This document shows, piece by piece, positions 1 through 64,000 of a stretch of 64,000 nucleotides of DNA (the first letter of the stretch is position 1; every line of letters begins with the position of its first letter). The translations under genes and the position numbers were made by a program. Source of the stretch: Gemmatimonadaceae bacterium (GTDB taxonomy: Bacteria; Gemmatimonadota; Gemmatimonadetes; Gemmatimonadales; Gemmatimonadaceae); NCBI GenBank assembly GCA_045803545.1, contig JBJMOW010000005.1, forward strand, positions 1,248,001 through 1,312,000, given 5' to 3'. Under the pieces are notes generated by a model that saw only the letters and a program-made list of their open reading frames with translations, did no database searches and had not been told where the DNA came from.

Positions 1-31
1 CTCACGCGGGCTGTGGTCCGACCCCGAGGAA

Positions 32-544
32 GTGATGAAGCCGCTGATTCCGCAGGACGAGGCGGAGCGACTGGTTGAATTCCGCCTCAGCGCCGCCATC
101 GACGGCGAGCCGGAAGAGCGCTTCGACAAGATCGCTCGCATCGCATTGCGCGCCTTCGGCGTTCCGTTCGCGGGCATCTCCTTCGTCGAAGGCGACCGGC
201 AGTGGTTCAAGTCGAAGCAGGGCCTGCAAATCGGAGACAGCTCCCGCGACCTGTCCTTCTGCGGTCACGCGATCAACGGCGAAGACAGTTTCGTAGTTGA
301 AGATGCAGTGCTCGATCCACGCTTCGCGCAGAACCCGCTGGTGCTCGAGGAGCCCCATATTCGTTTTTACGCGGGCCAACCCGTCCATGGACCAGGCGGC
401 CACATCGTCGGCACGATATGCGTGATGGACAAAGCCCCTCGCGACTTCACCGAGGAGGACCACGAAACCTTGCGCGATCTCGGTGGGATGGTTGAACAAG
501 AGTTGCGAGCGAAGGGCAAGAAAAAAGTCGCGCCGCCGGATTAG
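32..544 (+). CDS. GAF domain-containing protein
   Basis: Typical GAF sensor motifs: EPEERFD, RQWFKS, SFCGHAI, DPRFAQNPLV, IRFYAGQP, GTICVMD. Confidence 0.9.
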   Translation: MMKPLIPQDEAERLVEFRLSAAIDGEPEERFDKIARIALRAFGVPFAGISFVEGDRQWFKSKQGLQIGDSSRDLSFCGHAINGEDSFVVEDAVLDPRFAQNPLVLEEPHIRFYAGQPVHGPGGHIVGTICVMDKAPRDFTEEDHETLRDLGGMVEQELRAKGKKKVAPPD

Positions 545-558
545 GACGGCGTTGGAAC

Positions 559-589
559 GGCGAGCGCGGTGCGCTCGCCTTTTTTTTTT
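559..589 (+). terminator. Rho-independent terminator
   Basis: GGCGAGCGC-GGT-GCGCTCGCC stem followed by 10 T, just after the GAF gene stop. Confidence 0.9.
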
Positions 590-774
590 GATAACTACCG
601 CGCTAGTGGCTGATAGCAGCTAGCTGTTAGCTGATCGCTGCCTGCAAGAGGACAGATCTCATTGCATAACGGCGAACAGAACGCCTTTCCTCTAACTCTA
701 GCGCGATCTGTCCCGTCGCTTGCAGCGAATAGCCAATAGCCAGCTGCCATCAGCTACCAGCGAGGTCGTTATCA
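589..774. repeat. Long imperfect palindrome, family A copy 1
   Basis: TGATAACTACCGCGCT...AGCGAGGTCGTTATCA; colinear with 33201-33387, including the unpaired centre GCGAACAGAACGC. Confidence 0.9.
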
Positions 775-855
775 GTTAAGTCCTCAGTCAACGACAGCAT
801 TGCGGTGCCGCGCAAGCCGCGATATCGTTAGCCAAGCTAACGATCCGGAGTCCCG

Positions 856-1245
856 ATGCCTGCAGTCTCTCTCTCCCGTATAAAACAAATCGCCCTGCCC
901 GTTACCGATGTGGAGAAAGCGAAAGAGTTTTACAAAGAAGTACTCGGCATGCAGCACCTGTTCGATGCGCCACCGGCGCTTTCGTTCTTTGATTGCGGAG
1001 GAGTGCGGTTGATGTTGTCGGGACCGGCGGCGCAGGGTAAGGACGGGGATAGACAGCACGCCGTACTCTTCTACGATGTCAGCGACATCAAGAAGACCTA
1101 CGCGTCGGTAAGAGCGGCGGGCGCACCGAGCCATGCCGAGCCGCATATCATAGCGCGGATGAACGGACGAGAAGTATGGATCGCCGAGCTGGGCGATGGG
1201 CAGGGCAACTTCGTCAGCCTGATCAGTGAGGTCGCGGCTACCTAA
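856..1245 (+). CDS. VOC/glyoxalase family protein
   Basis: QIALPVTDVEKAKEFYKEVLG and LSFFDCGGVRLML, typical of the VOC fold. Confidence 0.9.
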   Translation: MPAVSLSRIKQIALPVTDVEKAKEFYKEVLGMQHLFDAPPALSFFDCGGVRLMLSGPAAQGKDGDRQHAVLFYDVSDIKKTYASVRAAGAPSHAEPHIIARMNGREVWIAELGDGQGNFVSLISEVAAT

Positions 1246-1702
1246 GCGCGCGGAGCTGGCAGACCAGCTGCACTCCGCCGCCATTCATCTCCTGCGCCAG
1301 CTGCGCAAAGAAGACGACGCCAGCGGCTTGTCCGCGCCGCGGCTGTCGGCACTGTCTGTCGTGGTATTCGGAGGCGGAGGTGCGGTCACCCTCGGCCAGC
1401 TCGCCCGCGCCGAGCAGGTACGGCCGCCGACCATGACCAGGATCGTCACCGGGCTGGAGAAAGACGGACTCGTCAAGCGTCAACCCGACGCGCACGACAA
1501 ACGCCTCACCAGAATCGTGGCGACGCCCAAGGGCCAACGAATTCTCATCGCGGGTCGAGCGAGAAGAGTAAAATCGCTCACCGAAGCCGTGGAGCGACTG
1601 AATGAGGCCGAGCTGGCGCAGCTCGACCGCGGCATTCGAGTTTTTCGCAAGGTGATCGAAGCTACCGCGCAACAAACTCGGCCACGCAATGGAACGACCT
1701 AA
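1226..1702 (+). CDS. MarR family transcriptional regulator
   Basis: LGQLARAEQVRPPTMTRIVTGLEKDGLVKR..D..DKR winged helix; overlaps the VOC gene end. Confidence 0.9.
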   Translation: MRSRLPKRAELADQLHSAAIHLLRQLRKEDDASGLSAPRLSALSVVVFGGGGAVTLGQLARAEQVRPPTMTRIVTGLEKDGLVKRQPDAHDKRLTRIVATPKGQRILIAGRARRVKSLTEAVERLNEAELAQLDRGIRVFRKVIEATAQQTRPRNGTT

Positions 1703-1798
1703 GTCTGATTTCGATGCCCTGCGCCATAATCTCGAACTGGCACACCTATCACCAAGGGCAGGTCGCAATCCTGAAGAGAGCGGTCCAGACCACGTAGC

Positions 1799-2815
1799 TC
1801 AGGGAATTCGGGCGCGGCCGATCGTATTAGCGTCAGTCCCAAACCACAACGACTTCGTCGCTGCGTGGTAGATCATGTGGCGAATCGTTCCGCCTCCACT
1901 CTCCGAGATTGGGGTCACCGATATCCACTTTTCTGTCTTCGGATCGAAGCCAACGAGCTTGTTCGGCTGCACACCGGTCTCGGCCAGCCAGATCCGGTCA
2001 CGGTCGTCCGACGCCATTGCATAAGGCAACGATGTCGCGGCATCGGGCAACTCGAACTCGCGAATGTTGCCGGTGCGCGGATCGAGTCGACCAAGTCTGC
2101 CCTGCATGAAATCCCCGTACCAGATCGCGCCATCCGATGTAACGGCAATCCGCCGCGGACGCGCGCGCGTTGGAAGTATGTACTCCTTGATTGCCATCGT
2201 CGTCGGATCGATGGTGCCGATCTTGTTCGCGCCGAACTCGTCAAACCAGGGCCGGCCGCTAGGGTCGAGGACGATCCCGTAAGGACGTGAGTCCTTTGTC
2301 GGCGACGGCAACAGATGAACCACGCCGGACTTTGTATCGAGATGGCCGAGGAAGTTCGAGAATTGCGCAGTGAACCAGATGTTGCCCGCGCGATCGAAGG
2401 TCATCGTGTGCGGATCTTTCGCCGCCGGATTGGGCATGTGGTAAATCGTGCTCTTTCCGGTGGTGGCATCGAGCCGGCCGATTCGCGCGTTGGTGTTTCC
2501 CGAGAACCACACGCGACCCTGGTTGTCGATGATCAGGTTGTGAGGATGCGTGCCCTCCTCGATCTCATAGCGGCGGAATTTGCCCGTTGCCGGGTCCAGA
2601 GTGGCGACGTAATTCCCAGCCTGCCCGACAAACCAAACTTTGTTATCGCCGGCTACGTAAGGATCGCGCGGTCGGGTATTGGCCCATGGCACTTTCCATT
2701 CTGTTACGGCTAATGGGGCGAGCGTTTGAGCCTGCTGTGCCATTACGCGCGCGGCGTCGCCCGTTAGAAGAATGAGCGCGGAAAGAATGAGAGGGCGAAT
2801 CATCGGAGCAGACAT
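1799..2815 (-). CDS. Secreted Vgb (virginiamycin B lyase-like) beta-propeller protein
   Basis: Signal peptide and repeated P-x-x-I...D-x-x-G-x-x-W-F blades (HPHN, DPHT, PYGI, PRRI, PYAM). Confidence 0.8.
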   Translation of the reverse strand: MSAPMIRPLILSALILLTGDAARVMAQQAQTLAPLAVTEWKVPWANTRPRDPYVAGDNKVWFVGQAGNYVATLDPATGKFRRYEIEEGTHPHNLIIDNQGRVWFSGNTNARIGRLDATTGKSTIYHMPNPAAKDPHTMTFDRAGNIWFTAQFSNFLGHLDTKSGVVHLLPSPTKDSRPYGIVLDPSGRPWFDEFGANKIGTIDPTTMAIKEYILPTRARPRRIAVTSDGAIWYGDFMQGRLGRLDPRTGNIREFELPDAATSLPYAMASDDRDRIWLAETGVQPNKLVGFDPKTEKWISVTPISESGGGTIRHMIYHAATKSLWFGTDANTIGRARIP

Positions 2816-3008
2816 CGCACGACCTCTATGTGGATTCTTCTCAGCTTATTCCGGTAGCCACGCGAGTGCCAGTGGCGAGGGCGGATTGGACGAAACACCG
2901 ACACGCATCGATCCGTTTTCGATATGCCCCTGTAAATCATTTGTCAAAACGACCACCTGAGCTGCTCCGGTGTCTAATTTTCATCACCCTTTCCTCTTTT
3001 TCCAGAAC

Positions 3009-4775
3009 ATGAAAACTTCTTCAGTCATCACCCTCGCCGCTCTGGTTATCAGCGGCTCAGCGGCGGCACAGCAGGCACGTAATTCATCGGAAGGAACCGC
3101 AGCGGCCCCGGCGTGGGACGTGTTGCTGCGCGCCCGCAGTCACGCTCCAACCCGGACGAGCGGCGCCATCACCGCCGAGGATTTGAAGACGCGCCTGTAC
3201 ATCTTCTCGGATGACTCGATGGGGGGCCGGTTGATCGCGACACCGGGAAACGTCAAGGCGGTCGAGTACATCGCCAGCGAGGTGAAGAGATTGGGACTCG
3301 TACCAATGGGCGATAACGGCAGCTACTTCCAGTCCCTCAACATGGTCGAGCGCACTTTTGACTCAGCGTCGCGCTTCGCCGCCGGAGGAAACACTTTCAC
3401 TCCCTGGACCGATTACCTGCCCCGCGATCAGGGTGCCGCCACCCGCAAAATCGACGGAGCGCAAGTTGTGTTTGGAGGCACCTGGGGTGATTCGACGTCG
3501 CTGATCGATCCGACCGCCGCAGCTGGCAAACTCATTGTGCTGCGCTACAGTCCGGCAGCAGCGACGCAGGGACCGCCCGGCGGTGTCGATCGTGCGCGCG
3601 TTTCAGGTCATTTCGCCAACGCCGCTGGTATCGCAATCGCCAGCTTCGATCTCTTCCCGAAGCAGTTCATTCCACTCTATCAGCAACCCAATCAATTGAT
3701 CAGAGACGGCGCCGACCCGGATCGGCCGGCGTTCATCTACGTCTCGAAGAAGACGGCCAGCGCGCTGCTCAACGCCGATATCGACAGCGTGAAAACCGGT
3801 GCGACCGGCACCACTGTCACTTCCTCGCCGTCGTTCGCCGAGTCGGCGATCAAATACCCCGCACGCAATGTGGTGGCGATGATTCCCGGCAGCGACCCAG
3901 TGCTTCGCAACGAGTACGTCGCGATCGGCGCGCACAATGACCACATCGGCACCAGCAATCGTGCGGTCGCGCACGACTCGATCTACGTCGTGAATCATCT
4001 TTTCCGCACCGGTGGCGCGGAAGATCGGCCACCCCAGCTCACGCCGGAGCAGCAGGCGCAGGTAAACTCGGTTCTCGCCGACATCCGTCGTCGGAGCAAC
4101 GGCGCGTCAGCACGTCGGGATTCGATCTACAACGGTGCCGACGATGATGGTTCGGGCAGCGTCAGCGCACTCGAGATTGCGGAGTATTTCGCGACACAGA
4201 AGATGAAGCCGAAGCGGTCTCTGCTCTTTGTCTGGCACGTCGGTGAAGAGGAAGGCCTCTACGGGTCCGAGTGGTTCACTGATCATCCGACGGTCAGCCG
4301 TGATTCGATAGTTGCCCAGTTGAACATGGACATGGTCGGCCGCGGGTCGGCGGCGGACAACACCGGCATTACTGTCGCAGGTCAACGCTACAACGGCAGT
4401 CCGAATTACCTGCAGCTGGTTGGCTCGCGCCGACTCTCAACCGAGCTCGGCAACCTCGCCGAGTCTGTAAACAAGGGCGAGAAAAAGCCGTTCTCGCTCG
4501 ACTACGCGATGGATGCAAACGGTCATCCGAACAACATCTATTGCCGCAGCGATCACTACGAGTACGCGCGATACGGAATCCCGATCATTTTCTTTACGAC
4601 CGGTGGTCACGCCGACTATCACCAGGTGACCGACGAGGCGCAGTATATCGACTACGATCGCATGGCTCGGGTGGCGCAGTACGTTGCCGATCTTGCTACC
4701 AAAGTTGGCGACCTGTCGCAGCGCCCGGTGGTCGATAAGGCCAAGCCGGATCCCAAAGGGCAGTGCGTTCAGTAG
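3009..4775 (+). CDS. Secreted M28 family aminopeptidase
   Basis: GAHNDH, NGADDDGSG, GEEEGLYGS, LNMDMVGR, RSDH, DYHQVTD motifs; start chosen at MKTSS, which gives a signal peptide. Confidence 0.92.
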   Translation: MKTSSVITLAALVISGSAAAQQARNSSEGTAAAPAWDVLLRARSHAPTRTSGAITAEDLKTRLYIFSDDSMGGRLIATPGNVKAVEYIASEVKRLGLVPMGDNGSYFQSLNMVERTFDSASRFAAGGNTFTPWTDYLPRDQGAATRKIDGAQVVFGGTWGDSTSLIDPTAAAGKLIVLRYSPAAATQGPPGGVDRARVSGHFANAAGIAIASFDLFPKQFIPLYQQPNQLIRDGADPDRPAFIYVSKKTASALLNADIDSVKTGATGTTVTSSPSFAESAIKYPARNVVAMIPGSDPVLRNEYVAIGAHNDHIGTSNRAVAHDSIYVVNHLFRTGGAEDRPPQLTPEQQAQVNSVLADIRRRSNGASARRDSIYNGADDDGSGSVSALEIAEYFATQKMKPKRSLLFVWHVGEEEGLYGSEWFTDHPTVSRDSIVAQLNMDMVGRGSAADNTGITVAGQRYNGSPNYLQLVGSRRLSTELGNLAESVNKGEKKPFSLDYAMDANGHPNNIYCRSDHYEYARYGIPIIFFTTGGHADYHQVTDEAQYIDYDRMARVAQYVADLATKVGDLSQRPVVDKAKPDPKGQCVQ

Positions 4776-4798
4776 AAGATTCCTTCGCCCCAGGGGAC

Positions 4799-4830
4799 AA
4801 AAGGCAACTGCAAATGCAGTTGCCTTTTTC
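4799..4830 (+). terminator. Rho-independent terminator (possibly bidirectional)
   Basis: AAAAGGCAACTGCA-AA-TGCAGTTGCCTTTTT. Confidence 0.8.
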
Positions 4831-4948
4831 TTGGTAGTAACTGCCGTCAATCAGGTTAAATCAGGGATTTCGGTAATCATCCGGCTGGCCCGACTTTCGC
4901 CCTGGACTACCGCGGCGATCAAAACTCCATTCACAGACTTAACGTCAT

Positions 4949-6682
4949 ATGGCGAACCAACTTCCCGTTCTGACAGTCAGCATGCGCAGCGCCTTGGCGA
5001 CTCTTACGCTAGCGGCGTTGGTCGCGACCGGCTGCAAGGAAAGCAACACCGCTCAGGCCAAGCCTGAAAACCCACAGACGTGGGCGCCGGAGCGGCTCAG
5101 CTCTGTGAACGGAGTCCCTGCCGCCGAGATCGAAGCGAAAATGAAGGAAAAGCTCAATGGCGCGAAGCCGGCAAAGCTCGACGACGATCAATGGGGGCAC
5201 ACGAAGAGGCTTTATCAGCTGTATGGGGCGAACCCACTCTGGCTGTCGTCCGACGGGTTGCATAAGACTCGGACCAAGGCGCTCACAGATGCAATCCTGG
5301 CCGCGAACAACGACGGCATGCGCATGGAAGACTATCCGATCGGTCCCCTCGCCCAGGCCATCGCCACCCTAAAGCAGACGAAGACTCCGACGGCAGACCA
5401 GCTGGCGGCCGCGGACGTCCTACTCACGGCTTCGTACGTTGCGCTCGGTGAAGATTTGATCACCGGACAGATCGATCCGCGGACGGTGGCGCAGGCTTGG
5501 CACGTAGACCCTGAAGAAGAGAATGTCGACAGCGCGTTGGTGAGGAACCTTCGCTATGAACATCTCGACCGCGCGTTGGCCACCATGCGTCCGACCGACG
5601 ACGACTACTCCGGTTTGAGCAAGGAACTGCAGCGGTGGCGCGTTATCGTAGCAAAGGGCGGTTGGCAGCCGGTCCCCGCGCCCAGCGGAAACGTGAAACC
5701 GGGTTCGACGACGAGCCCGGCGGTCTTGAGCGCGCTCCGCGCCAGACTCGCTGCCGAGGGTTTCACCGTCCCGGCCGACAGCGCCCAGCCAGGTCCCGCG
5801 ACCAGTTCCACGACGTACGACCGCGGCCTCGCCGGAGCGGTAGCCGAGTTCCAGACGCGACATTCGATCAATGTCGATAGTGCGCTCGGCAAAGAAACGA
5901 TCGAAGCGCTCAACGTTCCGGCGAGTTACCGTCTCGCGGAGATCGCGGCCAACATGGAGCGGTATCGCTGGCTGCCCAGGAGCTTTGGAAGCAGGTACAT
6001 CTTCGTCAACGTCCCCGCGTTCCACCTCGAGGCGTACGACAGCGGGCAGAAAGTGCTGGAGATGAAGGTGATCGTTGGCCAGGAGTACGAGGACAAGGCG
6101 ACTCCGGTTTTCGCCGACTCGATGGAGACAGTCGTGTTTCGACCGTATTGGAACGTACCGCCGACAATTGCAGCGAAGGAGATTTTTCCGAAGGGCGAGG
6201 CTTACATGGCAAGCAACAACATGGAGGTCTACAACGACGGTGGGCAGCGAGCGGTGCGCCAGCGCCCCGGTCCGAAGAACGCGCTTGGCTTCGTCAAGTT
6301 TCTGTTTCCCAACGACTTCAATATCTACCTGCACGACACGCCCAATCACGAGCTGTTCAACAAGGATGTGCGTGCGTTCAGTCACGGATGTATTCGCCTG
6401 GAAAAACCGGCGGAGCTGGCGCAGTGGGTCCTGGGATGGCCGGCGGACAAAGTGGAGCAGTCGATGCGCGATGGCCCGGACAACCGTGCGGTCAAGATTC
6501 CGCACAAGATTCCCGTTTACATCACGTATTTCACGACATTCATCAACAACGGGCAATTGTATTTCGGCAATGACCTTTACAACCGGGACGACAAGCTCGT
6601 GCCGCAGGTGATGTCGGGAGCAATGCCAAGCAAAGAAGTTGTGGACGCGGTTCAGGCGTTGCGCAGAATCGCCAACGCCTAG
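4949..6682 (+). CDS. L,D-transpeptidase, YcbB/LdtD-like lipoprotein
   Basis: Lipobox ATGC, peptidoglycan-binding segment, NPYW-like RPYWNVP, IYLHDTP and catalytic SHGCIRL. Confidence 0.92.
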   Translation: MANQLPVLTVSMRSALATLTLAALVATGCKESNTAQAKPENPQTWAPERLSSVNGVPAAEIEAKMKEKLNGAKPAKLDDDQWGHTKRLYQLYGANPLWLSSDGLHKTRTKALTDAILAANNDGMRMEDYPIGPLAQAIATLKQTKTPTADQLAAADVLLTASYVALGEDLITGQIDPRTVAQAWHVDPEEENVDSALVRNLRYEHLDRALATMRPTDDDYSGLSKELQRWRVIVAKGGWQPVPAPSGNVKPGSTTSPAVLSALRARLAAEGFTVPADSAQPGPATSSTTYDRGLAGAVAEFQTRHSINVDSALGKETIEALNVPASYRLAEIAANMERYRWLPRSFGSRYIFVNVPAFHLEAYDSGQKVLEMKVIVGQEYEDKATPVFADSMETVVFRPYWNVPPTIAAKEIFPKGEAYMASNNMEVYNDGGQRAVRQRPGPKNALGFVKFLFPNDFNIYLHDTPNHELFNKDVRAFSHGCIRLEKPAELAQWVLGWPADKVEQSMRDGPDNRAVKIPHKIPVYITYFTTFINNGQLYFGNDLYNRDDKLVPQVMSGAMPSKEVVDAVQALRRIANA

Positions 6683-6746
6683 CCGGTCACAAGAGCTGCT
6701 ATCAGGCTAACAGCACGGGTAGCTCGTCGTGAAGTTCGCAGTCCGG

Positions 6747-7856
6747 TTAGATCCGCTGCGGAGTCGGTTCGATCCGCCGGCCAGTCTCAGCATCAAATAG
6801 ATGGACGCCCTCGGGCCGGATGTCGATCGATACAGTATCGCCCGGTTTGATCATGGCTTCCGGCGGTGCGATGGCGACGAGTTTATCGCCGCCTGACAAC
6901 GTCACGTAGACTATTTGCTCGTTGCCCATTGGCTCGACGACGCCAACTTCGCCGCGCGGGCGATTCTCGCCGTTGGTGCTCACCTCGATGTGCTGCGGGC
7001 GGACGCCGAGAAATACACGACCGCGGCGATCGCCGTCGCAGGGTACGTCGATGGTGAGATCGATTCCCTTGAAAGTGCACAAACCGGTGGTTGCGACGGC
7101 GGCATCTGAGCGTTGGATCACGCCTTCGATGAAGTTCATCGCCGGGCTGCCAATGAAACCGGCGACGAATTTGTTCGCGGGCCGTCGATACAATTCCATC
7201 GGTGTGTCGACTTGTTGCAGAACCCCTTCCTTGAGCACGGCGATGCGATCGCCCAAGGTCAGGGCCTCCGACTGATCGTGGGTGACGTACACCATCGTTG
7301 CGCCGAGCTTGCGGTGCAGGCGCGCCAGCTCTACCCGGGTCTCGACGCGTAGCTGGGCGTCAAGATTGGAAAGTGGCTCGTCGAACAGGAAGGCGAGCGG
7401 CTCGCGCACGATCGCGCGACCGAGTGCCACGCGCTGACGCTGTCCACCGGAGAGCTGGGCAGGCTTGCGATCGAGCAGTGCATCCAGGCCGAGTGATGCC
7501 GCGACCGCGTTCACTCGTTGATCGATTACCTCTCGAGGCTGTTTTCTGATCGCGAGGCCGAATGCGAGATTGTCGCGCACGGTCATGTGCGGGTAAAGCG
7601 CGTAGTTCTGGAACACCATGGCGATATCGCGCTGCTGCGGGGGCAGGTCCGTCACATCGCGATCGCCGATGCGGATTACGCCGTCAGTGACCCGCTCGAG
7701 ACCCGCCATCAGCCGCAGCACCGTCGACTTACCGCTGCCCGATGGACCGACGAGAACGAGCAGCTCGCCGTCGCGCACTTCGAGACTTAGATCGCGCGCT
7801 GCGACGTACCCGTTCGGGTAGACCTTGTCGATTTTCTCTAGAGTGATCCGCGCCAT
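6747..7856 (-). CDS. Carbohydrate ABC transporter ATP-binding protein (MalK/UgpC type)
   Basis: Walker A GPSGSGKS, LSGGQRQR signature, DEPLSNLD, C-terminal TOBE region. Confidence 0.95.
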   Translation of the reverse strand: MARITLEKIDKVYPNGYVAARDLSLEVRDGELLVLVGPSGSGKSTVLRLMAGLERVTDGVIRIGDRDVTDLPPQQRDIAMVFQNYALYPHMTVRDNLAFGLAIRKQPREVIDQRVNAVAASLGLDALLDRKPAQLSGGQRQRVALGRAIVREPLAFLFDEPLSNLDAQLRVETRVELARLHRKLGATMVYVTHDQSEALTLGDRIAVLKEGVLQQVDTPMELYRRPANKFVAGFIGSPAMNFIEGVIQRSDAAVATTGLCTFKGIDLTIDVPCDGDRRGRVFLGVRPQHIEVSTNGENRPRGEVGVVEPMGNEQIVYVTLSGGDKLVAIAPPEAMIKPGDTVSIDIRPEGVHLFDAETGRRIEPTPQRI

Positions 7857-7905
7857 AATGTACGAGGTGTGTTTACTTCATTGAGGCTAAGTGTATAGTG
7901 GCCGC

Positions 7906-8781
7906 TCATCCCTTAACCGCTCCCGCAGTTAGTCCTTGCACGATTCTCCGCTGGAAAACCAAAACGAGTCCGGCAACCGGCGCCGTGGCAACAACTGCCG
8001 CGGCGAGAATCTCACCCCACGGCACCTGATACTGCCCGCGGAATAGCGCGATCGCCACCGGCACTGTTTGCCGCTCGGGGCCGAGCGTGAAAGACAATGC
8101 GAAGAGAAACTCGTTCCAGCAGTAGATGAAGGTAAGAATGCCGGTCGTCGCCAGGCTGGGGACAGCGAGGGGCAAAAGGATCTTGGTAAAGCTCTGGCGA
8201 CGCGAAGCGCCATCGACGTGCGCTGCTTCCTCGAGATCCTTTGGTATTTGTCTGATCGAGCCAGTGAGCACCCACACCGTCAAGGGCATCGCAAACGTCA
8301 TGTACGGCATGATCAAGCCGGGATAGGTGTCGATCAAATGCAGTGAACGCAGCAACAGATAGAGCGGGCTCACGATCGAGATCTGTGGGAACATCGTCAC
8401 GGCGAGAATGAACGCCATGATCGGCGCCTTGCCGCGAAATTCGATCCGGGCGAGGGCATAGGCAGCGAGAGTGCCGACGACGAGACAGAACAGCGTCGTG
8501 GTGCCGGCGACGACGAGCGAGTTGCGGATCGGCGTGATGAAATCGCGATCGGTGAACAGGGCGCGATAGTGATCGAAGATCGCCTGCGTCGGGATGAGCG
8601 ACGGATTCCGGAACAGCGCAGCGTCCGAAGTAAATGACGCGACGATCGCCCAATAGAACGGAAACAGCGTGAAGATCATCAGCAGCACGAGCGCTGCAGC
8701 GAAGATCCATGTCCCCCACTTTACCGGCGCGGGCCGTCGGGGTGTCGTGCCTCCCACCTCCCCGCTCACGACTCCCGCCAT
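7906..8781 (-). CDS. Carbohydrate ABC transporter permease (MalG type)
   Basis: EAA loop LEEAAHVDGAS, WNEFLFAL; ATG overlaps the upstream stop (TGATG). Confidence 0.93.
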   Translation of the reverse strand: MAGVVSGEVGGTTPRRPAPVKWGTWIFAAALVLLMIFTLFPFYWAIVASFTSDAALFRNPSLIPTQAIFDHYRALFTDRDFITPIRNSLVVAGTTTLFCLVVGTLAAYALARIEFRGKAPIMAFILAVTMFPQISIVSPLYLLLRSLHLIDTYPGLIMPYMTFAMPLTVWVLTGSIRQIPKDLEEAAHVDGASRRQSFTKILLPLAVPSLATTGILTFIYCWNEFLFALSFTLGPERQTVPVAIALFRGQYQVPWGEILAAAVVATAPVAGLVLVFQRRIVQGLTAGAVKG

Positions 8782-9683
8782 CACTCCTCCCCTCCCAGCC
8801 GAACACCGAGGCCGCGCACGTAGAACAGCGCCAGCGCGAAGGTGATGGCGAAGATGACGACCGACAACGCCGAGCCGTAGCCGAATCGGAGGTTCTGGAG
8901 CAGGGCGTTGAACGTGTACAGCGCGACCGGCTCCGTCGATGTGCCCGGTCCGCCTCCGGTCAGCACATAGATCAGATCGAAGACTCGAAATCCGTCGAGG
9001 GTGCGGAAAATCAGCGTCACCAGGATCGCCGGCTTGAGCAGTGGCAATGTGATGTGTCGCAACTGCCACCACCCATTTGCCCCATCAACTGCGGCCGCCT
9101 CGTAGAGGCTCAGGTCGATGTTCTGCAGTCCAGCCAGCAACAGCAGCGCGACGAATGGCGTCGTCTTCCAGACATCGGCGAGGATGACCGGTACCCACGC
9201 CGTTTTCGCTTCGATGAACCAGACCATCGGCTCCTTGAGCATGCCGAGGTTCACCAGCATCGCGTTGAGGATTCCACCCTGCGATTCGAAGATGAATCGC
9301 CACAGCAACGCGGCCACCACAGTCGGAATCGCCCACGGTACCAGGACCGCGGCGCGCACGAACCCCCGGCCGCGAAATACCCGATTCATGGCGAGCGCCA
9401 GGAACAAGCCGATCACGAGCTCGAGCGAGATCGACACCACCGTAAAGAACGCCGTATGGCCGAGCGCCGCCCAAAAACGCGGATCCTTTGCAATCTCAGC
9501 GTAGTTTGCCAGACCGATGAACGGCTTCCCGAGCCACGGCATCCGCAGCTCGTGCAGATGCAACGACTCCCAGAACGTCCAGCCCAGCGGGAAAATCGCG
9601 ATCAGCGCAATAACACCGAGCGCGGGCGCGACCAGAGCCCAGCCGAGTTTGGCTTCGGCGCCGAGCCGGGAGATTTTTCTCAC
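8781..9683 (-). CDS. Carbohydrate ABC transporter permease (MalF type)
   Basis: DVWKTTPF, LYEAAAVDGA, FDLIYVLTGGGPG. Confidence 0.93.
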   Translation of the reverse strand: MRKISRLGAEAKLGWALVAPALGVIALIAIFPLGWTFWESLHLHELRMPWLGKPFIGLANYAEIAKDPRFWAALGHTAFFTVVSISLELVIGLFLALAMNRVFRGRGFVRAAVLVPWAIPTVVAALLWRFIFESQGGILNAMLVNLGMLKEPMVWFIEAKTAWVPVILADVWKTTPFVALLLLAGLQNIDLSLYEAAAVDGANGWWQLRHITLPLLKPAILVTLIFRTLDGFRVFDLIYVLTGGGPGTSTEPVALYTFNALLQNLRFGYGSALSVVIFAITFALALFYVRGLGVRLGGEE

Positions 9684-10963
9684 AATGCGCCGCGCATCAG
9701 TTTGCGCATTCCCGTTCGCTCGATCAGCGTGTTGATCTGAGCCGCTGCTTCATCCAACGCCTGTTTCGGCTCCGCCTGCCGAACCAGCGCACGGTGCACC
9801 TGGATCTGCAGAATCTCCGACAGCTCATTGTAGATCGGTGTCACCGGCCTTGGCGTCGCGCTCTCGATCGCTCGGCGTGCGCTCTCGAGGGGGATGTTGA
9901 TGGCGGTCCGCAATCGCGCGTCATCATAAAGTCCCGAACGGGTTGGGTATTGGCCGACCGCCTGCGCGCGCTCCAGCATCTGTTCGGGCGCGGTGAGGTA
10001 CGCGATCAACTTGTAGGCGGCGTCGGGGAATTCGGTGTAGGCGTTGATGGCGAGTTGTGCGCCACCGAGGGCAGCGGTGGAATGACCGTTCGGCGCGGTC
10101 GCCGATTTTGGCATCGGTGAGACCGCGAATTTGCCCAGGACTTTGGATTGGGCAGTGTCACTCATCGCGCCAACCGCGTAGGGCCAGTTGCGCATGAAGA
10201 CAGCGTTCGCGTTTTCAAATGCGAACCGCGCCTCCTCTTCATGCCAGGTGAGGACGTCGAGCGGGGCGACGTTCCACTTGTACAGCTCGTCGCGCATGAA
10301 CTCGAGCGCGCGCACAGCCTCAGGCCGGTTGACGACCACCTCTCCACTGTCGTCGATGATTCTTCCACCAAACGCACCCAGGTATTCCACGAATCCCGTG
10401 ATCAAGCCTTCATAACGCGCGCCCTGGGAGACAAGTCCATAGCGCGGCCCACCACGCTGCGACTTGGCCCGCTCTGCGTCAGTGACAAGCTCCTCGAGCG
10501 TCTGAGGCTCACGCGGAACGAGATCGGTGCGGCGGTAGAGCAGTCCGACGTCTGCAAACCACGGAAGCGCGTAGAGCTTTCCTGCCCATGTGTTGGCGGC
10601 GATTGTCGCCGGAAAGAACTCGCTTTTGGCCGGGCCATACTTTTCGAGCGGAAACACCCAACCGGCTGCGGCGAACTCCGGCGTCCAAACGACATCCAGT
10701 TGCAGGATGGACGGATTTCCAACGCGCGCATTGAGCCACTGGACGTACAGCTGATGGCGTTGCGACGCATCATCGGGCGTCCGTTGCAGCTCGACGCGGA
10801 TACCGGGATTGAGCTGCGTGAATCGTTTGAGCTGCTTCGCGACGAGCGTTCCCTCTGCTCCGAGCGCCGACCCCGAGAAGGTGAGAACCGTCTCGTGTTT
10901 TGTCGAGCTGGACGAGCAGGCGGCGACCGTCGCGCAGGCGAGCAGAGCCAGCGCCATGCGCAT
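9680..10963 (-). CDS. Sugar ABC transporter substrate-binding lipoprotein (trehalose/maltose-like)
   Basis: Lipobox VAAC; LDVVWTPEFAAAGW, YEGL, FMRNWPY, LGG motifs of trehalose/maltose-type binding proteins. Start could be the TTG at 10987. Confidence 0.88.
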   Translation of the reverse strand: MRMALALLACATVAACSSSSTKHETVLTFSGSALGAEGTLVAKQLKRFTQLNPGIRVELQRTPDDASQRHQLYVQWLNARVGNPSILQLDVVWTPEFAAAGWVFPLEKYGPAKSEFFPATIAANTWAGKLYALPWFADVGLLYRRTDLVPREPQTLEELVTDAERAKSQRGGPRYGLVSQGARYEGLITGFVEYLGAFGGRIIDDSGEVVVNRPEAVRALEFMRDELYKWNVAPLDVLTWHEEEARFAFENANAVFMRNWPYAVGAMSDTAQSKVLGKFAVSPMPKSATAPNGHSTAALGGAQLAINAYTEFPDAAYKLIAYLTAPEQMLERAQAVGQYPTRSGLYDDARLRTAINIPLESARRAIESATPRPVTPIYNELSEILQIQVHRALVRQAEPKQALDEAAAQINTLIERTGMRKLMRGAL

Positions 10964-10994
10964 CGCGATCGTGACCCGTGCGGGCAACGGGTTC

Positions 10995-13550
10995 CTAGAA
11001 CGGGTAGTGAAGCCGGGTGAGCATGAACTGCACAGCGAGATCAGTCACGTTCCACAGCTGGACATCGGTGCTCGCGCCATACCTGATGGGGCGCAGGCGG
11101 CCACCCTCGATCTCATAGCTCCACAATTCGTTGTGTTTTAGACCTGAACTGTCGACAGCCGAATAGACCTGCATCAACGCTCCCTTCATCTCATCAACAA
11201 AAAAGGTGACGTCTCCGTCCCCCGTGCCCTTTCTGGCCTCTCCCTGAGGGTCGGTGGCGCCGTTGATCTGATTGGTGAGTCCCAAAAGAATCAGATTCAC
11301 CTCTCTGCCCCACACCACGTGTGGAGAATGATAGGTGTCCTGCTTGAACGCCTCCCAAACCGAGTGCGGAGCATATGCATCGTTGGCGACAACCGGACCG
11401 AGCCGGTCGATAAACAACCCTACCGGATAGGGTCTCCTGATCGCCGCTACATCGCGCCGCACCGCCGCCAAAGCATCGGGACTGATGTCGCTGGCATCGC
11501 GCAGCAGAAGCCACGTTGCGGGATCAGTATTGACTACCTGAATCGGTATCCCCGCCGAATCGAGGGAGATGGCGAGGAACTTCAGCGCGGCGCTATCAGC
11601 ACGAGTTTTCGCTAATACATCGCCCCAGTAGGCGCGCTCGTCGGCCGGCAGCCACGCCAACTTCTGCTGAACCGCAGGACGGATTTGTTCGGGCGTGAGC
11701 GTCACCACGAAGTGGTTGACCGCGCCACTCCAGTTTTGAATCGCGCGACCGAGCGAGCTCGAGTCGCGCATGAAGTCGGTGAGCACGCTCCCGCCAAAAC
11801 CGCCGGGCAGGCGGGTCGACAGCTGCTGCGATGTGAAGCCGACGGTTCGCAGCGCCGCAAAAATCTCTGAGATCGAACGGAGCGCCTGCGGAACCCAGAT
11901 CGCATTGATGTCCATCGCGAAGCGGCCATTGGCATATCCGGCATTACTGTCGCGCCAACTGATCGATCGCCAATGGGTCGCATCAAGCCGCGGTGATGCG
12001 ATGAGATTCTGCACAACCGGCTCGCGCGCGTAAGGCGCTGCCAGCGTCGCAACAAGTCCGAGCTCTTTCAGCAGGAGATTGAGCCGTGGGCCTCTTCCGT
12101 CGGATGCGTCCATCAGGAACGCGCGCTTGCGCGCCGCTGTCACGGCCGGATTGGTGAGATAACGCGCGACGACGACAGGCAGCTGGAATTCATCGTCCCG
12201 CATGTGGTAGTTCTCACGCACGGTTTGCAGATTGCCAAGCAGTGCGCGGGCATTCCTTAGCGCGGTGTCGGCTGCGTTCGTGCTACGCCCGCGCAGTCGG
12301 AAATACTCGGCCATGTGCGCGTTGTATTCGGCGGAGTTCTCCCGGATCGCCTGTCCGCCAAGCGCTTCCTCGTGGCTGACGTCGCCCTCGGGCCCGAGCT
12401 TCCTCAGAGCGCTGGCGATGACGAACTCCGGCATGGCGTCGGTCCACACCGGCTGCATCATCAGCGACGTCATCATCATGTCGCGACCGAAATACGTTGC
12501 GTAGTTCGGCAAACCCGCCATCAGCTTTTGCTTGGAGCTCAGTAGTTCGGTACCCCTCACATCGCGCTCCAGCAGCCGGTAGCGCGAGACCGTTGCGGCA
12601 TCTCGTGCGACACGCGAATTCCTCGACACCTTGCCAGCGGCAACGCGAGCGTCATTCAGAAAGCGCAGGAACGGCGCGTTGAAGATCTGATCGCGTGAGA
12701 GCGGATCGAGCGCAGGCCCGTCGGTCGTAACGCGGACGGTGAGCCGGATCGAACGATTGGTGAGCGCGCGAATCTGAACGACGGGCAGGTTGACGACGAG
12801 CGACGCGTCTCGCGGATCCGGAAGAATCTCGAGCTGGAGGGTGTTCCTGCCATCGAGCGTCGTTTTCGTTGCGGTCACAGAGCGAGGGCCGAACGCACCG
12901 GTCGTGATGATGTCGGGCTCCAGTCGCGCACGCAGGTCAGACACGAAGCCGGCACCCACCATCCCAAGCTGTTTCTGTTTTTCCGCCGGGTCGAGCCGAT
13001 CCATGTTTGCGACGAGCTCTTCTTCCTCGCGTACGCGGAACGTCGGCCAATCGTAGCCTTCGAGCCCCCGCCCAGAATATCCGAGATCGCGTTCGACGCG
13101 CATCGATCCGAGGAGGATCCAGCCGATTTGTAACTGAGGGGAATTGGCGACGAGCTGATATTCAATGGTGCGATTGTCGCCGTTCTGCGAGACAACGGCG
13201 TCAGCGGACCCCCACTCGAGCCGAATGGGCTTTCCGCTGCCGTCGCGCACCGTGAAGCCGGCGCTTTCGTCGACAGCGTCGGCGAGCAGGTTCACGACTC
13301 GTCCGCTGCGCGCATCCAGGTATATCTGGACGACATTGCCCTTGGTGTCTCTATAGAATCGCGTCTGATAACCCTGATAGGCCGCGGGGTCATCGAGACC
13401 CGCCTCGGGGAATCCCAGGACGGGTTGTATGCGCGTCTGCGCCAGAACGGGCGCAGGGCAGAGTGAAACAATGGTCGCGGTAAAAAGGGCGGCGGCGGCC
13501 CCAAGGGGCGCCGACCGAGAGGCGGGACGGAGCATCTGCGGCATCGGCAA
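10995..13550 (-). CDS. Secreted protein with an (alpha/alpha)6 glycosidase / glycogen-debranching-like C-terminal domain
   Basis: Signal peptide; YFGRD, SHEE, WRDS, DINAIWVP motifs resemble amylo-alpha-1,6-glucosidase-like barrels; first gene of the sugar ABC operon. Confidence 0.6.
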   Translation of the reverse strand: MPMPQMLRPASRSAPLGAAAALFTATIVSLCPAPVLAQTRIQPVLGFPEAGLDDPAAYQGYQTRFYRDTKGNVVQIYLDARSGRVVNLLADAVDESAGFTVRDGSGKPIRLEWGSADAVVSQNGDNRTIEYQLVANSPQLQIGWILLGSMRVERDLGYSGRGLEGYDWPTFRVREEEELVANMDRLDPAEKQKQLGMVGAGFVSDLRARLEPDIITTGAFGPRSVTATKTTLDGRNTLQLEILPDPRDASLVVNLPVVQIRALTNRSIRLTVRVTTDGPALDPLSRDQIFNAPFLRFLNDARVAAGKVSRNSRVARDAATVSRYRLLERDVRGTELLSSKQKLMAGLPNYATYFGRDMMMTSLMMQPVWTDAMPEFVIASALRKLGPEGDVSHEEALGGQAIRENSAEYNAHMAEYFRLRGRSTNAADTALRNARALLGNLQTVRENYHMRDDEFQLPVVVARYLTNPAVTAARKRAFLMDASDGRGPRLNLLLKELGLVATLAAPYAREPVVQNLIASPRLDATHWRSISWRDSNAGYANGRFAMDINAIWVPQALRSISEIFAALRTVGFTSQQLSTRLPGGFGGSVLTDFMRDSSSLGRAIQNWSGAVNHFVVTLTPEQIRPAVQQKLAWLPADERAYWGDVLAKTRADSAALKFLAISLDSAGIPIQVVNTDPATWLLLRDASDISPDALAAVRRDVAAIRRPYPVGLFIDRLGPVVANDAYAPHSVWEAFKQDTYHSPHVVWGREVNLILLGLTNQINGATDPQGEARKGTGDGDVTFFVDEMKGALMQVYSAVDSSGLKHNELWSYEIEGGRLRPIRYGASTDVQLWNVTDLAVQFMLTRLHYPF

Positions 13551-13608
13551 TAATGTGGCACTGAGAAGGCGCTTGCGTCGAGGATGGGCGGCCGCTTACG
13601 GTTGGACG

Positions 13609-15441
13609 ATGACTACCACATCCCCTGCGCGGGATCTGCTCGAGAAAGCGAGTTCGGTGGGCTCGCTCGACCTGGCCCTGGTTGGCAATGGCACTTTGAG
13701 CGCCCTGATCGACGAGAATGCGTCTGTCGTCTGGTGCTGCCTGCCGCGCCTCGACGGCGACCCGGTCTTCTGCTCTCTGCTCGGCGGCGGCGAGGTCGGA
13801 AGTCGTGCCGGCGAGTTTGGAATCAAACTGAGGAACCTCATCCGGCGCGAGCAGCAGTATCTCGCCGACACGCCGATACTCGTGACCAGACTCTACGATG
13901 CGTTCGGCGGCGCCATCGAGATTACCGATTTCTGTCCGCGGTACGAAGAAGACGATGCTTTGCGCGTTGCGTCGCTACTGGTGAGACAGATTCGCCCGCT
14001 CGCAGGACGCCCGCAAATCGTGGCGATGGTTACGCCAGCCGCGAATTACGGATGCGACGTACGATCGGCTAGAGCAGTCGACGGCACAATTGTCTATGAC
14101 GGCGAGCCTGCAGTTCGCCTGATCACCGACGCGCCGGTAAGTGCGGTGACCAACGCCGAACCCCTGGTGGTGGATCGAACCCTGACGTTCGTCATCGGCA
14201 GCGAGACGATCGATGGCGATGCGAGCGAGATGGGCGCGAGAATGCTGGAGAAGACCACCGCCTATTGGCGGCGATGGGCAGGCCAGCTGAGCACGCCGAG
14301 TCAATGGCGTGACGCTGTCGTGAGAGCTGCGATGACTCTCGAGCTACATGTCTACCAGAGTACCGGCGCCATCATCGCCGCCACAACGACGTCGATTCCC
14401 GAAGCGCCGAACAGCGGCCGGAACTGGGACTACCGCTACTGCTGGCCGCGCGATGCGTATTTCACGATTGACGCCCTTTGTCGAGTGGGCGATGTCCGCG
14501 CAATCGAGCGCTATCTGACGTTCCTCCTTGGCGTCGCGGAACAATCAAGCGAGTCTCGATTGGTTCCGATCTACGACATCGACGGCGGTCCAATTCCAAT
14601 CGAGCACGTCGCAGATTGTCTGCCGGGCTATCGCGGGATGGGCCCGGTGAGAATCGGCAACAAGGCGAGCGAGCAGAACCAGAACGATTTGTACGGTGAA
14701 GCCGTGCTCACCGCCGAGCCACTGTTCACCCAGCCGCGTGCAAACCGAAAAGGCGACGAGTCGCTGTTCGGCCGACTCGAACAATTCGGCGAGCATGCCG
14801 CCCGTCTCTACGATCAGCCCGACGCGGGATTGTGGGAGCTGCGCGGCACTGGGCGTGTGCACACGTTCTCCAGCGTGATGTGCTGGGTGGCTTGCGATCG
14901 TCTCGGACGCTACGCGGAAGCGCTCGAGCTCAAAGATCGCGCTGGATACTGGCGCGCGCACGCAGCGCGCATTCACGACGAGATCTCGCGCCGCTCATGG
15001 AATGCGAAGCTCAATGCCTTCACCGCGACAATGGATGGCGACTCACTCGATGCCAGCTTGCTGCTGATGCCGAGGCTCCGCTTCGTCGACGCAAGCGATC
15101 CGCGCTTCGCGGGAACTGTCGCCGCGATCGAGCGCGATCTCAGACACGGCGATTTCATCTATCGATATGTCGAGCGCGATGACTTCGGATATCCGGAGAA
15201 TTCATTCCTCGTCTGCACCTTCTGGTACATCGAGGCGCTAGCGCGGATGGGAGGCGAACGACGAGACGAAGCGCGAAGGCTTTACGAGAAAGTTCTGTCG
15301 GCGCGAAATCGTCACGGCCTGCTTGCCGAAGATCTCGATCCGCGGACGCTCGAGCTGTGGGGGAATTTCCCGCAGACCTACTGCATGTCGGGAATCATCG
15401 AGTGTGCGATCCGTCTCTCGGAGGATGTCGGCGCGTCCTGA
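13609..15441 (+). CDS. Glycoside hydrolase family 15 (trehalase/glucoamylase-like)
   Basis: AATTTSIPE, RNWDYRYCWPRD, PVRIGN, DAGLWELRG, LLAED, GNFPQ. Confidence 0.93.
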   Translation: MTTTSPARDLLEKASSVGSLDLALVGNGTLSALIDENASVVWCCLPRLDGDPVFCSLLGGGEVGSRAGEFGIKLRNLIRREQQYLADTPILVTRLYDAFGGAIEITDFCPRYEEDDALRVASLLVRQIRPLAGRPQIVAMVTPAANYGCDVRSARAVDGTIVYDGEPAVRLITDAPVSAVTNAEPLVVDRTLTFVIGSETIDGDASEMGARMLEKTTAYWRRWAGQLSTPSQWRDAVVRAAMTLELHVYQSTGAIIAATTTSIPEAPNSGRNWDYRYCWPRDAYFTIDALCRVGDVRAIERYLTFLLGVAEQSSESRLVPIYDIDGGPIPIEHVADCLPGYRGMGPVRIGNKASEQNQNDLYGEAVLTAEPLFTQPRANRKGDESLFGRLEQFGEHAARLYDQPDAGLWELRGTGRVHTFSSVMCWVACDRLGRYAEALELKDRAGYWRAHAARIHDEISRRSWNAKLNAFTATMDGDSLDASLLLMPRLRFVDASDPRFAGTVAAIERDLRHGDFIYRYVERDDFGYPENSFLVCTFWYIEALARMGGERRDEARRLYEKVLSARNRHGLLAEDLDPRTLELWGNFPQTYCMSGIIECAIRLSEDVGAS

Positions 15442-15450
15442 GATGAAACT

Positions 15451-15555
15451 GCAACAGAACGGGATGCCGGTTGCCTGTTGCTGGTTACGGGTTTTCGGTT
15501 AACAACACCGACAACCGGCAACCATTAACACGCAACCCGCATCCCGTTCTGTTGC
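15451..15555. repeat. Palindrome with heptamer-periodic arms (family C) between convergent genes
   Basis: Perfect 17-bp IR GCAACAGAACGGGATGC/GCATCCCGTTCTGTTGC enclosing GCCGGTT GCCTGTT GCTGGTT ACGGGTT TTCGGTT and complementary AACC-type units. Confidence 0.85.
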
Positions 15556-15563
15556 TTTAAGTC

Positions 15564-17174
15564 TTACCTGAACACGATCCACAGCGCCCCAATCAGCGCT
15601 GCCAGCAACACCGATAGCGTGATCTGCAGCGAGCGCTCTCTTGGCGCCACAACGACCTCCGCGGATGGAGCGACAGTCTGAATCGTGAGATCGGCCACGC
15701 GCTCAGGCGGTGGCGGCAGTGTCATGACGCTCACCACGATCAGGATCAGGCTGCAGAGAACGAACAGCATTGCCGCGAAATGCAGGAAGTTGATGTCCGC
15801 GTACCAGTAAAGCGCCGATCCCTGCGTGAGATGGGACTTGTCCAGCTCGAGCACCAGTCGCGCGAACCCGAGGACGAAACCGGTCCACAGCGCAGCCAAT
15901 GCGCCATTTCCATTCAGCCTCGGGAACAACACACCGAGCAGGAAAACAGCAGCGATCGGTGGAGCAATGTAGGCCTGCACGCTTTGCAGGTAGATATACA
16001 GTTGCGGTGAGACGTACTTCATCATCGGAATCCACGCCAGGCCTACTCCGACGAGTACGACGGTCGTGATACGACCGACGAACACGAGCCGTGCTTCAGT
16101 CGCGTCAGGCCGCCACTTACGGTAGACGTCCCACGTCAACAATGTCGACACGGAGTTGAACGCGGACGCCAGCGAGCTCATTAGCGCGGCGAGCATTCCC
16201 GCCAGCACCAGTCCCTTGAAACCGATCGGGAGCAGACGCGTGACCAGAATTGGGTACGCGGAATCAGTCTGGCCGTTGCGCACATCCTGATAGAGCGCTG
16301 CCGCAATAATGCCTGGCAGCACGAAGATGAAAACGGGTAGGACCTTGAGGTAGCCGGCGAAGATGGTTCCGCGGCGGGCTTCCTGAATGTTCCGCGCCGC
16401 AAGCACGCGCTGCACGATGTGCTGATCGGTGCACCAATACCAGATGCCAAGGATGGGCGCGCCGAAGACGACACCCGTCCAGGGGAAATCCTTGTGGTGC
16501 ATCGGCTTCCACATGGAGAAGAAGTCGGGCGGCACCGCGGCGCGGAGACCCGACCAACCACCGACGGCATGAAGGCCGATGAACATCAACGTCACCGACC
16601 CGAGAATGAGCACCACCGCCTGCATCACCTCGGTGTAGATGACCGCGCGCAGGCCGCCGAAGATCGTGTAAAGACCGGTGATAACGATGAGGATTGCGGC
16701 ACTGGTCCAGAAGTCGAATCCAGTGACCGCGCGCATCACGATTCCACCAGCGAAAAGAGTTACGCTGATTTTCGTGAGCACGTAGCCGACGATCGATACC
16801 CACGTGAAGTAGGAGCGCGCTCCGGGATTGTACCGTCGCTCCAGGAATTCCGGCATGGTATAAACGGCACTTCGCAGATAGAACGGAACGAACAGCCAGC
16901 CGAGCAGGAGCAGGATGAAGCTGGCTAGCCACTCGAAGTGACCGACCGCTAATCCGCTCGCAGCACCAGTCCCCGCGAGACCGACGAGGTGCTCGCTACC
17001 GATGTTGGACGCAAACAGACTCGCTCCAACCGCGAGCCAACCCACATCTCGGCTGGCGAGGAAGAAGTCGGCAGATACGTTTTTCTCGCGCTTCGCAGCC
17101 CACCAGGCGATCGCCGCCAGTAGCAGGAAGTAGGCGGCAATGACGAGAATGTCGATGAAGCTCAGATTGCTCAT
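15564..17174 (-). CDS. Sodium:solute symporter (SGLT/SMIT-like sugar transporter)
   Basis: GASLFASNIGSEHLVGLAG, TMPEFLERRY, WYWCTDQHIVQR; many TM helices. Confidence 0.93.
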   Translation of the reverse strand: MSNLSFIDILVIAAYFLLLAAIAWWAAKREKNVSADFFLASRDVGWLAVGASLFASNIGSEHLVGLAGTGAASGLAVGHFEWLASFILLLLGWLFVPFYLRSAVYTMPEFLERRYNPGARSYFTWVSIVGYVLTKISVTLFAGGIVMRAVTGFDFWTSAAILIVITGLYTIFGGLRAVIYTEVMQAVVLILGSVTLMFIGLHAVGGWSGLRAAVPPDFFSMWKPMHHKDFPWTGVVFGAPILGIWYWCTDQHIVQRVLAARNIQEARRGTIFAGYLKVLPVFIFVLPGIIAAALYQDVRNGQTDSAYPILVTRLLPIGFKGLVLAGMLAALMSSLASAFNSVSTLLTWDVYRKWRPDATEARLVFVGRITTVVLVGVGLAWIPMMKYVSPQLYIYLQSVQAYIAPPIAAVFLLGVLFPRLNGNGALAALWTGFVLGFARLVLELDKSHLTQGSALYWYADINFLHFAAMLFVLCSLILIVVSVMTLPPPPERVADLTIQTVAPSAEVVVAPRERSLQITLSVLLAALIGALWIVFR

Positions 17175-17254
17175 GGCGTTCGGTCCGGGTAAAGGGGGTC
17201 CGAGCGGGGATCGGCAAATTTGAGGACTTTGGCGGGCAGGCGCTATCCGGGCGG

Positions 17255-17359
17255 ATTGAGGCGTTCGGACCAAGTGCCAGTCCGGAGTGCGGATTAATCG
17301 AGGGATTCGGACCCGCAATCGTCAATTGATCCGCGGTGAGCTGGTCCGAACGCCTCAAT
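17255..17359. repeat. Long hairpin in a divergent intergenic region
   Basis: Perfect 18-bp IR ATTGAGGCGTTCGGACCA/TGGTCCGAACGCCTCAAT plus inner GCGGATTAAT/ATTGATCCGC stem. Confidence 0.85.
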
Positions 17360-17411
17360 TTGACACTCGCGGGAGCCGATCAACACATTCTGCCATCAAC
17401 CGGAGAGCCCA

Positions 17412-18305
17412 ATGAATCGCAGAAAATTCCTGGCGGCCGCCGGAGCGGCTGGCGTTGGCGGAGCCTTGGTTCGTACCGCAGGCAGCGAGGAGCTGGAAGC
17501 TGGCATGCGAACGACGTTCACCAAAGTCGCCAAACCCGGCCGACTGAATCTCTCCGCCTCGCGCTGGCCGTGGGGAAAGTTCACCCTCGACGAGATGTGC
17601 AAGATGTGCCGAGAGCTCGGCATGCAAGGCGTCGATCTGCTGGAGCCCGAGGACTGGGAAGTGCCGCGACGGTACGGCCTGGTGTGCTCGATGGGATACG
17701 CGCCGGTCGCGCATCCGGAGAATCGGCTCACCGACGGATTCAATCGCGTCGAGAATCACGCCTGGCTGATCCCCGGCTACGAAAAAGCAATTCCTCTCGC
17801 CGCCGCGTCGAAAGTGCCGAACGTGATTTGCTTCCCGGGCAGTCGTCGTGGCCAGAGCGACGAGGAAGGATGGGCAAACTGCGCCAAGGGCCTTGCTCCG
17901 CTGGTATCGCTCGCAGAAAAGCACGGCGTCACGTTGTGCATGGAGCTGCTCAACTCGAAGGTCGACCATCCTGACTATCAGGCCGATCACACCGTTTGGG
18001 GCATCACGCTCGCGAAACGAATCAACTCACCGCGCTTCAAGCTCCTTTACGACATCTACCACATGCAGATCATGGAGGGCGATGTCATCCGCACGGTCCG
18101 CGACAATATCCAATACATCGGCCACTTTCACACCGGCGGCGTGCCGGGCCGTCACGAGATCGACGATACCCAGGAGCTCAACTATCACACCGTGATGAAA
18201 GCGATTGCAGACGCGGGGTTCAAAGGGTTCGTTGCGCAGGAATTCATGCCCACTAAAGATCCTCGTCAATCTCTGGCGGAAGCAATCGCGATCTGCACCG
18301 TTTGA
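17412..18305 (+). CDS. Hydroxypyruvate isomerase-like TIM barrel protein with Tat-like N terminus
   Basis: NRRKFL twin-arginine motif; MELLNSKVDH, LLYDIYHMQIMEGD, HFHTGGVPGRHE, QEF. Confidence 0.88.
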   Translation: MNRRKFLAAAGAAGVGGALVRTAGSEELEAGMRTTFTKVAKPGRLNLSASRWPWGKFTLDEMCKMCRELGMQGVDLLEPEDWEVPRRYGLVCSMGYAPVAHPENRLTDGFNRVENHAWLIPGYEKAIPLAAASKVPNVICFPGSRRGQSDEEGWANCAKGLAPLVSLAEKHGVTLCMELLNSKVDHPDYQADHTVWGITLAKRINSPRFKLLYDIYHMQIMEGDVIRTVRDNIQYIGHFHTGGVPGRHEIDDTQELNYHTVMKAIADAGFKGFVAQEFMPTKDPRQSLAEAIAICTV

Positions 18306-18309
18306 ACGT

Positions 18310-18438
18310 GACTGAGGCCCGAGGACTAAGTGCATCGATCATCGCGGACTAAGTGAGGAGCGATGACCAAAGCGCGCTTTGTCTGCAATCATCACTTAGT
18401 CAGCAATCATAGATGCCGTTAGTCGTCGGGCCTCAGTC
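18310..18438. repeat. Palindrome family B copy 1
   Basis: GACTGAGGCCCGAGGACTAAGTGCATC...GATGCCGTTAGTCGTCGGGCCTCAGTC; homologous to 34056-34189 and 51581-51728. Confidence 0.92.
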
Positions 18439-18534
18439 CGCACCTACTATAGTGAAGGTTCCCCAAACATCTGCGCGTTACTCAGTCGATACACTCGAGT
18501 TTGAGCCCTTTACCTGGAGATAATCGTCAATTGG

Positions 18535-18563
18535 TTGACGCATCCAACAAGCGTCAATAGGTT
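18535..18563 (+). promoter_or_regulatory. Candidate sigma70 promoter overlapped by an inverted repeat
   Basis: TTGACG-N17-TAGGTT; TTGACGC...GCGTCAA palindrome covers the -35 box and spacer. Confidence 0.6.
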
Positions 18564-18610
18564 GCAAGTGAGGGCGCAAGATCAACATTGCGCTCAACTT
18601 ACATACAGAC

Positions 18611-18712
18611 ATGACAATCCTTTTCGTACACACGCTCACCATAAAGATGCCGGACGGCGCAATTCAGAATTGCGGCGGCGAGGCTAGTGGCGCGCGATGG
18701 CGAAGAGGTTAA
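18611..18712 (+). CDS. Candidate 33-aa leader peptide (MTILFVHTLTIKMPDGAIQNCGGEASGARWRRG)
   Basis: Open frame between the promoter and a terminator; N terminus rich in Thr/Ile/Leu/Val, including A/T-ending codons (ACA, CTT, GTA, ATA). Confidence 0.55.
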   Translation: MTILFVHTLTIKMPDGAIQNCGGEASGARWRRG

Positions 18713-18731
18713 CAACACCCATGCTATCAGT

Positions 18732-18778
18732 AAGACGCCCCCGCCTCGTACCCATCGATGCGGGGGCGTCTTCGTTTT
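18732..18778 (+). terminator. Leader terminator (attenuator) upstream of the HAD gene
   Basis: 13-bp stem AAGACGCCCCCGC/GCGGGGGCGTCTT followed by CGTTTT, about 60 nt before the HAD start. Confidence 0.75.
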
Positions 18779-18835
18779 GGACACCGGACTGGCGCGCCGG
18801 TGACTAATTCACTCGAAAGCGCCAATGGAGGATTA

Positions 18836-19639
18836 ATGAGGAAGTATTACCTGCTCGTGAGCGACTTCGATCAGACTCTGAGTTTCAACGACTCGGGTCT
18901 GGTGCTGGCTGAGATGATGGGCATTCCTGATTTCCAGGAGCGAGTCGCCAACCTGTCGCGCCTCAACCTGGTGCAATCAGGCGCCGAGCTCACCTACCTA
19001 CTGCGGCACGATCCGGATTTCCGAGCGGTGCGCGAAGAGCATCTGATCGAAGTCGGGCGTCGCATTCGTCTCAAGCGCAACATCGCATTGCTCGCCGAGT
19101 TCCTGAAAGACGGCATCGACGGATTCCGTTTCGATTTCTATGTCGTGTCCGCCGCGCCATGGCTCGTCGTGAACTCGGCCTTGAACGGTATCGTGCCACC
19201 CGATCACATCATCGGTGGCCACTTTGAGTTCAGTCAACAGACTGGCGAGATCGAGAATGTCATCCAGGTACCGGCTGGGTACGGCAAAGTCGCCGCGGTC
19301 GATTCGCTGCGGTGGCGGTTGGGCGTTCCAAGCGATCGAATCGTGTACGTCGGCGACGGTAGCTCTGACATTCATGTGATGCTGCACGTCAACCGCGGCG
19401 ACGGACTCACCATCGCCGCGTCGGAAACGCGCCACATTGCTCAGATCGCCCGCCGCACGGTCATCAGTGATGACGCCCTAAGCGTATTAATTCCGGTGCT
19501 CGAGGAGATTGCTGGCTTCGATCCGACCCAGATCCGCCTGGTTTTCGAGGAACAGGGGTTGCTGATTCAGGAGTGGGACCGCGTCAGAACGGATTGGCTA
19601 ACCATTCGAGATGGCACTGCCATCGCGGGGGCAGCTTAA
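18836..19639 (+). CDS. HAD-superfamily phosphatase/phosphotransferase (SerB/ThrH/MtnX-like)
   Basis: Motif I SDFDQT, motif II VVSA, motif III GK, motif IV GDGSSD; GGAGG RBS before the ATG at 18836. Confidence 0.85.
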
Positions 19640-19887
19640 TGCTTCAGTACCTCGGCTTCATGGGTGGGTTCATCACCGTATCGGCGTTCGTGCCCCAGGT
19701 TTATCGTACCTGGCGCACTCGCCATACGCGCGATCTATCGCTCGGTATGGTCGCGCTGCTGGTAACCTCTGGAGCACTGTGGCTGGCTTACGGGATTTAT
19801 ATCCATGACTGGCCGGTGATCCTGACCAACATCGGAATGGTGGTACTCAACGGAACACTCGTGACGGCAAAGCTGCGCTACGGATGA
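19639..19887 (+). CDS. SemiSWEET / PQ-loop transporter
   Basis: FVPQV..TWRTR.TRDLS, WLAYG, PVILTN; three TM helices; TAATG coupling. Confidence 0.9.
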   Translation: MLQYLGFMGGFITVSAFVPQVYRTWRTRHTRDLSLGMVALLVTSGALWLAYGIYIHDWPVILTNIGMVVLNGTLVTAKLRYG

Positions 19888-20828
19888 CGGTAAGAGTCGT
19901 CAGTTTCCTCCCTGCCGCGACGGAGATCGCGTACGCACTGGGTGCGGGCGATTGCCTCGTCGGCCGGTCTCATGAATGCGATTACCCGCCGCAGGTGAAG
20001 GAACTGCCGGTGGTGAGTCGTCCGTCGCTGGCAATCGATCAGCTCGCACAAAGCGAGATCGATGCGGCGGTGTCGGAGAAGCTGGCGAGCGGCCAGAGTC
20101 TTTACCTCGTCGACGAGCAGCTGCTGCGAAAGCTGAGACCGGACTTCGTCTTCACCCAGGACCTTTGCCAGGTCTGCGCTCCGTCGGGCAACGAGCTGAC
20201 ACGCGCATTGGCAGAGATGTCACCTCGCCCGACGATGATCTGGCTGACACCGCGTAACCTCAGCGAGATCGAAGAGAACATCCTTTCGATCGGCGACGCA
20301 ACCGGAACCATCGAAACTGCGACCGAGCTCATCGAGCGCAATCGGCGGCGAATCGCACGCGTGGAGGATGCTGTGAGTGGCGCTCGTCCGCGTCGGGTTG
20401 TTTTTCTGGAGTGGGTCGATCCCTTCTTCTGCGCCGGTCACTGGGTGCCGGAGATGATAACGGCAGCAGGTGGCGTTGATCCGATTGGCCAAGCCGGCGG
20501 CGATTCGCACCGAATGACGTGGGACGACGTGATCGACGCCGAGCCCGAGATGATCATCGTTGCGCCATGTGGGTATGGACTCGCGGATTCGATGAAGATC
20601 GCGAGCAATCTCCGGAATCGCACATCAGCAAGCGTATACGCAGTTGACGCGAACGCCTACTTCGCTCGGCCGGGGCCACGCGTCGCGGAAGGCATCGAGC
20701 TTCTCGCGCACATTTTCCATCCGGAATTGTTTGCGTGGGCCCACTCGCATGAGCCGTGGTCACGGATGGATCGCCGTCCAGGCGCTACCTACTCGGCGTC
20801 GCACTCCGAGACTTCTGCGACGGCCTAG
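19884..20828 (+). CDS. BtuF-like cobalamin/iron-chelate binding protein without signal peptide
   Basis: RVVSFLPAATEI, GRSHECDYP, TQDLCQVCA, GHWVPEM, YFARPGPR; ATGA coupling. Confidence 0.85.
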   Translation: MTVRVVSFLPAATEIAYALGAGDCLVGRSHECDYPPQVKELPVVSRPSLAIDQLAQSEIDAAVSEKLASGQSLYLVDEQLLRKLRPDFVFTQDLCQVCAPSGNELTRALAEMSPRPTMIWLTPRNLSEIEENILSIGDATGTIETATELIERNRRRIARVEDAVSGARPRRVVFLEWVDPFFCAGHWVPEMITAAGGVDPIGQAGGDSHRMTWDDVIDAEPEMIIVAPCGYGLADSMKIASNLRNRTSASVYAVDANAYFARPGPRVAEGIELLAHIFHPELFAWAHSHEPWSRMDRRPGATYSASHSETSATA

Positions 20829-23800
20829 CCGCAGCGTTCCCGCCAACGCGAATCATCATTAGCTGATCGTTGTTGCGGGCGATCGCCACCATCGGTCCAC
20901 GGACATCGCGCACCAATTTCATGTCTCTGATCTGACCGTCGATCGAGAGTCCGCTGTGCTGCATGTCGACTGGGGTGAAGTTTCCGTCTCCTTCGCCGCG
21001 CAGCATGAGTCCGTAACTCGCGTCGTAACGTCCAAGCATCGGCGTCACGTCCCAGAGATTTCCGCCGACGACGAGATCGATCTTTCCGTCGCCGTCAAAA
21101 TCTCCGGCGACTGCGGCGTAGACTGGCGCGAGCTGTGCCTCCGCCGGCAACGGCTTTAGCGTGAATCCGCCCTTACCGTTGTTGATGGCCACTGCGCTGC
21201 TAAACGTGTAGGCTTCCCGCACCTGCGCCGTTGGGAGGTCGGAGCGTGGCAGAATGTCTTCGATCCGACTCGCGCCAAAATCCTTGTACGTCGGGTACTT
21301 GTCGCGCAGCGATGGAATCCGCGCAACCAGCTCATCACGTCCCACCAGCGGATAGCTCACGCCATTTCTGTAGAAGGTGAGAATCTGCTCGATGTTGTCG
21401 CCGCCGCTGTGCGAAAAGTCTCCCACATACAACCGGGCTGGCTCCTTAGCCGACGCCTGCATGTAGGAGTTGGTGCCGAGGTTGCCGAGCACCAGATCCG
21501 GACGCCCGTTACCACCGAGATCGACCGCGGTCACAGTATTCCACCACCCATTGGTGTTGGCAAGACCTGCTTCCTTGGTGCGGTCGACAAGCTTGCCGTT
21601 CTCGTTGTGAAACATCGTGACGGGCATCCACTGCCCGACCACGATCAGATCGATCTTTCCGTCATGATCGTAGTCGACCCACGTCGCTGACGTCACCATG
21701 CCGACGTCGGCGAGCTGCGGCGCGACTGCATCAGTAACGTCGGTGAACTGACCGCTGCCGGTGTTTTGCAACAAGTGACTGTGCGGAATTATCCCGTACC
21801 TGTGCGCGACCAACCTGCTACCAATGAAAACGTCGGGATGGCCGTCGCCGTTGAAATCGCCAACGGCGACACAAGATGCGTTCTCGAAGATGTCAGGCAG
21901 GGCAATGCGGTCACGCGTAAAGTTGCCGCGACCGTCGTTCAGATACAGTCTCGGACGCAGCGCGTCCTCCCTGCCGGAGAATTCATTGCCGCCGCTGACA
22001 ACGAGCAGATCTGCCGCGCCATCGCCGTTTGCGTCGAAGAAAACCGCGCCGACATCCTCCGCGATACTGTCCGCTGCAATCGAAGGTTGGTCGCTGGCCC
22101 GAAATGTTCCGTCGCGCTGCTGTACGAACACTTGACCGGCCTGCCACTTCGCGCCGCCGACAAAGAAGTCGTCGAGTCCGTCGCCGTTCACATCCGCAAC
22201 CGCCAGCTTTGGTCCTTCTCGCGACAGCAATTGCGGGATGAGCGACTCGCGATTGTAATCGTAGAATGTGTCGTCGTGATGGGTGAACGTGGCGCCGATC
22301 TCGTCGGTGATGTCGGAGAAAAGCGGGAGGCGGGACGCGGGAGGCGGGACGCGGGAGGCGAGAGGCGGGAGGCGCCTTTGGTAAGTCCACATTCCCCGCG
22401 CGTCAGACTGACTCACGGTGAGGAACTGGTTTGCCGGAACATCGGTCAGGACTTGATACCGCTTGTCTGGCCAGACGATGGTGAGAGAGTCGACTTTCGC
22501 CGCCTTGCCGAGTCCGAAATGCGGCCGAGGATCTACCGATGACTCGAATCCGCGAGTGGGCTGCTGCTCGAGCAACTGAGTCGTCGCACCGACCCTGGCG
22601 ATGATTTTCGCGCCGATTCCTTCCGTGTTGCCGCCGGTGCCTTTGAGAACGATGCTTAAATACGAGTTTCCATCGATAGCTCGCGCATTGTTTAGGTATA
22701 TCGACGCCGGCGCGTTGATGTTGTTCACGACGAGGTCGAGGTTGCCACTGTTTGTCAGATCCACATATGCGGCACCGTTCGAAAATCCCGGCTGCGCGAG
22801 TCCCCACGAATCGGCGACGTTCGTGAATGTCAGATTCCCGTTGTTGTGAAACGCGTAGTTGGGCAGCGCAACACTCGGCATCTTCTTCAATAGCTCGAGG
22901 TTTGCCTGAATGATGGTATCGCCAAGCGACCGCTGCACCGCTTCCTGGCCGACGTAAGTGATGTAGTCCATGTCGTTCGGCCGCCGATACACGCCGTTGG
23001 TGACGAACAGATCCTTCTCCCCGTCGTTGTCGAGATCCGCGAACAGCGCTGACCAGCTCCAGTCGCTTGCGAACATGCCGGCGTAGTAACCGATTTCGCT
23101 GAAGCGGCCGTCGCCGCGATTCAGCTGCAGCATGTTCCGCGCAAACTGCGGATGATAGCCCGCCTGCAGTCGGCGATTGTAGATGTCCCAGCCTTCCAGG
23201 GTTGCGGTTGTCTTCAGGATGTCCTCGCGCTCCGGCATCATGTCCAGCGAGACGATATCCGGCCGCCCGTCGTTGTTGAAATCAGCAGCGTCCACTCCCA
23301 TGGAAAAGCGGCTGGTGTGTTGGATGGGAGGCGGGAGGCGGGAGGCGGGAGGCGGGAAGCGGGAAGCGGGAAGCGAGAGGCGGGAGGGGGGAAGCGGGAT
23401 GGGCGAAGCGGGAGGCGCGTTCGCGATAAGCTCGCTGAACGTGCCGTTGCAGTTGTTGATGTAGACGTAGTCGTCGCCCTGGAAGTCGTTGGTGACGTAC
23501 AGATCGGGACACCCATCGCCGTTCAGATCGCTCGCCACCACACCCAAGCCGTATCCATCAACGTCGTCGTGAATCCCCGCCGCCGCAGTGACATCGACAA
23601 AATGGTTTCCGTCATTCCGAAAGAGTCGGTCGCCAATCGGCGAACGACCGCCTCCCCCTTCCCCCATCCCGCTTCCCGCTTCCCGCCTCCCGCCTCCCGC
23701 CTCCCGCACTTTATGCGTCGAATGATCAACCAGGTACATATCCAGGTCGCCGTCGCCGTCGTAGTCGAAGAACAGCGCCTGGGTCGAGAATCCCCGATGC

Positions 23801-24312
23801 TCAAGGCCGTACTCGGTGGTACGGTCAGTGAAGGTACCGTCGCCGTTATTTATGTAGAGCACGTTTCGTCCGCGCTCGCCGAGGTAATCGACACCTGAGA
23901 CGTAGATATCGACTTTTCCGTCGCCGTTGACGTCGGCCATCGTTACGCCCGTCTTCCATCCGATGGAGTCAGCGACGCCGGCTTTGTTCGTGATATCCTC
24001 GAACCGATAGTTGCCGAGGTTTCGATAGAGCTTGTTGGAGCCGAGGTTGGAGGTGAAGTAAAGGTCGGGGAGCCCATCCCCGTCGATGTCGCCGGCCGCA
24101 ACACCAGCCCCGTTGTAGTAATAGAGATAATTGAGGATGTTGAAGTCGACCTTCTCCGGCAGGTTATTGGAGAAGGTGATTCCGGTTTGCTCAGATTTGA
24201 GCAGGTCGAACAGTTTCGGTTGTTGGGACTGCGTTCCACGCTCGCAGGCGGTGGACGCCAGCAGCAGGGCGGCGAACGGCGCCCTAAACAAAAGAAAACT
24301 GTTACGGGGCAT
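20785..24312 (-). CDS. VCBS/FG-GAP repeat lipoprotein with ASPIC/UnbV domain, carrying three heptamer-repeat segments
   Basis: Lipobox STAC; many DxDxDGxxDL repeats; TRGFESSVDPRPHFGLG; low-complexity PPASRLP / REAGGG segments. Confidence 0.9.
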   Translation of the reverse strand: MPRNSFLLFRAPFAALLLASTACERGTQSQQPKLFDLLKSEQTGITFSNNLPEKVDFNILNYLYYYNGAGVAAGDIDGDGLPDLYFTSNLGSNKLYRNLGNYRFEDITNKAGVADSIGWKTGVTMADVNGDGKVDIYVSGVDYLGERGRNVLYINNGDGTFTDRTTEYGLEHRGFSTQALFFDYDGDGDLDMYLVDHSTHKVREAGGGRREAGSGMGEGGGGRSPIGDRLFRNDGNHFVDVTAAAGIHDDVDGYGLGVVASDLNGDGCPDLYVTNDFQGDDYVYINNCNGTFSELIANAPPASPIPLPPSRLSLPASRFPPPASRLPPPIQHTSRFSMGVDAADFNNDGRPDIVSLDMMPEREDILKTTATLEGWDIYNRRLQAGYHPQFARNMLQLNRGDGRFSEIGYYAGMFASDWSWSALFADLDNDGEKDLFVTNGVYRRPNDMDYITYVGQEAVQRSLGDTIIQANLELLKKMPSVALPNYAFHNNGNLTFTNVADSWGLAQPGFSNGAAYVDLTNSGNLDLVVNNINAPASIYLNNARAIDGNSYLSIVLKGTGGNTEGIGAKIIARVGATTQLLEQQPTRGFESSVDPRPHFGLGKAAKVDSLTIVWPDKRYQVLTDVPANQFLTVSQSDARGMWTYQRRLPPLASRVPPPASRLPLFSDITDEIGATFTHHDDTFYDYNRESLIPQLLSREGPKLAVADVNGDGLDDFFVGGAKWQAGQVFVQQRDGTFRASDQPSIAADSIAEDVGAVFFDANGDGAADLLVVSGGNEFSGREDALRPRLYLNDGRGNFTRDRIALPDIFENASCVAVGDFNGDGHPDVFIGSRLVAHRYGIIPHSHLLQNTGSGQFTDVTDAVAPQLADVGMVTSATWVDYDHDGKIDLIVVGQWMPVTMFHNENGKLVDRTKEAGLANTNGWWNTVTAVDLGGNGRPDLVLGNLGTNSYMQASAKEPARLYVGDFSHSGGDNIEQILTFYRNGVSYPLVGRDELVARIPSLRDKYPTYKDFGASRIEDILPRSDLPTAQVREAYTFSSAVAINNGKGGFTLKPLPAEAQLAPVYAAVAGDFDGDGKIDLVVGGNLWDVTPMLGRYDASYGLMLRGEGDGNFTPVDMQHSGLSIDGQIRDMKLVRDVRGPMVAIARNNDQLMMIRVGGNAAARPSQKSRSATPSR
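22325..22373 (+). repeat. Intragenic heptamer array, 7 x GGGAGGC-like
   Basis: GGGAGGC GGGACGC GGGAGGC GGGACGC GGGAGGC GAGAGGC GGGAGGC. Confidence 0.95.
23326..23416 (+). repeat. Intragenic heptamer array, 13 units
   Basis: 4x GGGAGGC, 3x GGGAAGC, then GAGAGGC GGGAGGG GGGAAGC GGGATGG GCGAAGC GGGAGGC, all in 7-nt phase. Confidence 0.95.
23650..23705 (-). repeat. Intragenic heptamer array, 8 units, inverted relative to 23326-23416
   Basis: GCCTCCC CCTTCCC CCATCCC GCTTCCC GCTTCCC GCCTCCC GCCTCCC GCCTCCC. Confidence 0.95.
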
Positions 24313-24364
24313 GCCTAATGCACGTATGTTAATTGGAGCATTCCTGGCCTTGTGCCACCGTCAT

Positions 24365-24832
24365 ATGGTGTCAATCAATACTCGCGTCGCTACGTTCTGC
24401 GCGATCTCCTGGCTCACCACCGCGTGCGTCTCCAGCGGTGCCGTTCATCCTAAAGAGCTCACTGATGACGGCAAGACGATCGCGCCTCATTCGCCCAATA
24501 CTGTAACGAGCGACGAGCTCGATCGCGCAGGCGATGACGCGATCGTGAAAACACTCTCCGCCAAGGTGCCCGGCGTTTGGGTAAGCATGACCGCCAGTGG
24601 CAGTCTCGCGATTCGCGTCCGCAGTTCCAGCTCGATCAACGGCAACACCGAGCCATTGTACATCATCGACGGCACCGAGGTTCAGGCCGGACCAAACGGC
24701 GCGCTCAACGGAATCAATCCGCACGATATCGCGTCGATCGAAGTGCTCAAGGACGCCGCGAGTCTGTCGTATTACGGCGTTCGCGCGGCGAACGGCGTAA
24801 TCGTCATCAAGACCAAGCAAGCGTCGAACTAG
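24365..24832 (+). CDS. Stand-alone TonB-dependent receptor plug-domain lipoprotein
   Basis: Lipobox LTTAC; EPLYIIDG, INPHDIASIEVLKDAAS..YG.RAANGVIVIKTK; ends with no barrel. Confidence 0.85.
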   Translation: MVSINTRVATFCAISWLTTACVSSGAVHPKELTDDGKTIAPHSPNTVTSDELDRAGDDAIVKTLSAKVPGVWVSMTASGSLAIRVRSSSSINGNTEPLYIIDGTEVQAGPNGALNGINPHDIASIEVLKDAASLSYYGVRAANGVIVIKTKQASN

Positions 24833-27800
24833 CGCGCGCCGCTCGCCTGAAACACGAGCGGTTTGTCGTTGTCCCGCACGACGATGTAAAGCACGCCGCT
24901 TCGTGTGCGCACGCGTTGAATATCGCGCGCCTGCCCGGGAACCTCGAATCCGCTTTGCTGCTCGCGAAGAGGCGTAAAGTGTCCCTTGCCTTCGTTACGT
25001 AGATAAGTGCCAAAGCCCGCAGTCATCGTCCCGATTTCCGGGTTTACGCCGTCGAAGTTGCCCGCCAACAAAAGATCAGTCTTGCCAGTGCCGGCAAAGT
25101 CGCCGGCCAGTAAACCATAGACCGGAGCAACCTGCGCCTCGGCCGCGAGCGGCGTCACGCTGAACGATCCGTCGCCGTTATTGCGTATGAACGAGGTCGC
25201 GAAGGTATAGGCATTCTTCACGAGCGCCCCTTCCAGCTCCTTCGCGGGAAATACATCGGCGACTGTCTGATTTGCAAATGATTTGTAGGTCGGGTAGCGA
25301 TCTCGAAGCGGTGCAATCGACTGCAGTAGCTCGTCGCGCAACGGCAACGGATACTGCTTCCCGTTGTTGTAATAGGCCAGGATCTGCTGCGGAAATCCGT
25401 TATTCGCAAAATCCTTGACGTACATCGTGACCGGCGCGTTGGGGCTTGCCTGGAGGCGCGTGTTCAGCCCGAGATTCCCAACTATGAAATCGACCTTCCC
25501 GTCGCCGTCGAAATCCCCGGCGACGATTCTGTTCCACCAGCCGTTGGTTTTCTCGAGGCCGCGCGCCTCCATCTTTTGTAGCCGTCCGCTGCCCGAGTTA
25601 TGGAAGACCGTGACCGGCATCCAATCACCCACAACGATGAGATCGAGTCGGCCATCGCCATCCACGTCCTTCCAGATCGCGTCGGTCACCATCCCAATGT
25701 GTGACAGCCCCGGTGCCATTCGATCCGTAACATCGGTGAAGTGTCCCCTGCCGTCATTCTTTAGAAGCAAGCTCTGCGGGTCGGCCCCGTAGCGGCCGGG
25801 TACGCTGCGCCCGCCGACGAACAAATCAACCGCGCCATCGCCCTCGTAGTCCGCCGCAGCGACCCGCGACCCGCTCTGTGCGATTGCCGGTATCGCATTG
25901 ACCGGTTTCCGAAGATTGCCTTTGCCGTCGTTGAGATAGAGCCGATCCAGCAAAGCGGGGGCGCCTTCAGAGAACTCGTTCCCGCCCGTGACGACGTACA
26001 AATCGGGATTGCCATCCCCGTTTGCGTCGAAAAACGCCGCGCCCACATCCTCCGAAGTACTGTCCTCGGCGAGGAGCTTCTCGTTGCTCCGCACGAAGCT
26101 GCCATCCTGCCGCTGGATCAACAGAGCGCTTGGCTGGCCCTTGGCGCCGCCGATGAAGATGTCGTCGAGCCCATCGTGATTGACATCCCCCACCGCCAGC
26201 GCGGGTCCTTCGATCGAGAGCTTCTTTGGCATCAACGGCTCGCGATTGAAGTCGACATAATCATTCTCCTGATGCAGGAACGGCAAGCGCACTCGTTCGG
26301 TCACATCGGTGAAAATCTGTCGAGCAGTTTGTACGGCTTCGGCGCCGGTGACTGCTTTTGCCGACTCGCTCTGCTTGATCGCCAGACGCTGATTCGCCCG
26401 CACCTTTGCGAGCCTGCTGACGCGGCCGTCCGGCCAGTTCACCACCACGGATTGCACGGTGTCCACTTTGCCGATTCCGAAGGTCAGGACGTAGTCAACG
26501 CTCGACTGGAATCCTCGCGTCGGTGATTCTTCCTGATACAGGGTCTGCGTCCCGGCCTGCACCGTAACCGTGGCTCCGATGGCGAAGGGGTTCTGACCGT
26601 CCCCCTCCAGCTTCACCTGCAGGTAGTGATTATCCGGCAGAATCTTGCGCGCGTTGTTGCGGTAGACAAACGCCTCGTCGTTGACGTTGTTGACGACGAG
26701 ATCGAGCGCGCCATCACCATCGAGGTCTGCGTACACTGCGCCGCTGCCGAAACTCGGCGTGGACAATCCCCACGACTTTGCTTCATTCGTGAAAGTGAGA
26801 TTGCCGTTGTTGTGAAACGCGTAGTGCGACAGCTTGGTCGATGTCATCGCATCGATCAGCTGCTTGAAGTCGACTTTCTTTCCTCTGTTGGCGGTTGCCG
26901 CCGCCATGGTGCGCGGATCGGCGAGATAGCGCACGTAATCCTGCGATGTGACGTCCTTGGCGATGCCGTTCGTGACGTAGATGTCCTTGTAGCCATCGAG
27001 ATCCAGGTCCGCGGCCAACGCACTCCAGCTCCAGTCGGTGCGAGCGACGCCGGCCATCTGGCCAACGTCGCTGAATGTGCCGTCGCCGTTATTCAGCTGC
27101 AGCATGTTGCGCATCACCTGGTGATGAAACCCGTTCTGCACCATCAGCTGACTGGCTTGCCAGTCACCGAAGCTCGAGGTCGTACGCAAGCGGTACTCGT
27201 CTTCTGGCAGCATGTCGGTCGTATAGACGTCAGGCCAGCCATCGTTGTTGATGTCGGCAATGTCGAGACCCATCGAGAAGTACGAGAGATACGGCATCTC
27301 CCTGTCGAGCCGCTCGTCGAATGTGCCGTCGTGATTGTTGATGTAGAGGTAATCGCGCTCGAAGAAGTCGTTTGAGGCGTAGATGTCCGGCCAGCCGTCG
27401 CGGTTTACGTCGGCGACGACGACGCCGAGTCCGAATGCGATCTCCGGCCCGTAGATACCTGCTTTGACGCTGACGTCGGTGAAGTGGCCGTTCCCGTCGT
27501 TGTGAAAGAGCTTCTCGCCGCCGAGTGGATCACGGGTGTTGCGAGTGTTACGCATGCCGAAGCTATTGGCCGGCCGGTACGAGTTATTGACGAGAAACAG
27601 ATCGAGCTTGCCGTCGCGATCGTAGTCGAGAAATGCGGCCTGGGTGGAATAACCTTCGTCGGCGAGGCCGTACTGCTTCGCCATCTCCCTGAAGGTGGGC
27701 ACGCCGTTCCGGTCGTTGCCCTGATTGACGTAGAGCTCGTTGGCGCGCGCCGATCCTGCGGTCGGCCCCGCGTAGCAGACATAGATGTCCAGCTTGCCGT

Positions 27801-28203
27801 CGCCGTCGACGTCGGCGAAGGTCACGCCGGTCAGCCACGATTGGCGGCCGGTGACACCTGCTTCCTTGGTGATTTCCTGAAAGCGGAAATTGCCTTTGTT
27901 CAGATAGAGATGGCCGCCGTGCTGATTGGAGGTCAGCATGACTTCCGGCAACCCGTCGCCGTTGAGATCGCCGACTGCTACCCCACCGCCATTATAGAAA
28001 TTGCGGTAGGTGAAGACGTTGAACTCCGGCGAATCCTGCAGCCGGTTCTCGAAATTGACGCCAGTGTAGCTCGAAGGAAGCAAGGTGAAGAGAGTGCCGT
28101 CGACGGCTGGCGCCTTCGCGTCGCTGATGGTTCCCTGTTTTTTATCGGAGCCGCTGCAGGCGGCGAGCACACAGAGGGCGGGAAGAGCAAACCGGAACTT
28201 CAA
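24829..28203 (-). CDS. VCBS/FG-GAP repeat lipoprotein with ASPIC/UnbV domain
   Basis: Lipobox LAAC; FYNGGGVAVGDLNGDG, TRGFQSSV; full-length paralogue of 20785-24312; TTG start. Confidence 0.9.
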   Translation of the reverse strand: MKFRFALPALCVLAACSGSDKKQGTISDAKAPAVDGTLFTLLPSSYTGVNFENRLQDSPEFNVFTYRNFYNGGGVAVGDLNGDGLPEVMLTSNQHGGHLYLNKGNFRFQEITKEAGVTGRQSWLTGVTFADVDGDGKLDIYVCYAGPTAGSARANELYVNQGNDRNGVPTFREMAKQYGLADEGYSTQAAFLDYDRDGKLDLFLVNNSYRPANSFGMRNTRNTRDPLGGEKLFHNDGNGHFTDVSVKAGIYGPEIAFGLGVVVADVNRDGWPDIYASNDFFERDYLYINNHDGTFDERLDREMPYLSYFSMGLDIADINNDGWPDVYTTDMLPEDEYRLRTTSSFGDWQASQLMVQNGFHHQVMRNMLQLNNGDGTFSDVGQMAGVARTDWSWSALAADLDLDGYKDIYVTNGIAKDVTSQDYVRYLADPRTMAAATANRGKKVDFKQLIDAMTSTKLSHYAFHNNGNLTFTNEAKSWGLSTPSFGSGAVYADLDGDGALDLVVNNVNDEAFVYRNNARKILPDNHYLQVKLEGDGQNPFAIGATVTVQAGTQTLYQEESPTRGFQSSVDYVLTFGIGKVDTVQSVVVNWPDGRVSRLAKVRANQRLAIKQSESAKAVTGAEAVQTARQIFTDVTERVRLPFLHQENDYVDFNREPLMPKKLSIEGPALAVGDVNHDGLDDIFIGGAKGQPSALLIQRQDGSFVRSNEKLLAEDSTSEDVGAAFFDANGDGNPDLYVVTGGNEFSEGAPALLDRLYLNDGKGNLRKPVNAIPAIAQSGSRVAAADYEGDGAVDLFVGGRSVPGRYGADPQSLLLKNDGRGHFTDVTDRMAPGLSHIGMVTDAIWKDVDGDGRLDLIVVGDWMPVTVFHNSGSGRLQKMEARGLEKTNGWWNRIVAGDFDGDGKVDFIVGNLGLNTRLQASPNAPVTMYVKDFANNGFPQQILAYYNNGKQYPLPLRDELLQSIAPLRDRYPTYKSFANQTVADVFPAKELEGALVKNAYTFATSFIRNNGDGSFSVTPLAAEAQVAPVYGLLAGDFAGTGKTDLLLAGNFDGVNPEIGTMTAGFGTYLRNEGKGHFTPLREQQSGFEVPGQARDIQRVRTRSGVLYIVVRDNDKPLVFQASGAR

Positions 28204-28221
28204 ATATTTGGCACCTTAGCA

Positions 28222-28259
28222 CATCATGGCCTGCCCTCCGAAGAGAGCAGGCCATGATG
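28222..28259 (-). promoter_or_regulatory. Intra-operon stem-loop after susD
   Basis: CATCATGGCCTGC/GCAGGCCATGATG 13-bp IR with no U-tract; possible mRNA stabiliser or weak terminator. Confidence 0.55.
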
Positions 28260-28283
28260 GGAAGTAAGTGTTACTGCGCGAGA

Positions 28284-29870
28284 TTAATAACCCGGATTCT
28301 GCTCTAGCTTCGAGTTGGTCTCGATCTGCGTCTGCGGAATCGGGAACAGAACCTTGTACGGCGCGTTTGTGGTCTTCGCGTACCAGGTTCCCGACGTGAA
28401 CTGATTGAAACGGACCAGGTCAGTTCGCCGTTTGCCTTCCGCTGTGAGCTCAAACAGGCGCTCCTTGAGGATCGCGGCACGGACTTCGGCCTGGGTTAGC
28501 GTCGTCGCGAGTGCCGGTGCGTTGACGCGGGCGCGGATCGTATTGATATCTACGATTGCCTGCGCGGTCTGACCCAGCTCGTTCTCAGCCTCGGCTCTGA
28601 TCAGATACATCTCGCCAAGGCGGAACCAGGCATAGTCGTTACCGGCATCCTGGTTGACGTGTGCTGGATCGACTGGCCATTTGGCGATACGCACGCCCTG
28701 ACCCTCGGTCGCCGATGTGACGTCCGGAATATTCGGATCAAAGACGAGTGGATTGCCCTGACGATCAGTCGCTGGCTGGCCGGTCACGAGATTGACCTGC
28801 GGACCTGCCAGGAAAATCTGCTTGCGTGCGTCGTTCGGATCGAACGATGCATAAGTGTCGGCGAGCGTGGAGAAACCGTTCCACGGCTCGTTCGAACCGC
28901 TGTACTGATGATAGTGCAGCGCGCGCATCAGGAAGTTGTTGCCCATATCCGTGACGGCGGCGAATTTGATGGCGAAGATGATTTCCGGCGACTTGTTATT
29001 GTCGGCCGTAAAGTTCTTGCGCCAACCGCAACCTGCGCCTGCGCAACCCTGATTGGCGTTGGTTGTGAGAGTGTAATTACCCGAGCCGATGACGGCGTTC
29101 GCTGAAGTGAGCGCGTCCTGCCAATGCGCCGTGCCCGCCTGCAGTCCCGCGGTCGTCACCGTGCCAGTGAAGACCTGAGCGTTCAGGTATAGCTCCGCCA
29201 GGATCGCGTCAACCGTACCCTGAGTTACCCGGCCGTTCATTTCCGCTGGCCACGTCGCCGGCAGATCGGTCCTCGCCGCCTTGAGCTCACTCTCGATGAA
29301 TGCAAAGACTTCAGCGCGAGTGTTTCTCGGCCGCTCGGCGATGTCGGTACCGGTGCAGAGCGCATTGCCTGCTTCTTCGCAGACAATCGGCACGCCGCCG
29401 AACAGATCCTGCAGCATGTAGTAGTAGAACGCGCGAAGAACACGCAGCTCCGCCACCATTGCCGGCTTGCCCACGAAATTGTTGCCGCTGATACCGTGCA
29501 GCACGACGTTGGCGCGCGCTACGCCGATGAACAGGTCAACCCACGAGTTGTTAATGAGGTCCAGACCAGCCGGACTGTTTGGCGTGAAAGTCTGGCGGTG
29601 GAGATCCAGCCACTTCCCGTTGTCGTACCAGTCCTGACCGCGAGTCGGAACGATGATCTCGTCGGTGGTTACTTCGGAGATGTTGTAGCTGTTGTCGTAC
29701 GTCGCACGGAGTTGTGCATAAACCGATGCGAGTCCGCCGAGAGCTTCGTCCGCGTTCTGGTAGAAGTTCTCTGGTGTAATTGCGCTTTTCGGAACCTCAG
29801 TGAGGTCCGTACAGGCCGGTGCGAGCGCGATGAGTGCGAAGACACCGGCAGTGAGCATTTTGTTGGTCAT
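28284..29870 (-). CDS. susD: RagB/SusD family nutrient-binding outer membrane lipoprotein
   Basis: Lipobox APAC; LRAFYYYMLQDLFGGVPI, RLGEMYLIRAEA, ERLFELTAEGKRRTDLVRF, QNPGY terminus; follows susC. Confidence 0.93.
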   Translation of the reverse strand: MTNKMLTAGVFALIALAPACTDLTEVPKSAITPENFYQNADEALGGLASVYAQLRATYDNSYNISEVTTDEIIVPTRGQDWYDNGKWLDLHRQTFTPNSPAGLDLINNSWVDLFIGVARANVVLHGISGNNFVGKPAMVAELRVLRAFYYYMLQDLFGGVPIVCEEAGNALCTGTDIAERPRNTRAEVFAFIESELKAARTDLPATWPAEMNGRVTQGTVDAILAELYLNAQVFTGTVTTAGLQAGTAHWQDALTSANAVIGSGNYTLTTNANQGCAGAGCGWRKNFTADNNKSPEIIFAIKFAAVTDMGNNFLMRALHYHQYSGSNEPWNGFSTLADTYASFDPNDARKQIFLAGPQVNLVTGQPATDRQGNPLVFDPNIPDVTSATEGQGVRIAKWPVDPAHVNQDAGNDYAWFRLGEMYLIRAEAENELGQTAQAIVDINTIRARVNAPALATTLTQAEVRAAILKERLFELTAEGKRRTDLVRFNQFTSGTWYAKTTNAPYKVLFPIPQTQIETNSKLEQNPGY

Positions 29871-29877
29871 AAGTCGG

Positions 29878-32800
29878 TTAGAATGCGACACGGAGGCCTC
29901 CCGTAATCGTACGCGGACGAGGATAATGCAGGTAATCGATGCCGCGCGGTGCAATGCCCGGCAACTGCGAGTGGACTTCCGGATCATATCCGCTATACGG
30001 AGTCCACAGACCCAGGTTGTCACCCGAGACGTAGGCGCGAGCGCCTCTGCCGAGGCCGGTGAAGGCTGGCATGTCGAAGGTGTAGCCGATAGTGACGTTG
30101 GCTAGACGGGTATACGAACCGTCTTCGATCCAGCGCGACGAATAGATCGCCGGCTCGTGCAGATCGGTTGGATCCGTCAGCGCGGACGCCAGGAAGTTCT
30201 TGTCCTGCAGCGCATTGCCCTTCGTGGAGTAAACCAGCGCCGTGTTGTTGAAGATCTTCTGGCCGGCTTCTCTGTGAATGAGCATGCTGAAGTCAAACTT
30301 CTTCCACTGGCCATTGGTGTGGAGACCCAGAGTGTAGTTCGGGTTCGCATTACCGAGGATCACGTAATCGTCGCCGGTGATTCCAGCCGACGTGACCTGG
30401 CCCTGAAGAGTTCTGACGCCGTTAGCGTCAACGGTGTAGTGGTTAAAGAGCTGGATACCATTCGCGTTCCAGCCGGCGAATTGCGGACCGACAAACGTGC
30501 CGATCGGCTGGCCAACCATGATACGCTGAGTGAACTGGTTGGACTGACCCTGGCCGCTGGCCTGAGCATCCGGAATGAAGGTTCGCGCGCCGAGGTCGAC
30601 GATCTTGTTCTTGTCGTGCGAGAAGACGAAGCCCGCGTTCCAGGTGAACTCGTTCCGCTGCATGACGAGACCGTCGAGCGAGAACTCAACTCCCTTGTTC
30701 TGGAGCTTGCCGATGTTCTCGAGACGATCACCGACGACTGCCGGCTGCGGCACCTGCACCGTAAGCAGCAAGTCATGGGTGTTCTTGACGTAGTACTCGA
30801 GGCTGCCGTTCAACCGATTGTTGAGGAAGCCGTAATCGAGCGCAACGTTGGTCTGCGCCGTCTCTTCCCACTTCAGATCAGGATTAGCGTTTCTGAGTGG
30901 CGTGATTCCCGTCGCCGGGTTGTCGCCGAACGGATAACGTGATCCACCGCTGGCGCCGAGCAGAATTAGTGAAGAGTAGGCTGGCACTGCTGGGTTACCC
31001 TGCTTGCCCCATCCAGCGCGAAGTCTGAGCTCGCTGAACGGTCCCGTCGGAATCCATGACTCCTGGCTTAGACGCCACGAACCTGATATCGCCGGGAAGG
31101 TTGCCCATTTGTGGTTCTCACCGAACTGCGACGCTCCATCCTTTCTCGCAACGAGAGTCAGGAAGTATTTCTCAGCGAGGCCAAAGTTTGCCCGGCCGAA
31201 GAAAGAAACGAGACGTGTGTCGGTTTCGAACGAATACGGTGGCTCGACAGTGTTTCCGCTACCGAGGCTGTTAAACGTGAATGCGTCGGTGAGGTAGTTG
31301 CGTGTCTGGACGCCGAATTCGTTGACGGTGTTGGCGTTGAACTCGTAACCGCCCACCACGTCGACCTCTTTCGAGCCTGCCAAGGTCGGGTGGAAGGTCA
31401 GAAGCGTCTGAAGCTGCTTCGCGAGCTCGTCGCGATTGGCGCGTTGGGCGATGCCGTTGAAGCCGGCGCCGAAGGCGCTGATACGCGGTGCGTAGAAGTT
31501 ACGATCACCCGCGGTGCGGTCGATGCCGATGTTCACCCGCGCAGTAAGAGCCGAGAAAAGATCGTAGTCTGCTGACACGTTGCCGAGGGTACGATCGGAG
31601 ACACCCTTGTCGAGCACCTGATTGGCAAGCGCGACCGGGTTACGTACCGATTGACCACCCGGGCCGATCTCGAAGAAGCTGGTGTTACCCGTCGTCGGAT
31701 CCGTAACGGTGACCGGACGAGTCGGGTTGAAGTTCACCATGTTAATAAAAACACCGCCCTCGAAGCCGGTGTTTTCGTTAAACGGTAGATAATCGTTGAT
31801 GACGTGCGAGCCCGTGAGATTGAGCGCCATCCGGAGCTTGCCGTCGATTGCCTGGTGGGTGCCGTTGACGCGCGCCTGATAGCGCTTCATGCCGTTGGCG
31901 ATTACCACGCCTTCCTGATCGAAGAAGTTGAGCGAAGCACGATAGGTCGTGCTGGCAGAACCACCGGCGAACGAGAGGTTGTGATTAACCGTCGGAGCGT
32001 GGCGCATCAGCGAACTTTCCCAGTCCGTATTGGCAGTTCCTTCGCCAGCGGCGGCAGCGGGGACGTTCGCGGAGATGAAGTCACGGAACTGCGAAGCCGT
32101 GGCGAGTCCGATGCTCTTCGGATTCCAGGCGGTGCCGGCCGAAAACTCGTACTCCATGCTCGGTCCGCCAGAGTTGCCCTTCTTGGTCTCGATCAGGATC
32201 ACGCCGTTGGCAGCACGCGCACCGTAGATCGCGGCTGCGGCAGCATCCTTGAGGATCGTTACCGACTGAATGTCGGCAGGATTGATCAGGTCGAGCGGGT
32301 TGCGCGGAAGCGGTGGATCACCGCCGATGCCGACGCCGCCGGGCTCGATCTGATTGCCCGACACCGCGACGCCGTCGATGACGTAGAGCGGCTCGTTGCC
32401 GCCGGAGATCGACGTACCGCCACGAATCAGGATGTGAGCGCCAGCGCCGGGCTCACCGCTGTTCTGGGTGACCTGGACGCCAGTCGCGCGGCCTTCGATC
32501 AGGTTGGTGACGTTGGTCGGAACGGCGACCTTAGCCTGGTCAGCATCGACCGTGGCGACGGAGCCGGTGATCGCGAGTCTGCGCTGCGTTCCGTAGCCGG
32601 TGGTGACGACTTCTTCAAGCACCGCGGCCTGCTTGCTCATCGCGAAAATCGCGCTGACCGAGCCACCATTGGGAACGTTTACACTCTGGACCGGCGCACC
32701 GTATCCAATGCGGCGTGCGCGGACAGTTTGAGAGCCGGCGGGAACGCCGCCAATCGTGAAACTGCCATCGGCTGCGGTAACAGCACCGCGACGGGTTCCC

Positions 32801-32961
32801 TCGACGAATACGCTTACGTCAGGTACACCCTGCTGGGTGTCGGCGTCAACGACTCGACCCGTGATGGTGCCGCTTGGCGGAACCGGGTTTTGTGCGCCCA
32901 GATTGGTCGACCATAGCAGGCCGACTAGGAGCGCGAGAGTAAAGCGACGAACTACTGCCAT
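29878..32961 (-). CDS. susC: SusC/RagA TonB-dependent outer membrane receptor
   Basis: N-terminal carboxypeptidase-regulatory-like domain, VVTTGYGTQ, plug PLYVIDG...LKDAAAAAIYGARAANGVILIETK, ANPDLKWEET, terminal F. Confidence 0.95.
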   Translation of the reverse strand: MAVVRRFTLALLVGLLWSTNLGAQNPVPPSGTITGRVVDADTQQGVPDVSVFVEGTRRGAVTAADGSFTIGGVPAGSQTVRARRIGYGAPVQSVNVPNGGSVSAIFAMSKQAAVLEEVVTTGYGTQRRLAITGSVATVDADQAKVAVPTNVTNLIEGRATGVQVTQNSGEPGAGAHILIRGGTSISGGNEPLYVIDGVAVSGNQIEPGGVGIGGDPPLPRNPLDLINPADIQSVTILKDAAAAAIYGARAANGVILIETKKGNSGGPSMEYEFSAGTAWNPKSIGLATASQFRDFISANVPAAAAGEGTANTDWESSLMRHAPTVNHNLSFAGGSASTTYRASLNFFDQEGVVIANGMKRYQARVNGTHQAIDGKLRMALNLTGSHVINDYLPFNENTGFEGGVFINMVNFNPTRPVTVTDPTTGNTSFFEIGPGGQSVRNPVALANQVLDKGVSDRTLGNVSADYDLFSALTARVNIGIDRTAGDRNFYAPRISAFGAGFNGIAQRANRDELAKQLQTLLTFHPTLAGSKEVDVVGGYEFNANTVNEFGVQTRNYLTDAFTFNSLGSGNTVEPPYSFETDTRLVSFFGRANFGLAEKYFLTLVARKDGASQFGENHKWATFPAISGSWRLSQESWIPTGPFSELRLRAGWGKQGNPAVPAYSSLILLGASGGSRYPFGDNPATGITPLRNANPDLKWEETAQTNVALDYGFLNNRLNGSLEYYVKNTHDLLLTVQVPQPAVVGDRLENIGKLQNKGVEFSLDGLVMQRNEFTWNAGFVFSHDKNKIVDLGARTFIPDAQASGQGQSNQFTQRIMVGQPIGTFVGPQFAGWNANGIQLFNHYTVDANGVRTLQGQVTSAGITGDDYVILGNANPNYTLGLHTNGQWKKFDFSMLIHREAGQKIFNNTALVYSTKGNALQDKNFLASALTDPTDLHEPAIYSSRWIEDGSYTRLANVTIGYTFDMPAFTGLGRGARAYVSGDNLGLWTPYSGYDPEVHSQLPGIAPRGIDYLHYPRPRTITGGLRVAF

Positions 32962-33188
32962 ACGGGGTCCTCCACGGGTATTGAGGTGGGACTTGTTCGA
33001 GCCCTCGACTTGCGGGTGTGCAAATACCGCCGATTCGTCTAGGAAAACGTGAACCGGCGGGGCCTCGTCCCCCGCAGATCAAATTTTGGCTTCCTTAAAT
33101 GCGCCTCTGTCACAGAATTGTCAAGACAAAGGAATTGGTCAAGCATTTTCAGATTGAGGACAGGTGAGGGTCGGATAGCGTACGGAAT

Positions 33189-33399
33189 CGAGGACTGAAC
33201 TGATAACTACCGCGCTGGTAGCTGGTAGCAGCTGGCTAATGGCTGATCGCTGCCTGCTAACGGGACCGATCTCATCGCATAAACGCGAACAGAACGCTTT
33301 TCCTATGACTCTGTGCCGATCTGTCCCGTCGCTTTCAGCGAATAGCTAACAGCCAGCTGCTATCAGCTACCAGCGAGGTAGTTATCAGTTCAGTCCTCG
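33189..33399. repeat. Long imperfect palindrome, family A copy 2 (with complete outer ends)
   Basis: Perfect 23-bp terminal IR CGAGGACTGAACTGATAACTACC/GGTAGTTATCAGTTCAGTCCTCG; body colinear with 589-774. Confidence 0.92.
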
Positions 33400-33452
33400 G
33401 CCCGATTTCTCGACTCTAGCCCCAGCCTCGCCCGACGAATTAAAATCCGCCC

Positions 33453-34061
33453 ATGCACCCGATGTTCTTGCACGACGTAGAATCCCATGCCGCGCCCGAG
33501 CCGTACGAGACGCGCTTCAGGATGATGCGCGAGGCGGGGCTGCCGATCCCACAGATTCAGCACCTCTTCGCCTTCAAACCTGACCGGACCGACCATCTCT
33601 CGCGGTTTACGCAGGGCGTGATGCGCGGCACCTCTCCGCTGCCGCCGTGGCAGCGCGAGCTGATTGCAGCGTTCACCTCAAAGCTCAATCAATGCCTCTT
33701 TTGAATTGGCTCGCACGCCGCGGTCGCGGCGGAGCTGCACGGTGATCGCTCAGTAATCCAGGCGATCCTGGAGGACCTCGACTCGGCGCCGATCACGGCG
33801 AAAGATCGAGCGCTCTATTCCTTTATAAGGAAGATGGTCGCCAACTCGACGTCGATCGGTCAGGCCGATGTCGACGCCGCGAAAAAGGCCGGCTGGTCAG
33901 ACGAAGCGCTCTACGACGCAATCACCGTTTGCGCGCTATTCCAGTTTTATAACAACTGGATCGATGCTACGGGTGTCAGCGATATGCCCGCGGTCGGATA
34001 CGAAGCATCCGGAAAGCGACTCGCGGGGCACGGCTATTGGCAGGAGCCGCAGAGCGACTGA
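33453..34061 (+). CDS. AhpD/carboxymuconolactone decarboxylase-like peroxidase, probable selenoprotein (CLFU)
   Basis: ORFs 33453-33704 and 33834-34061 are in one frame, separated only by TGA 33702-33704. Read-through gives RELIAAFTSKLNQC-L-F-U-IGSH, the AhpD CxxCxxxH motif. Confidence 0.88.
33709..33735 (+). promoter_or_regulatory. Candidate bacterial SECIS element
   Basis: GCTC-(GCA bulge)-CGCCGC-GGTC-GCGGCG-GAGC; G-led apical loop starts 17 nt after the TGA. Confidence 0.7.
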
Positions 34062-34189
34062 GGGCCGAGGACTAAGTGCATCGATCATCGAGGACTACGT
34101 GAGGATCGATGACAATCGAGGATGCTCGATCGTCTGCAATCCTCACTTAGTCAGCAATCATAGATGCCGTTAGTCCTCGGCCCTCAGTC
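34056..34189. repeat. Palindrome family B copy 2
   Basis: GACTGAGGGCCGAGGACTAA...TTAGTCCTCGGCCCTCAGTC; fills the gap between two convergent genes and contains the TGA stop at 34059-34061. Confidence 0.92.
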
Positions 34190-34191
34190 GC

Positions 34192-36348
34192 TTACTGCTT
34201 GAGCCCTCTCTCTTCGAGTAGCGCCTCAACGTTCGGATCCCTCCCTCGGAAATTCCGATAGAGCGTTGCGGCATCTACTGTCGCTCCGCGCGAGAGGATC
34301 ATGTCGCGGAAGCGATCGCCGTTTTCGCGGGTGAGCCCGCCGTGCTCGCGGAACCAGGCGTAGGCATCGTCGTCCAGCACTTCGCTCCAGGTGTAAGCGT
34401 AGTAGCCGGCCGAGTAGCCGCCGTCCCAGATGTGGGAGAAGTACGTGCTGCGGTAGCGGGGCGGAATCTCCGGCACCGAGACGTTGTACTTCTGCAACGC
34501 TTGTCTCTCAAAGGCATCGACATCCGACACGTTGGTGCCCGCCGGGAGGGTGTGCCACGCGAAATCGAGTAGCGATGCCGCCATCAGCTCCGTCGTCGAA
34601 AATCCCTGATTGAACGTGCGCGAATTCTTGATCTTGTCGACGAGCGACTGCGGCATCGGTGCGCCCGTCTGATAATGCTTGGCGTAGTTCGCGAACACAC
34701 TCGGCTCGAGCGCCCAGTGCTCGTTGAACTGCGATGGAAATTCGACGAAGTCGCGCGGCACGTTGACGCCCGACACTGTCGGGTAGGTGACGTTGGAGAA
34801 CATGCCGTGCAGCGCGTGGCCGAACTCGTGGAACATCGTCGTTACGTCGTCGAACGTCAGCAACGCCGGCTGACCCTCTGCAGGCTTCGTGAAGTTGGCG
34901 ACGTTGAACACCACCGGCCTGGTACCGATCAACTTCGTCTGATCGACGAAGTTGTCCATCCACGCGCCGCCACCTTTGTTGTCACGCTTGAAGTAATCGA
35001 CGTAGAACAGAGCGAGCGATGATCCATCCTTGTCGAACACCTCGAAGGTCCGCACGTCCGGCTGATAGACCGGAATGTCGTGGCGCTCCTTGAAGGTCAC
35101 CCCGTAAAGTTTGTTCGCGGCGTAAAACACCCCGTTTTGCAGAACGTTGTTCAGCTCGAAGTACGGCTTGATCTGGGACTCGTCGAGATCGTACTTCGCT
35201 TTCCTCACCTGCTCGGCGTAGTACTGATAGTCCCACGGCTGCAGCTTGAAACCACCGCCCTGCGAGTCGATCAGCTTTTGCATGTCGGCGATCTCCTGTC
35301 GCGCGCGAGCAGTTGCGGGCGCGGTGAGATCGGTGAGCAGCTTGATTGCGTTCTGCGGATTCTTCGCGCCCTGCGTTGCCAGCACGTAATCCGCCCACGT
35401 CGGGAAGCCGAGTAGCTTCGCCTTCTCGGCGCGCAGCTCCGCCATTCGGCGAATTGTGTTGCGGGTGTCATTGCTGTCGCCGCGCGAGGTGCGCAGTGTC
35501 GAGTTCTCGAACAAACGCTGGCGCACTGCCCGATTGGTCAATTCTGCCTGCGCGGGATGCTGTGTCGTATTGCGAAGCGGGATCACCCACTTGCCGGCCA
35601 GCCCGCGCTGCTTCGCCGCGTCGGCAGCTGTCTGGATCTCGGCGTCGGTGAACCCTGCCAGTTCACTGACGTTGTCGAAGACCAGCGCTCCTGCCTTCGT
35701 TCCCGCCAGCAGTTTGTTGGAGAATTCGGTCGAGAGCTTGGACAACTCCTGATTGATCGCGCGCATGCGGATCTTGTCCTGCTCCGAGAGCTGAGCACCC
35801 GCACGCACGAAGTCGCGGTTGTATCGCTCGATCAGCGCGATCTGCTCCGGCGTGAAGCCACCGTCATTGCGCCGATCATAAACGCTCTTCACCCGTTGAT
35901 AGAGCTGATCGTTGAGATAAACCTGGTCGTTGGCGGCGGCGAGTTTGGGTGCGACGATTTCCTGGACTTTCTGGAGCGTGTCGTTGGTGTTCGCGCCGAC
36001 GACGCCGAAGAAAGTCTTGGTCGCGCGCGTCAGCAGCGCGCCGGATTTTTCCATCGCGACGACGGTGTTGTCGAACGATGGGGGCGTCGTCTGCTTGGCG
36101 ATCGAGTCGACTTGCGCCAGCCACTGGCGAATTCCTTCCTCGAGGGCGGGCTGGTAGTGCTCATTGCGAATGAGATCGAACCGAGGCGCCTCATAAGGGA
36201 GCGTGCTCTCGACGAAAAGCGGATTCGACGCAACGACGGAAGGCGCAGGAGCGGCGGCCGTATTGGTAGTCGTCGCTGGCGCACACGCGCCAGCGATGGC
36301 GGCGGCTGGAAGCAGAGTGAGCGCAAAGCGCTGCGTGGCAGTGGTCAT
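34192..36348 (-). CDS. dcp: Peptidyl-dipeptidase Dcp (M3 metallopeptidase), lipoprotein
   Basis: KGGGAWM, FHEFGHALHG, RDFVEFPSQFNEHW, GYSAGYYAYTWSEVLD; lipobox AGAC. Confidence 0.9.
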   Translation of the reverse strand: MTTATQRFALTLLPAAAIAGACAPATTTNTAAAPAPSVVASNPLFVESTLPYEAPRFDLIRNEHYQPALEEGIRQWLAQVDSIAKQTTPPSFDNTVVAMEKSGALLTRATKTFFGVVGANTNDTLQKVQEIVAPKLAAANDQVYLNDQLYQRVKSVYDRRNDGGFTPEQIALIERYNRDFVRAGAQLSEQDKIRMRAINQELSKLSTEFSNKLLAGTKAGALVFDNVSELAGFTDAEIQTAADAAKQRGLAGKWVIPLRNTTQHPAQAELTNRAVRQRLFENSTLRTSRGDSNDTRNTIRRMAELRAEKAKLLGFPTWADYVLATQGAKNPQNAIKLLTDLTAPATARARQEIADMQKLIDSQGGGFKLQPWDYQYYAEQVRKAKYDLDESQIKPYFELNNVLQNGVFYAANKLYGVTFKERHDIPVYQPDVRTFEVFDKDGSSLALFYVDYFKRDNKGGGAWMDNFVDQTKLIGTRPVVFNVANFTKPAEGQPALLTFDDVTTMFHEFGHALHGMFSNVTYPTVSGVNVPRDFVEFPSQFNEHWALEPSVFANYAKHYQTGAPMPQSLVDKIKNSRTFNQGFSTTELMAASLLDFAWHTLPAGTNVSDVDAFERQALQKYNVSVPEIPPRYRSTYFSHIWDGGYSAGYYAYTWSEVLDDDAYAWFREHGGLTRENGDRFRDMILSRGATVDAATLYRNFRGRDPNVEALLEERGLKQ

Positions 36349-36445
36349 TCTCTTACCAAAGGGGGTCTAAGGGACCGCAAACTTACGGGGGCGCGCTCGA
36401 CCGATTCCAGAGCGCAAGTAGTTTCATTACACCGTGAACGCTAAC

Positions 36446-37232
36446 ATGTCCCGCAACGTCCTTGCCCTGCTGGCGCTCGTGAGCGGCGCGAGTATCCTGC
36501 ACGCACAAAGGGACTCCGTCGCGAATCCGCGCGCGGTGCAGCCTGAGCGTCCGACAGTCGCGACCCACGCCGGAACTGTAGCTCCCGGTTACACCGAGCT
36601 CGAGGAAGGGGGCGAATGGGATAAATGGTCCGGTAACGGACGCAGTTTCTTCGCGCCTACGAATCTCAAGATCGGCGTCGCATCACACGCGCAGCTCAAC
36701 ATTCTGTTGAACGTCATTCACGACACTCGCGTCGCCGGCAAGAACCGTGAGCCTCGGCGATCTTACGCTCGGCTTGAAGTATCGAATTATCGACGGCCAT
36801 TCGATACTTGGCGACTTCGCGATTCTGCCGGCGGTGAAATTTCCTACCGCATCAGGAGACGCTGGCACCGGCACCACCGACTTCTCGTTGCTGTTCATCT
36901 CCAGTCGCCGGCTCGGGCCGGTAGCGATGGATCTGAATGCCGGAGCGACACGTCGCAGCGGCGATGGAACGAAGACACCGATGACGGCCACGATCTGGAC
37001 GGCTTCCTTCGGATTCCCGATACAGGGACCGATCGGAGCGACGGCGGAAATATTCGGGTTCCCAAGCACGAGTGGCCCCGCTGGAAGCGAGGCCACCGCT
37101 GCACTTCTACTCGGGCCGACTTTTCTCGCTCGCGATTGGCTGGCACTCGACGCGGGGTTCATCACTCCACTCATCGGGCCGCAGCCACACGCGATTTACG
37201 CCGGCTTCGTCTGGAACTTCGGCCGGCTGTAG
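36446..37232 (+). pseudogene. Outer membrane beta-barrel transporter-like gene split by a frameshift
   Basis: Signal peptide plus QPERPTVATHAGTVAPG in one frame; LGDLTLGLKYR, VKFPT, GTGTTD and aromatic C terminus FVWNFGRL in the +1 frame; shift lies within 36711-36746. Confidence 0.75.
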
Positions 37233-37498
37233 TACTCGTCGATAACCGTCCGCACCACCAGATCGAAGACCTGCTTGGACGGCGTGATGTCCGCCAGCGC
37301 ATCGGTATCACCCGCAATGGTGACGAGCGGAACACCGCACGCCTGCTTCACCGCGACAATGATCTTCTCGGGCGGGGTTCCAGCCATCTCGAGGTCGCGC
37401 ACCAGTTCACGCGCGGCAGCTCTCACCTCTTCAGGTGAGCCGCTGCCCTCAATCGCGCGCTCGAACACCCTTCGTAGATCGTCTTCGTGTCTAGTCAT
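37196..37498 (-). CDS. Small helical hypothetical protein
   Basis: AAARELVRDL..GTPPEKIIVAVK...VIDEYY pattern shared with 53999-54334. Confidence 0.65.
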   Translation of the reverse strand: MTRHEDDLRRVFERAIEGSGSPEEVRAAARELVRDLEMAGTPPEKIIVAVKQACGVPLVTIAGDTDALADITPSKQVFDLVVRTVIDEYYSRPKFQTKPA

Positions 37499-37564
37499 TT
37501 CAGCAATTGTTCGCCAACCACAAATACCAATGTTTCCCGTGAGAGTTCCCCACTCAGCTGTGAC

Positions 37565-38587
37565 TCAATGTGACGAGACGGGCTCAACCACGACGATAGA
37601 GAAACTGCCCGGTAGCATGGGCGCTCTCCGCCGAGGATTGGTCGCGGTGGACTCAGCTGGGACGGGGCCGAACTTCGCGACCGGAATGTAAATGCGGTGC
37701 GTTGCAGGATCGATTCCCATGGTGCGGCCGCGCTCGCCAGTTTGCACGCTCTCGACGACGTGGTACTTGTTGGCCGCGTCCTGGTGAATGACGGTCAAGG
37801 TCCCGTCGGAGTTCGACGTGTAGATGTCTCGCAGCCGCGCATCCCATCCGGCGCCATCGACGCCCTGACCGATCGGTAGGGCGGTAACAACTCGGCCACT
37901 GGCGTAGTTCGAAACCGCCAGCACTCCGCTGCGACAACCCGTGAACAAGCGCTGAGTCCTAGTGTCGATCGCCATCGAGACCGGACTTTTGCAGGGCGCG
38001 GTCGACCAGCGTCTCGTCACCTTGTTGGTCTTGGTATCGATCTCAACTATCTGGGCGCTGTCGACGAGGTTGACATAAAGCTTTCCGTCGCGCGCCGACG
38101 CGCCAGCCTCGGGTTTGCCGCCGAGTGGGATCGAGGTGATGACGGTACCCCGGCGAGGATCGACGACGGTCGCAGAGTTCGCGTCGCCGTTGAAGGAATA
38201 GATGCGTTTCGACGCGGGGTCATAGAGGATATCGTCAGCGTCGTCGGCCGCGCGGATCTTGAGTAGCGGCTTGTAACTCGACATGTCGAACATGATGATC
38301 GAGCTGTCTTCCCCCGACGTTGCGAAGCCGCGTCCAATCTCCGGCACGAGCGCGGTGCCGTGTGCGCCGTTGAAGCCCTTGATCTCGGTGATTACGTGGC
38401 CGTCGTTCATGTCGACGACCGTGAACCGGTCACCACGCGCGACAAAAAGGCGGTGCCGCGGTGCGTCCGGAAGCACGTAGTCCCAGCCTCCTTCGCCGCC
38501 GACGGCGTAGGTGTGGGTCACAGCATAGGTCTGCGCGGAGAGCGACGGGGCTGCGACTAAGGTGAGCAGCAGTAGGGATTTACGCAT
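37565..38587 (-). CDS. Secreted YncE/YVTN-type beta-propeller protein
   Basis: Signal peptide; GGEGGWDY, GAHG, DADDILYDP, LGGKPE, IGQGVDG. Confidence 0.85.
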   Translation of the reverse strand: MRKSLLLLTLVAAPSLSAQTYAVTHTYAVGGEGGWDYVLPDAPRHRLFVARGDRFTVVDMNDGHVITEIKGFNGAHGTALVPEIGRGFATSGEDSSIIMFDMSSYKPLLKIRAADDADDILYDPASKRIYSFNGDANSATVVDPRRGTVITSIPLGGKPEAGASARDGKLYVNLVDSAQIVEIDTKTNKVTRRWSTAPCKSPVSMAIDTRTQRLFTGCRSGVLAVSNYASGRVVTALPIGQGVDGAGWDARLRDIYTSNSDGTLTVIHQDAANKYHVVESVQTGERGRTMGIDPATHRIYIPVAKFGPVPAESTATNPRRRAPMLPGSFSIVVVEPVSSH

Positions 38588-38686
38588 TCTTCCTCTCTCG
38601 GTAGTAAGCTCGGCCAGGGGTCTTTGGTGGACGGATCGCACGCTTGTTGCTTCGTACACGGCAAATTGACTCCAACGAATCTACCA

Positions 38687-39970
38687 ATGCGCTTAAGAAA
38701 TTCATTCGGCGTAGCTGTCATCTTCTTAACATCAGTCTGCGTCAGTTCAGCTTGCTCGAAAGCTCAACAGCCGTCCAATGGTGGCGCGCGCGCTGCCGCC
38801 GGTCAGTCCACGCAAGCGCCGTTGTCGCCGCAGGAGCGGCAGCTCTACACGGACGCGGCGCAGTCGTCCTGGAATTTCGTCAACAGTATCACCGAGCCGT
38901 CCACGGGCCTGGCGCGGGCACACGCGCGATATTCGTTCGTGACGCTGTGGGACATCGCCGGCGTCATCGCCGCGAATTACGTGGCGCGCGAACTGGGATT
39001 CATCAACGACGTCACCTACGACGCGCACATCACGCGCATCCTGGCGACGCTCGCTACGGTCGACTTGTTCGAGAACACTGCGTTCAATCGCATTTACGAC
39101 GCGAAAACCGGACGCATGGTCGACAACGCTACGCCGGCCAAGATCTCCCAAATCGGCGCCGGGTATTCGTCGGTCGACATCGGGCGACTGTTGATCTGGC
39201 TGCGCATCATATCAATCAGTCAGCCAAAGTACGCGCCGCAGGCGACACAGATCGTACGTCGTCTGAATTTCCGAAAAATCCTCGACGATGGCCGGTTGCA
39301 CGCGGTTGACGTTTCACCGAACGGTCGGTCGCACGACGACTTTCTGGAGCAGGAGATCGGCTATCAGCAGTATGCGCTGTCAGGATTCGCGATGTGGGGT
39401 GCCCGCGTCGATCGTGACGCGCTCGATGTTCAGAACGATGTCGCGAAGATCAAGATCTACGGCGTGCAGCTGCTGACCAACAACAGCGGGAACGACCGCG
39501 TGATGAGTGAGCCGTTCATCATGATCGGCATGGAGACCGGGTTCCGATCGCCGCAGCTCGCGCGACAGGCGAGTCAGGTACTGGCGGCGCAGCAGGCGCG
39601 CTATCAAAAGACCGGAGTCGTCACCGCCGTCACGGAAGACGCGATGCCGGATGCGCCGTACTACTTCTATTACTACAGTCTCTGGCACAACGATCGGCCA
39701 TTCGTTGTCGAAGGCCCCGGCAAGAACAAGGAAGTCGATCGCCCACGCTGGGTGAGCAGCAAGGCAGCGTTTGGCTGGAACGCGGTTTTCCCCAGCGCCT
39801 ACACTCAGCTGCTACTTCGTACGGTCGCGCCGGCTCGAACACCGAACGGGTGGAGTGGCGGCGTCTACGAAGGAACGCAGCGATCGACCGGCATTCCCAG
39901 CCTGAATACTGCGGCGATCATCATGGAGTCGGCGCTGTTTCGAATCAGAGGGCGTCCGCTTGCACAATAG
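38687..39970 (+). CDS. DUF3131-like lipoprotein
   Basis: Lipobox SSAC; TLWDIA, FNRIY, SSVDIGRLLIWL, GYQQY, SEPF, TAVTED, SSKAAFGW, LNTAAIIMES. Confidence 0.75.
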   Translation: MRLRNSFGVAVIFLTSVCVSSACSKAQQPSNGGARAAAGQSTQAPLSPQERQLYTDAAQSSWNFVNSITEPSTGLARAHARYSFVTLWDIAGVIAANYVARELGFINDVTYDAHITRILATLATVDLFENTAFNRIYDAKTGRMVDNATPAKISQIGAGYSSVDIGRLLIWLRIISISQPKYAPQATQIVRRLNFRKILDDGRLHAVDVSPNGRSHDDFLEQEIGYQQYALSGFAMWGARVDRDALDVQNDVAKIKIYGVQLLTNNSGNDRVMSEPFIMIGMETGFRSPQLARQASQVLAAQQARYQKTGVVTAVTEDAMPDAPYYFYYYSLWHNDRPFVVEGPGKNKEVDRPRWVSSKAAFGWNAVFPSAYTQLLLRTVAPARTPNGWSGGVYEGTQRSTGIPSLNTAAIIMESALFRIRGRPLAQ

Positions 39971-40016
39971 AGCTGCGGGGTGAGAGCTAACTGATTGTTG
40001 CGAGCTGCGAGCTGGA

Positions 40017-40105
40017 TGCGAGATGCGAGCCCGCTGCGAGATGAGAGCCCACTGCGAGACGAGGGGCCGCTGCGAGATGAGAGCCCACTGCGAGACGAGA
40101 GCTGA
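40017..40105 (+). repeat. Tandem repeat, about 5 x 18 bp
   Basis: TGCGAGATGCGAGCCCGC, TGCGAGATGAGAGCCCAC, TGCGAGACGAGGGGCCGC, TGCGAGATGAGAGCCCAC, TGCGAGACGAGAGCTGA. Confidence 0.9.
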
Positions 40106-40113
40106 AGCGAAAA

Positions 40114-40146
40114 GAAAAACGCCGGGGATTTCTCCCCGGCGTTTTC
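40114..40146. terminator. Bidirectional terminator
   Basis: GAAAAACGCCGGGGA-TTTC-TCCCCGGCGTTTTC between convergent genes. Confidence 0.85.
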
Positions 40147-40165
40147 GATACCTATCCCAACACGC

Positions 40166-41014
40166 TTACTGACAGCTGTCGACGCCGTGGGTGTCGAGGT
40201 GCAGCAGGCAGTGCAGCGAGCCAATCTGCAGCGCCGGCGTGTTCGTTCCATCGAACGTCACCGTCACCGAAGTGTTGACTTCCTTGCTGGCGTTGCCGCC
40301 GGCGCCCTGCAGCCCTGCGGTGTACTGAACGTCGAGCTTAATCGACCCGCTCAGCGGAATCTGGCTCGTCGCATCCTTGCCAGGCATCGTGACGTTGGTG
40401 ACTGTCACAGTCGACGTACCGGTCAGGCTTCTGACACCGTCGAGGCCGATGTGCGAAATCTGGTCGTCACCGGTACCGGTGCCATTCCAGATGCGCTGCG
40501 GCGCGTGGCTGATCAGACCGCTGACGGTGAGGTCGCCCGTCCTGTGAATGCTGGCGTTCCAGACGAGATCCTTCGACCAGGTTCCGTCAACTGTCGCCTG
40601 GAAGTTCACGGACTCGACGACCGTCGCGTCCCAGTTCTGCACCGTCTGACCCTGCCCATTGTAGAAAGCGAAGGATCTGGTGACTGACAGCCCGTTCTCG
40701 GTGGTCGCGGAGCAGCTGTAGCGCCCCGAGGTGTAGCTGCAGGTGGGCGAGATGCCGCTAAAAGTCGGCTGAGTGCCGGACCCGACCGTCACATTGTAGC
40801 TGGGCGCGACTCTCGAGAACGAGCCGGCTGCGGCGACATTGTCATTGAAGCCAGCGACCTGTGATGCGATCGCGTCGCCGGAGCTCGCCGCAACGTCGGC
40901 AGTGATCTGCGCATCGTCAAGCGTCGGCGGAGAGAGGAGATCGGCGCTACAGGCAACTGTTCCGAGAGTGATGAACACTGCCGCGGCAGCGCGCATTTGA
41001 TTTCTGAAATTCAT
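40166..41014 (-). CDS. Hypothetical beta-rich lipoprotein
   Basis: Lipobox TVAC; Thr/Ser-rich beta pattern with paired cysteines; AGGAG upstream. Confidence 0.75.
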   Translation of the reverse strand: MNFRNQMRAAAAVFITLGTVACSADLLSPPTLDDAQITADVAASSGDAIASQVAGFNDNVAAAGSFSRVAPSYNVTVGSGTQPTFSGISPTCSYTSGRYSCSATTENGLSVTRSFAFYNGQGQTVQNWDATVVESVNFQATVDGTWSKDLVWNASIHRTGDLTVSGLISHAPQRIWNGTGTGDDQISHIGLDGVRSLTGTSTVTVTNVTMPGKDATSQIPLSGSIKLDVQYTAGLQGAGGNASKEVNTSVTVTFDGTNTPALQIGSLHCLLHLDTHGVDSCQ

Positions 41015-41208
41015 AAACGCATTGCTCCTGATGTTGAATGCGCCGCTGGCGCGGCGCGGCTTGTACCTATCAACACGAAGCATCGGGCGAAACGAAACGC
41101 GTTTCGACATGGGTCGGAGCCGACCCAAAATTCAGCCGATCAACGGTGGACGTTTGGCTAGCGAACTGTGAATTGTCGATTTGTGATTACGGCTGATACG
41201 GGCCGGGA

Positions 41209-41436
41209 TCAGCTCTCGAGGAAGGTCTCGGCCTCGTCGTTGTCCAGGGCAATGGAGTCGAGGTGCGGAAGTATGTCGTACTTCCAGTGAATGCCGACCA
41301 TCTTGTCGAGCAGTCGCTCGAACTCGGCAGGGGAGAGCGAAGTGCAGAAGCGAGCGATACGGCGCGCGATGTGTAGTCGCGCCGCCGCCAGTGTCTCTGC
41401 TTTATGACTGCTAATTCGGTCTGGTTGATTCGCCAA
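41209..41436 (-). CDS. Small hypothetical protein
   Basis: Plausible helical composition (IARRIARFC..LSPAEFERLLDKM); start uncertain. Confidence 0.55.
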   Translation of the reverse strand: MANQPDRISSHKAETLAAARLHIARRIARFCTSLSPAEFERLLDKMVGIHWKYDILPHLDSIALDNDEAETFLES

Positions 41437-41540
41437 CGAAGTGCCGCGAGAAACAATCCCGCCATCCGCCGCAAGAATCGTCCCGCAAACTTTCGGAAAA
41501 TCCGTTTTATGGACTTCGCTAACCGGTCACGCTTGAGGTG

Positions 41541-41726
41541 CTACTCGTTGGGATCGCGCTCGAATAGCGCCTGCTTCTTGGTCCAGCGATGCATTTGGTG
41601 ACACGCCGGGCACTCGACCGGATCCATCTCTTCGATCGGCGAAAGCTCGAACGTCTGGGGATCCATCGAGTAGCCTGTATAAATCATTTTGCCGGTGTTC
41701 GGGCACTTGATCAGAATCCGGTTCAC
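41541..41726 (-). CDS. Small zinc-ribbon-like protein
   Basis: IKCPNTG...VECPACHQMHRW; GAGGCGAGAGA RBS-like tract before GTG. Confidence 0.75.
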   Translation of the reverse strand: MNRILIKCPNTGKMIYTGYSMDPQTFELSPIEEMDPVECPACHQMHRWTKKQALFERDPNE

Positions 41727-41854
41727 TCTCTCGCCTCAGCAGACGCACTGGGTTGACTTCTGCAAAGAGGATTCCGTCACCTAGGGTCTAGGCCTTATGT
41801 CCTCGCTACGGTTTTCTAATGCCCGCCTCTAGCGGAAGGCCGTGCGCGGAGACG

Positions 41855-42565
41855 CTACCAGGCGCACTTGACCTGGGCTTTGACCGCCATCGTCTGGGGC
41901 GCCAAACCCATCTCGTTCGACACCACGAAATGATATATGCCCGCGGTCGGCAGGTCGTAGTCGAGAGTATTTTCCGATCCTCGGAACGTCTCCCAGGACG
42001 ACTGTGCGATCGCGGCCGGGTTGGCGTGCCAGAAGACGTATTCGTCGTCAGTCAGCAGGAATATCTCGACGTTGCCACCGAAACCGTTGACGCCCCTGGT
42101 CGAGCCAACGAGCCGGCACTTTTGATCTGTCTGCGGTAGCTCAAAGGAATACTGCAAGGCGTCGTGCGCCGGCACCGTCGTCGCTTTTACGTCCGCGACC
42201 TTGATGGAGATCAGGGAAGCCTTCGTCGTGGCAGCTGGCGCCGCCGCCATCGCGGGCGAAAGAGTCATCGTCGGAGCGTCCGCTACTGGGACGGACTCTT
42301 CGACGTCAGGGACGAATCGCGCTGTACGTGGCGGTTCGGCGCTCGCCAGCCCCGGAGTTCCCTGGATCAGAAACCAGGTGACTGCGTAGACGATAATCAG
42401 TCCCGCTGCGACACCAACGCGAGCTTTGTTGTCGGCAGGATCGCTCGTTGGAGCGCCGTCGTGCGAGACGTCCCAGCCGCACTGTTTGCACTCCTTGTCC
42501 TCCGGCTGCATTGGCTCGCCGCAGAAATTGCAAAACTTCTTTTTTATCTTGATCGGCATCTTCAT
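41855..42565 (-). CDS. Membrane-anchored hypothetical protein with N-terminal zinc ribbon
   Basis: CNFCG...CKQCG, one TM helix, C-terminal beta-sandwich-like domain. Confidence 0.7.
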   Translation of the reverse strand: MKMPIKIKKKFCNFCGEPMQPEDKECKQCGWDVSHDGAPTSDPADNKARVGVAAGLIIVYAVTWFLIQGTPGLASAEPPRTARFVPDVEESVPVADAPTMTLSPAMAAAPAATTKASLISIKVADVKATTVPAHDALQYSFELPQTDQKCRLVGSTRGVNGFGGNVEIFLLTDDEYVFWHANPAAIAQSSWETFRGSENTLDYDLPTAGIYHFVVSNEMGLAPQTMAVKAQVKCAW

Positions 42566-42674
42566 CGTTTTCTCTGGACTGTCCCTACCGATGAAGACGA
42601 GCGATTGGGAATCCGGGAACATGGGGATTCCCTGCCTCTAGCACCAAACACACGTGTCGCCGTAGAATGGCGCC

Positions 42675-44912
42675 ATGATTCGGCCTGTGACTGCCGGCTT
42701 ATTCCTTTGCGCGACGATTGCGTCGGCGCAGCAGCGCACATTGCCGATGATCGAGCTGAAACCCGGCCTCGTCATTACCCAATCGGCACGCGTGTCGCCG
42801 AACCTTTATAACCTGCCCTCGACCGCCCTCGCCGACTCCCCGATCGTAGTAATTCGCGGCGACAACATCACCGTCGACTTCGCGGGCGCGACCCTGCAGG
42901 GAACATCGCCCGACTCGAATCCTGATCTCGCCCGCGGTATCGCCATCCTCGTCGACCGTGGCAGCAACGTTCGCATTCTCAACGCGCGCGTCCGTGGTTA
43001 CAGGATTGGGATCCTCGCGCGCGGTACCGTTGGTCTCACACTCGTCGACAACGATCTGAGCTGCAACTGGAAGCCAAGGCTGTTCAGCGTGATCGAGCAC
43101 GAGAGTTTGATCGACTGGCTCTCCTATCATCACAACGAGAACGGCGAATGGCTCCGCTACGGCGCAGGTATTTATCTCGACAGTGTCCAGGCCGGAGAGA
43201 TTCGCGGCAACACCGTTCGTCAGGGGATGAATGGCCTGATGCTGACACGGAGCAATGGCCTGACGATCAAAGGAAACGATTTCTCATTCAACTCCGGAGT
43301 GGGCATTGGCATGTACCGATCTGCCGGCAACACCGTCGTGCACAATCGGGTCGACTACAATGTCCGCGGGTACAGCGACGGTTTCTACCGTCGCGGGCAG
43401 GACGCGGCCGACCTGCTGATGTACGAGCAAAGCGCCAGCAATTTTATCGCCTACAACTCGCTCACCCACGGCGGCGACGGCGTCTTTCTTTGGGCCGGAC
43501 AGACTACAATGGACAGGGGCGTCGGTGGCGCCAACGACAATGTCTTCTACGGCAATGATTTCAGTTTCGCGGCTGCGAACGGTATCGAAGCAACCTTTAG
43601 CCGGAACGCCTTCATCGCGAATCGAGTCGAGGGCGGCGAGTACGGCGTGTGGGCGGGCTACAGCTTCGACTCGAAGTTTGTCGGCAACGACTTTCGTCGG
43701 AACCGAACCGGCATTGCCATCGAGCACGGCCAGAACAATCTGATGGCGTCGAACAGCTTTTTCGACGACTCGACCGCGATCAATGTCTGGGCCGATTCGA
43801 TCGCGCCGAGTGACTGGGGATATCCGAAGCACCGCGATACGCGGAGCAGGGATTACCAGATCAACGACAATCTCTTCGCCGGCAATCGCGTGGGCATTCG
43901 CGCAGCATCGACGATGGGTTTGACGGTCGAGAACAATCGGTTCGTGGGCGTCGACTCGACCGCAGCGATTCACGACTCGACCGGCTACACGTTTATTCGC
44001 AATGCTGTGCGCGTAGGATCTGGCAGCACAGCGCCGCGTACGCCGACGCTCCCGGCCGAGTATTCGCGCATGGCGCCGAAGCCGATTCCTGGCGCGTGGA
44101 TGCCGCCGCGTTCGGATACAGCGTTGTCGCGTCGACCGCGTTCCGCGATCGTCGTCGATGAGTGGGGCCCCTTTGACTATCGGTCGCCGAAGTTGTGGCC
44201 TGTCGACAGTGCTCGCGAATCGCCGCTTCGCCTGCGCGTCATCGGCCCCACGGGCAAGTGGCGCGTGAGCACGCAGACTGGTGTGGCGTCGGTGTCGCGT
44301 ATGGAAGGAAAGGTTGGCGACACCATCGCTGTCACGCCGAAGCCCGACTCGATTGGCGACTGGACGATCACACTGGAGTACACCGGCGTATCCGTGACAT
44401 CACCCCGCGGCGAGAAATTCGGGCGCGGAGACCCGTATCGTTTTTCCTACGAGCGTTTCGAGCCGCACATCGACTGGTCGATTCAATTCTATAAGTGGAC
44501 TGACAGTATCGCCGATCTGAGGAAGGGCTCAGACGGATTCGCCGAACTGGTGAAGACCGCGCCGCTCATCAGCGGACGCGCGCCGCGACTCGACTATCAG
44601 GGGTACCGAGCGCTACCCGGACTGCCCCGTGAGAATTTCGCGCTCGACGCTACTGGCTCGGTCAACCTGCCGCCGGGCGAATACACTCTGCGCACGATCA
44701 GCGACGACGGGATCAGCGTATGGGTGGATGGGAAGCTGATGATCCACAACTGGCAGCAGCACGAATCAGCAGTCGACTACGCTCCGATCACCGGCGGCCA
44801 CCACGACCTGCGCGTCGAGTATTACCAGGCGGATGGCTGGTACGAGCTGCGGGTGGATGTTCTTAAGGGGCGCGACCGGTCGGAGGGCAGCCCCGGCGCG
44901 CACGGGGCCTAG
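42675..44912 (+). CDS. Secreted right-handed beta-helix protein with C-terminal PA14-like domain
   Basis: Asn/Gly-rich parallel beta-helix repeats; TISDDGISVWVDGK and LRVEYYQ PA14 motifs. Confidence 0.82.
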   Translation: MIRPVTAGLFLCATIASAQQRTLPMIELKPGLVITQSARVSPNLYNLPSTALADSPIVVIRGDNITVDFAGATLQGTSPDSNPDLARGIAILVDRGSNVRILNARVRGYRIGILARGTVGLTLVDNDLSCNWKPRLFSVIEHESLIDWLSYHHNENGEWLRYGAGIYLDSVQAGEIRGNTVRQGMNGLMLTRSNGLTIKGNDFSFNSGVGIGMYRSAGNTVVHNRVDYNVRGYSDGFYRRGQDAADLLMYEQSASNFIAYNSLTHGGDGVFLWAGQTTMDRGVGGANDNVFYGNDFSFAAANGIEATFSRNAFIANRVEGGEYGVWAGYSFDSKFVGNDFRRNRTGIAIEHGQNNLMASNSFFDDSTAINVWADSIAPSDWGYPKHRDTRSRDYQINDNLFAGNRVGIRAASTMGLTVENNRFVGVDSTAAIHDSTGYTFIRNAVRVGSGSTAPRTPTLPAEYSRMAPKPIPGAWMPPRSDTALSRRPRSAIVVDEWGPFDYRSPKLWPVDSARESPLRLRVIGPTGKWRVSTQTGVASVSRMEGKVGDTIAVTPKPDSIGDWTITLEYTGVSVTSPRGEKFGRGDPYRFSYERFEPHIDWSIQFYKWTDSIADLRKGSDGFAELVKTAPLISGRAPRLDYQGYRALPGLPRENFALDATGSVNLPPGEYTLRTISDDGISVWVDGKLMIHNWQQHESAVDYAPITGGHHDLRVEYYQADGWYELRVDVLKGRDRSEGSPGAHGA

Positions 44913-44937
44913 TCGGGGTCGACGACTGCGGGCAAAA

Positions 44938-45071
44938 AAAGGTAGACAGGATGCAGAGAAGCTCAGGCTGAAGTTCGCAGCTGCGTTCGTGGCCGTGGGC
45001 TGCGATGGGCTTAAATCCCGCGGCCATCGCTGCAGTCTGTCGTTCTGAGCTTCTGCTTTCTGCCTACCTTT
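44938..45071. repeat. Palindrome family D copy 1
   Basis: AAAGGTAGACAG..GCAGAGAAGCTCAG / CTGAGCTTCTGC..CTGCCTACCTTT; ends resemble 61083-61228. Confidence 0.75.
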
Positions 45072-45097
45072 AGTTCACTTCGTGACGATCTCTGACC

Positions 45098-45586
45098 TCA
45101 GAGTTGTGCCGTCGCCTCGGTCGAAACACCGGTGTCGCGCTTAACGCGGGTCCGTTGGGACGGCTCGCTGATCTGTTCGACCACCAGGGCGACCTCCTGC
45201 TCCGAGACGGCGTTGTCGTGGGCGGCGCGGGCAATGTCGGCCTGCGAAATGATTCCCATGCAGCGACCGCCGGCGTCGACGATGCAGATGCGTCGCACCT
45301 GCAGCTCGGCCATCTTGCGCTCTACATCGCGGAGATCGTCGTCGGCCGTGCAGCAGTGGACGTTCGGCGTCATCACCTCACTGAGCCGGGTGTCCGGGCT
45401 CTTGCCAGTGGCGATGGTGCGAATCGCCAGGTCTCTGTCGGTAACTATCCCGATCACGCGACGCGAATCATCAACGATTGGGATGACGCCGCAGTCCTTG
45501 TCGCGCATCACTTGCGCGGCGGTGCGTGCGGTGTCATCTCGACGAAGGCAAGAAGGATCCCGCGTCATAATATCTCTAGCTCTCAT
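45098..45586 (-). CDS. CBS domain-containing protein
   Basis: ARDIMT, GIVTDRDL, QVRRI, GIISQADIA; strong GGAGGGAGA RBS. Confidence 0.92.
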   Translation of the reverse strand: MRARDIMTRDPSCLRRDDTARTAAQVMRDKDCGVIPIVDDSRRVIGIVTDRDLAIRTIATGKSPDTRLSEVMTPNVHCCTADDDLRDVERKMAELQVRRICIVDAGGRCMGIISQADIARAAHDNAVSEQEVALVVEQISEPSQRTRVKRDTGVSTEATAQL

Positions 45587-45627
45587 TCGATGTCTCCCTC
45601 CTCCGTTATGCCTAGCTGAGTAGGCAA

Positions 45628-46584
45628 CTAGTGAGCCGCTGACGGCGGCGCCACCCAGTCGCGCGGTCGTTCGAGCCTGGCTCTGTCCCATTTCGCCAGC
45701 CCCGCCGCGACATTGTAGGTGCTCTCGAGAAACTGCAGCAACGCGCGCTCGGCGTCCACCGCGTTGCGCACCGATTCGTAAGGAAGGATCCACTCCCGCA
45801 ACTGAGGATGATAGTATGCGCCGTCCGGTTGAACCGGCGCGCTATCACAGCCCGGCGGCTCTGGGTACGAATATGCGTAAAACGCGGATTCACTTACGGG
45901 CCCACCGACGTTCCCGGGCCACCAGCCGCCGCTGATGCACTCAGATGAATAGCTCTCGCGCGTGACGTAGTCGGCGATGTTCGGAATCCCGCCGGGATGG
46001 GGCGGCGCCGGCTTGCCGGAGAATCGCGTACATGCGATGTCGAACCCGCCCCACCAGAAATGAGACGGGCTGCATTTGCCGACGAAGCGGCTGCGAAATT
46101 CCTTCAGCACGCGGTCGGTGAAGACAAGTATCTGCCACGCTCGATGCGCCGCATCAGGATCGTAGGTGTCGTGCTGGTGATCATCCGTGAACCGCAGCGT
46201 ATCGCTCATTTCCACCGGTACCGGCCACAGCTTTGCCGAAACGCCGACCGAACGCAGCGTTGTCATGTATTCGTCGTAAAAATCCGCAACAGACCGAGAG
46301 CGCAGCGGCATCGTCCGCGTCTCGCCTTCGCTGGTGATGATCACCAGCTCGTGATTGTTGAAGTCGAAGCTGATCTCGAAGGTGCGTCCTTCATAGGGGA
46401 TCGGCGACGTCGACAGACCGCGGGAAGTGACATAGAGCACGACCTGCCACCAGTGGTTCTGCATCGGCGCGAACTTCAGGCGTGTCTTGCCGACGATCTG
46501 TGTCCAGCGGTGAAGCGTTGTCTGGGTATCCGACCACGCCTTCAGATCGAGCTCAGGCAAGATCATTGCTTTTGCCAATTGCAT
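45628..46584 (-). CDS. DUF5996-like protein
   Basis: TLHRWTQIVGK, NHWW, GKCSPSHFWWGGFDIA.TRFSG, GWWPG, AFYAYSYPEP, EWILPY. Confidence 0.82.
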   Translation of the reverse strand: MQLAKAMILPELDLKAWSDTQTTLHRWTQIVGKTRLKFAPMQNHWWQVVLYVTSRGLSTSPIPYEGRTFEISFDFNNHELVIITSEGETRTMPLRSRSVADFYDEYMTTLRSVGVSAKLWPVPVEMSDTLRFTDDHQHDTYDPDAAHRAWQILVFTDRVLKEFRSRFVGKCSPSHFWWGGFDIACTRFSGKPAPPHPGGIPNIADYVTRESYSSECISGGWWPGNVGGPVSESAFYAYSYPEPPGCDSAPVQPDGAYYHPQLREWILPYESVRNAVDAERALLQFLESTYNVAAGLAKWDRARLERPRDWVAPPSAAH

Positions 46585-46670
46585 CGCTATCGTCCCCTCG
46601 CCGCGACCGCGGCGGCCTTCGGAGCCCTTCTCACGAAAGGGCTCCTGTGCTTCTAATCAGGATGCTAACC

Positions 46671-47726
46671 ATGCCGTCAACACTCCCGCAGCGCCAGTTG
46701 GGCACCACTGACATGAACATTACCCGCGTCGGGTTCGGCGCGTGGGCGACAGGCAGCGGCGAGTGGGGACCACAGGATGACCAGGCGTCGCTCGGCGCGA
46801 TGACCAAAGCCCTTGATAGTGGAATCAACTGGATCGACACCGCGCCGATCTACGGGCACGGTCACTCCGAGGAGGTCGTGCGACGGTTCCTTCAGGGTCG
46901 TGGTGGCAAGGACCGGCCGTACATCTTCACAAAGTGCGGCCTCGTCTGGGACAAGAAGAACCGGAACGACGTGAAACGCGTGCTCACGCCCGACTCCATA
47001 CGACGGGAATGCGAGGCGTCGCTGCGCCGGCTCGGCATCGAGCGCATCGATCTCTATCAGTTTCACTGGCCGGACGACTCGACCGACACCCAGGTCGAGG
47101 CCTCGTGGCGCGTGATGGAGCTGCTGCAGCAGGAAGGAAAGGTCCGGCACTGCGGGGTCTCTAACTTCGACGTCTCGCTGCTCAGGCGAATCGACGCGCT
47201 GCACCACGTGCAGTCGCTGCAGCCGCCGTTTTCACTGATCCGGCGCGACGTGGCGGCCTCCGAGATTCCTTGGTGCCACGCGCATCGGACCGGCGTGATC
47301 GTGTACAGCCCGCAGCAGGCGGGGCTGCTCACCGACTCATTTTCCGTCGATCGCGTGAAGCAGATGGCACCGGAAGACTGGCGCAGAACGAACGCGAATT
47401 TTCAGACGCCCCACCTCGAGCGCAACCTGCAATTCCGCGACGCGCTGCGTCCCGTCGCCGAACGGCATAGCACTACGGTTGGAGCAGTGGCGGTCGCGTG
47501 GACGCTGGCGTGGCCGGGTGTAACGGGTGCCATCGTCGGCGCGCGCAACGCCGAACAGGTCGAAGGCTGGCTAAAAGCGGCAACACTGACTCTGACCGCG
47601 ACGGATCTCGACGAGATTGCTAAGGCGATCGACCAAACTGGAGCGGGTACGGGTCCAACGCATCCGCCCCTTCCCCGCGAAAAGACGGGGAGCGCCGGAC
47701 GAAGCGAGGCGTCAGCCCGGATTTAG
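46671..47726 (+). CDS. Aldo/keto reductase
   Basis: GFGAWA, INWIDTAPIYG, FTKCG, IDLYQFHWPD, GVSNF, YSP, AIVGAR. Confidence 0.93.
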   Translation: MPSTLPQRQLGTTDMNITRVGFGAWATGSGEWGPQDDQASLGAMTKALDSGINWIDTAPIYGHGHSEEVVRRFLQGRGGKDRPYIFTKCGLVWDKKNRNDVKRVLTPDSIRRECEASLRRLGIERIDLYQFHWPDDSTDTQVEASWRVMELLQQEGKVRHCGVSNFDVSLLRRIDALHHVQSLQPPFSLIRRDVAASEIPWCHAHRTGVIVYSPQQAGLLTDSFSVDRVKQMAPEDWRRTNANFQTPHLERNLQFRDALRPVAERHSTTVGAVAVAWTLAWPGVTGAIVGARNAEQVEGWLKAATLTLTATDLDEIAKAIDQTGAGTGPTHPPLPREKTGSAGRSEASARI

Positions 47727-47774
47727 GCTGGCAAGAATTTCGCAGCGATTGGGATAATCCCCCGATCGCGCACC

Positions 47775-48149
47775 GTGACACACAGAACGTTCAAAGACAA
47801 AGACGGAAGAATCTGGGACGTGTGGCAGGTCCACCCGTCCGCCGCGGAGCGTCGCTTCGTTCAGCGGCGCGTGAAAGACGAGCCTAGAAGCGACACTTCC
47901 GAGCGTCGGACCGGCGATGACCGTCGCGCCAGTGAGAAGGCGAAAGCAGCAGCCCGCGCCACGATCGCTCCGGAGTTCACCTATGGCTGGCTGTGCTTCG
48001 AGACGGCAGGCGAGAAGCGCCGCCTGGCGCCAGTCCCCGAGGGCTGGGACCGAGCCGACGACGAGACGATCGAGCAATGGTGCTGCACGGCGAAGCCGGT
48101 GCCGAAGCGCAAAACCGATCCCGGACAGAAACGGATCGAGGGTAGGTAG
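47775..48149 (+). CDS. Hypothetical protein (WDV...WLCFE...RRLAPVPEGW type)
   Basis: Structured-looking motifs WDVWQV and GWLCFETAGEKRRLAPVPEGW flank ERR repeats. Confidence 0.75.
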   Translation: MTHRTFKDKDGRIWDVWQVHPSAAERRFVQRRVKDEPRSDTSERRTGDDRRASEKAKAAARATIAPEFTYGWLCFETAGEKRRLAPVPEGWDRADDETIEQWCCTAKPVPKRKTDPGQKRIEGR

Positions 48150-48218
48150 GCCGGTAGCAGCCGAGGCACTGGGCACCGCTACCCCGGTCAGGCCCGCTTT
48201 TTTCCTGATCAGGAACAT

Positions 48219-49391
48219 ATGCTGATCCTCATCGAGAACGGCGAGCTCTACTCCCCTGAGTATCGAGGCAAAAAGAATCTTCTCGTCGCCAACAACCGCA
48301 TAGAAAAGATCGGCGAGGTTGGGCGGCGTGGGCTCGATCAGCTTGGGGTCGAGTACGAGGTCATCGACGCAAACAATCGAGTTGTAGTTCCGGGCGTCAT
48401 CGATCCGCACGAGCATCTGCTCGGCGGCAGTGGCGAGGGCAGCCTCGCCAAGCAGAGTCCGATGCTGTTCGTCAATGAAATTTGCCGCGCTGGTGTGACA
48501 ACAGTCGTTGGAGTGTTAGGCGTCGACACGACGATGAAGACTTTGCCAGGGCTGCTGGCGCGTGTGAAGGGACTCAAGGAAGAGGGTCTCAGCACGTTCT
48601 TGTGGACCGGCGGATACAACGTTCCGCCGACGACGATGCTTGCCGACGTGAGGCAGGACATGATGTTCATTGACGAAGTGATCGGCGCCGGGGAGGTCGC
48701 GATCTCAGACGAGCGATCGATGGCGCCGAGCTCACAGGAGCTGGCGAAAGTTGTCTACGATGCGCACATCGGTGGCATCCTGACCGGGAAGGCCGGCCTC
48801 ACGCATTTCCACGTCGGGGACAGTGATCAGCGCCTCGCGCCGATCATGAACCTGCTCGAGTGTTACGACATCAAGCCTGACTGGCTTTTCCCGACGCACG
48901 TTCAGCGCACGAAAGAATTGATGGACGAGGCGATCGCATTCGCCATCGATGGGATGCCCGTCAACATTGATATCGTCGAGGAAGACGCGGCGAAATGGAC
49001 GAAATATTATCTGGAGCACGGCGGTCCGCGCGAGAACTTCACAATCTCCTCCGATGCTGACTCGTCAACGCCAGACATCTTCTACGGGCAGATCTGCGAG
49101 CTGGTGGTCAAGCACAAGATGCCGCTCGAACTGGTGCTGCCCTTCGTGACATCCAACACCGCGCGAATACTCAAGCTGACGACAAAGGGAAAGCTGGAGG
49201 AGGGATGCGACGCTGACGTGCTGGTGCTGACGCGAGACGGGCTCGACATCCAGGAGGTGATCGCAAACGGCAAGCGCCTGGTCGTAAATGGGTCCTGCAA
49301 GACCGATCCGAAGTTCCTGGAAGAGAGCAGTCGCCGCGTCGAGCTCGTGGGCGCTGAGAACGAAGAGCCGATTCATCTCGCCAGGACGTAA
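48219..49391 (+). CDS. iadA: Beta-aspartyl peptidase (isoaspartyl dipeptidase)
   Basis: PGVIDPHEHLLGGSGEG, GVTTVVGVLGVD, GEVAISD, HFHVG, PTHV, ISSD. Confidence 0.85.
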   Translation: MLILIENGELYSPEYRGKKNLLVANNRIEKIGEVGRRGLDQLGVEYEVIDANNRVVVPGVIDPHEHLLGGSGEGSLAKQSPMLFVNEICRAGVTTVVGVLGVDTTMKTLPGLLARVKGLKEEGLSTFLWTGGYNVPPTTMLADVRQDMMFIDEVIGAGEVAISDERSMAPSSQELAKVVYDAHIGGILTGKAGLTHFHVGDSDQRLAPIMNLLECYDIKPDWLFPTHVQRTKELMDEAIAFAIDGMPVNIDIVEEDAAKWTKYYLEHGGPRENFTISSDADSSTPDIFYGQICELVVKHKMPLELVLPFVTSNTARILKLTTKGKLEEGCDADVLVLTRDGLDIQEVIANGKRLVVNGSCKTDPKFLEESSRRVELVGAENEEPIHLART

Positions 49392-49621
49392 ACGGACCGC
49401 AGAGCGCGGCATTAGCGGTGAGTTTTCCGCGCGTTTCTCTCGCACTTTTTTCGTGTCGCTTTTGAAAATGTTCGATAGCAGACCCACTAAGTCGTTGGCG
49501 CTGCACGTCAAGCTGTGACGGCTTGCAACTTGCTTTTTCTGCGCGCGTCAGGGAGCCGTCTGGTTCACTGATACACTCGATTCTTGGGTAGGTACGTGAT
49601 CGTTCGACGAGGAAGCAGCGC

Positions 49622-49948
49622 ATGGTAAGACTTGCCACCCGACACCCGCAACGTACCCTGCGTTGGGCTCTCCCCCGCCCGTTTCACCACGTCCTGAAGG
49701 GAGCCCTGCAGAATGCAGGTATCGGGATCGCGCTGGAGCCCGAACTGAGGCGAGTCGTTCGCCGGATACTCGATTCGCCAGATATCGCCCGGGTGTCGCA
49801 TGACGAATTGATGTCAAGTCTGAGACTCGCGTTGGTGGAGGCAGCGATGGAGCTCGGCTTCCCACCCGGCGCCGAGCGCAACGAGCTGTTGGCGAGAATG
49901 GTCGCGGTGTGTCAGCACGAGCTGTACGGCGCGAAACGATCGTGGTAG
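49622..49948 (+). CDS. Small hypothetical protein
   Basis: GAGGA RBS; helical; C terminus LLARMVAVCQHELYG loosely resembles 37196-37498. Confidence 0.6.
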   Translation: MVRLATRHPQRTLRWALPRPFHHVLKGALQNAGIGIALEPELRRVVRRILDSPDIARVSHDELMSSLRLALVEAAMELGFPPGAERNELLARMVAVCQHELYGAKRSW

Positions 49949-49967
49949 CTCTCAGCCCGCAATATCG

Positions 49968-50004
49968 AAAAAAAAAAGCCCGACGACTTTTTAGGTCGCC
50001 GGGC
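49968..50004 (-). terminator. Rho-independent terminator
   Basis: A10 tract next to the GCCCGACGAC/GTCGCCGGGC stem, downstream of the minus-strand gene ending at 50066. Confidence 0.8.
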
Positions 50005-50065
50005 TCGCTCGGTCCAGTTCTAACGCTGGGAGGCCGCCCTGAACCGAGCTACTTCTCCTGCTACT

Positions 50066-50629
50066 TTATGACGCGCGCTGACCGGCGCGATCGCCTTCGT
50101 GCTTCTGGTGCTCCTGCTCGCGCTGCTGGCGTAGCTGCTGATACTTCGCGCGCTGAGTAGAGTTGAGAACTGCGTCGATCTGTTTGTCGGTCTGATCGCG
50201 CAGGGCCTTTATTTCAGGCGGGAGCTGACGTTGACCGCCGAAGCCACGACCGCCGCGATCGGCGCGATCGGCGCGCGCACTGTCGGGACGCTGTCCATCG
50301 GGACGCTCGCCACCCCGTTGCGGACCCTGGAACCCATTCTTTTGTCGGAGCGCCTGCATCTGCGTGCTCTCGTTGGTCAGAATGGTGCGGATTCGTGCCT
50401 GCTGAACGGCGCTCAGCTGAAGGTCCTGCGTCATCGACGCAATACGACGATCGATGCGCTGCTGCGGATCGAACTGGCCGCGGCCTTCACCTCGCTCCTG
50501 CCTTTGCTGCGGAACGTTCTGTCCCTGTGACTGGGCGCACGCAGTCGACGCGGCGATGGCGAGCGCCACCACTGCTGACGCTACGACGCCTGAACGTGCC
50601 ACGCGCTCTTTGATTGTATAAAGCTTCAT
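50066..50629 (-). CDS. Secreted Spy/CpxP-like (LTxxQ-type) helical protein
   Basis: Signal or lipoprotein peptide; LQLSAVQQARI and VLNSTQRAKY motifs; Gln/Arg-rich; AGGAG RBS. Confidence 0.65.
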   Translation of the reverse strand: MKLYTIKERVARSGVVASAVVALAIAASTACAQSQGQNVPQQRQERGEGRGQFDPQQRIDRRIASMTQDLQLSAVQQARIRTILTNESTQMQALRQKNGFQGPQRGGERPDGQRPDSARADRADRGGRGFGGQRQLPPEIKALRDQTDKQIDAVLNSTQRAKYQQLRQQREQEHQKHEGDRAGQRAS

Positions 50630-50658
50630 TGCTGCTCCTGTAGCTGAAAGTGAGTGAA

Positions 50659-51459
50659 TCAGGCGACGTTGACGCCGAGGTTGATGATGCCGGCGTAGCC
50701 ATCGCTGGTCTTGCTGGTCTGAAGGGTCAGACCTGCCTTCTCGGTGGTCGAGAGGCTGTTGTAGATCCCGTCGTTCGCGTTGCGTAGGTCGCGACTGCCA
50801 CGCGAGCTGTACGGGCTCTGGGTGTAAACCGAATCCGTCAGCGCGTCGTCGAAGAAGAACTGCGAGGTGAACTCGTAGGTCCTCGTCGAGCCTGCATATA
50901 GACGGAGCTTGAAATGGATGTGAACGGCACGTCCACTGTACCACCCCGGATAAATCGTAGTGAACGCTGCAACGCCGTTCGCATCCGTTATCTGATAACC
51001 GCGCAAAAACTTTCTCGACGAGCCGGAGACATCGGAGTACACCCCTGCCGCGTCGCAATGCCAGACATCGAGGTACGCTCCGGTGAGCGGAGTGCAGGCG
51101 CTGCTTGCAACGCGAGAAACGTTGAAGGTGAGCGCCAGCGGAATCCCACTCGATACCACACTTGTCGCTGGATCGGTGCGGATATCGGACCGATTGAGCT
51201 TCTCATCGACGAAGAACGGACCCTCGGTCAGCGACGCCGTCAGAACGCAGGTCGAGCTGCCGGTGGCTGGAATCGTCGTTCCACCACTCGCGGTGGTGTC
51301 AGTCGTATCGGTCGCGTTGGTCGCGGCGGCTGCACAGCTCGCAAGGACGGATTGCGAAACCAGCACGCTCGCCGCGCCCTTCGCCGCGAACCCGAGCAGT
51401 TCGCGCCGGCTCAGTCGCGTGGCTTTTGGAGATTCTGTCTCAATGAGTTTGTTCGACAT
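50659..51459 (-). CDS. Tat-exported intradiol ring-cleavage dioxygenase-like protein
   Basis: SRRELL Tat motif; TEGPF, DVWHCDAAGVY, TIYPGWY.GRAVHIH (Tyr, Tyr, His, His iron ligands present). Confidence 0.88.
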   Translation of the reverse strand: MSNKLIETESPKATRLSRRELLGFAAKGAASVLVSQSVLASCAAAATNATDTTDTTASGGTTIPATGSSTCVLTASLTEGPFFVDEKLNRSDIRTDPATSVVSSGIPLALTFNVSRVASSACTPLTGAYLDVWHCDAAGVYSDVSGSSRKFLRGYQITDANGVAAFTTIYPGWYSGRAVHIHFKLRLYAGSTRTYEFTSQFFFDDALTDSVYTQSPYSSRGSRDLRNANDGIYNSLSTTEKAGLTLQTSKTSDGYAGIINLGVNVA

Positions 51460-51539
51460 TGAAGTCCCGTGAGATGATCGGTGCGTTGTGCTCTGATCAG
51501 AATACACGTGAGAGGGGGACTTCTCTGCGGCTATGTCAT

Positions 51540-51568
51540 GAAGTGCACGAGGGCGTTACGAATCGCAC
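51540..51568 (-). promoter_or_regulatory. Candidate LytTR-binding direct repeat
   Basis: GAAGTGCAC-N11-GAATCGCAC, starting 36 nt from a TATTCT -10 box (51499-51504, minus strand). Confidence 0.6.
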
Positions 51569-51580
51569 TTCTCAACGGCG

Positions 51581-51728
51581 GATTGAGGGCCGAGGACTAA
51601 GGGCATCGATCACCGAGGACTGAGTGAGGATTGCAGACAACCGAGAACTCGAAGTACGGTGGGCTCGGTTGTCCTCGCTCATCACTTAGTCAGCAATCAT
51701 AGATGCACTTAGTCCTCGGGCCTCGGTC
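51581..51728. repeat. Palindrome family B copy 3 (inner segment flipped)
   Basis: GATTGAGGGCCGAGGACTAAG...TCACTTAGTCAGCAATCATAGATGC...CTTAGTCCTCGGGCCTCGGTC. Confidence 0.92.
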
Positions 51729-51733
51729 ATTAG

Positions 51734-52519
51734 CTAGATGTGAAGCCCCATTAATTCCTCGAGCTTTTCAAACCTGCTGCGGGAAACCTTGAGCCTCTGT
51801 CCGCCCTTCAGCACCACCGCGTAATCCCCACCGGGATTGCGGATCAAGGTCTCGACGAGATCGAGTCGCACTATTGCGGAGCGATGGATGCGGAAGAATT
51901 TCCCGGGATCGAGGCGGTCCTCGAGCGTCTGCATCCGCTCCCGTATCAGGTAGCGCTTGTCGGCGACAAACAGCTCCGCGTACGGTCCGCTGGCGATCAT
52001 ATAGTCGATCTGCTTGACCGGCACCACACGCACCTGGCCTTTCATCTCTACCGCGATGCGCTCGAGGTACTGGGTCTTCGGCGCCGCTTTAGCTTCGGAG
52101 CCTCCGAGTAGGCTGCGCAATTCGTCGGAAAGCTTCGAGACCTGATTGAGCTCGATCATCTTCCGCGCTCGACGAAATGCCTTCTCGAATCGCTCGTCAT
52201 CGAAGGGCTTGACCAGGTAATCGAGCGCGGCAAGATCGAATGCGACGACAGCGTAGTCGTACGCCGTCGTGAAGATCACCGGTGGCATATCGTCGACGCC
52301 GATCTCACGCACGACGTCGAGTCCGGTTTTGCCAGGCATTTGGATGTCGAGGAAAACGAGATCGGGTTTCAGCTCACGGATCGCTTCGACCGCAGTCAGG
52401 CCATTGTCGGCGGTGCCAACGATCTCGACACCATTCTCGTGGGCGAGCAAATCCTCCAGTCGCTGGCGACTGAGCTTTTCGTCTTCGGCGATCAGTACAC
52501 GCAGTGGCTTGGCGCTCAC
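51734..52519 (-). CDS. LytTR family response regulator
   Basis: Receiver DLVFLDIQMP, FTTAY, DYLVKP; LytTR FFRIHRS and VSRSR. Confidence 0.95.
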   Translation of the reverse strand: MSAKPLRVLIAEDEKLSRQRLEDLLAHENGVEIVGTADNGLTAVEAIRELKPDLVFLDIQMPGKTGLDVVREIGVDDMPPVIFTTAYDYAVVAFDLAALDYLVKPFDDERFEKAFRRARKMIELNQVSKLSDELRSLLGGSEAKAAPKTQYLERIAVEMKGQVRVVPVKQIDYMIASGPYAELFVADKRYLIRERMQTLEDRLDPGKFFRIHRSAIVRLDLVETLIRNPGGDYAVVLKGGQRLKVSRSRFEKLEELMGLHI

Positions 52520-53757
52520 TGACTGGCCTGAGATTTAGTCACCAGCACCGTGCGGAGCTCCGCGGAAGTGCGATACGGAACCGCGATTCTCGCGATGGTA
52601 CCGCCGCCGGCCGCTTCCGTGAGAGCGAGGCTCTGCTCACTACCATACATCTGCTCCAGACGTTGCCGAGTGTTGGCGAGTCCGACTCCCGCGTCATCGA
52701 GTCGAGCGATTTTCGCAGGGCCGGGACCGTTGTCGGTGACAGTGAGCACGAGTCGTTCCCCTTCGACTCGAGCACGAATCCCGATTTTGCCCGCTGCCGC
52801 GATTTTGTCAACGCCGTGCTTGACCGCGTTCTCCACTAGCGGCTGCAGTATCAAACTGGGCACCATTGCATTGCGCGCGTCATCCTCGATCTGCATGTCG
52901 ATCTCCAGCTTGCCCTGAAACCTGACCTGCATGATCTCGAGGTAGCGCTCGAGGAAAGAGATTTCCTGCGATAGCGGCACTTCGTGATCGGTACCGCCTT
53001 CGAGGGTATACCGCAGCAGCTCGCTGAGGCGGGCGATCATGCGGCGTACCCCACGCGGATCGCGCTCGACCAGTGACGACACCGCGTTCAACGTGTTGAA
53101 CAGAAAGTGCGGATTCAGCTGCGCGTTGAGAGCCGACAACTTCGCTTCGGCGAGCTGCGTTTGGAGTTGAGCCGTTTCGGCCGCCATCTGCGCGGCGGCT
53201 TTCTCGTGGGCGCGGAATCGACGCGAATATTCGCGCGCGAAACCGGCGGCCAGGATGCCGCAGAATATCAGGAAGTGATTGAGGATCATCGGGCCGTGGA
53301 AGAAATTCAGCGGCGAGCCACCCCCGAGTCCGCGCCGAACCCCGCCTCCACGTTCTCCACCGCCGCCAAAACGCCCGACACCACCCGGCGCTCCTCTGCC
53401 GCGATCCGAACCCTGGAGGGTCTGTATCAGCGATGAGTTGATCAGGTCGACAAAGAAGGCAATGACAAGTCCGATTGCGATGAGCGCCAGGATCCTTGTC
53501 CATGGTGGCGACTCGATAACGTTGAACCGGCTGACAAGCCAGAAGAGTGGCGGTGTCAGCAGCGCCCACAGATACATCTGCTGGAATGCCAGGGCGATCG
53601 GCACCGCGGTTGGTACCGCGGTGAAGCCTTCGCGCTGATCGGCGAGTCGATTGGCGGCGGTTAATATCGCCAACAGAGTCCAGAACGCGAAGATCCCGAA
53701 AATCTCTACGCCACTAAGTCGGAACCGTTTCTCTGCGGCTGGGGATGCTTCGCTCAT
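52516..53757 (-). CDS. LytS-type sensor histidine kinase
   Basis: TM helices; AQLNPHFLFNTLN, LQPLVENAVKHG, DNGPG, GVGLANTRQRL. Confidence 0.95.
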   Translation of the reverse strand: MSEASPAAEKRFRLSGVEIFGIFAFWTLLAILTAANRLADQREGFTAVPTAVPIALAFQQMYLWALLTPPLFWLVSRFNVIESPPWTRILALIAIGLVIAFFVDLINSSLIQTLQGSDRGRGAPGGVGRFGGGGERGGGVRRGLGGGSPLNFFHGPMILNHFLIFCGILAAGFAREYSRRFRAHEKAAAQMAAETAQLQTQLAEAKLSALNAQLNPHFLFNTLNAVSSLVERDPRGVRRMIARLSELLRYTLEGGTDHEVPLSQEISFLERYLEIMQVRFQGKLEIDMQIEDDARNAMVPSLILQPLVENAVKHGVDKIAAAGKIGIRARVEGERLVLTVTDNGPGPAKIARLDDAGVGLANTRQRLEQMYGSEQSLALTEAAGGGTIARIAVPYRTSAELRTVLVTKSQASQ

Positions 53758-53804
53758 GACCCATGATACCCCGTCCCGGAGGGCGTGGGCAAATCAAACA
53801 GCGT

Positions 53805-53834
53805 GAAGTGCACCCAGGCGTATCTCAGTCGCAC
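53805..53834 (-). promoter_or_regulatory. Candidate LytTR-binding direct repeat (autoregulatory)
   Basis: GAAGTGCAC-N12-CAGTCGCAC, starting 37 nt from a TATCAT -10 box (53763-53768, minus strand). Confidence 0.6.
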
Positions 53835-53998
53835 TGTCGAGAAACATTTGGGCGGTGAAACTCGCTTGTGACGTCTACGTGCAGACTATGACTGCGCGGT
53901 GTAGTTCGTGACAACGAAGGCGAGTGAACAACAACGGTGTGTGTCAGAAGCAAGTAGAGAGATCAGAAAGCATTCTAACACACAACCGGTTCACTAAA

Positions 53999-54334
53999 AT
54001 GTCACTCGCCTTCAAGACCACCGACGCTCCTTCGCACCAGCCGCCCAGACTCTCCACGCTCGAAGCGACGCTGCGCGGCTATTTCGTCGCCGCATTCACC
54101 GGCGCCGACAAGCCCGATTGGGCGTTCCGCGCAGCTGTCTGGAACGTGACTGACGACCTCAAGATGATCGGCGACAAACCGGAGGACGTTATCAAGCGGA
54201 TCAAGTACATCGCCGCCATCCCCGTCGCGTTTCACTACCGAGTCGGCTACCGCGAGAGTCAGTCGAGGCTGACTCACACTGTATCGAAGGCGACTGCGAT
54301 CGCGATCGACCGATACTTCGCGGCCAACGTCTAG
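53999..54334 (+). CDS. Small helical hypothetical protein
   Basis: RAAVWNVTDDLK..GDKPEDVIKRIK...AIDRYF, same pattern as 37196-37498. Confidence 0.65.
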   Translation: MSLAFKTTDAPSHQPPRLSTLEATLRGYFVAAFTGADKPDWAFRAAVWNVTDDLKMIGDKPEDVIKRIKYIAAIPVAFHYRVGYRESQSRLTHTVSKATAIAIDRYFAANV

Positions 54335-55173
54335 TTGCCGTTGAGAGCAGCCGCGACGTCGCTCAGGGTCCGGAATCCACGCTGCTGCTCGCGAGTGAAC
54401 TCTATCCGAAACTCCTCCTCGACGGCCATCATCAGCACGACCAGATCGAGAGAGTCGATACCCATCTCGAGGAGCGAGGCGTCAAAGCGGATTTCGGATT
54501 CGTCGCGACTGAGCGAGTCTGCGGCGAGGCGACGCAGGCGTTGCTCGACTGAATCGGGTGCGACGCGATGCGGACCGACCACCTGCTCGAAACAATGGGC
54601 GTACTGCTTGAGTCCGTTGTACACCTCTTCGTCGACGCGCTTGAAACGATCCATCATCTCGTCGACGACAGCCTGACCATTCGCCGCGGCGTAGGCGTCG
54701 AGCCGGTCTTTCACCCAGCGAATGTGTCCGGTTTCCTCCTCGATCAACTGCTGAAGCGTGCGCTTGACCTCGGGATGGGTGCCTGGCCAGGACAGATGCG
54801 CGCGGAAATGTCGAACTACTCGCCGCTCGAACACCTGCGTCAGCGCCAACACCTCGAGCAGGTTCGTGGGATTACCGACTGCCGCGTGATATCGCGCTTG
54901 ATATGTCTCTCTTACCTTCTTTGGAGTGCCACCGACTCTCTGAATGCACTGGGTCCAGGCCCACGCGTGCCCCGCCTCTTCCGCGCAGTGCTCGGTGAGC
55001 CGCACACGCAAATCGTCGTCATCGGTCTCACGCGCGAGCCGTCCCATCAGCAGTCCGCCGGCAAGCTCGGACTCGCGATAGTAGCTGAGTAGCCACAGCT
55101 CGTTCTCACTGATCTCCAGCTTGCCCGGCGTCGGTGGCTCGTATGAATGTGCGACAGCAATTGAGCTAGCCAT
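54331..55173 (-). CDS. Ferritin-like diiron protein fused to a C-terminal acyl carrier protein
   Basis: ESELAG / EEAGH / VFERRV / EETGH give an E-ExxH-E-ExxH ligand set; ACP motif LEMGIDSLDLVVLMMAVEEEFRI. Confidence 0.88.
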   Translation of the reverse strand: MASSIAVAHSYEPPTPGKLEISENELWLLSYYRESELAGGLLMGRLARETDDDDLRVRLTEHCAEEAGHAWAWTQCIQRVGGTPKKVRETYQARYHAAVGNPTNLLEVLALTQVFERRVVRHFRAHLSWPGTHPEVKRTLQQLIEEETGHIRWVKDRLDAYAAANGQAVVDEMMDRFKRVDEEVYNGLKQYAHCFEQVVGPHRVAPDSVEQRLRRLAADSLSRDESEIRFDASLLEMGIDSLDLVVLMMAVEEEFRIEFTREQQRGFRTLSDVAAALNGN

Positions 55174-55891
55174 TGCTCATCTCCTCCATCAAATGCTCCG
55201 TCGGCGAAAGGCCGCAGAGCTGTCGGATCTTCCGGTTCATCGCCATGATGGCGTCGAAATCATTTTCCTCGGCGTGCGGAATTTCGACAACGTCGCTGCC
55301 GTAATGCCGAAAGTTTTCAGCGGCGCTGATGATCTCCGGCACAATCGATCGATCAGCGTCTATTCGCTTCCTGAGCAATGCACCAGCGCCGGCGCTGTGA
55401 CGAAGCTCGTCCCTGCTCATGTAGTCCATCAATTCGGCAAGCACCGGCTCGCGCGTTTGCGCAGCAATCCGCCTGAAGAAATGCGCGGCGAACAGCTCGG
55501 AGCACATGAAGTGGGTCAGGTACGTTACCGCCGAATCGCGATCGTACTGGATCGAGCTGGTGCGACCGCGCGCCTCGACAAGGTCGCGCACACTCGACTT
55601 GCTGCTCTGATCTCCAACGGTATCCAGATATCGCCGCAGCGCGGTGTAGTGCTTGAGCCCCTCGTAAAGCTCCAGACTTAGAATCGCGGTGGCGTCGACG
55701 TCGTCCCACAACATGAGCATCAGGCGCGGTGCAAACGTCGGCAGATAGCCCTCGATAATCGCCGCATCGCGCAGACCGGCGTGAATCTCGGCTTCGTCGC
55801 GGGCGATCCGGTGGTCGATCGCTCCCCAGCGGATGCTGTCGATCGACCATGCCGACGATTCGGCAGCACGCAGATGCTCCTCGTAGATCAA
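55166..55891 (-). CDS. Ferritin-like (acyl-ACP desaturase/AurF-like) protein
   Basis: WSIDSIRW, IIEGYLP, YEGLKHY, CSELFA, SRDELRH. The TTG start overlaps the upstream stop (TTGA) after GAGAGGGGA, so the longer 56104 start is unlikely. Confidence 0.8.
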   Translation of the reverse strand: MIYEEHLRAAESSAWSIDSIRWGAIDHRIARDEAEIHAGLRDAAIIEGYLPTFAPRLMLMLWDDVDATAILSLELYEGLKHYTALRRYLDTVGDQSSKSSVRDLVEARGRTSSIQYDRDSAVTYLTHFMCSELFAAHFFRRIAAQTREPVLAELMDYMSRDELRHSAGAGALLRKRIDADRSIVPEIISAAENFRHYGSDVVEIPHAEENDFDAIMAMNRKIRQLCGLSPTEHLMEEMSNG

Positions 55892-56754
55892 TGTCCCCTC
55901 TCTGCAACGGCGAGCGTCTGCAAGCCAACGGTGTCGTTCGTCGTCCGCACACTGGTGAAACCAGCAGAGGTCAGAAGCGCTCTCAGCTGTTGAGTTGAGC
56001 GATAGTGCGTATGAAGCTCGGCGAGCTCTCGCGCGAGATAGTCGGAAACCCGATCGCGGTTCATCGCCGAGGTTATGAAACGGCCGCCAGGCCGCAGCGC
56101 GCACAACGCGCGGCGATAGAAATCGTACAGGATCCCGTCCGCGAGAAATTCTCCGAAGCCGAGTGACACGATGACGTCAACACCGGTTGGGATAGTGCCA
56201 GGTTTCAGCGCATCGCCACAGCTGAACTCGAAGGACTGATGTCCGTCGATGAGCTTGCGCGACAACGCCAACGGCTCCGGATCGATGTCGATACCCATGA
56301 ACGTCGTGCGCTCATAGCGACCGGGATCGCTGCGCCGCAGCGTCTCCGCGACGTCGAACAGATCGCGCGCGATGCCGCACGGAATCGAAACGACGGTGAG
56401 CTCCCGATCATCGTCAATCGCCTCGATCGCACGCATGATCTCCAGGCGGGAATGGAGGAAGCGACTACGCATCGAGCGCGAGCCTTTGAGCTTGAGCAGC
56501 AAGCGATCGAGCATCCGGCCAACGCCAAAGCGTCCGCTGGGCTCATTTCTGTAGATGTGATCAGCGAAGCGGAAGCTACCCGAGTTTCTGATTCCCTCTC
56601 GCGCGAGATCACTGGTCGTCAGCAAGGCGTAGACGGGGAGCAGGTGATACTTCCCCTCCGAGACCAATCGGCGTGGAATCGAGGCCGACCGGCGCGTGCG
56701 ATTGGGCAGCGCCGCGATTGGCGTCGCAGTCAGTTCATGCTGTGGCCGAGACAT
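55888..56754 (-). CDS. Class I SAM-dependent methyltransferase
   Basis: VVSIPCGIARDL (motif I), GIDID, GDAL, VSLGFGEFL, ALRPGGRF. Confidence 0.88.
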   Translation of the reverse strand: MSRPQHELTATPIAALPNRTRRSASIPRRLVSEGKYHLLPVYALLTTSDLAREGIRNSGSFRFADHIYRNEPSGRFGVGRMLDRLLLKLKGSRSMRSRFLHSRLEIMRAIEAIDDDRELTVVSIPCGIARDLFDVAETLRRSDPGRYERTTFMGIDIDPEPLALSRKLIDGHQSFEFSCGDALKPGTIPTGVDVIVSLGFGEFLADGILYDFYRRALCALRPGGRFITSAMNRDRVSDYLARELAELHTHYRSTQQLRALLTSAGFTSVRTTNDTVGLQTLAVAERGH

Positions 56755-57865
56755 CGTTCCTCACTGTCGAAGGCCAATTCCGTTCATCGGCACCGTGTTG
56801 ATTCACGATAGCGATCACCCAGCGCTCCCAGCCGAACGCAACGCAGCCGGTGTTGGCAGGCTGGCCGGAGTCGAGCTTGATGCGGAATGCCTTGCCGAAG
56901 TGATCGTGATGGTTGTTGAACGATGCGGCGGCGATCGTGCGCCCGTCGTCGCTGGCGCGCAGCCTCAGCTCGTATTTGAGCGGCAGTATCTGCTGCATCA
57001 ACATTCTTCCGCGCGACTCGGCGGTGAAAAACGGATCGTTTGCAATCTCGATAGCGCCATCGAGTCCCAGCTCTTTCGTCCAGGCGTGGACGCGCATCAT
57101 CAACTCGCCTCGCACCATTTCAACTGTTTGTGGTGTTCCCACGGTGATTATCTCCCGCATCGTGAACTCACGCAGTCTCTCAACCGCAGTGGGTGATTGC
57201 TCCTCGAACTCGTTCCGGAAGCACCGGCCGAGCGCAGTCACCATGGAGCCAGATGCAGTAACCGTGCAGTCAGAGAGAGTTGGATAGTGGTGGTAGCAAA
57301 CAGCGGGGGGTCTAGCGTTCTCACCATTGCGAACGAGTTTCTCGGGAAATGCCGATAGAAACCCCGCGCGATCGAGGGATGACAGCGAGATGTCGTCCGG
57401 GAAGGCGAGTCGGGTAGCGCCGAGGTGATCGGCCCAGTCGCAAACAGTGGCATCGAGCCAATCACGCAGTTCGGCGACTGCTCCGTGCAACACCAGGGCC
57501 CCCTGACCAGTCAGCTCGAGATCACCCTTTGCGATCAGCCTCCCGACCGGGGAGCCGGACGTCTCCGTGCGAAGAGTGCCGCGCCGGCGAGTGGTCGACC
57601 TTCTGGTGATCGACTCGACACCAGTGAAAACCCGGGCGATCGTCTCGATCGACCTGAAATTGGCGAGAACGATCTGCGAATCGGGAATCTTGCGGTCGAG
57701 GGTGGATTGCAGGAACGCGATCAGCTCGAGGATCTTGAGCGAGTCGATGACCTGGTCCTCGAACAGTCGCGTTTCAGCGGTGATCGAAGGCGCGATCTGA
57801 CCATCCGCCAGCTGTTCGCGGACGAAGCATAAAAGGCGCTGCTCGAGCTCGTGGGCGGTCAACAT
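56735..57865 (-). CDS. Carrier protein fused to a SerRS-like amino acid:[carrier protein] ligase
   Basis: N-terminal VIDSLKILELIAFLQ carrier domain; PAVCYHHY, motif 2 GRCFRNE, LREFTMRE, ANDPFF, LKYEL, SFNNHHDHFG, motif 3 TGCVAFGWERW; no tRNA-binding arm. Confidence 0.88.
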   Translation of the reverse strand: MLTAHELEQRLLCFVREQLADGQIAPSITAETRLFEDQVIDSLKILELIAFLQSTLDRKIPDSQIVLANFRSIETIARVFTGVESITRRSTTRRRGTLRTETSGSPVGRLIAKGDLELTGQGALVLHGAVAELRDWLDATVCDWADHLGATRLAFPDDISLSSLDRAGFLSAFPEKLVRNGENARPPAVCYHHYPTLSDCTVTASGSMVTALGRCFRNEFEEQSPTAVERLREFTMREIITVGTPQTVEMVRGELMMRVHAWTKELGLDGAIEIANDPFFTAESRGRMLMQQILPLKYELRLRASDDGRTIAAASFNNHHDHFGKAFRIKLDSGQPANTGCVAFGWERWVIAIVNQHGADERNWPSTVRNDVSATA

Positions 57866-58980
57866 TGACGTGTCCCCCAGTTGCTCTCGAGGCAGTACTT
57901 CACGACTCGCGGATAGAAATCGAGCGACGGCTGCGGCGCGATGCCGTTGCCCGCCAGGGTGGCCGTTGCCCGATCGGTCTCGAAAACCTTGGGATGCGCG
58001 AGCTGATACGCGAACGTACGAATCGATCTCGTTGCTTCGCGCAGCACTGGATTCCCTGTTTCCTCGACGGATTTGACGAACAACTCGTACGTATCGAGAT
58101 CGACGATCAACGGTTTCTCGACTGCTCGCTTGCGCCACTGGGGCCGGTACGTCGCGATCGCGCTCATCGTCTCGTCGATGATTTCGCCGAGCGTATTGCT
58201 CGATTCGCGGCCCGCCGCGAGGTGGAAGACCCCGGGACGCGCTGCGTGCTCCGCCAGGTGCAGCACAGCCTCGGCGACGAAGTCAGAGCTGACGATGTCG
58301 ACCGGCTCGTTCGGATCGCCGGGAATCATCGGCGCCAGACCGCCATAGAGGAGCCTGACCGCGTGGTGGATGGTATTGAAGTGCGTCACTCTACCGGTAC
58401 CGGAATCTCCGATGACTGTGCTCAACCGCACCAGAATCAGCGGAAGCTCCGACATCGAGGCGCTGATCATGTCCTCCATCTCGGCTTTCGATTCCTCATA
58501 CGAGTTGACGAAGCCGAGTCCTGCGTCGCCGAAATCGGACTCGGCGAAATCGCCACACCGCTTGCCGCTGACATAGACGGTGCTCAGGAACGCGCCGCAC
58601 TCGAGCGCTGGACAGTGCCGCGCGAAATCGAGAACGTTGCGACTGCCGTCGACATTAGCCCTGCGCGCAGCAGTGATCGGAAGTGTGAATGACGTCGAGC
58701 CAGCGGAGTGAATGATGTGGGTCGTGTCGCGTTGCAGATGAACCAGAGCATCAGCGCGAACGCCAAGGTCGGGCCCGGCGCCGATGTCGCCTTCGACGAC
58801 ATCAACGGTCGCGCTGATGTCTGCATAAGCGAGCAATGAGCGCACGCGCTCGATAGGATCACTGTCGCTGCGGCGGACGAGGACTTTTACGGCGAGACCT
58901 TCCCGTGCCGCGAGTCGACGCAGCAGGTCGCTGCCAATCGCGCCCGTTGCACCGGTGAGCAGAATTGACGCGCGTCGCAT
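57859..58980 (-). CDS. Extended SDR, thioester/fatty acyl reductase type
   Basis: LLTGATGAIG, IIHSAG, ANVDGSRNV, LSTVYVSG, NSYEESKAEME, RLSTVIGDS.TG. Confidence 0.88.
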   Translation of the reverse strand: MRRASILLTGATGAIGSDLLRRLAAREGLAVKVLVRRSDSDPIERVRSLLAYADISATVDVVEGDIGAGPDLGVRADALVHLQRDTTHIIHSAGSTSFTLPITAARRANVDGSRNVLDFARHCPALECGAFLSTVYVSGKRCGDFAESDFGDAGLGFVNSYEESKAEMEDMISASMSELPLILVRLSTVIGDSGTGRVTHFNTIHHAVRLLYGGLAPMIPGDPNEPVDIVSSDFVAEAVLHLAEHAARPGVFHLAAGRESSNTLGEIIDETMSAIATYRPQWRKRAVEKPLIVDLDTYELFVKSVEETGNPVLREATRSIRTFAYQLAHPKVFETDRATATLAGNGIAPQPSLDFYPRVVKYCLESNWGTRQC

Positions 58981-59966
58981 CAGTGCTGCACCACCATGCT
59001 CGCCCAGTTCGATCCGTACCCGAACGTGAACAGCAGCATGTAGTCGCCTTTCTTCACCAGCCCGGCGTCGGTTGCGTGCCGCAGGTTGAGCAGGTTGTCC
59101 GACGCGATGGTGTGGCCGACTTTGGAGATGTTAGCGGTGTAAATCCGGTCAGCGGGGCATTTGATCAGCCGGCCCAGTATCTCCCAGCTGCGCAGCGACA
59201 CGTTGTGTGGAATGACTGCTGCGATGTCGTCGATGGTCAGGCCCGCATTCTTCAGCGTGCGCTCGATCAGCGCCGCCGCAGTCGGGAAATACGCGGCAAT
59301 AATCTCGTTCTCTATGGTGTCGCTATCCCACAGCGCGCCTTTCGTCACATGACCGCACTCGACGATTCTGTTTCGCTGGGCGCCGCGTCGCACCAGTGCG
59401 GCGCACGCACCGTCCGAGACGAGATTGTAGGCAAGGTCCCGCGGCTGGTCAGGCGGGAACTTGTCGGCGCTGACGCAGAGGATCGCGTTGAGATTGTCTT
59501 CGGTCGAGATCAATGCGCGAGCCATGCGTAGCGCGGCAAATATCGATGCACAGCCGACCTGGTTGACGCCAACGACCGCGGCGTTCGGAAGATCGAGACG
59601 GGTCTGCAGCACCGACCCCGGGTATTTGAAAAGGTCATGGACGTTGCCGAGGTCGAGTACCGATCCCGGACGGGAGACGCCGTTGCCGTTCCAAAGCGTA
59701 GAGCTGGAGTTGAGCGCGGCGGCGTAGAGAATCATGCCGATGTCGTCGCGATCCACATCGCTTTCTGCGAGCAGTTTCTCGGCGGCGGCGACGGCCATGT
59801 CGAGATTCGACTCCTCACCCGCCAGATGGACGGTCTCGAATCCGAACGAGCGCAGCGTCAGTCCCGATCGATTAAGGAGCCCGCGCGCACCGAGCTCCGC
59901 GACCGTAGCAACGCCCGGCGGCAGGTACTCAGCGATCGATTCGATTCCGATTTGGCGCTTGCTCAT
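58980..59966 (-). CDS. 3-oxoacyl-ACP synthase III (FabH)-like protein, non-canonical
   Basis: QVGCAS catalytic Cys, SDGACAALV, IPHNVS, VGHTIASD (His where FabH has Asn), FGYGSNW. Confidence 0.88.
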   Translation of the reverse strand: MSKRQIGIESIAEYLPPGVATVAELGARGLLNRSGLTLRSFGFETVHLAGEESNLDMAVAAAEKLLAESDVDRDDIGMILYAAALNSSSTLWNGNGVSRPGSVLDLGNVHDLFKYPGSVLQTRLDLPNAAVVGVNQVGCASIFAALRMARALISTEDNLNAILCVSADKFPPDQPRDLAYNLVSDGACAALVRRGAQRNRIVECGHVTKGALWDSDTIENEIIAAYFPTAAALIERTLKNAGLTIDDIAAVIPHNVSLRSWEILGRLIKCPADRIYTANISKVGHTIASDNLLNLRHATDAGLVKKGDYMLLFTFGYGSNWASMVVQH

Positions 59967-60029
59967 GGCGAGATTCTACCCTGCGCTTCAGTACGGCGGG
60001 ATACGTACAGTGACGTAGCTGGGATGCAG

Positions 60030-60578
60030 TTAAGCCTTCATATGAAGGGTTGGGAACGAGCTTCCGAATTGTTTACTGAATAATGAACGGATCAAACCTC
60101 CTTTCTTCGATCGTTCCGCTCCTTTGAACCGCACGACGTGCCCAGGCAGCGGCCAGCCGAGATTTCCAATTGCAACGCGGTTCCTGTGGATTCCGGCGAT
60201 CATCTCGATCTCGCCGCATTTCACTACGTGCTCGCTTCCCCGCCGACTACTGAAGGACCGCGTCTGTACAAAGCAGCGCTCGAGAATCTCCGTCGCTTGC
60301 TGGTGAGTGATGCCAACGAGCAGCCATCGCCGCCGCACCCAGAGCGCGATCACGATCAACGCGACGTCGAAGATGACTATTGAGATCGGCAGCACTCGCG
60401 CACCAGGGCCGCTGAGCGAGCCACGCTGAGTGAAACCATGGATGATTGTCGCCATTACAAAGATGCCGTTGACGACCACGAGGGAGCTTCCCTTCCATAG
60501 TGTAGGCGACGGGCGACGCGCGATGATCAGCGCCCACGCCACGAGCACCAGCGCATACGCGCCAAGCCACGGCAGCAT
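60030..60578 (-). CDS. Hypothetical membrane protein
   Basis: Three hydrophobic helices followed by a soluble tail. Confidence 0.65.
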   Translation of the reverse strand: MLPWLGAYALVLVAWALIIARRPSPTLWKGSSLVVVNGIFVMATIIHGFTQRGSLSGPGARVLPISIVIFDVALIVIALWVRRRWLLVGITHQQATEILERCFVQTRSFSSRRGSEHVVKCGEIEMIAGIHRNRVAIGNLGWPLPGHVVRFKGAERSKKGGLIRSLFSKQFGSSFPTLHMKA

Positions 60579-60605
60579 GGAGTTGTGGGAGAGCTTAGGT
60601 CGCGG

Positions 60606-61040
60606 CTACTCCTCGAGCAGCGCTTTCAGATTCTCGACGACGCGCTTGCCTTCCTGCTCGTTGAGCTTCTCGAACATCGACGCTTTCATTTTTCCGAGCG
60701 CGTTGGTCGGCACTTCGTAGTCGACGTTGAGACTGAGCCTGGTTCTGGGCCCCGCTCCGTCAGCCTTATAGGTGAAGGTGCTTTTGGCGCCAGTTGTGGT
60801 TTTGTAGACGAACTCTTTTGCGGGCACGAAGCGAACGGTTTCGGCCTTTCCGGTCAGCTCGACGCCGGCGATGTTGTAGACCCAATCCCAGCTGGTGCCG
60901 GGCGTTCTCACATCACCTTTGACGTTGGTCACCGACTTGAGCGGGCCGATGAATGCCGGGTGATTGGTGACGTCGACGATGTACTCCATCAGGGAGTCGG
61001 GCGTGCACTTTACTTCGACGGACTGGGCGACTCTGGTCAT
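60606..61040 (-). CDS. SRPBCC (polyketide cyclase/START-like) family protein
   Basis: QSVEVK..P..LMEYIVD.TNHPAF, beta-strand series and C-terminal helix VENLKALLE. Confidence 0.85.
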   Translation of the reverse strand: MTRVAQSVEVKCTPDSLMEYIVDVTNHPAFIGPLKSVTNVKGDVRTPGTSWDWVYNIAGVELTGKAETVRFVPAKEFVYKTTTGAKSTFTYKADGAGPRTRLSLNVDYEVPTNALGKMKASMFEKLNEQEGKRVVENLKALLEE

Positions 61041-61082
61041 TTTGACTCTCCGTTGGAATTCTTGTGCGCTGAGGATTGAGCC

Positions 61083-61228
61083 AACCAAAGGTAGGCAGGG
61101 TGCAGAGATTGCTCAGCGGTCAGTGTGCAGCTAATGAACGTGGCGTTTGTTGCGAAGCGTGGCCAGGAATGCCGATTCAAACGCTGCACACTCTGCACTG
61201 CGCATCTGCAACCTGTCTGCCTTTGGTT
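61083..61228. repeat. Palindrome family D copy 2
   Basis: AACCAAAGGTAGGCAGG..TGCAGA / TCTGCA..CCTGTCTGCCTTTGGTT; ends related to 44938-45071. Confidence 0.75.
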
Positions 61229-61266
61229 CACGATGCCAGATAGTGCCGCGATCTCGAACAAAGAGC

Positions 61267-63456
61267 TTACTGGATGTCGTACTGCGGCTCGGGCCTGTTC
61301 ATCAGGTACTTGTCGAACCAGCCAATAATGTGCCGCAGGCGTTCGACACGGTGCCACGGCTTCCCTGAACGTGAAAGTTCATGAGTCTCGTCGGGGAAAC
61401 GAACCATCACCGTCGGCTTGTGCAAATACTTCAGGGCGCGGAACATCTGCTCGCCGCCCATAACCGGCGGCGTGCGCATGTCAGCATCGCCTTCGACAAA
61501 CATGATCGGCGTGGTGACGTTGGTGACATAGGTGATTGGCGAAAGATCAGCGAACTGCTTCTGGTTCTCCCACGGCGGCCCGGAGAACCACGTCGGATGA
61601 AAGAGAGTGAAATCCGCAGTGTACCAGAAGCCGGTCCAATCTGCGATCGATCGTTGTGAGACGGCGGCCGCGAAGCGGTGGGTGTGGCCAACAATCCAGT
61701 TGGTGAGAACGCCGCCACCGCTGCCACCGGTGGCGCCCATTTTCGTCGAATCGACGTATCCGCGCTTCACTACCTCGTCGACGCCGGCCATTAGATCCTT
61801 GTAGTCGTCGCCGGGATAGTTGTGCTGAATGATGTTCGCGAATTCCTGGCCGTACGACGTGCTGCCGCGCGGATTCACGTAAAGGACGACGTAACCCTTG
61901 GTCGCCATCCAATCGAATTCGTGAGTGAAAGTGTAGCCGAAAGCGGCGTTCGGCCCGCCGTGGATCTCGAGAATCAGCGGATACTTTCTCGAGGCACTGA
62001 AACCCGGCGGCTTGAGAATCCACCCTTGAATGCGTTTTCCGTCGAAGCTGTTGTAGGTGAACTCTTCCGGCGCCGGAATGTCGAGGGTGCTGAACAGTGC
62101 GTCGTTGACGTGAGTGATTTGGCGGGAGGCGATGGTGCGGGAGGCGGGAGGCGAGAGGCGGGAGGCGTCAATCACGAACAGATCGCCGATGTTCACCGGG
62201 GTGGACACCAGAGTCACGAGCTTTGAACCGCTCTTGTCGGCTGCATATGACACGACTTCCTCGTCACCGGTCGTCACCGCGCTGGATGTGCCACCATCGA
62301 TTGGGAAGCGGCGCAAGTTCGCGCGGCCGTTTTCGGTGGTGACGACGATCACACTGCGGCTGTCGCTGCTCCAGATAATTCCGCCGCCGCTGCCGGCACG
62401 CGGCGGATGTTGATCGCCGGTAAGGCCGCCTTCGACGTCGTAGTCGTAGTTCGTGCTGAGATTGACAGGCTTCGCTCCCGGAGTCGCATCCATGACGTAG
62501 ACGTCGCGCTCGTCGTAGAAGCGGAGTGGTTTGCCGTTCTCGTTGCCGGTGAACGCGATTTTCTTTCCATCACGAGAGATCGCAATTGAGCCCACGGCGC
62601 CATCGAGACTCGCGACCTTTGTCGGCGTACCGCCGCTGGCTGAAACCGAGAACAGCTCGTCGGCAGCCGTTTCGTAGTACGGCTCGAGATGGCGATCGGA
62701 CGTGTAATAGAGACGCGATCCGTCGGTTGACCAGACGGGCTCGCTCTCGTCGAACGTCCCATTGGTGATCTGCTTCGCACTCGGCTGTCCACCGCTCGCG
62801 GTGAATGATGCGGGCACAGTCCAGATGTGCGAATGCGCGGTGACGTCGGTGTAACCGGCGCCGTTCCAACGGTACTGCGCCCGCGTGATCACCCGAACAT
62901 CGCTGACGTGCTTCTTCGTGGTGTCGGTCGACTTCTTCGCCGAATCCGATCCAGCGGTGTCGGGAACCGATGTAAACGCAATCGTGCGACCGTCGGGCGA
63001 CCACACCGGCGACGACGCGCCTTTTGGCGCATTGGTGAGCATCCTCGCTTCGCCACCATCCATTGTGATCAGATAGATCTGCGGCGGCCGAGGCTTGCCA
63101 TCGACCGGGTCTGGCGTGCGCACGAAGGCTAGCTGGCGTCCATCCGGCGACCAGCGCGGTCCCCGGTCTCCGCGGCCCGACGTCAACGGCCTCGGCGCTG
63201 CGCTTCCATCCGCGGGCACCATGAAGATCTGGGTGTCGTAGCGATCCTTGTCGGCGTCAGCTGTTACGCGTACGAACGCGACCTGCGAGCCGTTCGGAGA
63301 AATCTGTGGATCAGCGGCCCAGACAAACTTGAACAAATCGGTGTCCGAGATGGGCCGCCGCGTCTGTGCGCTGACGTCGGCCGGCCCCATGATGAGAGTT
63401 ATGGCGGCGAGGCCGAGCAGCAGCGGAGTCTTACCCACCAATATCGCGGACCTCAT
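61267..63456 (-). CDS. Secreted S9 family peptidase
   Basis: TolB-like WSPDG propeller repeats; EIHGGP, NPRGSTSYG, nucleophile GGSGGG, DMRTP, ETHELSRSG. Confidence 0.93.
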   Translation of the reverse strand: MRSAILVGKTPLLLGLAAITLIMGPADVSAQTRRPISDTDLFKFVWAADPQISPNGSQVAFVRVTADADKDRYDTQIFMVPADGSAAPRPLTSGRGDRGPRWSPDGRQLAFVRTPDPVDGKPRPPQIYLITMDGGEARMLTNAPKGASSPVWSPDGRTIAFTSVPDTAGSDSAKKSTDTTKKHVSDVRVITRAQYRWNGAGYTDVTAHSHIWTVPASFTASGGQPSAKQITNGTFDESEPVWSTDGSRLYYTSDRHLEPYYETAADELFSVSASGGTPTKVASLDGAVGSIAISRDGKKIAFTGNENGKPLRFYDERDVYVMDATPGAKPVNLSTNYDYDVEGGLTGDQHPPRAGSGGGIIWSSDSRSVIVVTTENGRANLRRFPIDGGTSSAVTTGDEEVVSYAADKSGSKLVTLVSTPVNIGDLFVIDASRLSPPASRTIASRQITHVNDALFSTLDIPAPEEFTYNSFDGKRIQGWILKPPGFSASRKYPLILEIHGGPNAAFGYTFTHEFDWMATKGYVVLYVNPRGSTSYGQEFANIIQHNYPGDDYKDLMAGVDEVVKRGYVDSTKMGATGGSGGGVLTNWIVGHTHRFAAAVSQRSIADWTGFWYTADFTLFHPTWFSGPPWENQKQFADLSPITYVTNVTTPIMFVEGDADMRTPPVMGGEQMFRALKYLHKPTVMVRFPDETHELSRSGKPWHRVERLRHIIGWFDKYLMNRPEPQYDIQ
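62124..62166 (+). repeat. Intragenic GGGAGGC heptamer array
   Basis: GGGAGGC GATGGTGC GGGAGGC GGGAGGC GAGAGGC GGGAGGC, encoding ASRLSPPASRTIASR. Confidence 0.85.
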
Positions 63457-64000
63457 TACTTCACCAGTTCTGCCGTCGCCACCGCACCGTTCATCTGCGG
63501 CAGCACGCTAGAGACCTTCACTACGCGACGGTCGGCTTTGCTCACCCACAGCGTCGTCGTCTCACCAGTGCCCTCGGCAGGGGTGGTGATGACTTTCCAG
63601 GCGTCGAAAGTACCGGCCGGAACCGTCACGCTCTCGGTGCCGACGACTTTTAGCTGCCGCGGCTTCACCTGCTGCGACATGATGTCGAAGTTGCGGAACG
63701 TCGTCGCGTAGCCGGTTGCAAGTGGCAGCGCCGCAATCGCGTCGTTAGCACCCGCGCCGTCGGCGAATAGTACGCCGCCCAGGTCAGCCGAGATCGGACG
63801 ATCCTGGCCGTTCACTGACATCGTGCCAGTGGCCTTGTTGTCGGCAAACTGGATGTCGACGGTCGCCGGCCCCTGATGAATGATACGACGGGTCAACAAC
63901 AGCGATCCCTTCGATACCGTCGATTCGTCGGACATGGTGCCCATCGGCATCGACGCGGATTCAGTCACCAGCCAGACACCGCCGCTGTCCTTGACGGTGT
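63456..64000 (-). CDS. Partial CDS, C-terminal DUF3108-like beta domain
   Basis: Frame is open to the window edge; KVVGTESVTVPAGTFDAWKV motif; TAATG coupling to the S9 gene. Confidence 0.65.
   Translation of the reverse strand, partial: TVKDSGGVWLVTESASMPMGTMSDESTVSKGSLLLTRRIIHQGPATVDIQFADNKATGTMSVNGQDRPISADLGGVLFADGAGANDAIAALPLATGYATTFRNFDIMSQQVKPRQLKVVGTESVTVPAGTFDAWKVITTPAEGTGETTTLWVSKADRRVVKVSSVLPQMNGAVATAELVK

Follow-up and report, generated by a model that had tools for sequence, protein, structure and literature searches.

Amino acid:carrier protein ligases such as Bll0957 and Atu2573 (PDB 3mey and 4h2w) are relatives of tRNA synthetases that possess a SerRS2-like core without the tRNA-binding domain, a Cys-Glu-Cys zinc site and an MRE motif, and their cognate carrier is encoded next door. 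It has been proposed that such ligases connect the ribosomal and non-ribosomal routes to peptides. Acyl chains and small amino acids are also combined in the myxalamid (MxaA) and columbamide/serinolamide pathways, where reductive release gives an amino alcohol; the R domain of MxaA reportedly releases N-acyl alaninol, and columbamide logic is said to include dimetal oxidases and methylation. The biological role of loading by amino acid:carrier protein ligases was given as unknown in a 2022 review (PMC9437257). Among KS III-like enzymes, the acyltransferase ChlB3 has the triad Cys113/His296/Asp301, while DpsC performs condensation with Ser-His-His (PMC9573744). In tetronate cassettes (FkbH, ACP and a FabH-like RkD or Mad16), a stand-alone KS III joins two carrier-bound units (PMC7489565, PMC5724707).

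Here, we analyzed a 64,000-nucleotide stretch of a Gemmatimonadaceae genome (the window) and characterized a gene cluster, conserved in uncultured soil bacteria, that probably couples a small amino acid with a fatty acyl chain while dispensing with conventional peptide synthetases. It is apparently undescribed, a new arrangement of known parts: the earlier note had recognized no characterized cluster, and a full-text literature search found no description of the gene set. The ligase shares the core, zinc site and MRE motif of Bll0957 and Atu2573 and has its carrier in the same operon, but it is fused to that carrier, forms a separate branch and lies within a full release-and-tailoring line. 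Unlike the myxalamid and columbamide/serinolamide systems, with which we propose that the reductive release to an amino alcohol is shared, the window has no NRPS or type I PKS; a homologue of class II synthetases serves as loader and a KS III as coupling enzyme, and its oxidases are not CylC-type. Tetronate cassettes likewise unite a small-unit loader, a carrier and a stand-alone KS III, whereas the loader here is an amino-acid ligase followed by an intact reductase, and every gene of the unit has an assignment other than an FkbH-like glyceryl loader.

Layout and conservation of the gene unit

The unit comprises the following features, in order of transcription from the upstream end.

60606..61040, minus strand: SRPBCC/START-fold protein, 144 aa (Pfam Polyketide_cyc2, E 3.7e-12)
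60030..60578, minus strand: small membrane protein, 182 aa (about three hydrophobic stretches by hydropathy)
60002..60017, minus strand: conserved upstream element TACGT-N6-ACGTA (over-represented relative to control windows)
59973..59978, minus strand: -10-like box TAGAAT (by sequence; 6 nt before the KS start)
58980..59966, minus strand: gene 1, KS III-fold enzyme, probable acyltransferase, 328 aa (Pfam/NCBIfam KS III)
57859..58980, minus strand: gene 2, extended SDR resembling a stand-alone thioester reductase (R domain), 373 aa (Pfam NAD_binding_4)
56735..57865, minus strand: gene 3, fusion of carrier 1 and amino acid:carrier protein ligase, 376 aa (PP-binding and tRNA-synt_2b)
55888..56754, minus strand: gene 4, class I SAM-dependent transferase, Methyltransf_20-like, 288 aa (Pfam/NCBIfam methyltransferase)
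55166..55891, minus strand: gene 5, diiron protein 1, 241 aa, TTG start (weak ferritin-like match)
54331..55173, minus strand: gene 6, fusion of diiron protein 2 and carrier 2, 280 aa (ferritin-like and PP-binding)

The six overlapping minus-strand genes reported in the earlier note were recovered from 59966 to 54331 with overlaps of 1, 7, 20, 4 and 8 nt from KS to diiron 2, and GC3 was 0.72–0.78 across the six ORFs. Taking 54331..59966 as the whole unit proved too narrow, since the SRPBCC and small membrane proteins, which had been missed, also belong to it and extend it upstream to 61040. Among the 29 methyltransferase-type loci with more than 1.5 kb of flank on both sides, 28 have an SRPBCC gene, placed upstream, divergently or downstream; none of the 21 loci with DUF3419 and MMPL has one. 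The SRPBCC protein is a probable lipid-binding or trafficking partner. The membrane protein matched no Pfam or NCBIfam family above cut-off; 12 homologues were aligned, and it was detected in 14 of the 29 loci, a count that may be low because the protein is divergent.

TAGAAT, 6 nt before the KS ATG and without a Shine-Dalgarno sequence, would be a -10-like box of the leaderless type, as had been suggested; comparable boxes lie within a few nt upstream of the start in close relatives (judged by eye), but a sigma-70 scan did not list the box. The TACGT-N6-ACGTA element, a probable regulator site, occurs perfectly in 16 of 73 upstream regions versus 3 of 2101 control windows, and with at most one mismatch in 28 of 73 versus 6 of 2101.

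Conserved co-occurrence in other genomes, a check named in the earlier note, was found: the order KS III-SDR-carrier-ligase-diiron 1 is kept in all 74 sufficiently long loci, and the arrangement is thus more than chance. Diiron 2 is present in 72 of them (absent from L119 and L129), and exactly one SAM enzyme in 73, never two. The hosts are mostly Gemmatimonadaceae, together with Acidobacteriota, Myxococcota and two genomes of ~1 Mb, in both of which the cluster is whole; searches of these two genomes, which are possibly incomplete, detected no members of the FabB/F, FabD, carboxyltransferase or AMP-ligase families.

As stated earlier, the six genes encode neither a PPTase nor an exporter, but a PPTase gene adjoins the KS gene in 28 of 80 genome loci, and another PPTase is encoded elsewhere in the source genome, outside the cluster. 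Relatives add a PPTase, an MMPL exporter, an acyl-CoA ligase or an acyltransferase. An acyl-CoA-ligase-like gene heads L244, L245, L246 and L254; an acyl-CoA dehydrogenase adjoins carrier 2 in relatives; L112 has an Aas/PlsC-like acyltransferase after carrier 2, and L095 a gene that matches it; and a membrane desaturase also occurs. These lipid-handling genes suggest a lipid-type product, one of the two options named in the earlier note. No acceptor or glycosyltransferase gene recurs among the neighbor families.

Predicted loading, coupling, release and tailoring enzymes

Intact catalytic residues in the ligase, KS, SDR and diiron 2 bear out the NRPS-free carrier-protein line proposed before. 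The two DSL carriers, each fused to an enzyme, were confirmed, with Ser42 in gene 3 (76/76 relatives) and Ser241 in gene 6 (17/17; PP-binding, E 2.1e-11). In gene 3, carrier 1 occupies residues ~1–85 and is followed by a 276-aa class II, SerRS2-like core without a tRNA-binding domain, whose best solved relative is Bll0957 (E 5.2e-35). Cys190 (73/73), Glu238 (73/73) and Cys341 (72/73), which we take to be the zinc ligands, are conserved, as are Arg217 (73/73) and Arg348 (72/73), presumably the motif 2 and 3 arginines. PRK07080 (amino acid--ACP ligase) was the best NCBIfam match, below its cut-off (171 versus 357 bits). The ligases of these clusters form their own branch, apart from the acyl-CoA-dehydrogenase/DUF1839-type ligases of the same bacterial family, so that Bll0957 is no guide to their substrate.

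The earlier note had the KS III joining the amino acid and an acyl unit; the enzyme and its residues are intact, and from its sequence the assignment can be refined to the acyl-transfer (Cys-His-Asp) type. Cys139, His254, His285 and Asp290 are present in all 80 genome loci. The Cys-His-Asn triad of FabH is absent, with His285 at the Asn position in 80 of 80, and Cys139/His285/Asp290 forms a ChlB3/CerJ-type triad with Asp at His+5. This set, in place of that of FabH, makes acyl transfer likelier than chain extension, and the cluster's occurrence in ~1-Mb genomes without detected FabB/F, FabD, carboxyltransferase or AMP-ligase families agrees better with transfer of an acyl group than with malonyl-based extension. 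Unlike ChlB3 and CerJ, the window KS keeps His254, as DpsC does, and its presumed acceptor is an aminoacyl-carrier. The best solved relatives are FabH enzymes, scoring above ChlB3 (E 5.6e-17) and CerJ (E 1.1e-13), which match the C-terminal third only; PDB 5by7, presumably the tetronate synthase AbyA1, matched weakly (E 1.5e-4). Four distant variants keep Cys, His and Asp and lose His254 (Gln in L244–L246; lost in L247).

The SDR (NAD_binding_4, E 1.2e-39) has the MxaA R domain as its best solved relative (E 3.3e-15) and scored under the TIGR01746 thioester reductase cut-off (98.9 versus 213.35). Tyr161 and Lys165 are found in 75 of 75 sequences, Thr134 in 73 (Ser in the other two) and GxxGxxG in all 40 rows that cover the motif. 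A methyltransferase is present in the window as first described, but its position is a swappable slot, occupied in relatives by DUF3419 or ICMT/PEMT-family proteins, giving three unrelated SAM families. Its profile matches include phosphoethanolamine N-methyltransferases (E 8e-8, SAM-binding core only). The DUF3419 forms, in which carrier 2 is absent, encode a tandem GNAT weakly similar to N-myristoyltransferase (E 5.6e-4).

The two diiron proteins

Both proteins had been called diiron enzymes; the ligand set of diiron 2 is complete, whereas diiron 1 lacks one canonical metal ligand. Diiron 2 is a ferritin-like four-helix bundle with four Glu and two His (Glu36 56/56, Glu66 55/56, His69 55/56, Glu116 55/56, Glu147 52/56 and His150 56/56), and its best folds (Z 18.3–15.9) are an uncharacterized protein and aldehyde-deformylating-oxygenase-like and PaaA-like proteins. 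Diiron 1, on the evidence of a predicted model (pLDDT 94.8), is an acyl-ACP-desaturase homologue: castor stearoyl-ACP desaturase was the best fold (Z 19.0, rmsd 3.6, 238 aligned), followed by other R2-like folds at Z 17 and AurF at Z 14.1, and the DesA2 profile matched (E 5.6e-16), the site aligning to WTAEENRH. It resembles the soluble desaturases (castor delta-9, Mycobacterium DesA2) in full-length fold and profile but departs from their two complete ExxH motifs (four Glu, two His) and is paired with a shorter ferritin-like protein. The window protein has Glu47, His81, Glu132, Glu162 and His165, with Gly78 replacing the first ExxH glutamate. This bridging Glu is replaced in 97 of 101 copies (Gly 73, Ser 22, Ala 2), while the other five ligands are invariant; it is retained in L095, L112, L159 and L163, whose clusters are otherwise equivalent.

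The AurF-type HxxDExxH motif, with its third His, is absent from both window proteins (Ile/Met/Leu at position 158 of diiron 1; Leu143 in diiron 2), as is the QExxH of CylC. AurF-family proteins replace diiron 1 in four distant loci, with HxxDExxH in L244–L246 (E 2e-32 to 3e-26 in the three scanned) and a 55% identical gene in L254; the extra His is present in the three aligned. Carrier 2 forms a fusion with diiron 2 in the window and with diiron 1 in L247, which ties it to the oxidases.

Proposed pathway, alternatives and implications

We propose, at a probability of roughly 0.45, a stand-alone thiotemplate line yielding an acylated amino-alcohol lipid. A PPTase encoded elsewhere would arm both carriers, and the zinc-dependent ligase, whose family function is established, would load Gly, Ala or Ser on carrier 1. 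With the acyl chain on carrier 2 or as acyl-CoA, both diiron proteins may oxidize it; desaturation or hydroxylation would be the simplest such step. The KS III, standing in for an NRPS condensation domain, could use Cys139 to pass the acyl group to the amine of the amino-acid unit or to its later hydroxyl; the SDR would release the thioester with NAD(P)H as an aldehyde or alcohol; and the SAM enzyme would cap a heteroatom with methyl here and possibly with aminocarboxypropyl in the DUF3419 forms. The lipid may then be moved by the SRPBCC and membrane proteins, or by MMPL. The invariant KS Cys/His/Asp alongside loss of the Claisen-type His254 in L244–L247, the SDR's proximity to the MxaA R domain, the relatives' lipid-handling genes, the conserved gene order with its single SAM enzyme, the fusion of carrier 2 to either oxidase and the presence of the whole cluster in the two ~1-Mb genomes count for this pathway. 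Against it count the invariance of His254 in the main group together with condensation by DpsC, the closeness of the KS to FabH, the AurF-family replacements, the absence of a ligase from L246, the loss of diiron 2 from L119 and L129, the separate branch of the ligases and the possible incompleteness of the ~1-Mb genomes; moreover, if the tandem GNAT is the N-acyltransferase in DUF3419 forms, the KS has another task there.

It is possible, though unlikely, that the diiron pair instead oxidizes the amine of Gly- or Ala-carrier 1 to a hydroxylamine, oxime or nitronate, which the SAM enzyme O-methylates before acylation and release by KS and SDR, in an enteromycin/althiomycin- or fragin-like logic. 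The fragin (ham) system reportedly also has a carrier-bound small amino acid, a diiron enzyme and a SAM methyltransferase, and SRPBCC partners are present in the fragin and PVF clusters. The same three elements occur in the enteromycin, akazaoxime and althiomycin glycine cassettes, and carrier-bound glycine, a diiron oxygenase and an O-methyltransferase yield an oxime or O-methyl nitronate (PMC9967187). Those systems, however, use NRPS A-PCP and AurF-type enzymes, and the AurF-family occupants of the diiron 1 slot are confined to the distant loci named above; the window oxidases lack the third His, diiron 1 is nearer the desaturases, and the fused carrier is carrier 2, not carrier 1. HxxDExxH is also shared by CylC halogenases (PMC12101540) and so does not fix N-oxygenation. 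Somewhat less probable is a C-C route, in which an oxidized carrier amino acid (aminomalonyl or nitro/oximino-acetyl) is condensed with the acyl unit by the KS and reduced by the SDR; the outcome would be a sphingoid-like amino diol made independently of PLP, its free amine being methylated (window form) or GNAT-acylated (DUF3419 form). The Cys-His-His of the KS in 80 of 80 loci, the phosphoethanolamine N-methyltransferase and PEMT matches, both hinting at a free amine, and the tandem GNAT favor it, bacterial ceramide synthase being a GNAT. However, His254 is dispensable in distant variants, a single SDR must reduce a ketone as well as the thioester, the methyltransferase matches are limited to the generic SAM core, and most forms lack the dehydrogenase pair of aminomalonyl-ACP pathways.

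We consider it improbable that diiron 1 acts as a novel radical halogenase or transfers some other anion, with the missing Glu as a chloride site and a chlorinated N-acyl amino alcohol as product, for which columbamide-type cyanobacterial lipids are reportedly a precedent. Carboxylate loss opens the chloride site of SyrB2 and is proposed to do likewise in CylC/NocO (PMC12101540), and the near-systematic replacement of the Glu agrees with this; yet both CylC motifs are missing, four equivalent clusters keep the Glu, and a substrate carboxylate, water, Glu77 or the conserved His196 (64/67) could occupy the site. Equally doubtful is transfer of the activated unit to a protein or envelope polymer rather than its release as a lipid, or loading of a non-amino acid. 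Another ligase group of the same family (L056) neighbors polysaccharide genes and a GNAT and falls on the same side of the tree, and L246 has no ligase in the cluster, nor was one found in its genome with one query; the intact reductase residues, the SRPBCC/MMPL partners, the lack of a recurring acceptor or glycosyltransferase gene and the intact zinc triad for amine binding argue against these readings.

Beyond the acylated amino-alcohol lipid proposed above, the whole family may, as a tentative and rather unlikely extension, represent modular machinery for amino-alcohol membrane lipids free of phosphorus and glycerol, in which the ligase and KS III replace NRPS A and C domains, the opened-site diiron 1 performs chemistry new to its fold, SAM head groups are swappable (methyl or betaine-lipid-like homoserine ether), and ~1-Mb CPR-like genomes hold a complete copy with its own acyltransferase. 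Under the pathway proposed above, long-orphaned tRNA-synthetase relatives would gain a testable job: the ligase-carrier fusion shares a compact, conserved unit of six to eight genes with enzymes for coupling, release and tailoring, and because the unit's size would allow expression of the whole, the role of the ligase can be tested directly. It would further yield an NRPS-free amide or ester synthase of the KS III type and an enzyme of desaturase fold whose metal site is systematically opened and, if borne out, the first class of products from Gemmatimonadota, a soil phylum that is abundant and chemically unexplored. If the membrane-lipid route is true, organisms without fatty-acid synthesis would be able to convert the acyl chains they scavenge into their own kind of lipid.

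Gene set of the cluster and its setting

The six minus-strand genes described in the earlier note overlap one another by 1, 7, 20, 4 and 8 nt and encode two carriers with a DSL motif, as confirmed in the window sequence. The enzyme labels proposed there were consistent with family scans (Pfam/NCBIfam), though the scores mostly fell under curated cut-offs, which makes every one of the proteins a divergent representative of its superfamily. Close homologues carry the label Gemmatimonadaceae. The GC content (0.603) matches that of the genome and the upstream flank is syntenic in a relative locus (L071); a recent island or artefact was rejected.

Genes in and around the cluster (window coordinates)
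60606–61040, just upstream of the KS-led genes, SRPBCC protein
60030–60578, just upstream of the KS-led genes, small membrane protein
58980–59966, minus strand, KS III
57859–58980, minus strand, SDR
56735–57865, minus strand, fusion of carrier 1 and amino acid:carrier protein ligase
55888–56754, minus strand, methyltransferase
55166–55891, minus strand, diiron 1
54331–55173, minus strand, fusion of diiron 2 and carrier 2
53972–54334, plus strand, convergent ORF of ~120 aa directly after the cluster; no Pfam/NCBIfam match
51734–53757, minus strand, LytS/LytTR two-component pair directly downstream; absent from the cluster's recurring neighbours

The motif TACGT-N6-ACGTA at 60002–60017 lies 24–39 nt upstream of a −10-like box, and the regions upstream of the relatives' clusters show a strong enrichment for it. 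The genome holds eight perfect copies, seven of them outside predicted genes, ahead of unrelated genes; the element therefore gives no hint on cluster function. It is likely a wider putative regulator site of Gemmatimonadota, undescribed and not cluster-specific. Copies often stand ~23 nt before a −10-like box, and some relatives have three half-sites ~11 bp apart.

Other perfect copies of TACGT-N6-ACGTA in the same genome (G000; contig, position)
C1, 14239
C2, 369588
C4, 1350480
C5, 38773
C5, 58808
C5, 147690
C6, 253108

Conservation, distribution and forms

KS profile searches returned 133 relatives from a one-genome-per-species collection and 522 from metagenomes, and 80 of each were examined. 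Every one of the 80 genome records is either metagenome-assembled or unidentified; Gemmatimonadota account for 71, Acidobacteriota for 5 and Myxococcaceae for 1. None of the relatives compared led to a cultured host. Core gene order was counted in the 74 of 160 loci that reach at least 6.5 kb past the KS start. The genes that the earlier note had treated as one unit do recur together: KS, SDR, carrier, ligase and diiron 1 keep a fixed order in 74/74 long loci, within which a methyltransferase may sit between ligase and diiron 1, and diiron 2 is present in 72. The position for a SAM enzyme is filled by a window-type methyltransferase (43), DUF3419 (28) or an ICMT/PEMT-family protein (2) and is empty in one. 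Since the loci are relatives of one another, with some redundancy among them, the counts express conservation and not independent events.

In the Gemmatimonadota sample (centre genome included), the cluster was found in 6/93 Gemmatimonadaceae genomes and in 0/307 genomes from other families; it was also absent from all eight same-genus genomes. This patchy distribution marks the cluster as accessory and rules out a housekeeping lipid pathway. The phyla of an acidobacterial and a myxobacterial carrier gave 4/301 and 2/401 genomes, respectively (centres included). A ligase-similarity tally of 71/301 genomes mixes the cluster with other ligases and takes in one unpublished genome (G134); nothing else stated here depends on that tally. 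Among 40 loci retrieved by ligase similarity, 27 had the cluster and 13 lacked any other cluster genes, and a canonical Bll0957-type operon was rejected. Plasmid searches with the KS gave matches at 22–31% identity only, all in different clusters, and those with diiron 2 and the distant-form KS gave no match. Two cluster copies (L067, L068) are frameshifted many times throughout their genes, which probably reflects faulty assembly and not decay into pseudogenes.

Form A, the window type, comprises the methyltransferase, carrier 2, the SRPBCC protein (28/29 well-flanked loci) and the small membrane protein; its acidobacterial version has a free carrier 2 followed by an acyl-CoA dehydrogenase. 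Form B has no carrier 2 and no SRPBCC protein (0/21 loci), and carries DUF3419, which we take to be the BtaA family, tandem GNAT, MMPL and often a radical SAM protein. BtaA is an aminocarboxypropyl transferase according to PMC10491745. A distant form (L244, L254) runs acyl-CoA-ligase-like, ICMT, KS, AurF-family protein, carrier, ligase, SDR, diiron 2, carrier; L245 is an incomplete copy and L246 lacks the ligase. A PPTase gene lies within 28/80 genome loci, and the window's genome has one, on another contig. One acidobacterial genome (G303) holds two different versions, L103 and L247; in the latter the second carrier is fused ahead of diiron 1, and its surroundings yielded no SAM enzyme. Three loci (L090:15758–16552, L093:15686–16483, L211:6493–7272) have a gene for a membrane fatty-acid desaturase facing the cluster end.

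Two genomes of 1.0–1.1 Mb, completeness not given, also hold full form A and, downstream of it, an acyltransferase gene that is Aas/PlsC-like in L112 (L095:233–7941; L112:2982–10692, adjoining secA). Other listed members of the order have 0.5–0.9 Mb, and all 120 of them lack the KS. Neither genome gave a hit to the families of FabB/F, FabD, carboxyltransferase, AMP-ligase or ribosomal protein L30, absences that we take to be a CPR trait. The hosts thus look like CPR bacteria, and mis-binning is possible.

Features of the predicted enzymes

A presumed likeness of KS motifs to tetronate synthase did not hold up on comparison with solved relatives, which makes that identity unlikely. Cys139, His254, His285 and Asp290 are kept in 80/80 genome loci; four distant variants have Gln in place of His254 or lack it. 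The Cys, the His and the Asp at His+5 match the triad of the ChlB3/CerJ acyltransferases, as described in PMC9573744. However, FabH enzymes are the best-scoring relatives, and DpsC, in the same source, condenses with two His; both points count against this reading. The SDR has an intact catalytic triad and is nearest to the MxaA R domain.

Diiron 2 has a full ligand set and a ferritin-like fold. Diiron 1 gave a confident structure model with stearoyl-ACP desaturase as the best fold and DesA2 as the best sequence match; a Foldseek search with it returned nothing at E ≤ 0.001. A recent duplication of the two genes was rejected (profile-profile probability 9.7%). Five metal ligands of diiron 1 are invariant, and the first ExxH glutamate, which bridges the irons in castor desaturase, is replaced in most copies: Gly 61, Ser 4 and Glu 2 in genomes (n = 67), and Ser 18, Gly 12, Ala 2 and Glu 2 in metagenome copies with the motif (n = 34; one further copy is incomplete).

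The nearest solved relative of the ligase is Bll0957, and the zinc triad and catalytic arginines are conserved. In a quick, midpoint-rooted tree without Bll0957 (88 rows: cluster ligases >200 aa and 15 others, part of the outgroup labels being assumed rather than taken from family scans), the cluster ligases separate from acyl-CoA-dehydrogenase-type ligases of the same bacterial family (SH-aLRT 100). Because they form a separate branch, the tree does not fix their amino acid, nor is specificity readable from the ligase alignment. Canonical ligase operons in Gemmatimonadaceae (L060:7702–13686, L062, L063, L065) run carrier, acyl-CoA dehydrogenase, ligase, DUF1839 and a glycoside hydrolase family 2 gene. 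A third context (L056:6301–12143) has GNAT, ligase, carrier and hexapeptide acyltransferase amid polysaccharide biosynthesis genes, which suggests aminoacylation of surface polysaccharide. A cultured organism has a different cluster, on Bacillus mycoides plasmid NZ_CP031072.1 (L248:2357–16829) beside uvrA/uvrB; it holds several KS III-like genes, one with the same PHN/GH..D motifs, together with carrier, amino acid:carrier ligase, BtrH-like, ATP-grasp and adenylating enzyme genes.

Proposed product and alternatives

All cluster reactions are inferred from the genes and predicted proteins, which alone are known. An acyl-transfer triad, a reductase of the R type and accessory genes for lipid handling point to an acylated amino-alcohol lipid akin to N-acyl-ethanolamines, -alaninols or -serinols, to which we assign a probability of about 0.45. 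The amino acid would be loaded, acylated, oxidised, reduced, capped and exported.

N-oxygenation followed by O-methylation, for which PMC9967187 offers a precedent and the AurF-bearing distant form speaks, is doubtful. C–C coupling to a sphingoid-like base, hinted at by His254, GNAT and likeness to amine methyltransferases, appears quite unlikely. Halogenation at the opened metal site of diiron 1 (PMC12101540) is improbable, as is transfer to a macromolecule.

No description of the gene set turned up in full-text searches of mostly open-access papers. All of its components come from known superfamilies, and in its logic the set resembles NRPS and stand-alone thiotemplate lines. What amino acid:carrier protein ligases do biologically is called an open question in PMC9437257 and PMC5370406. 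The cluster, widespread, compact and testable, with an unusual metal site, bears on the purpose of these ligases.
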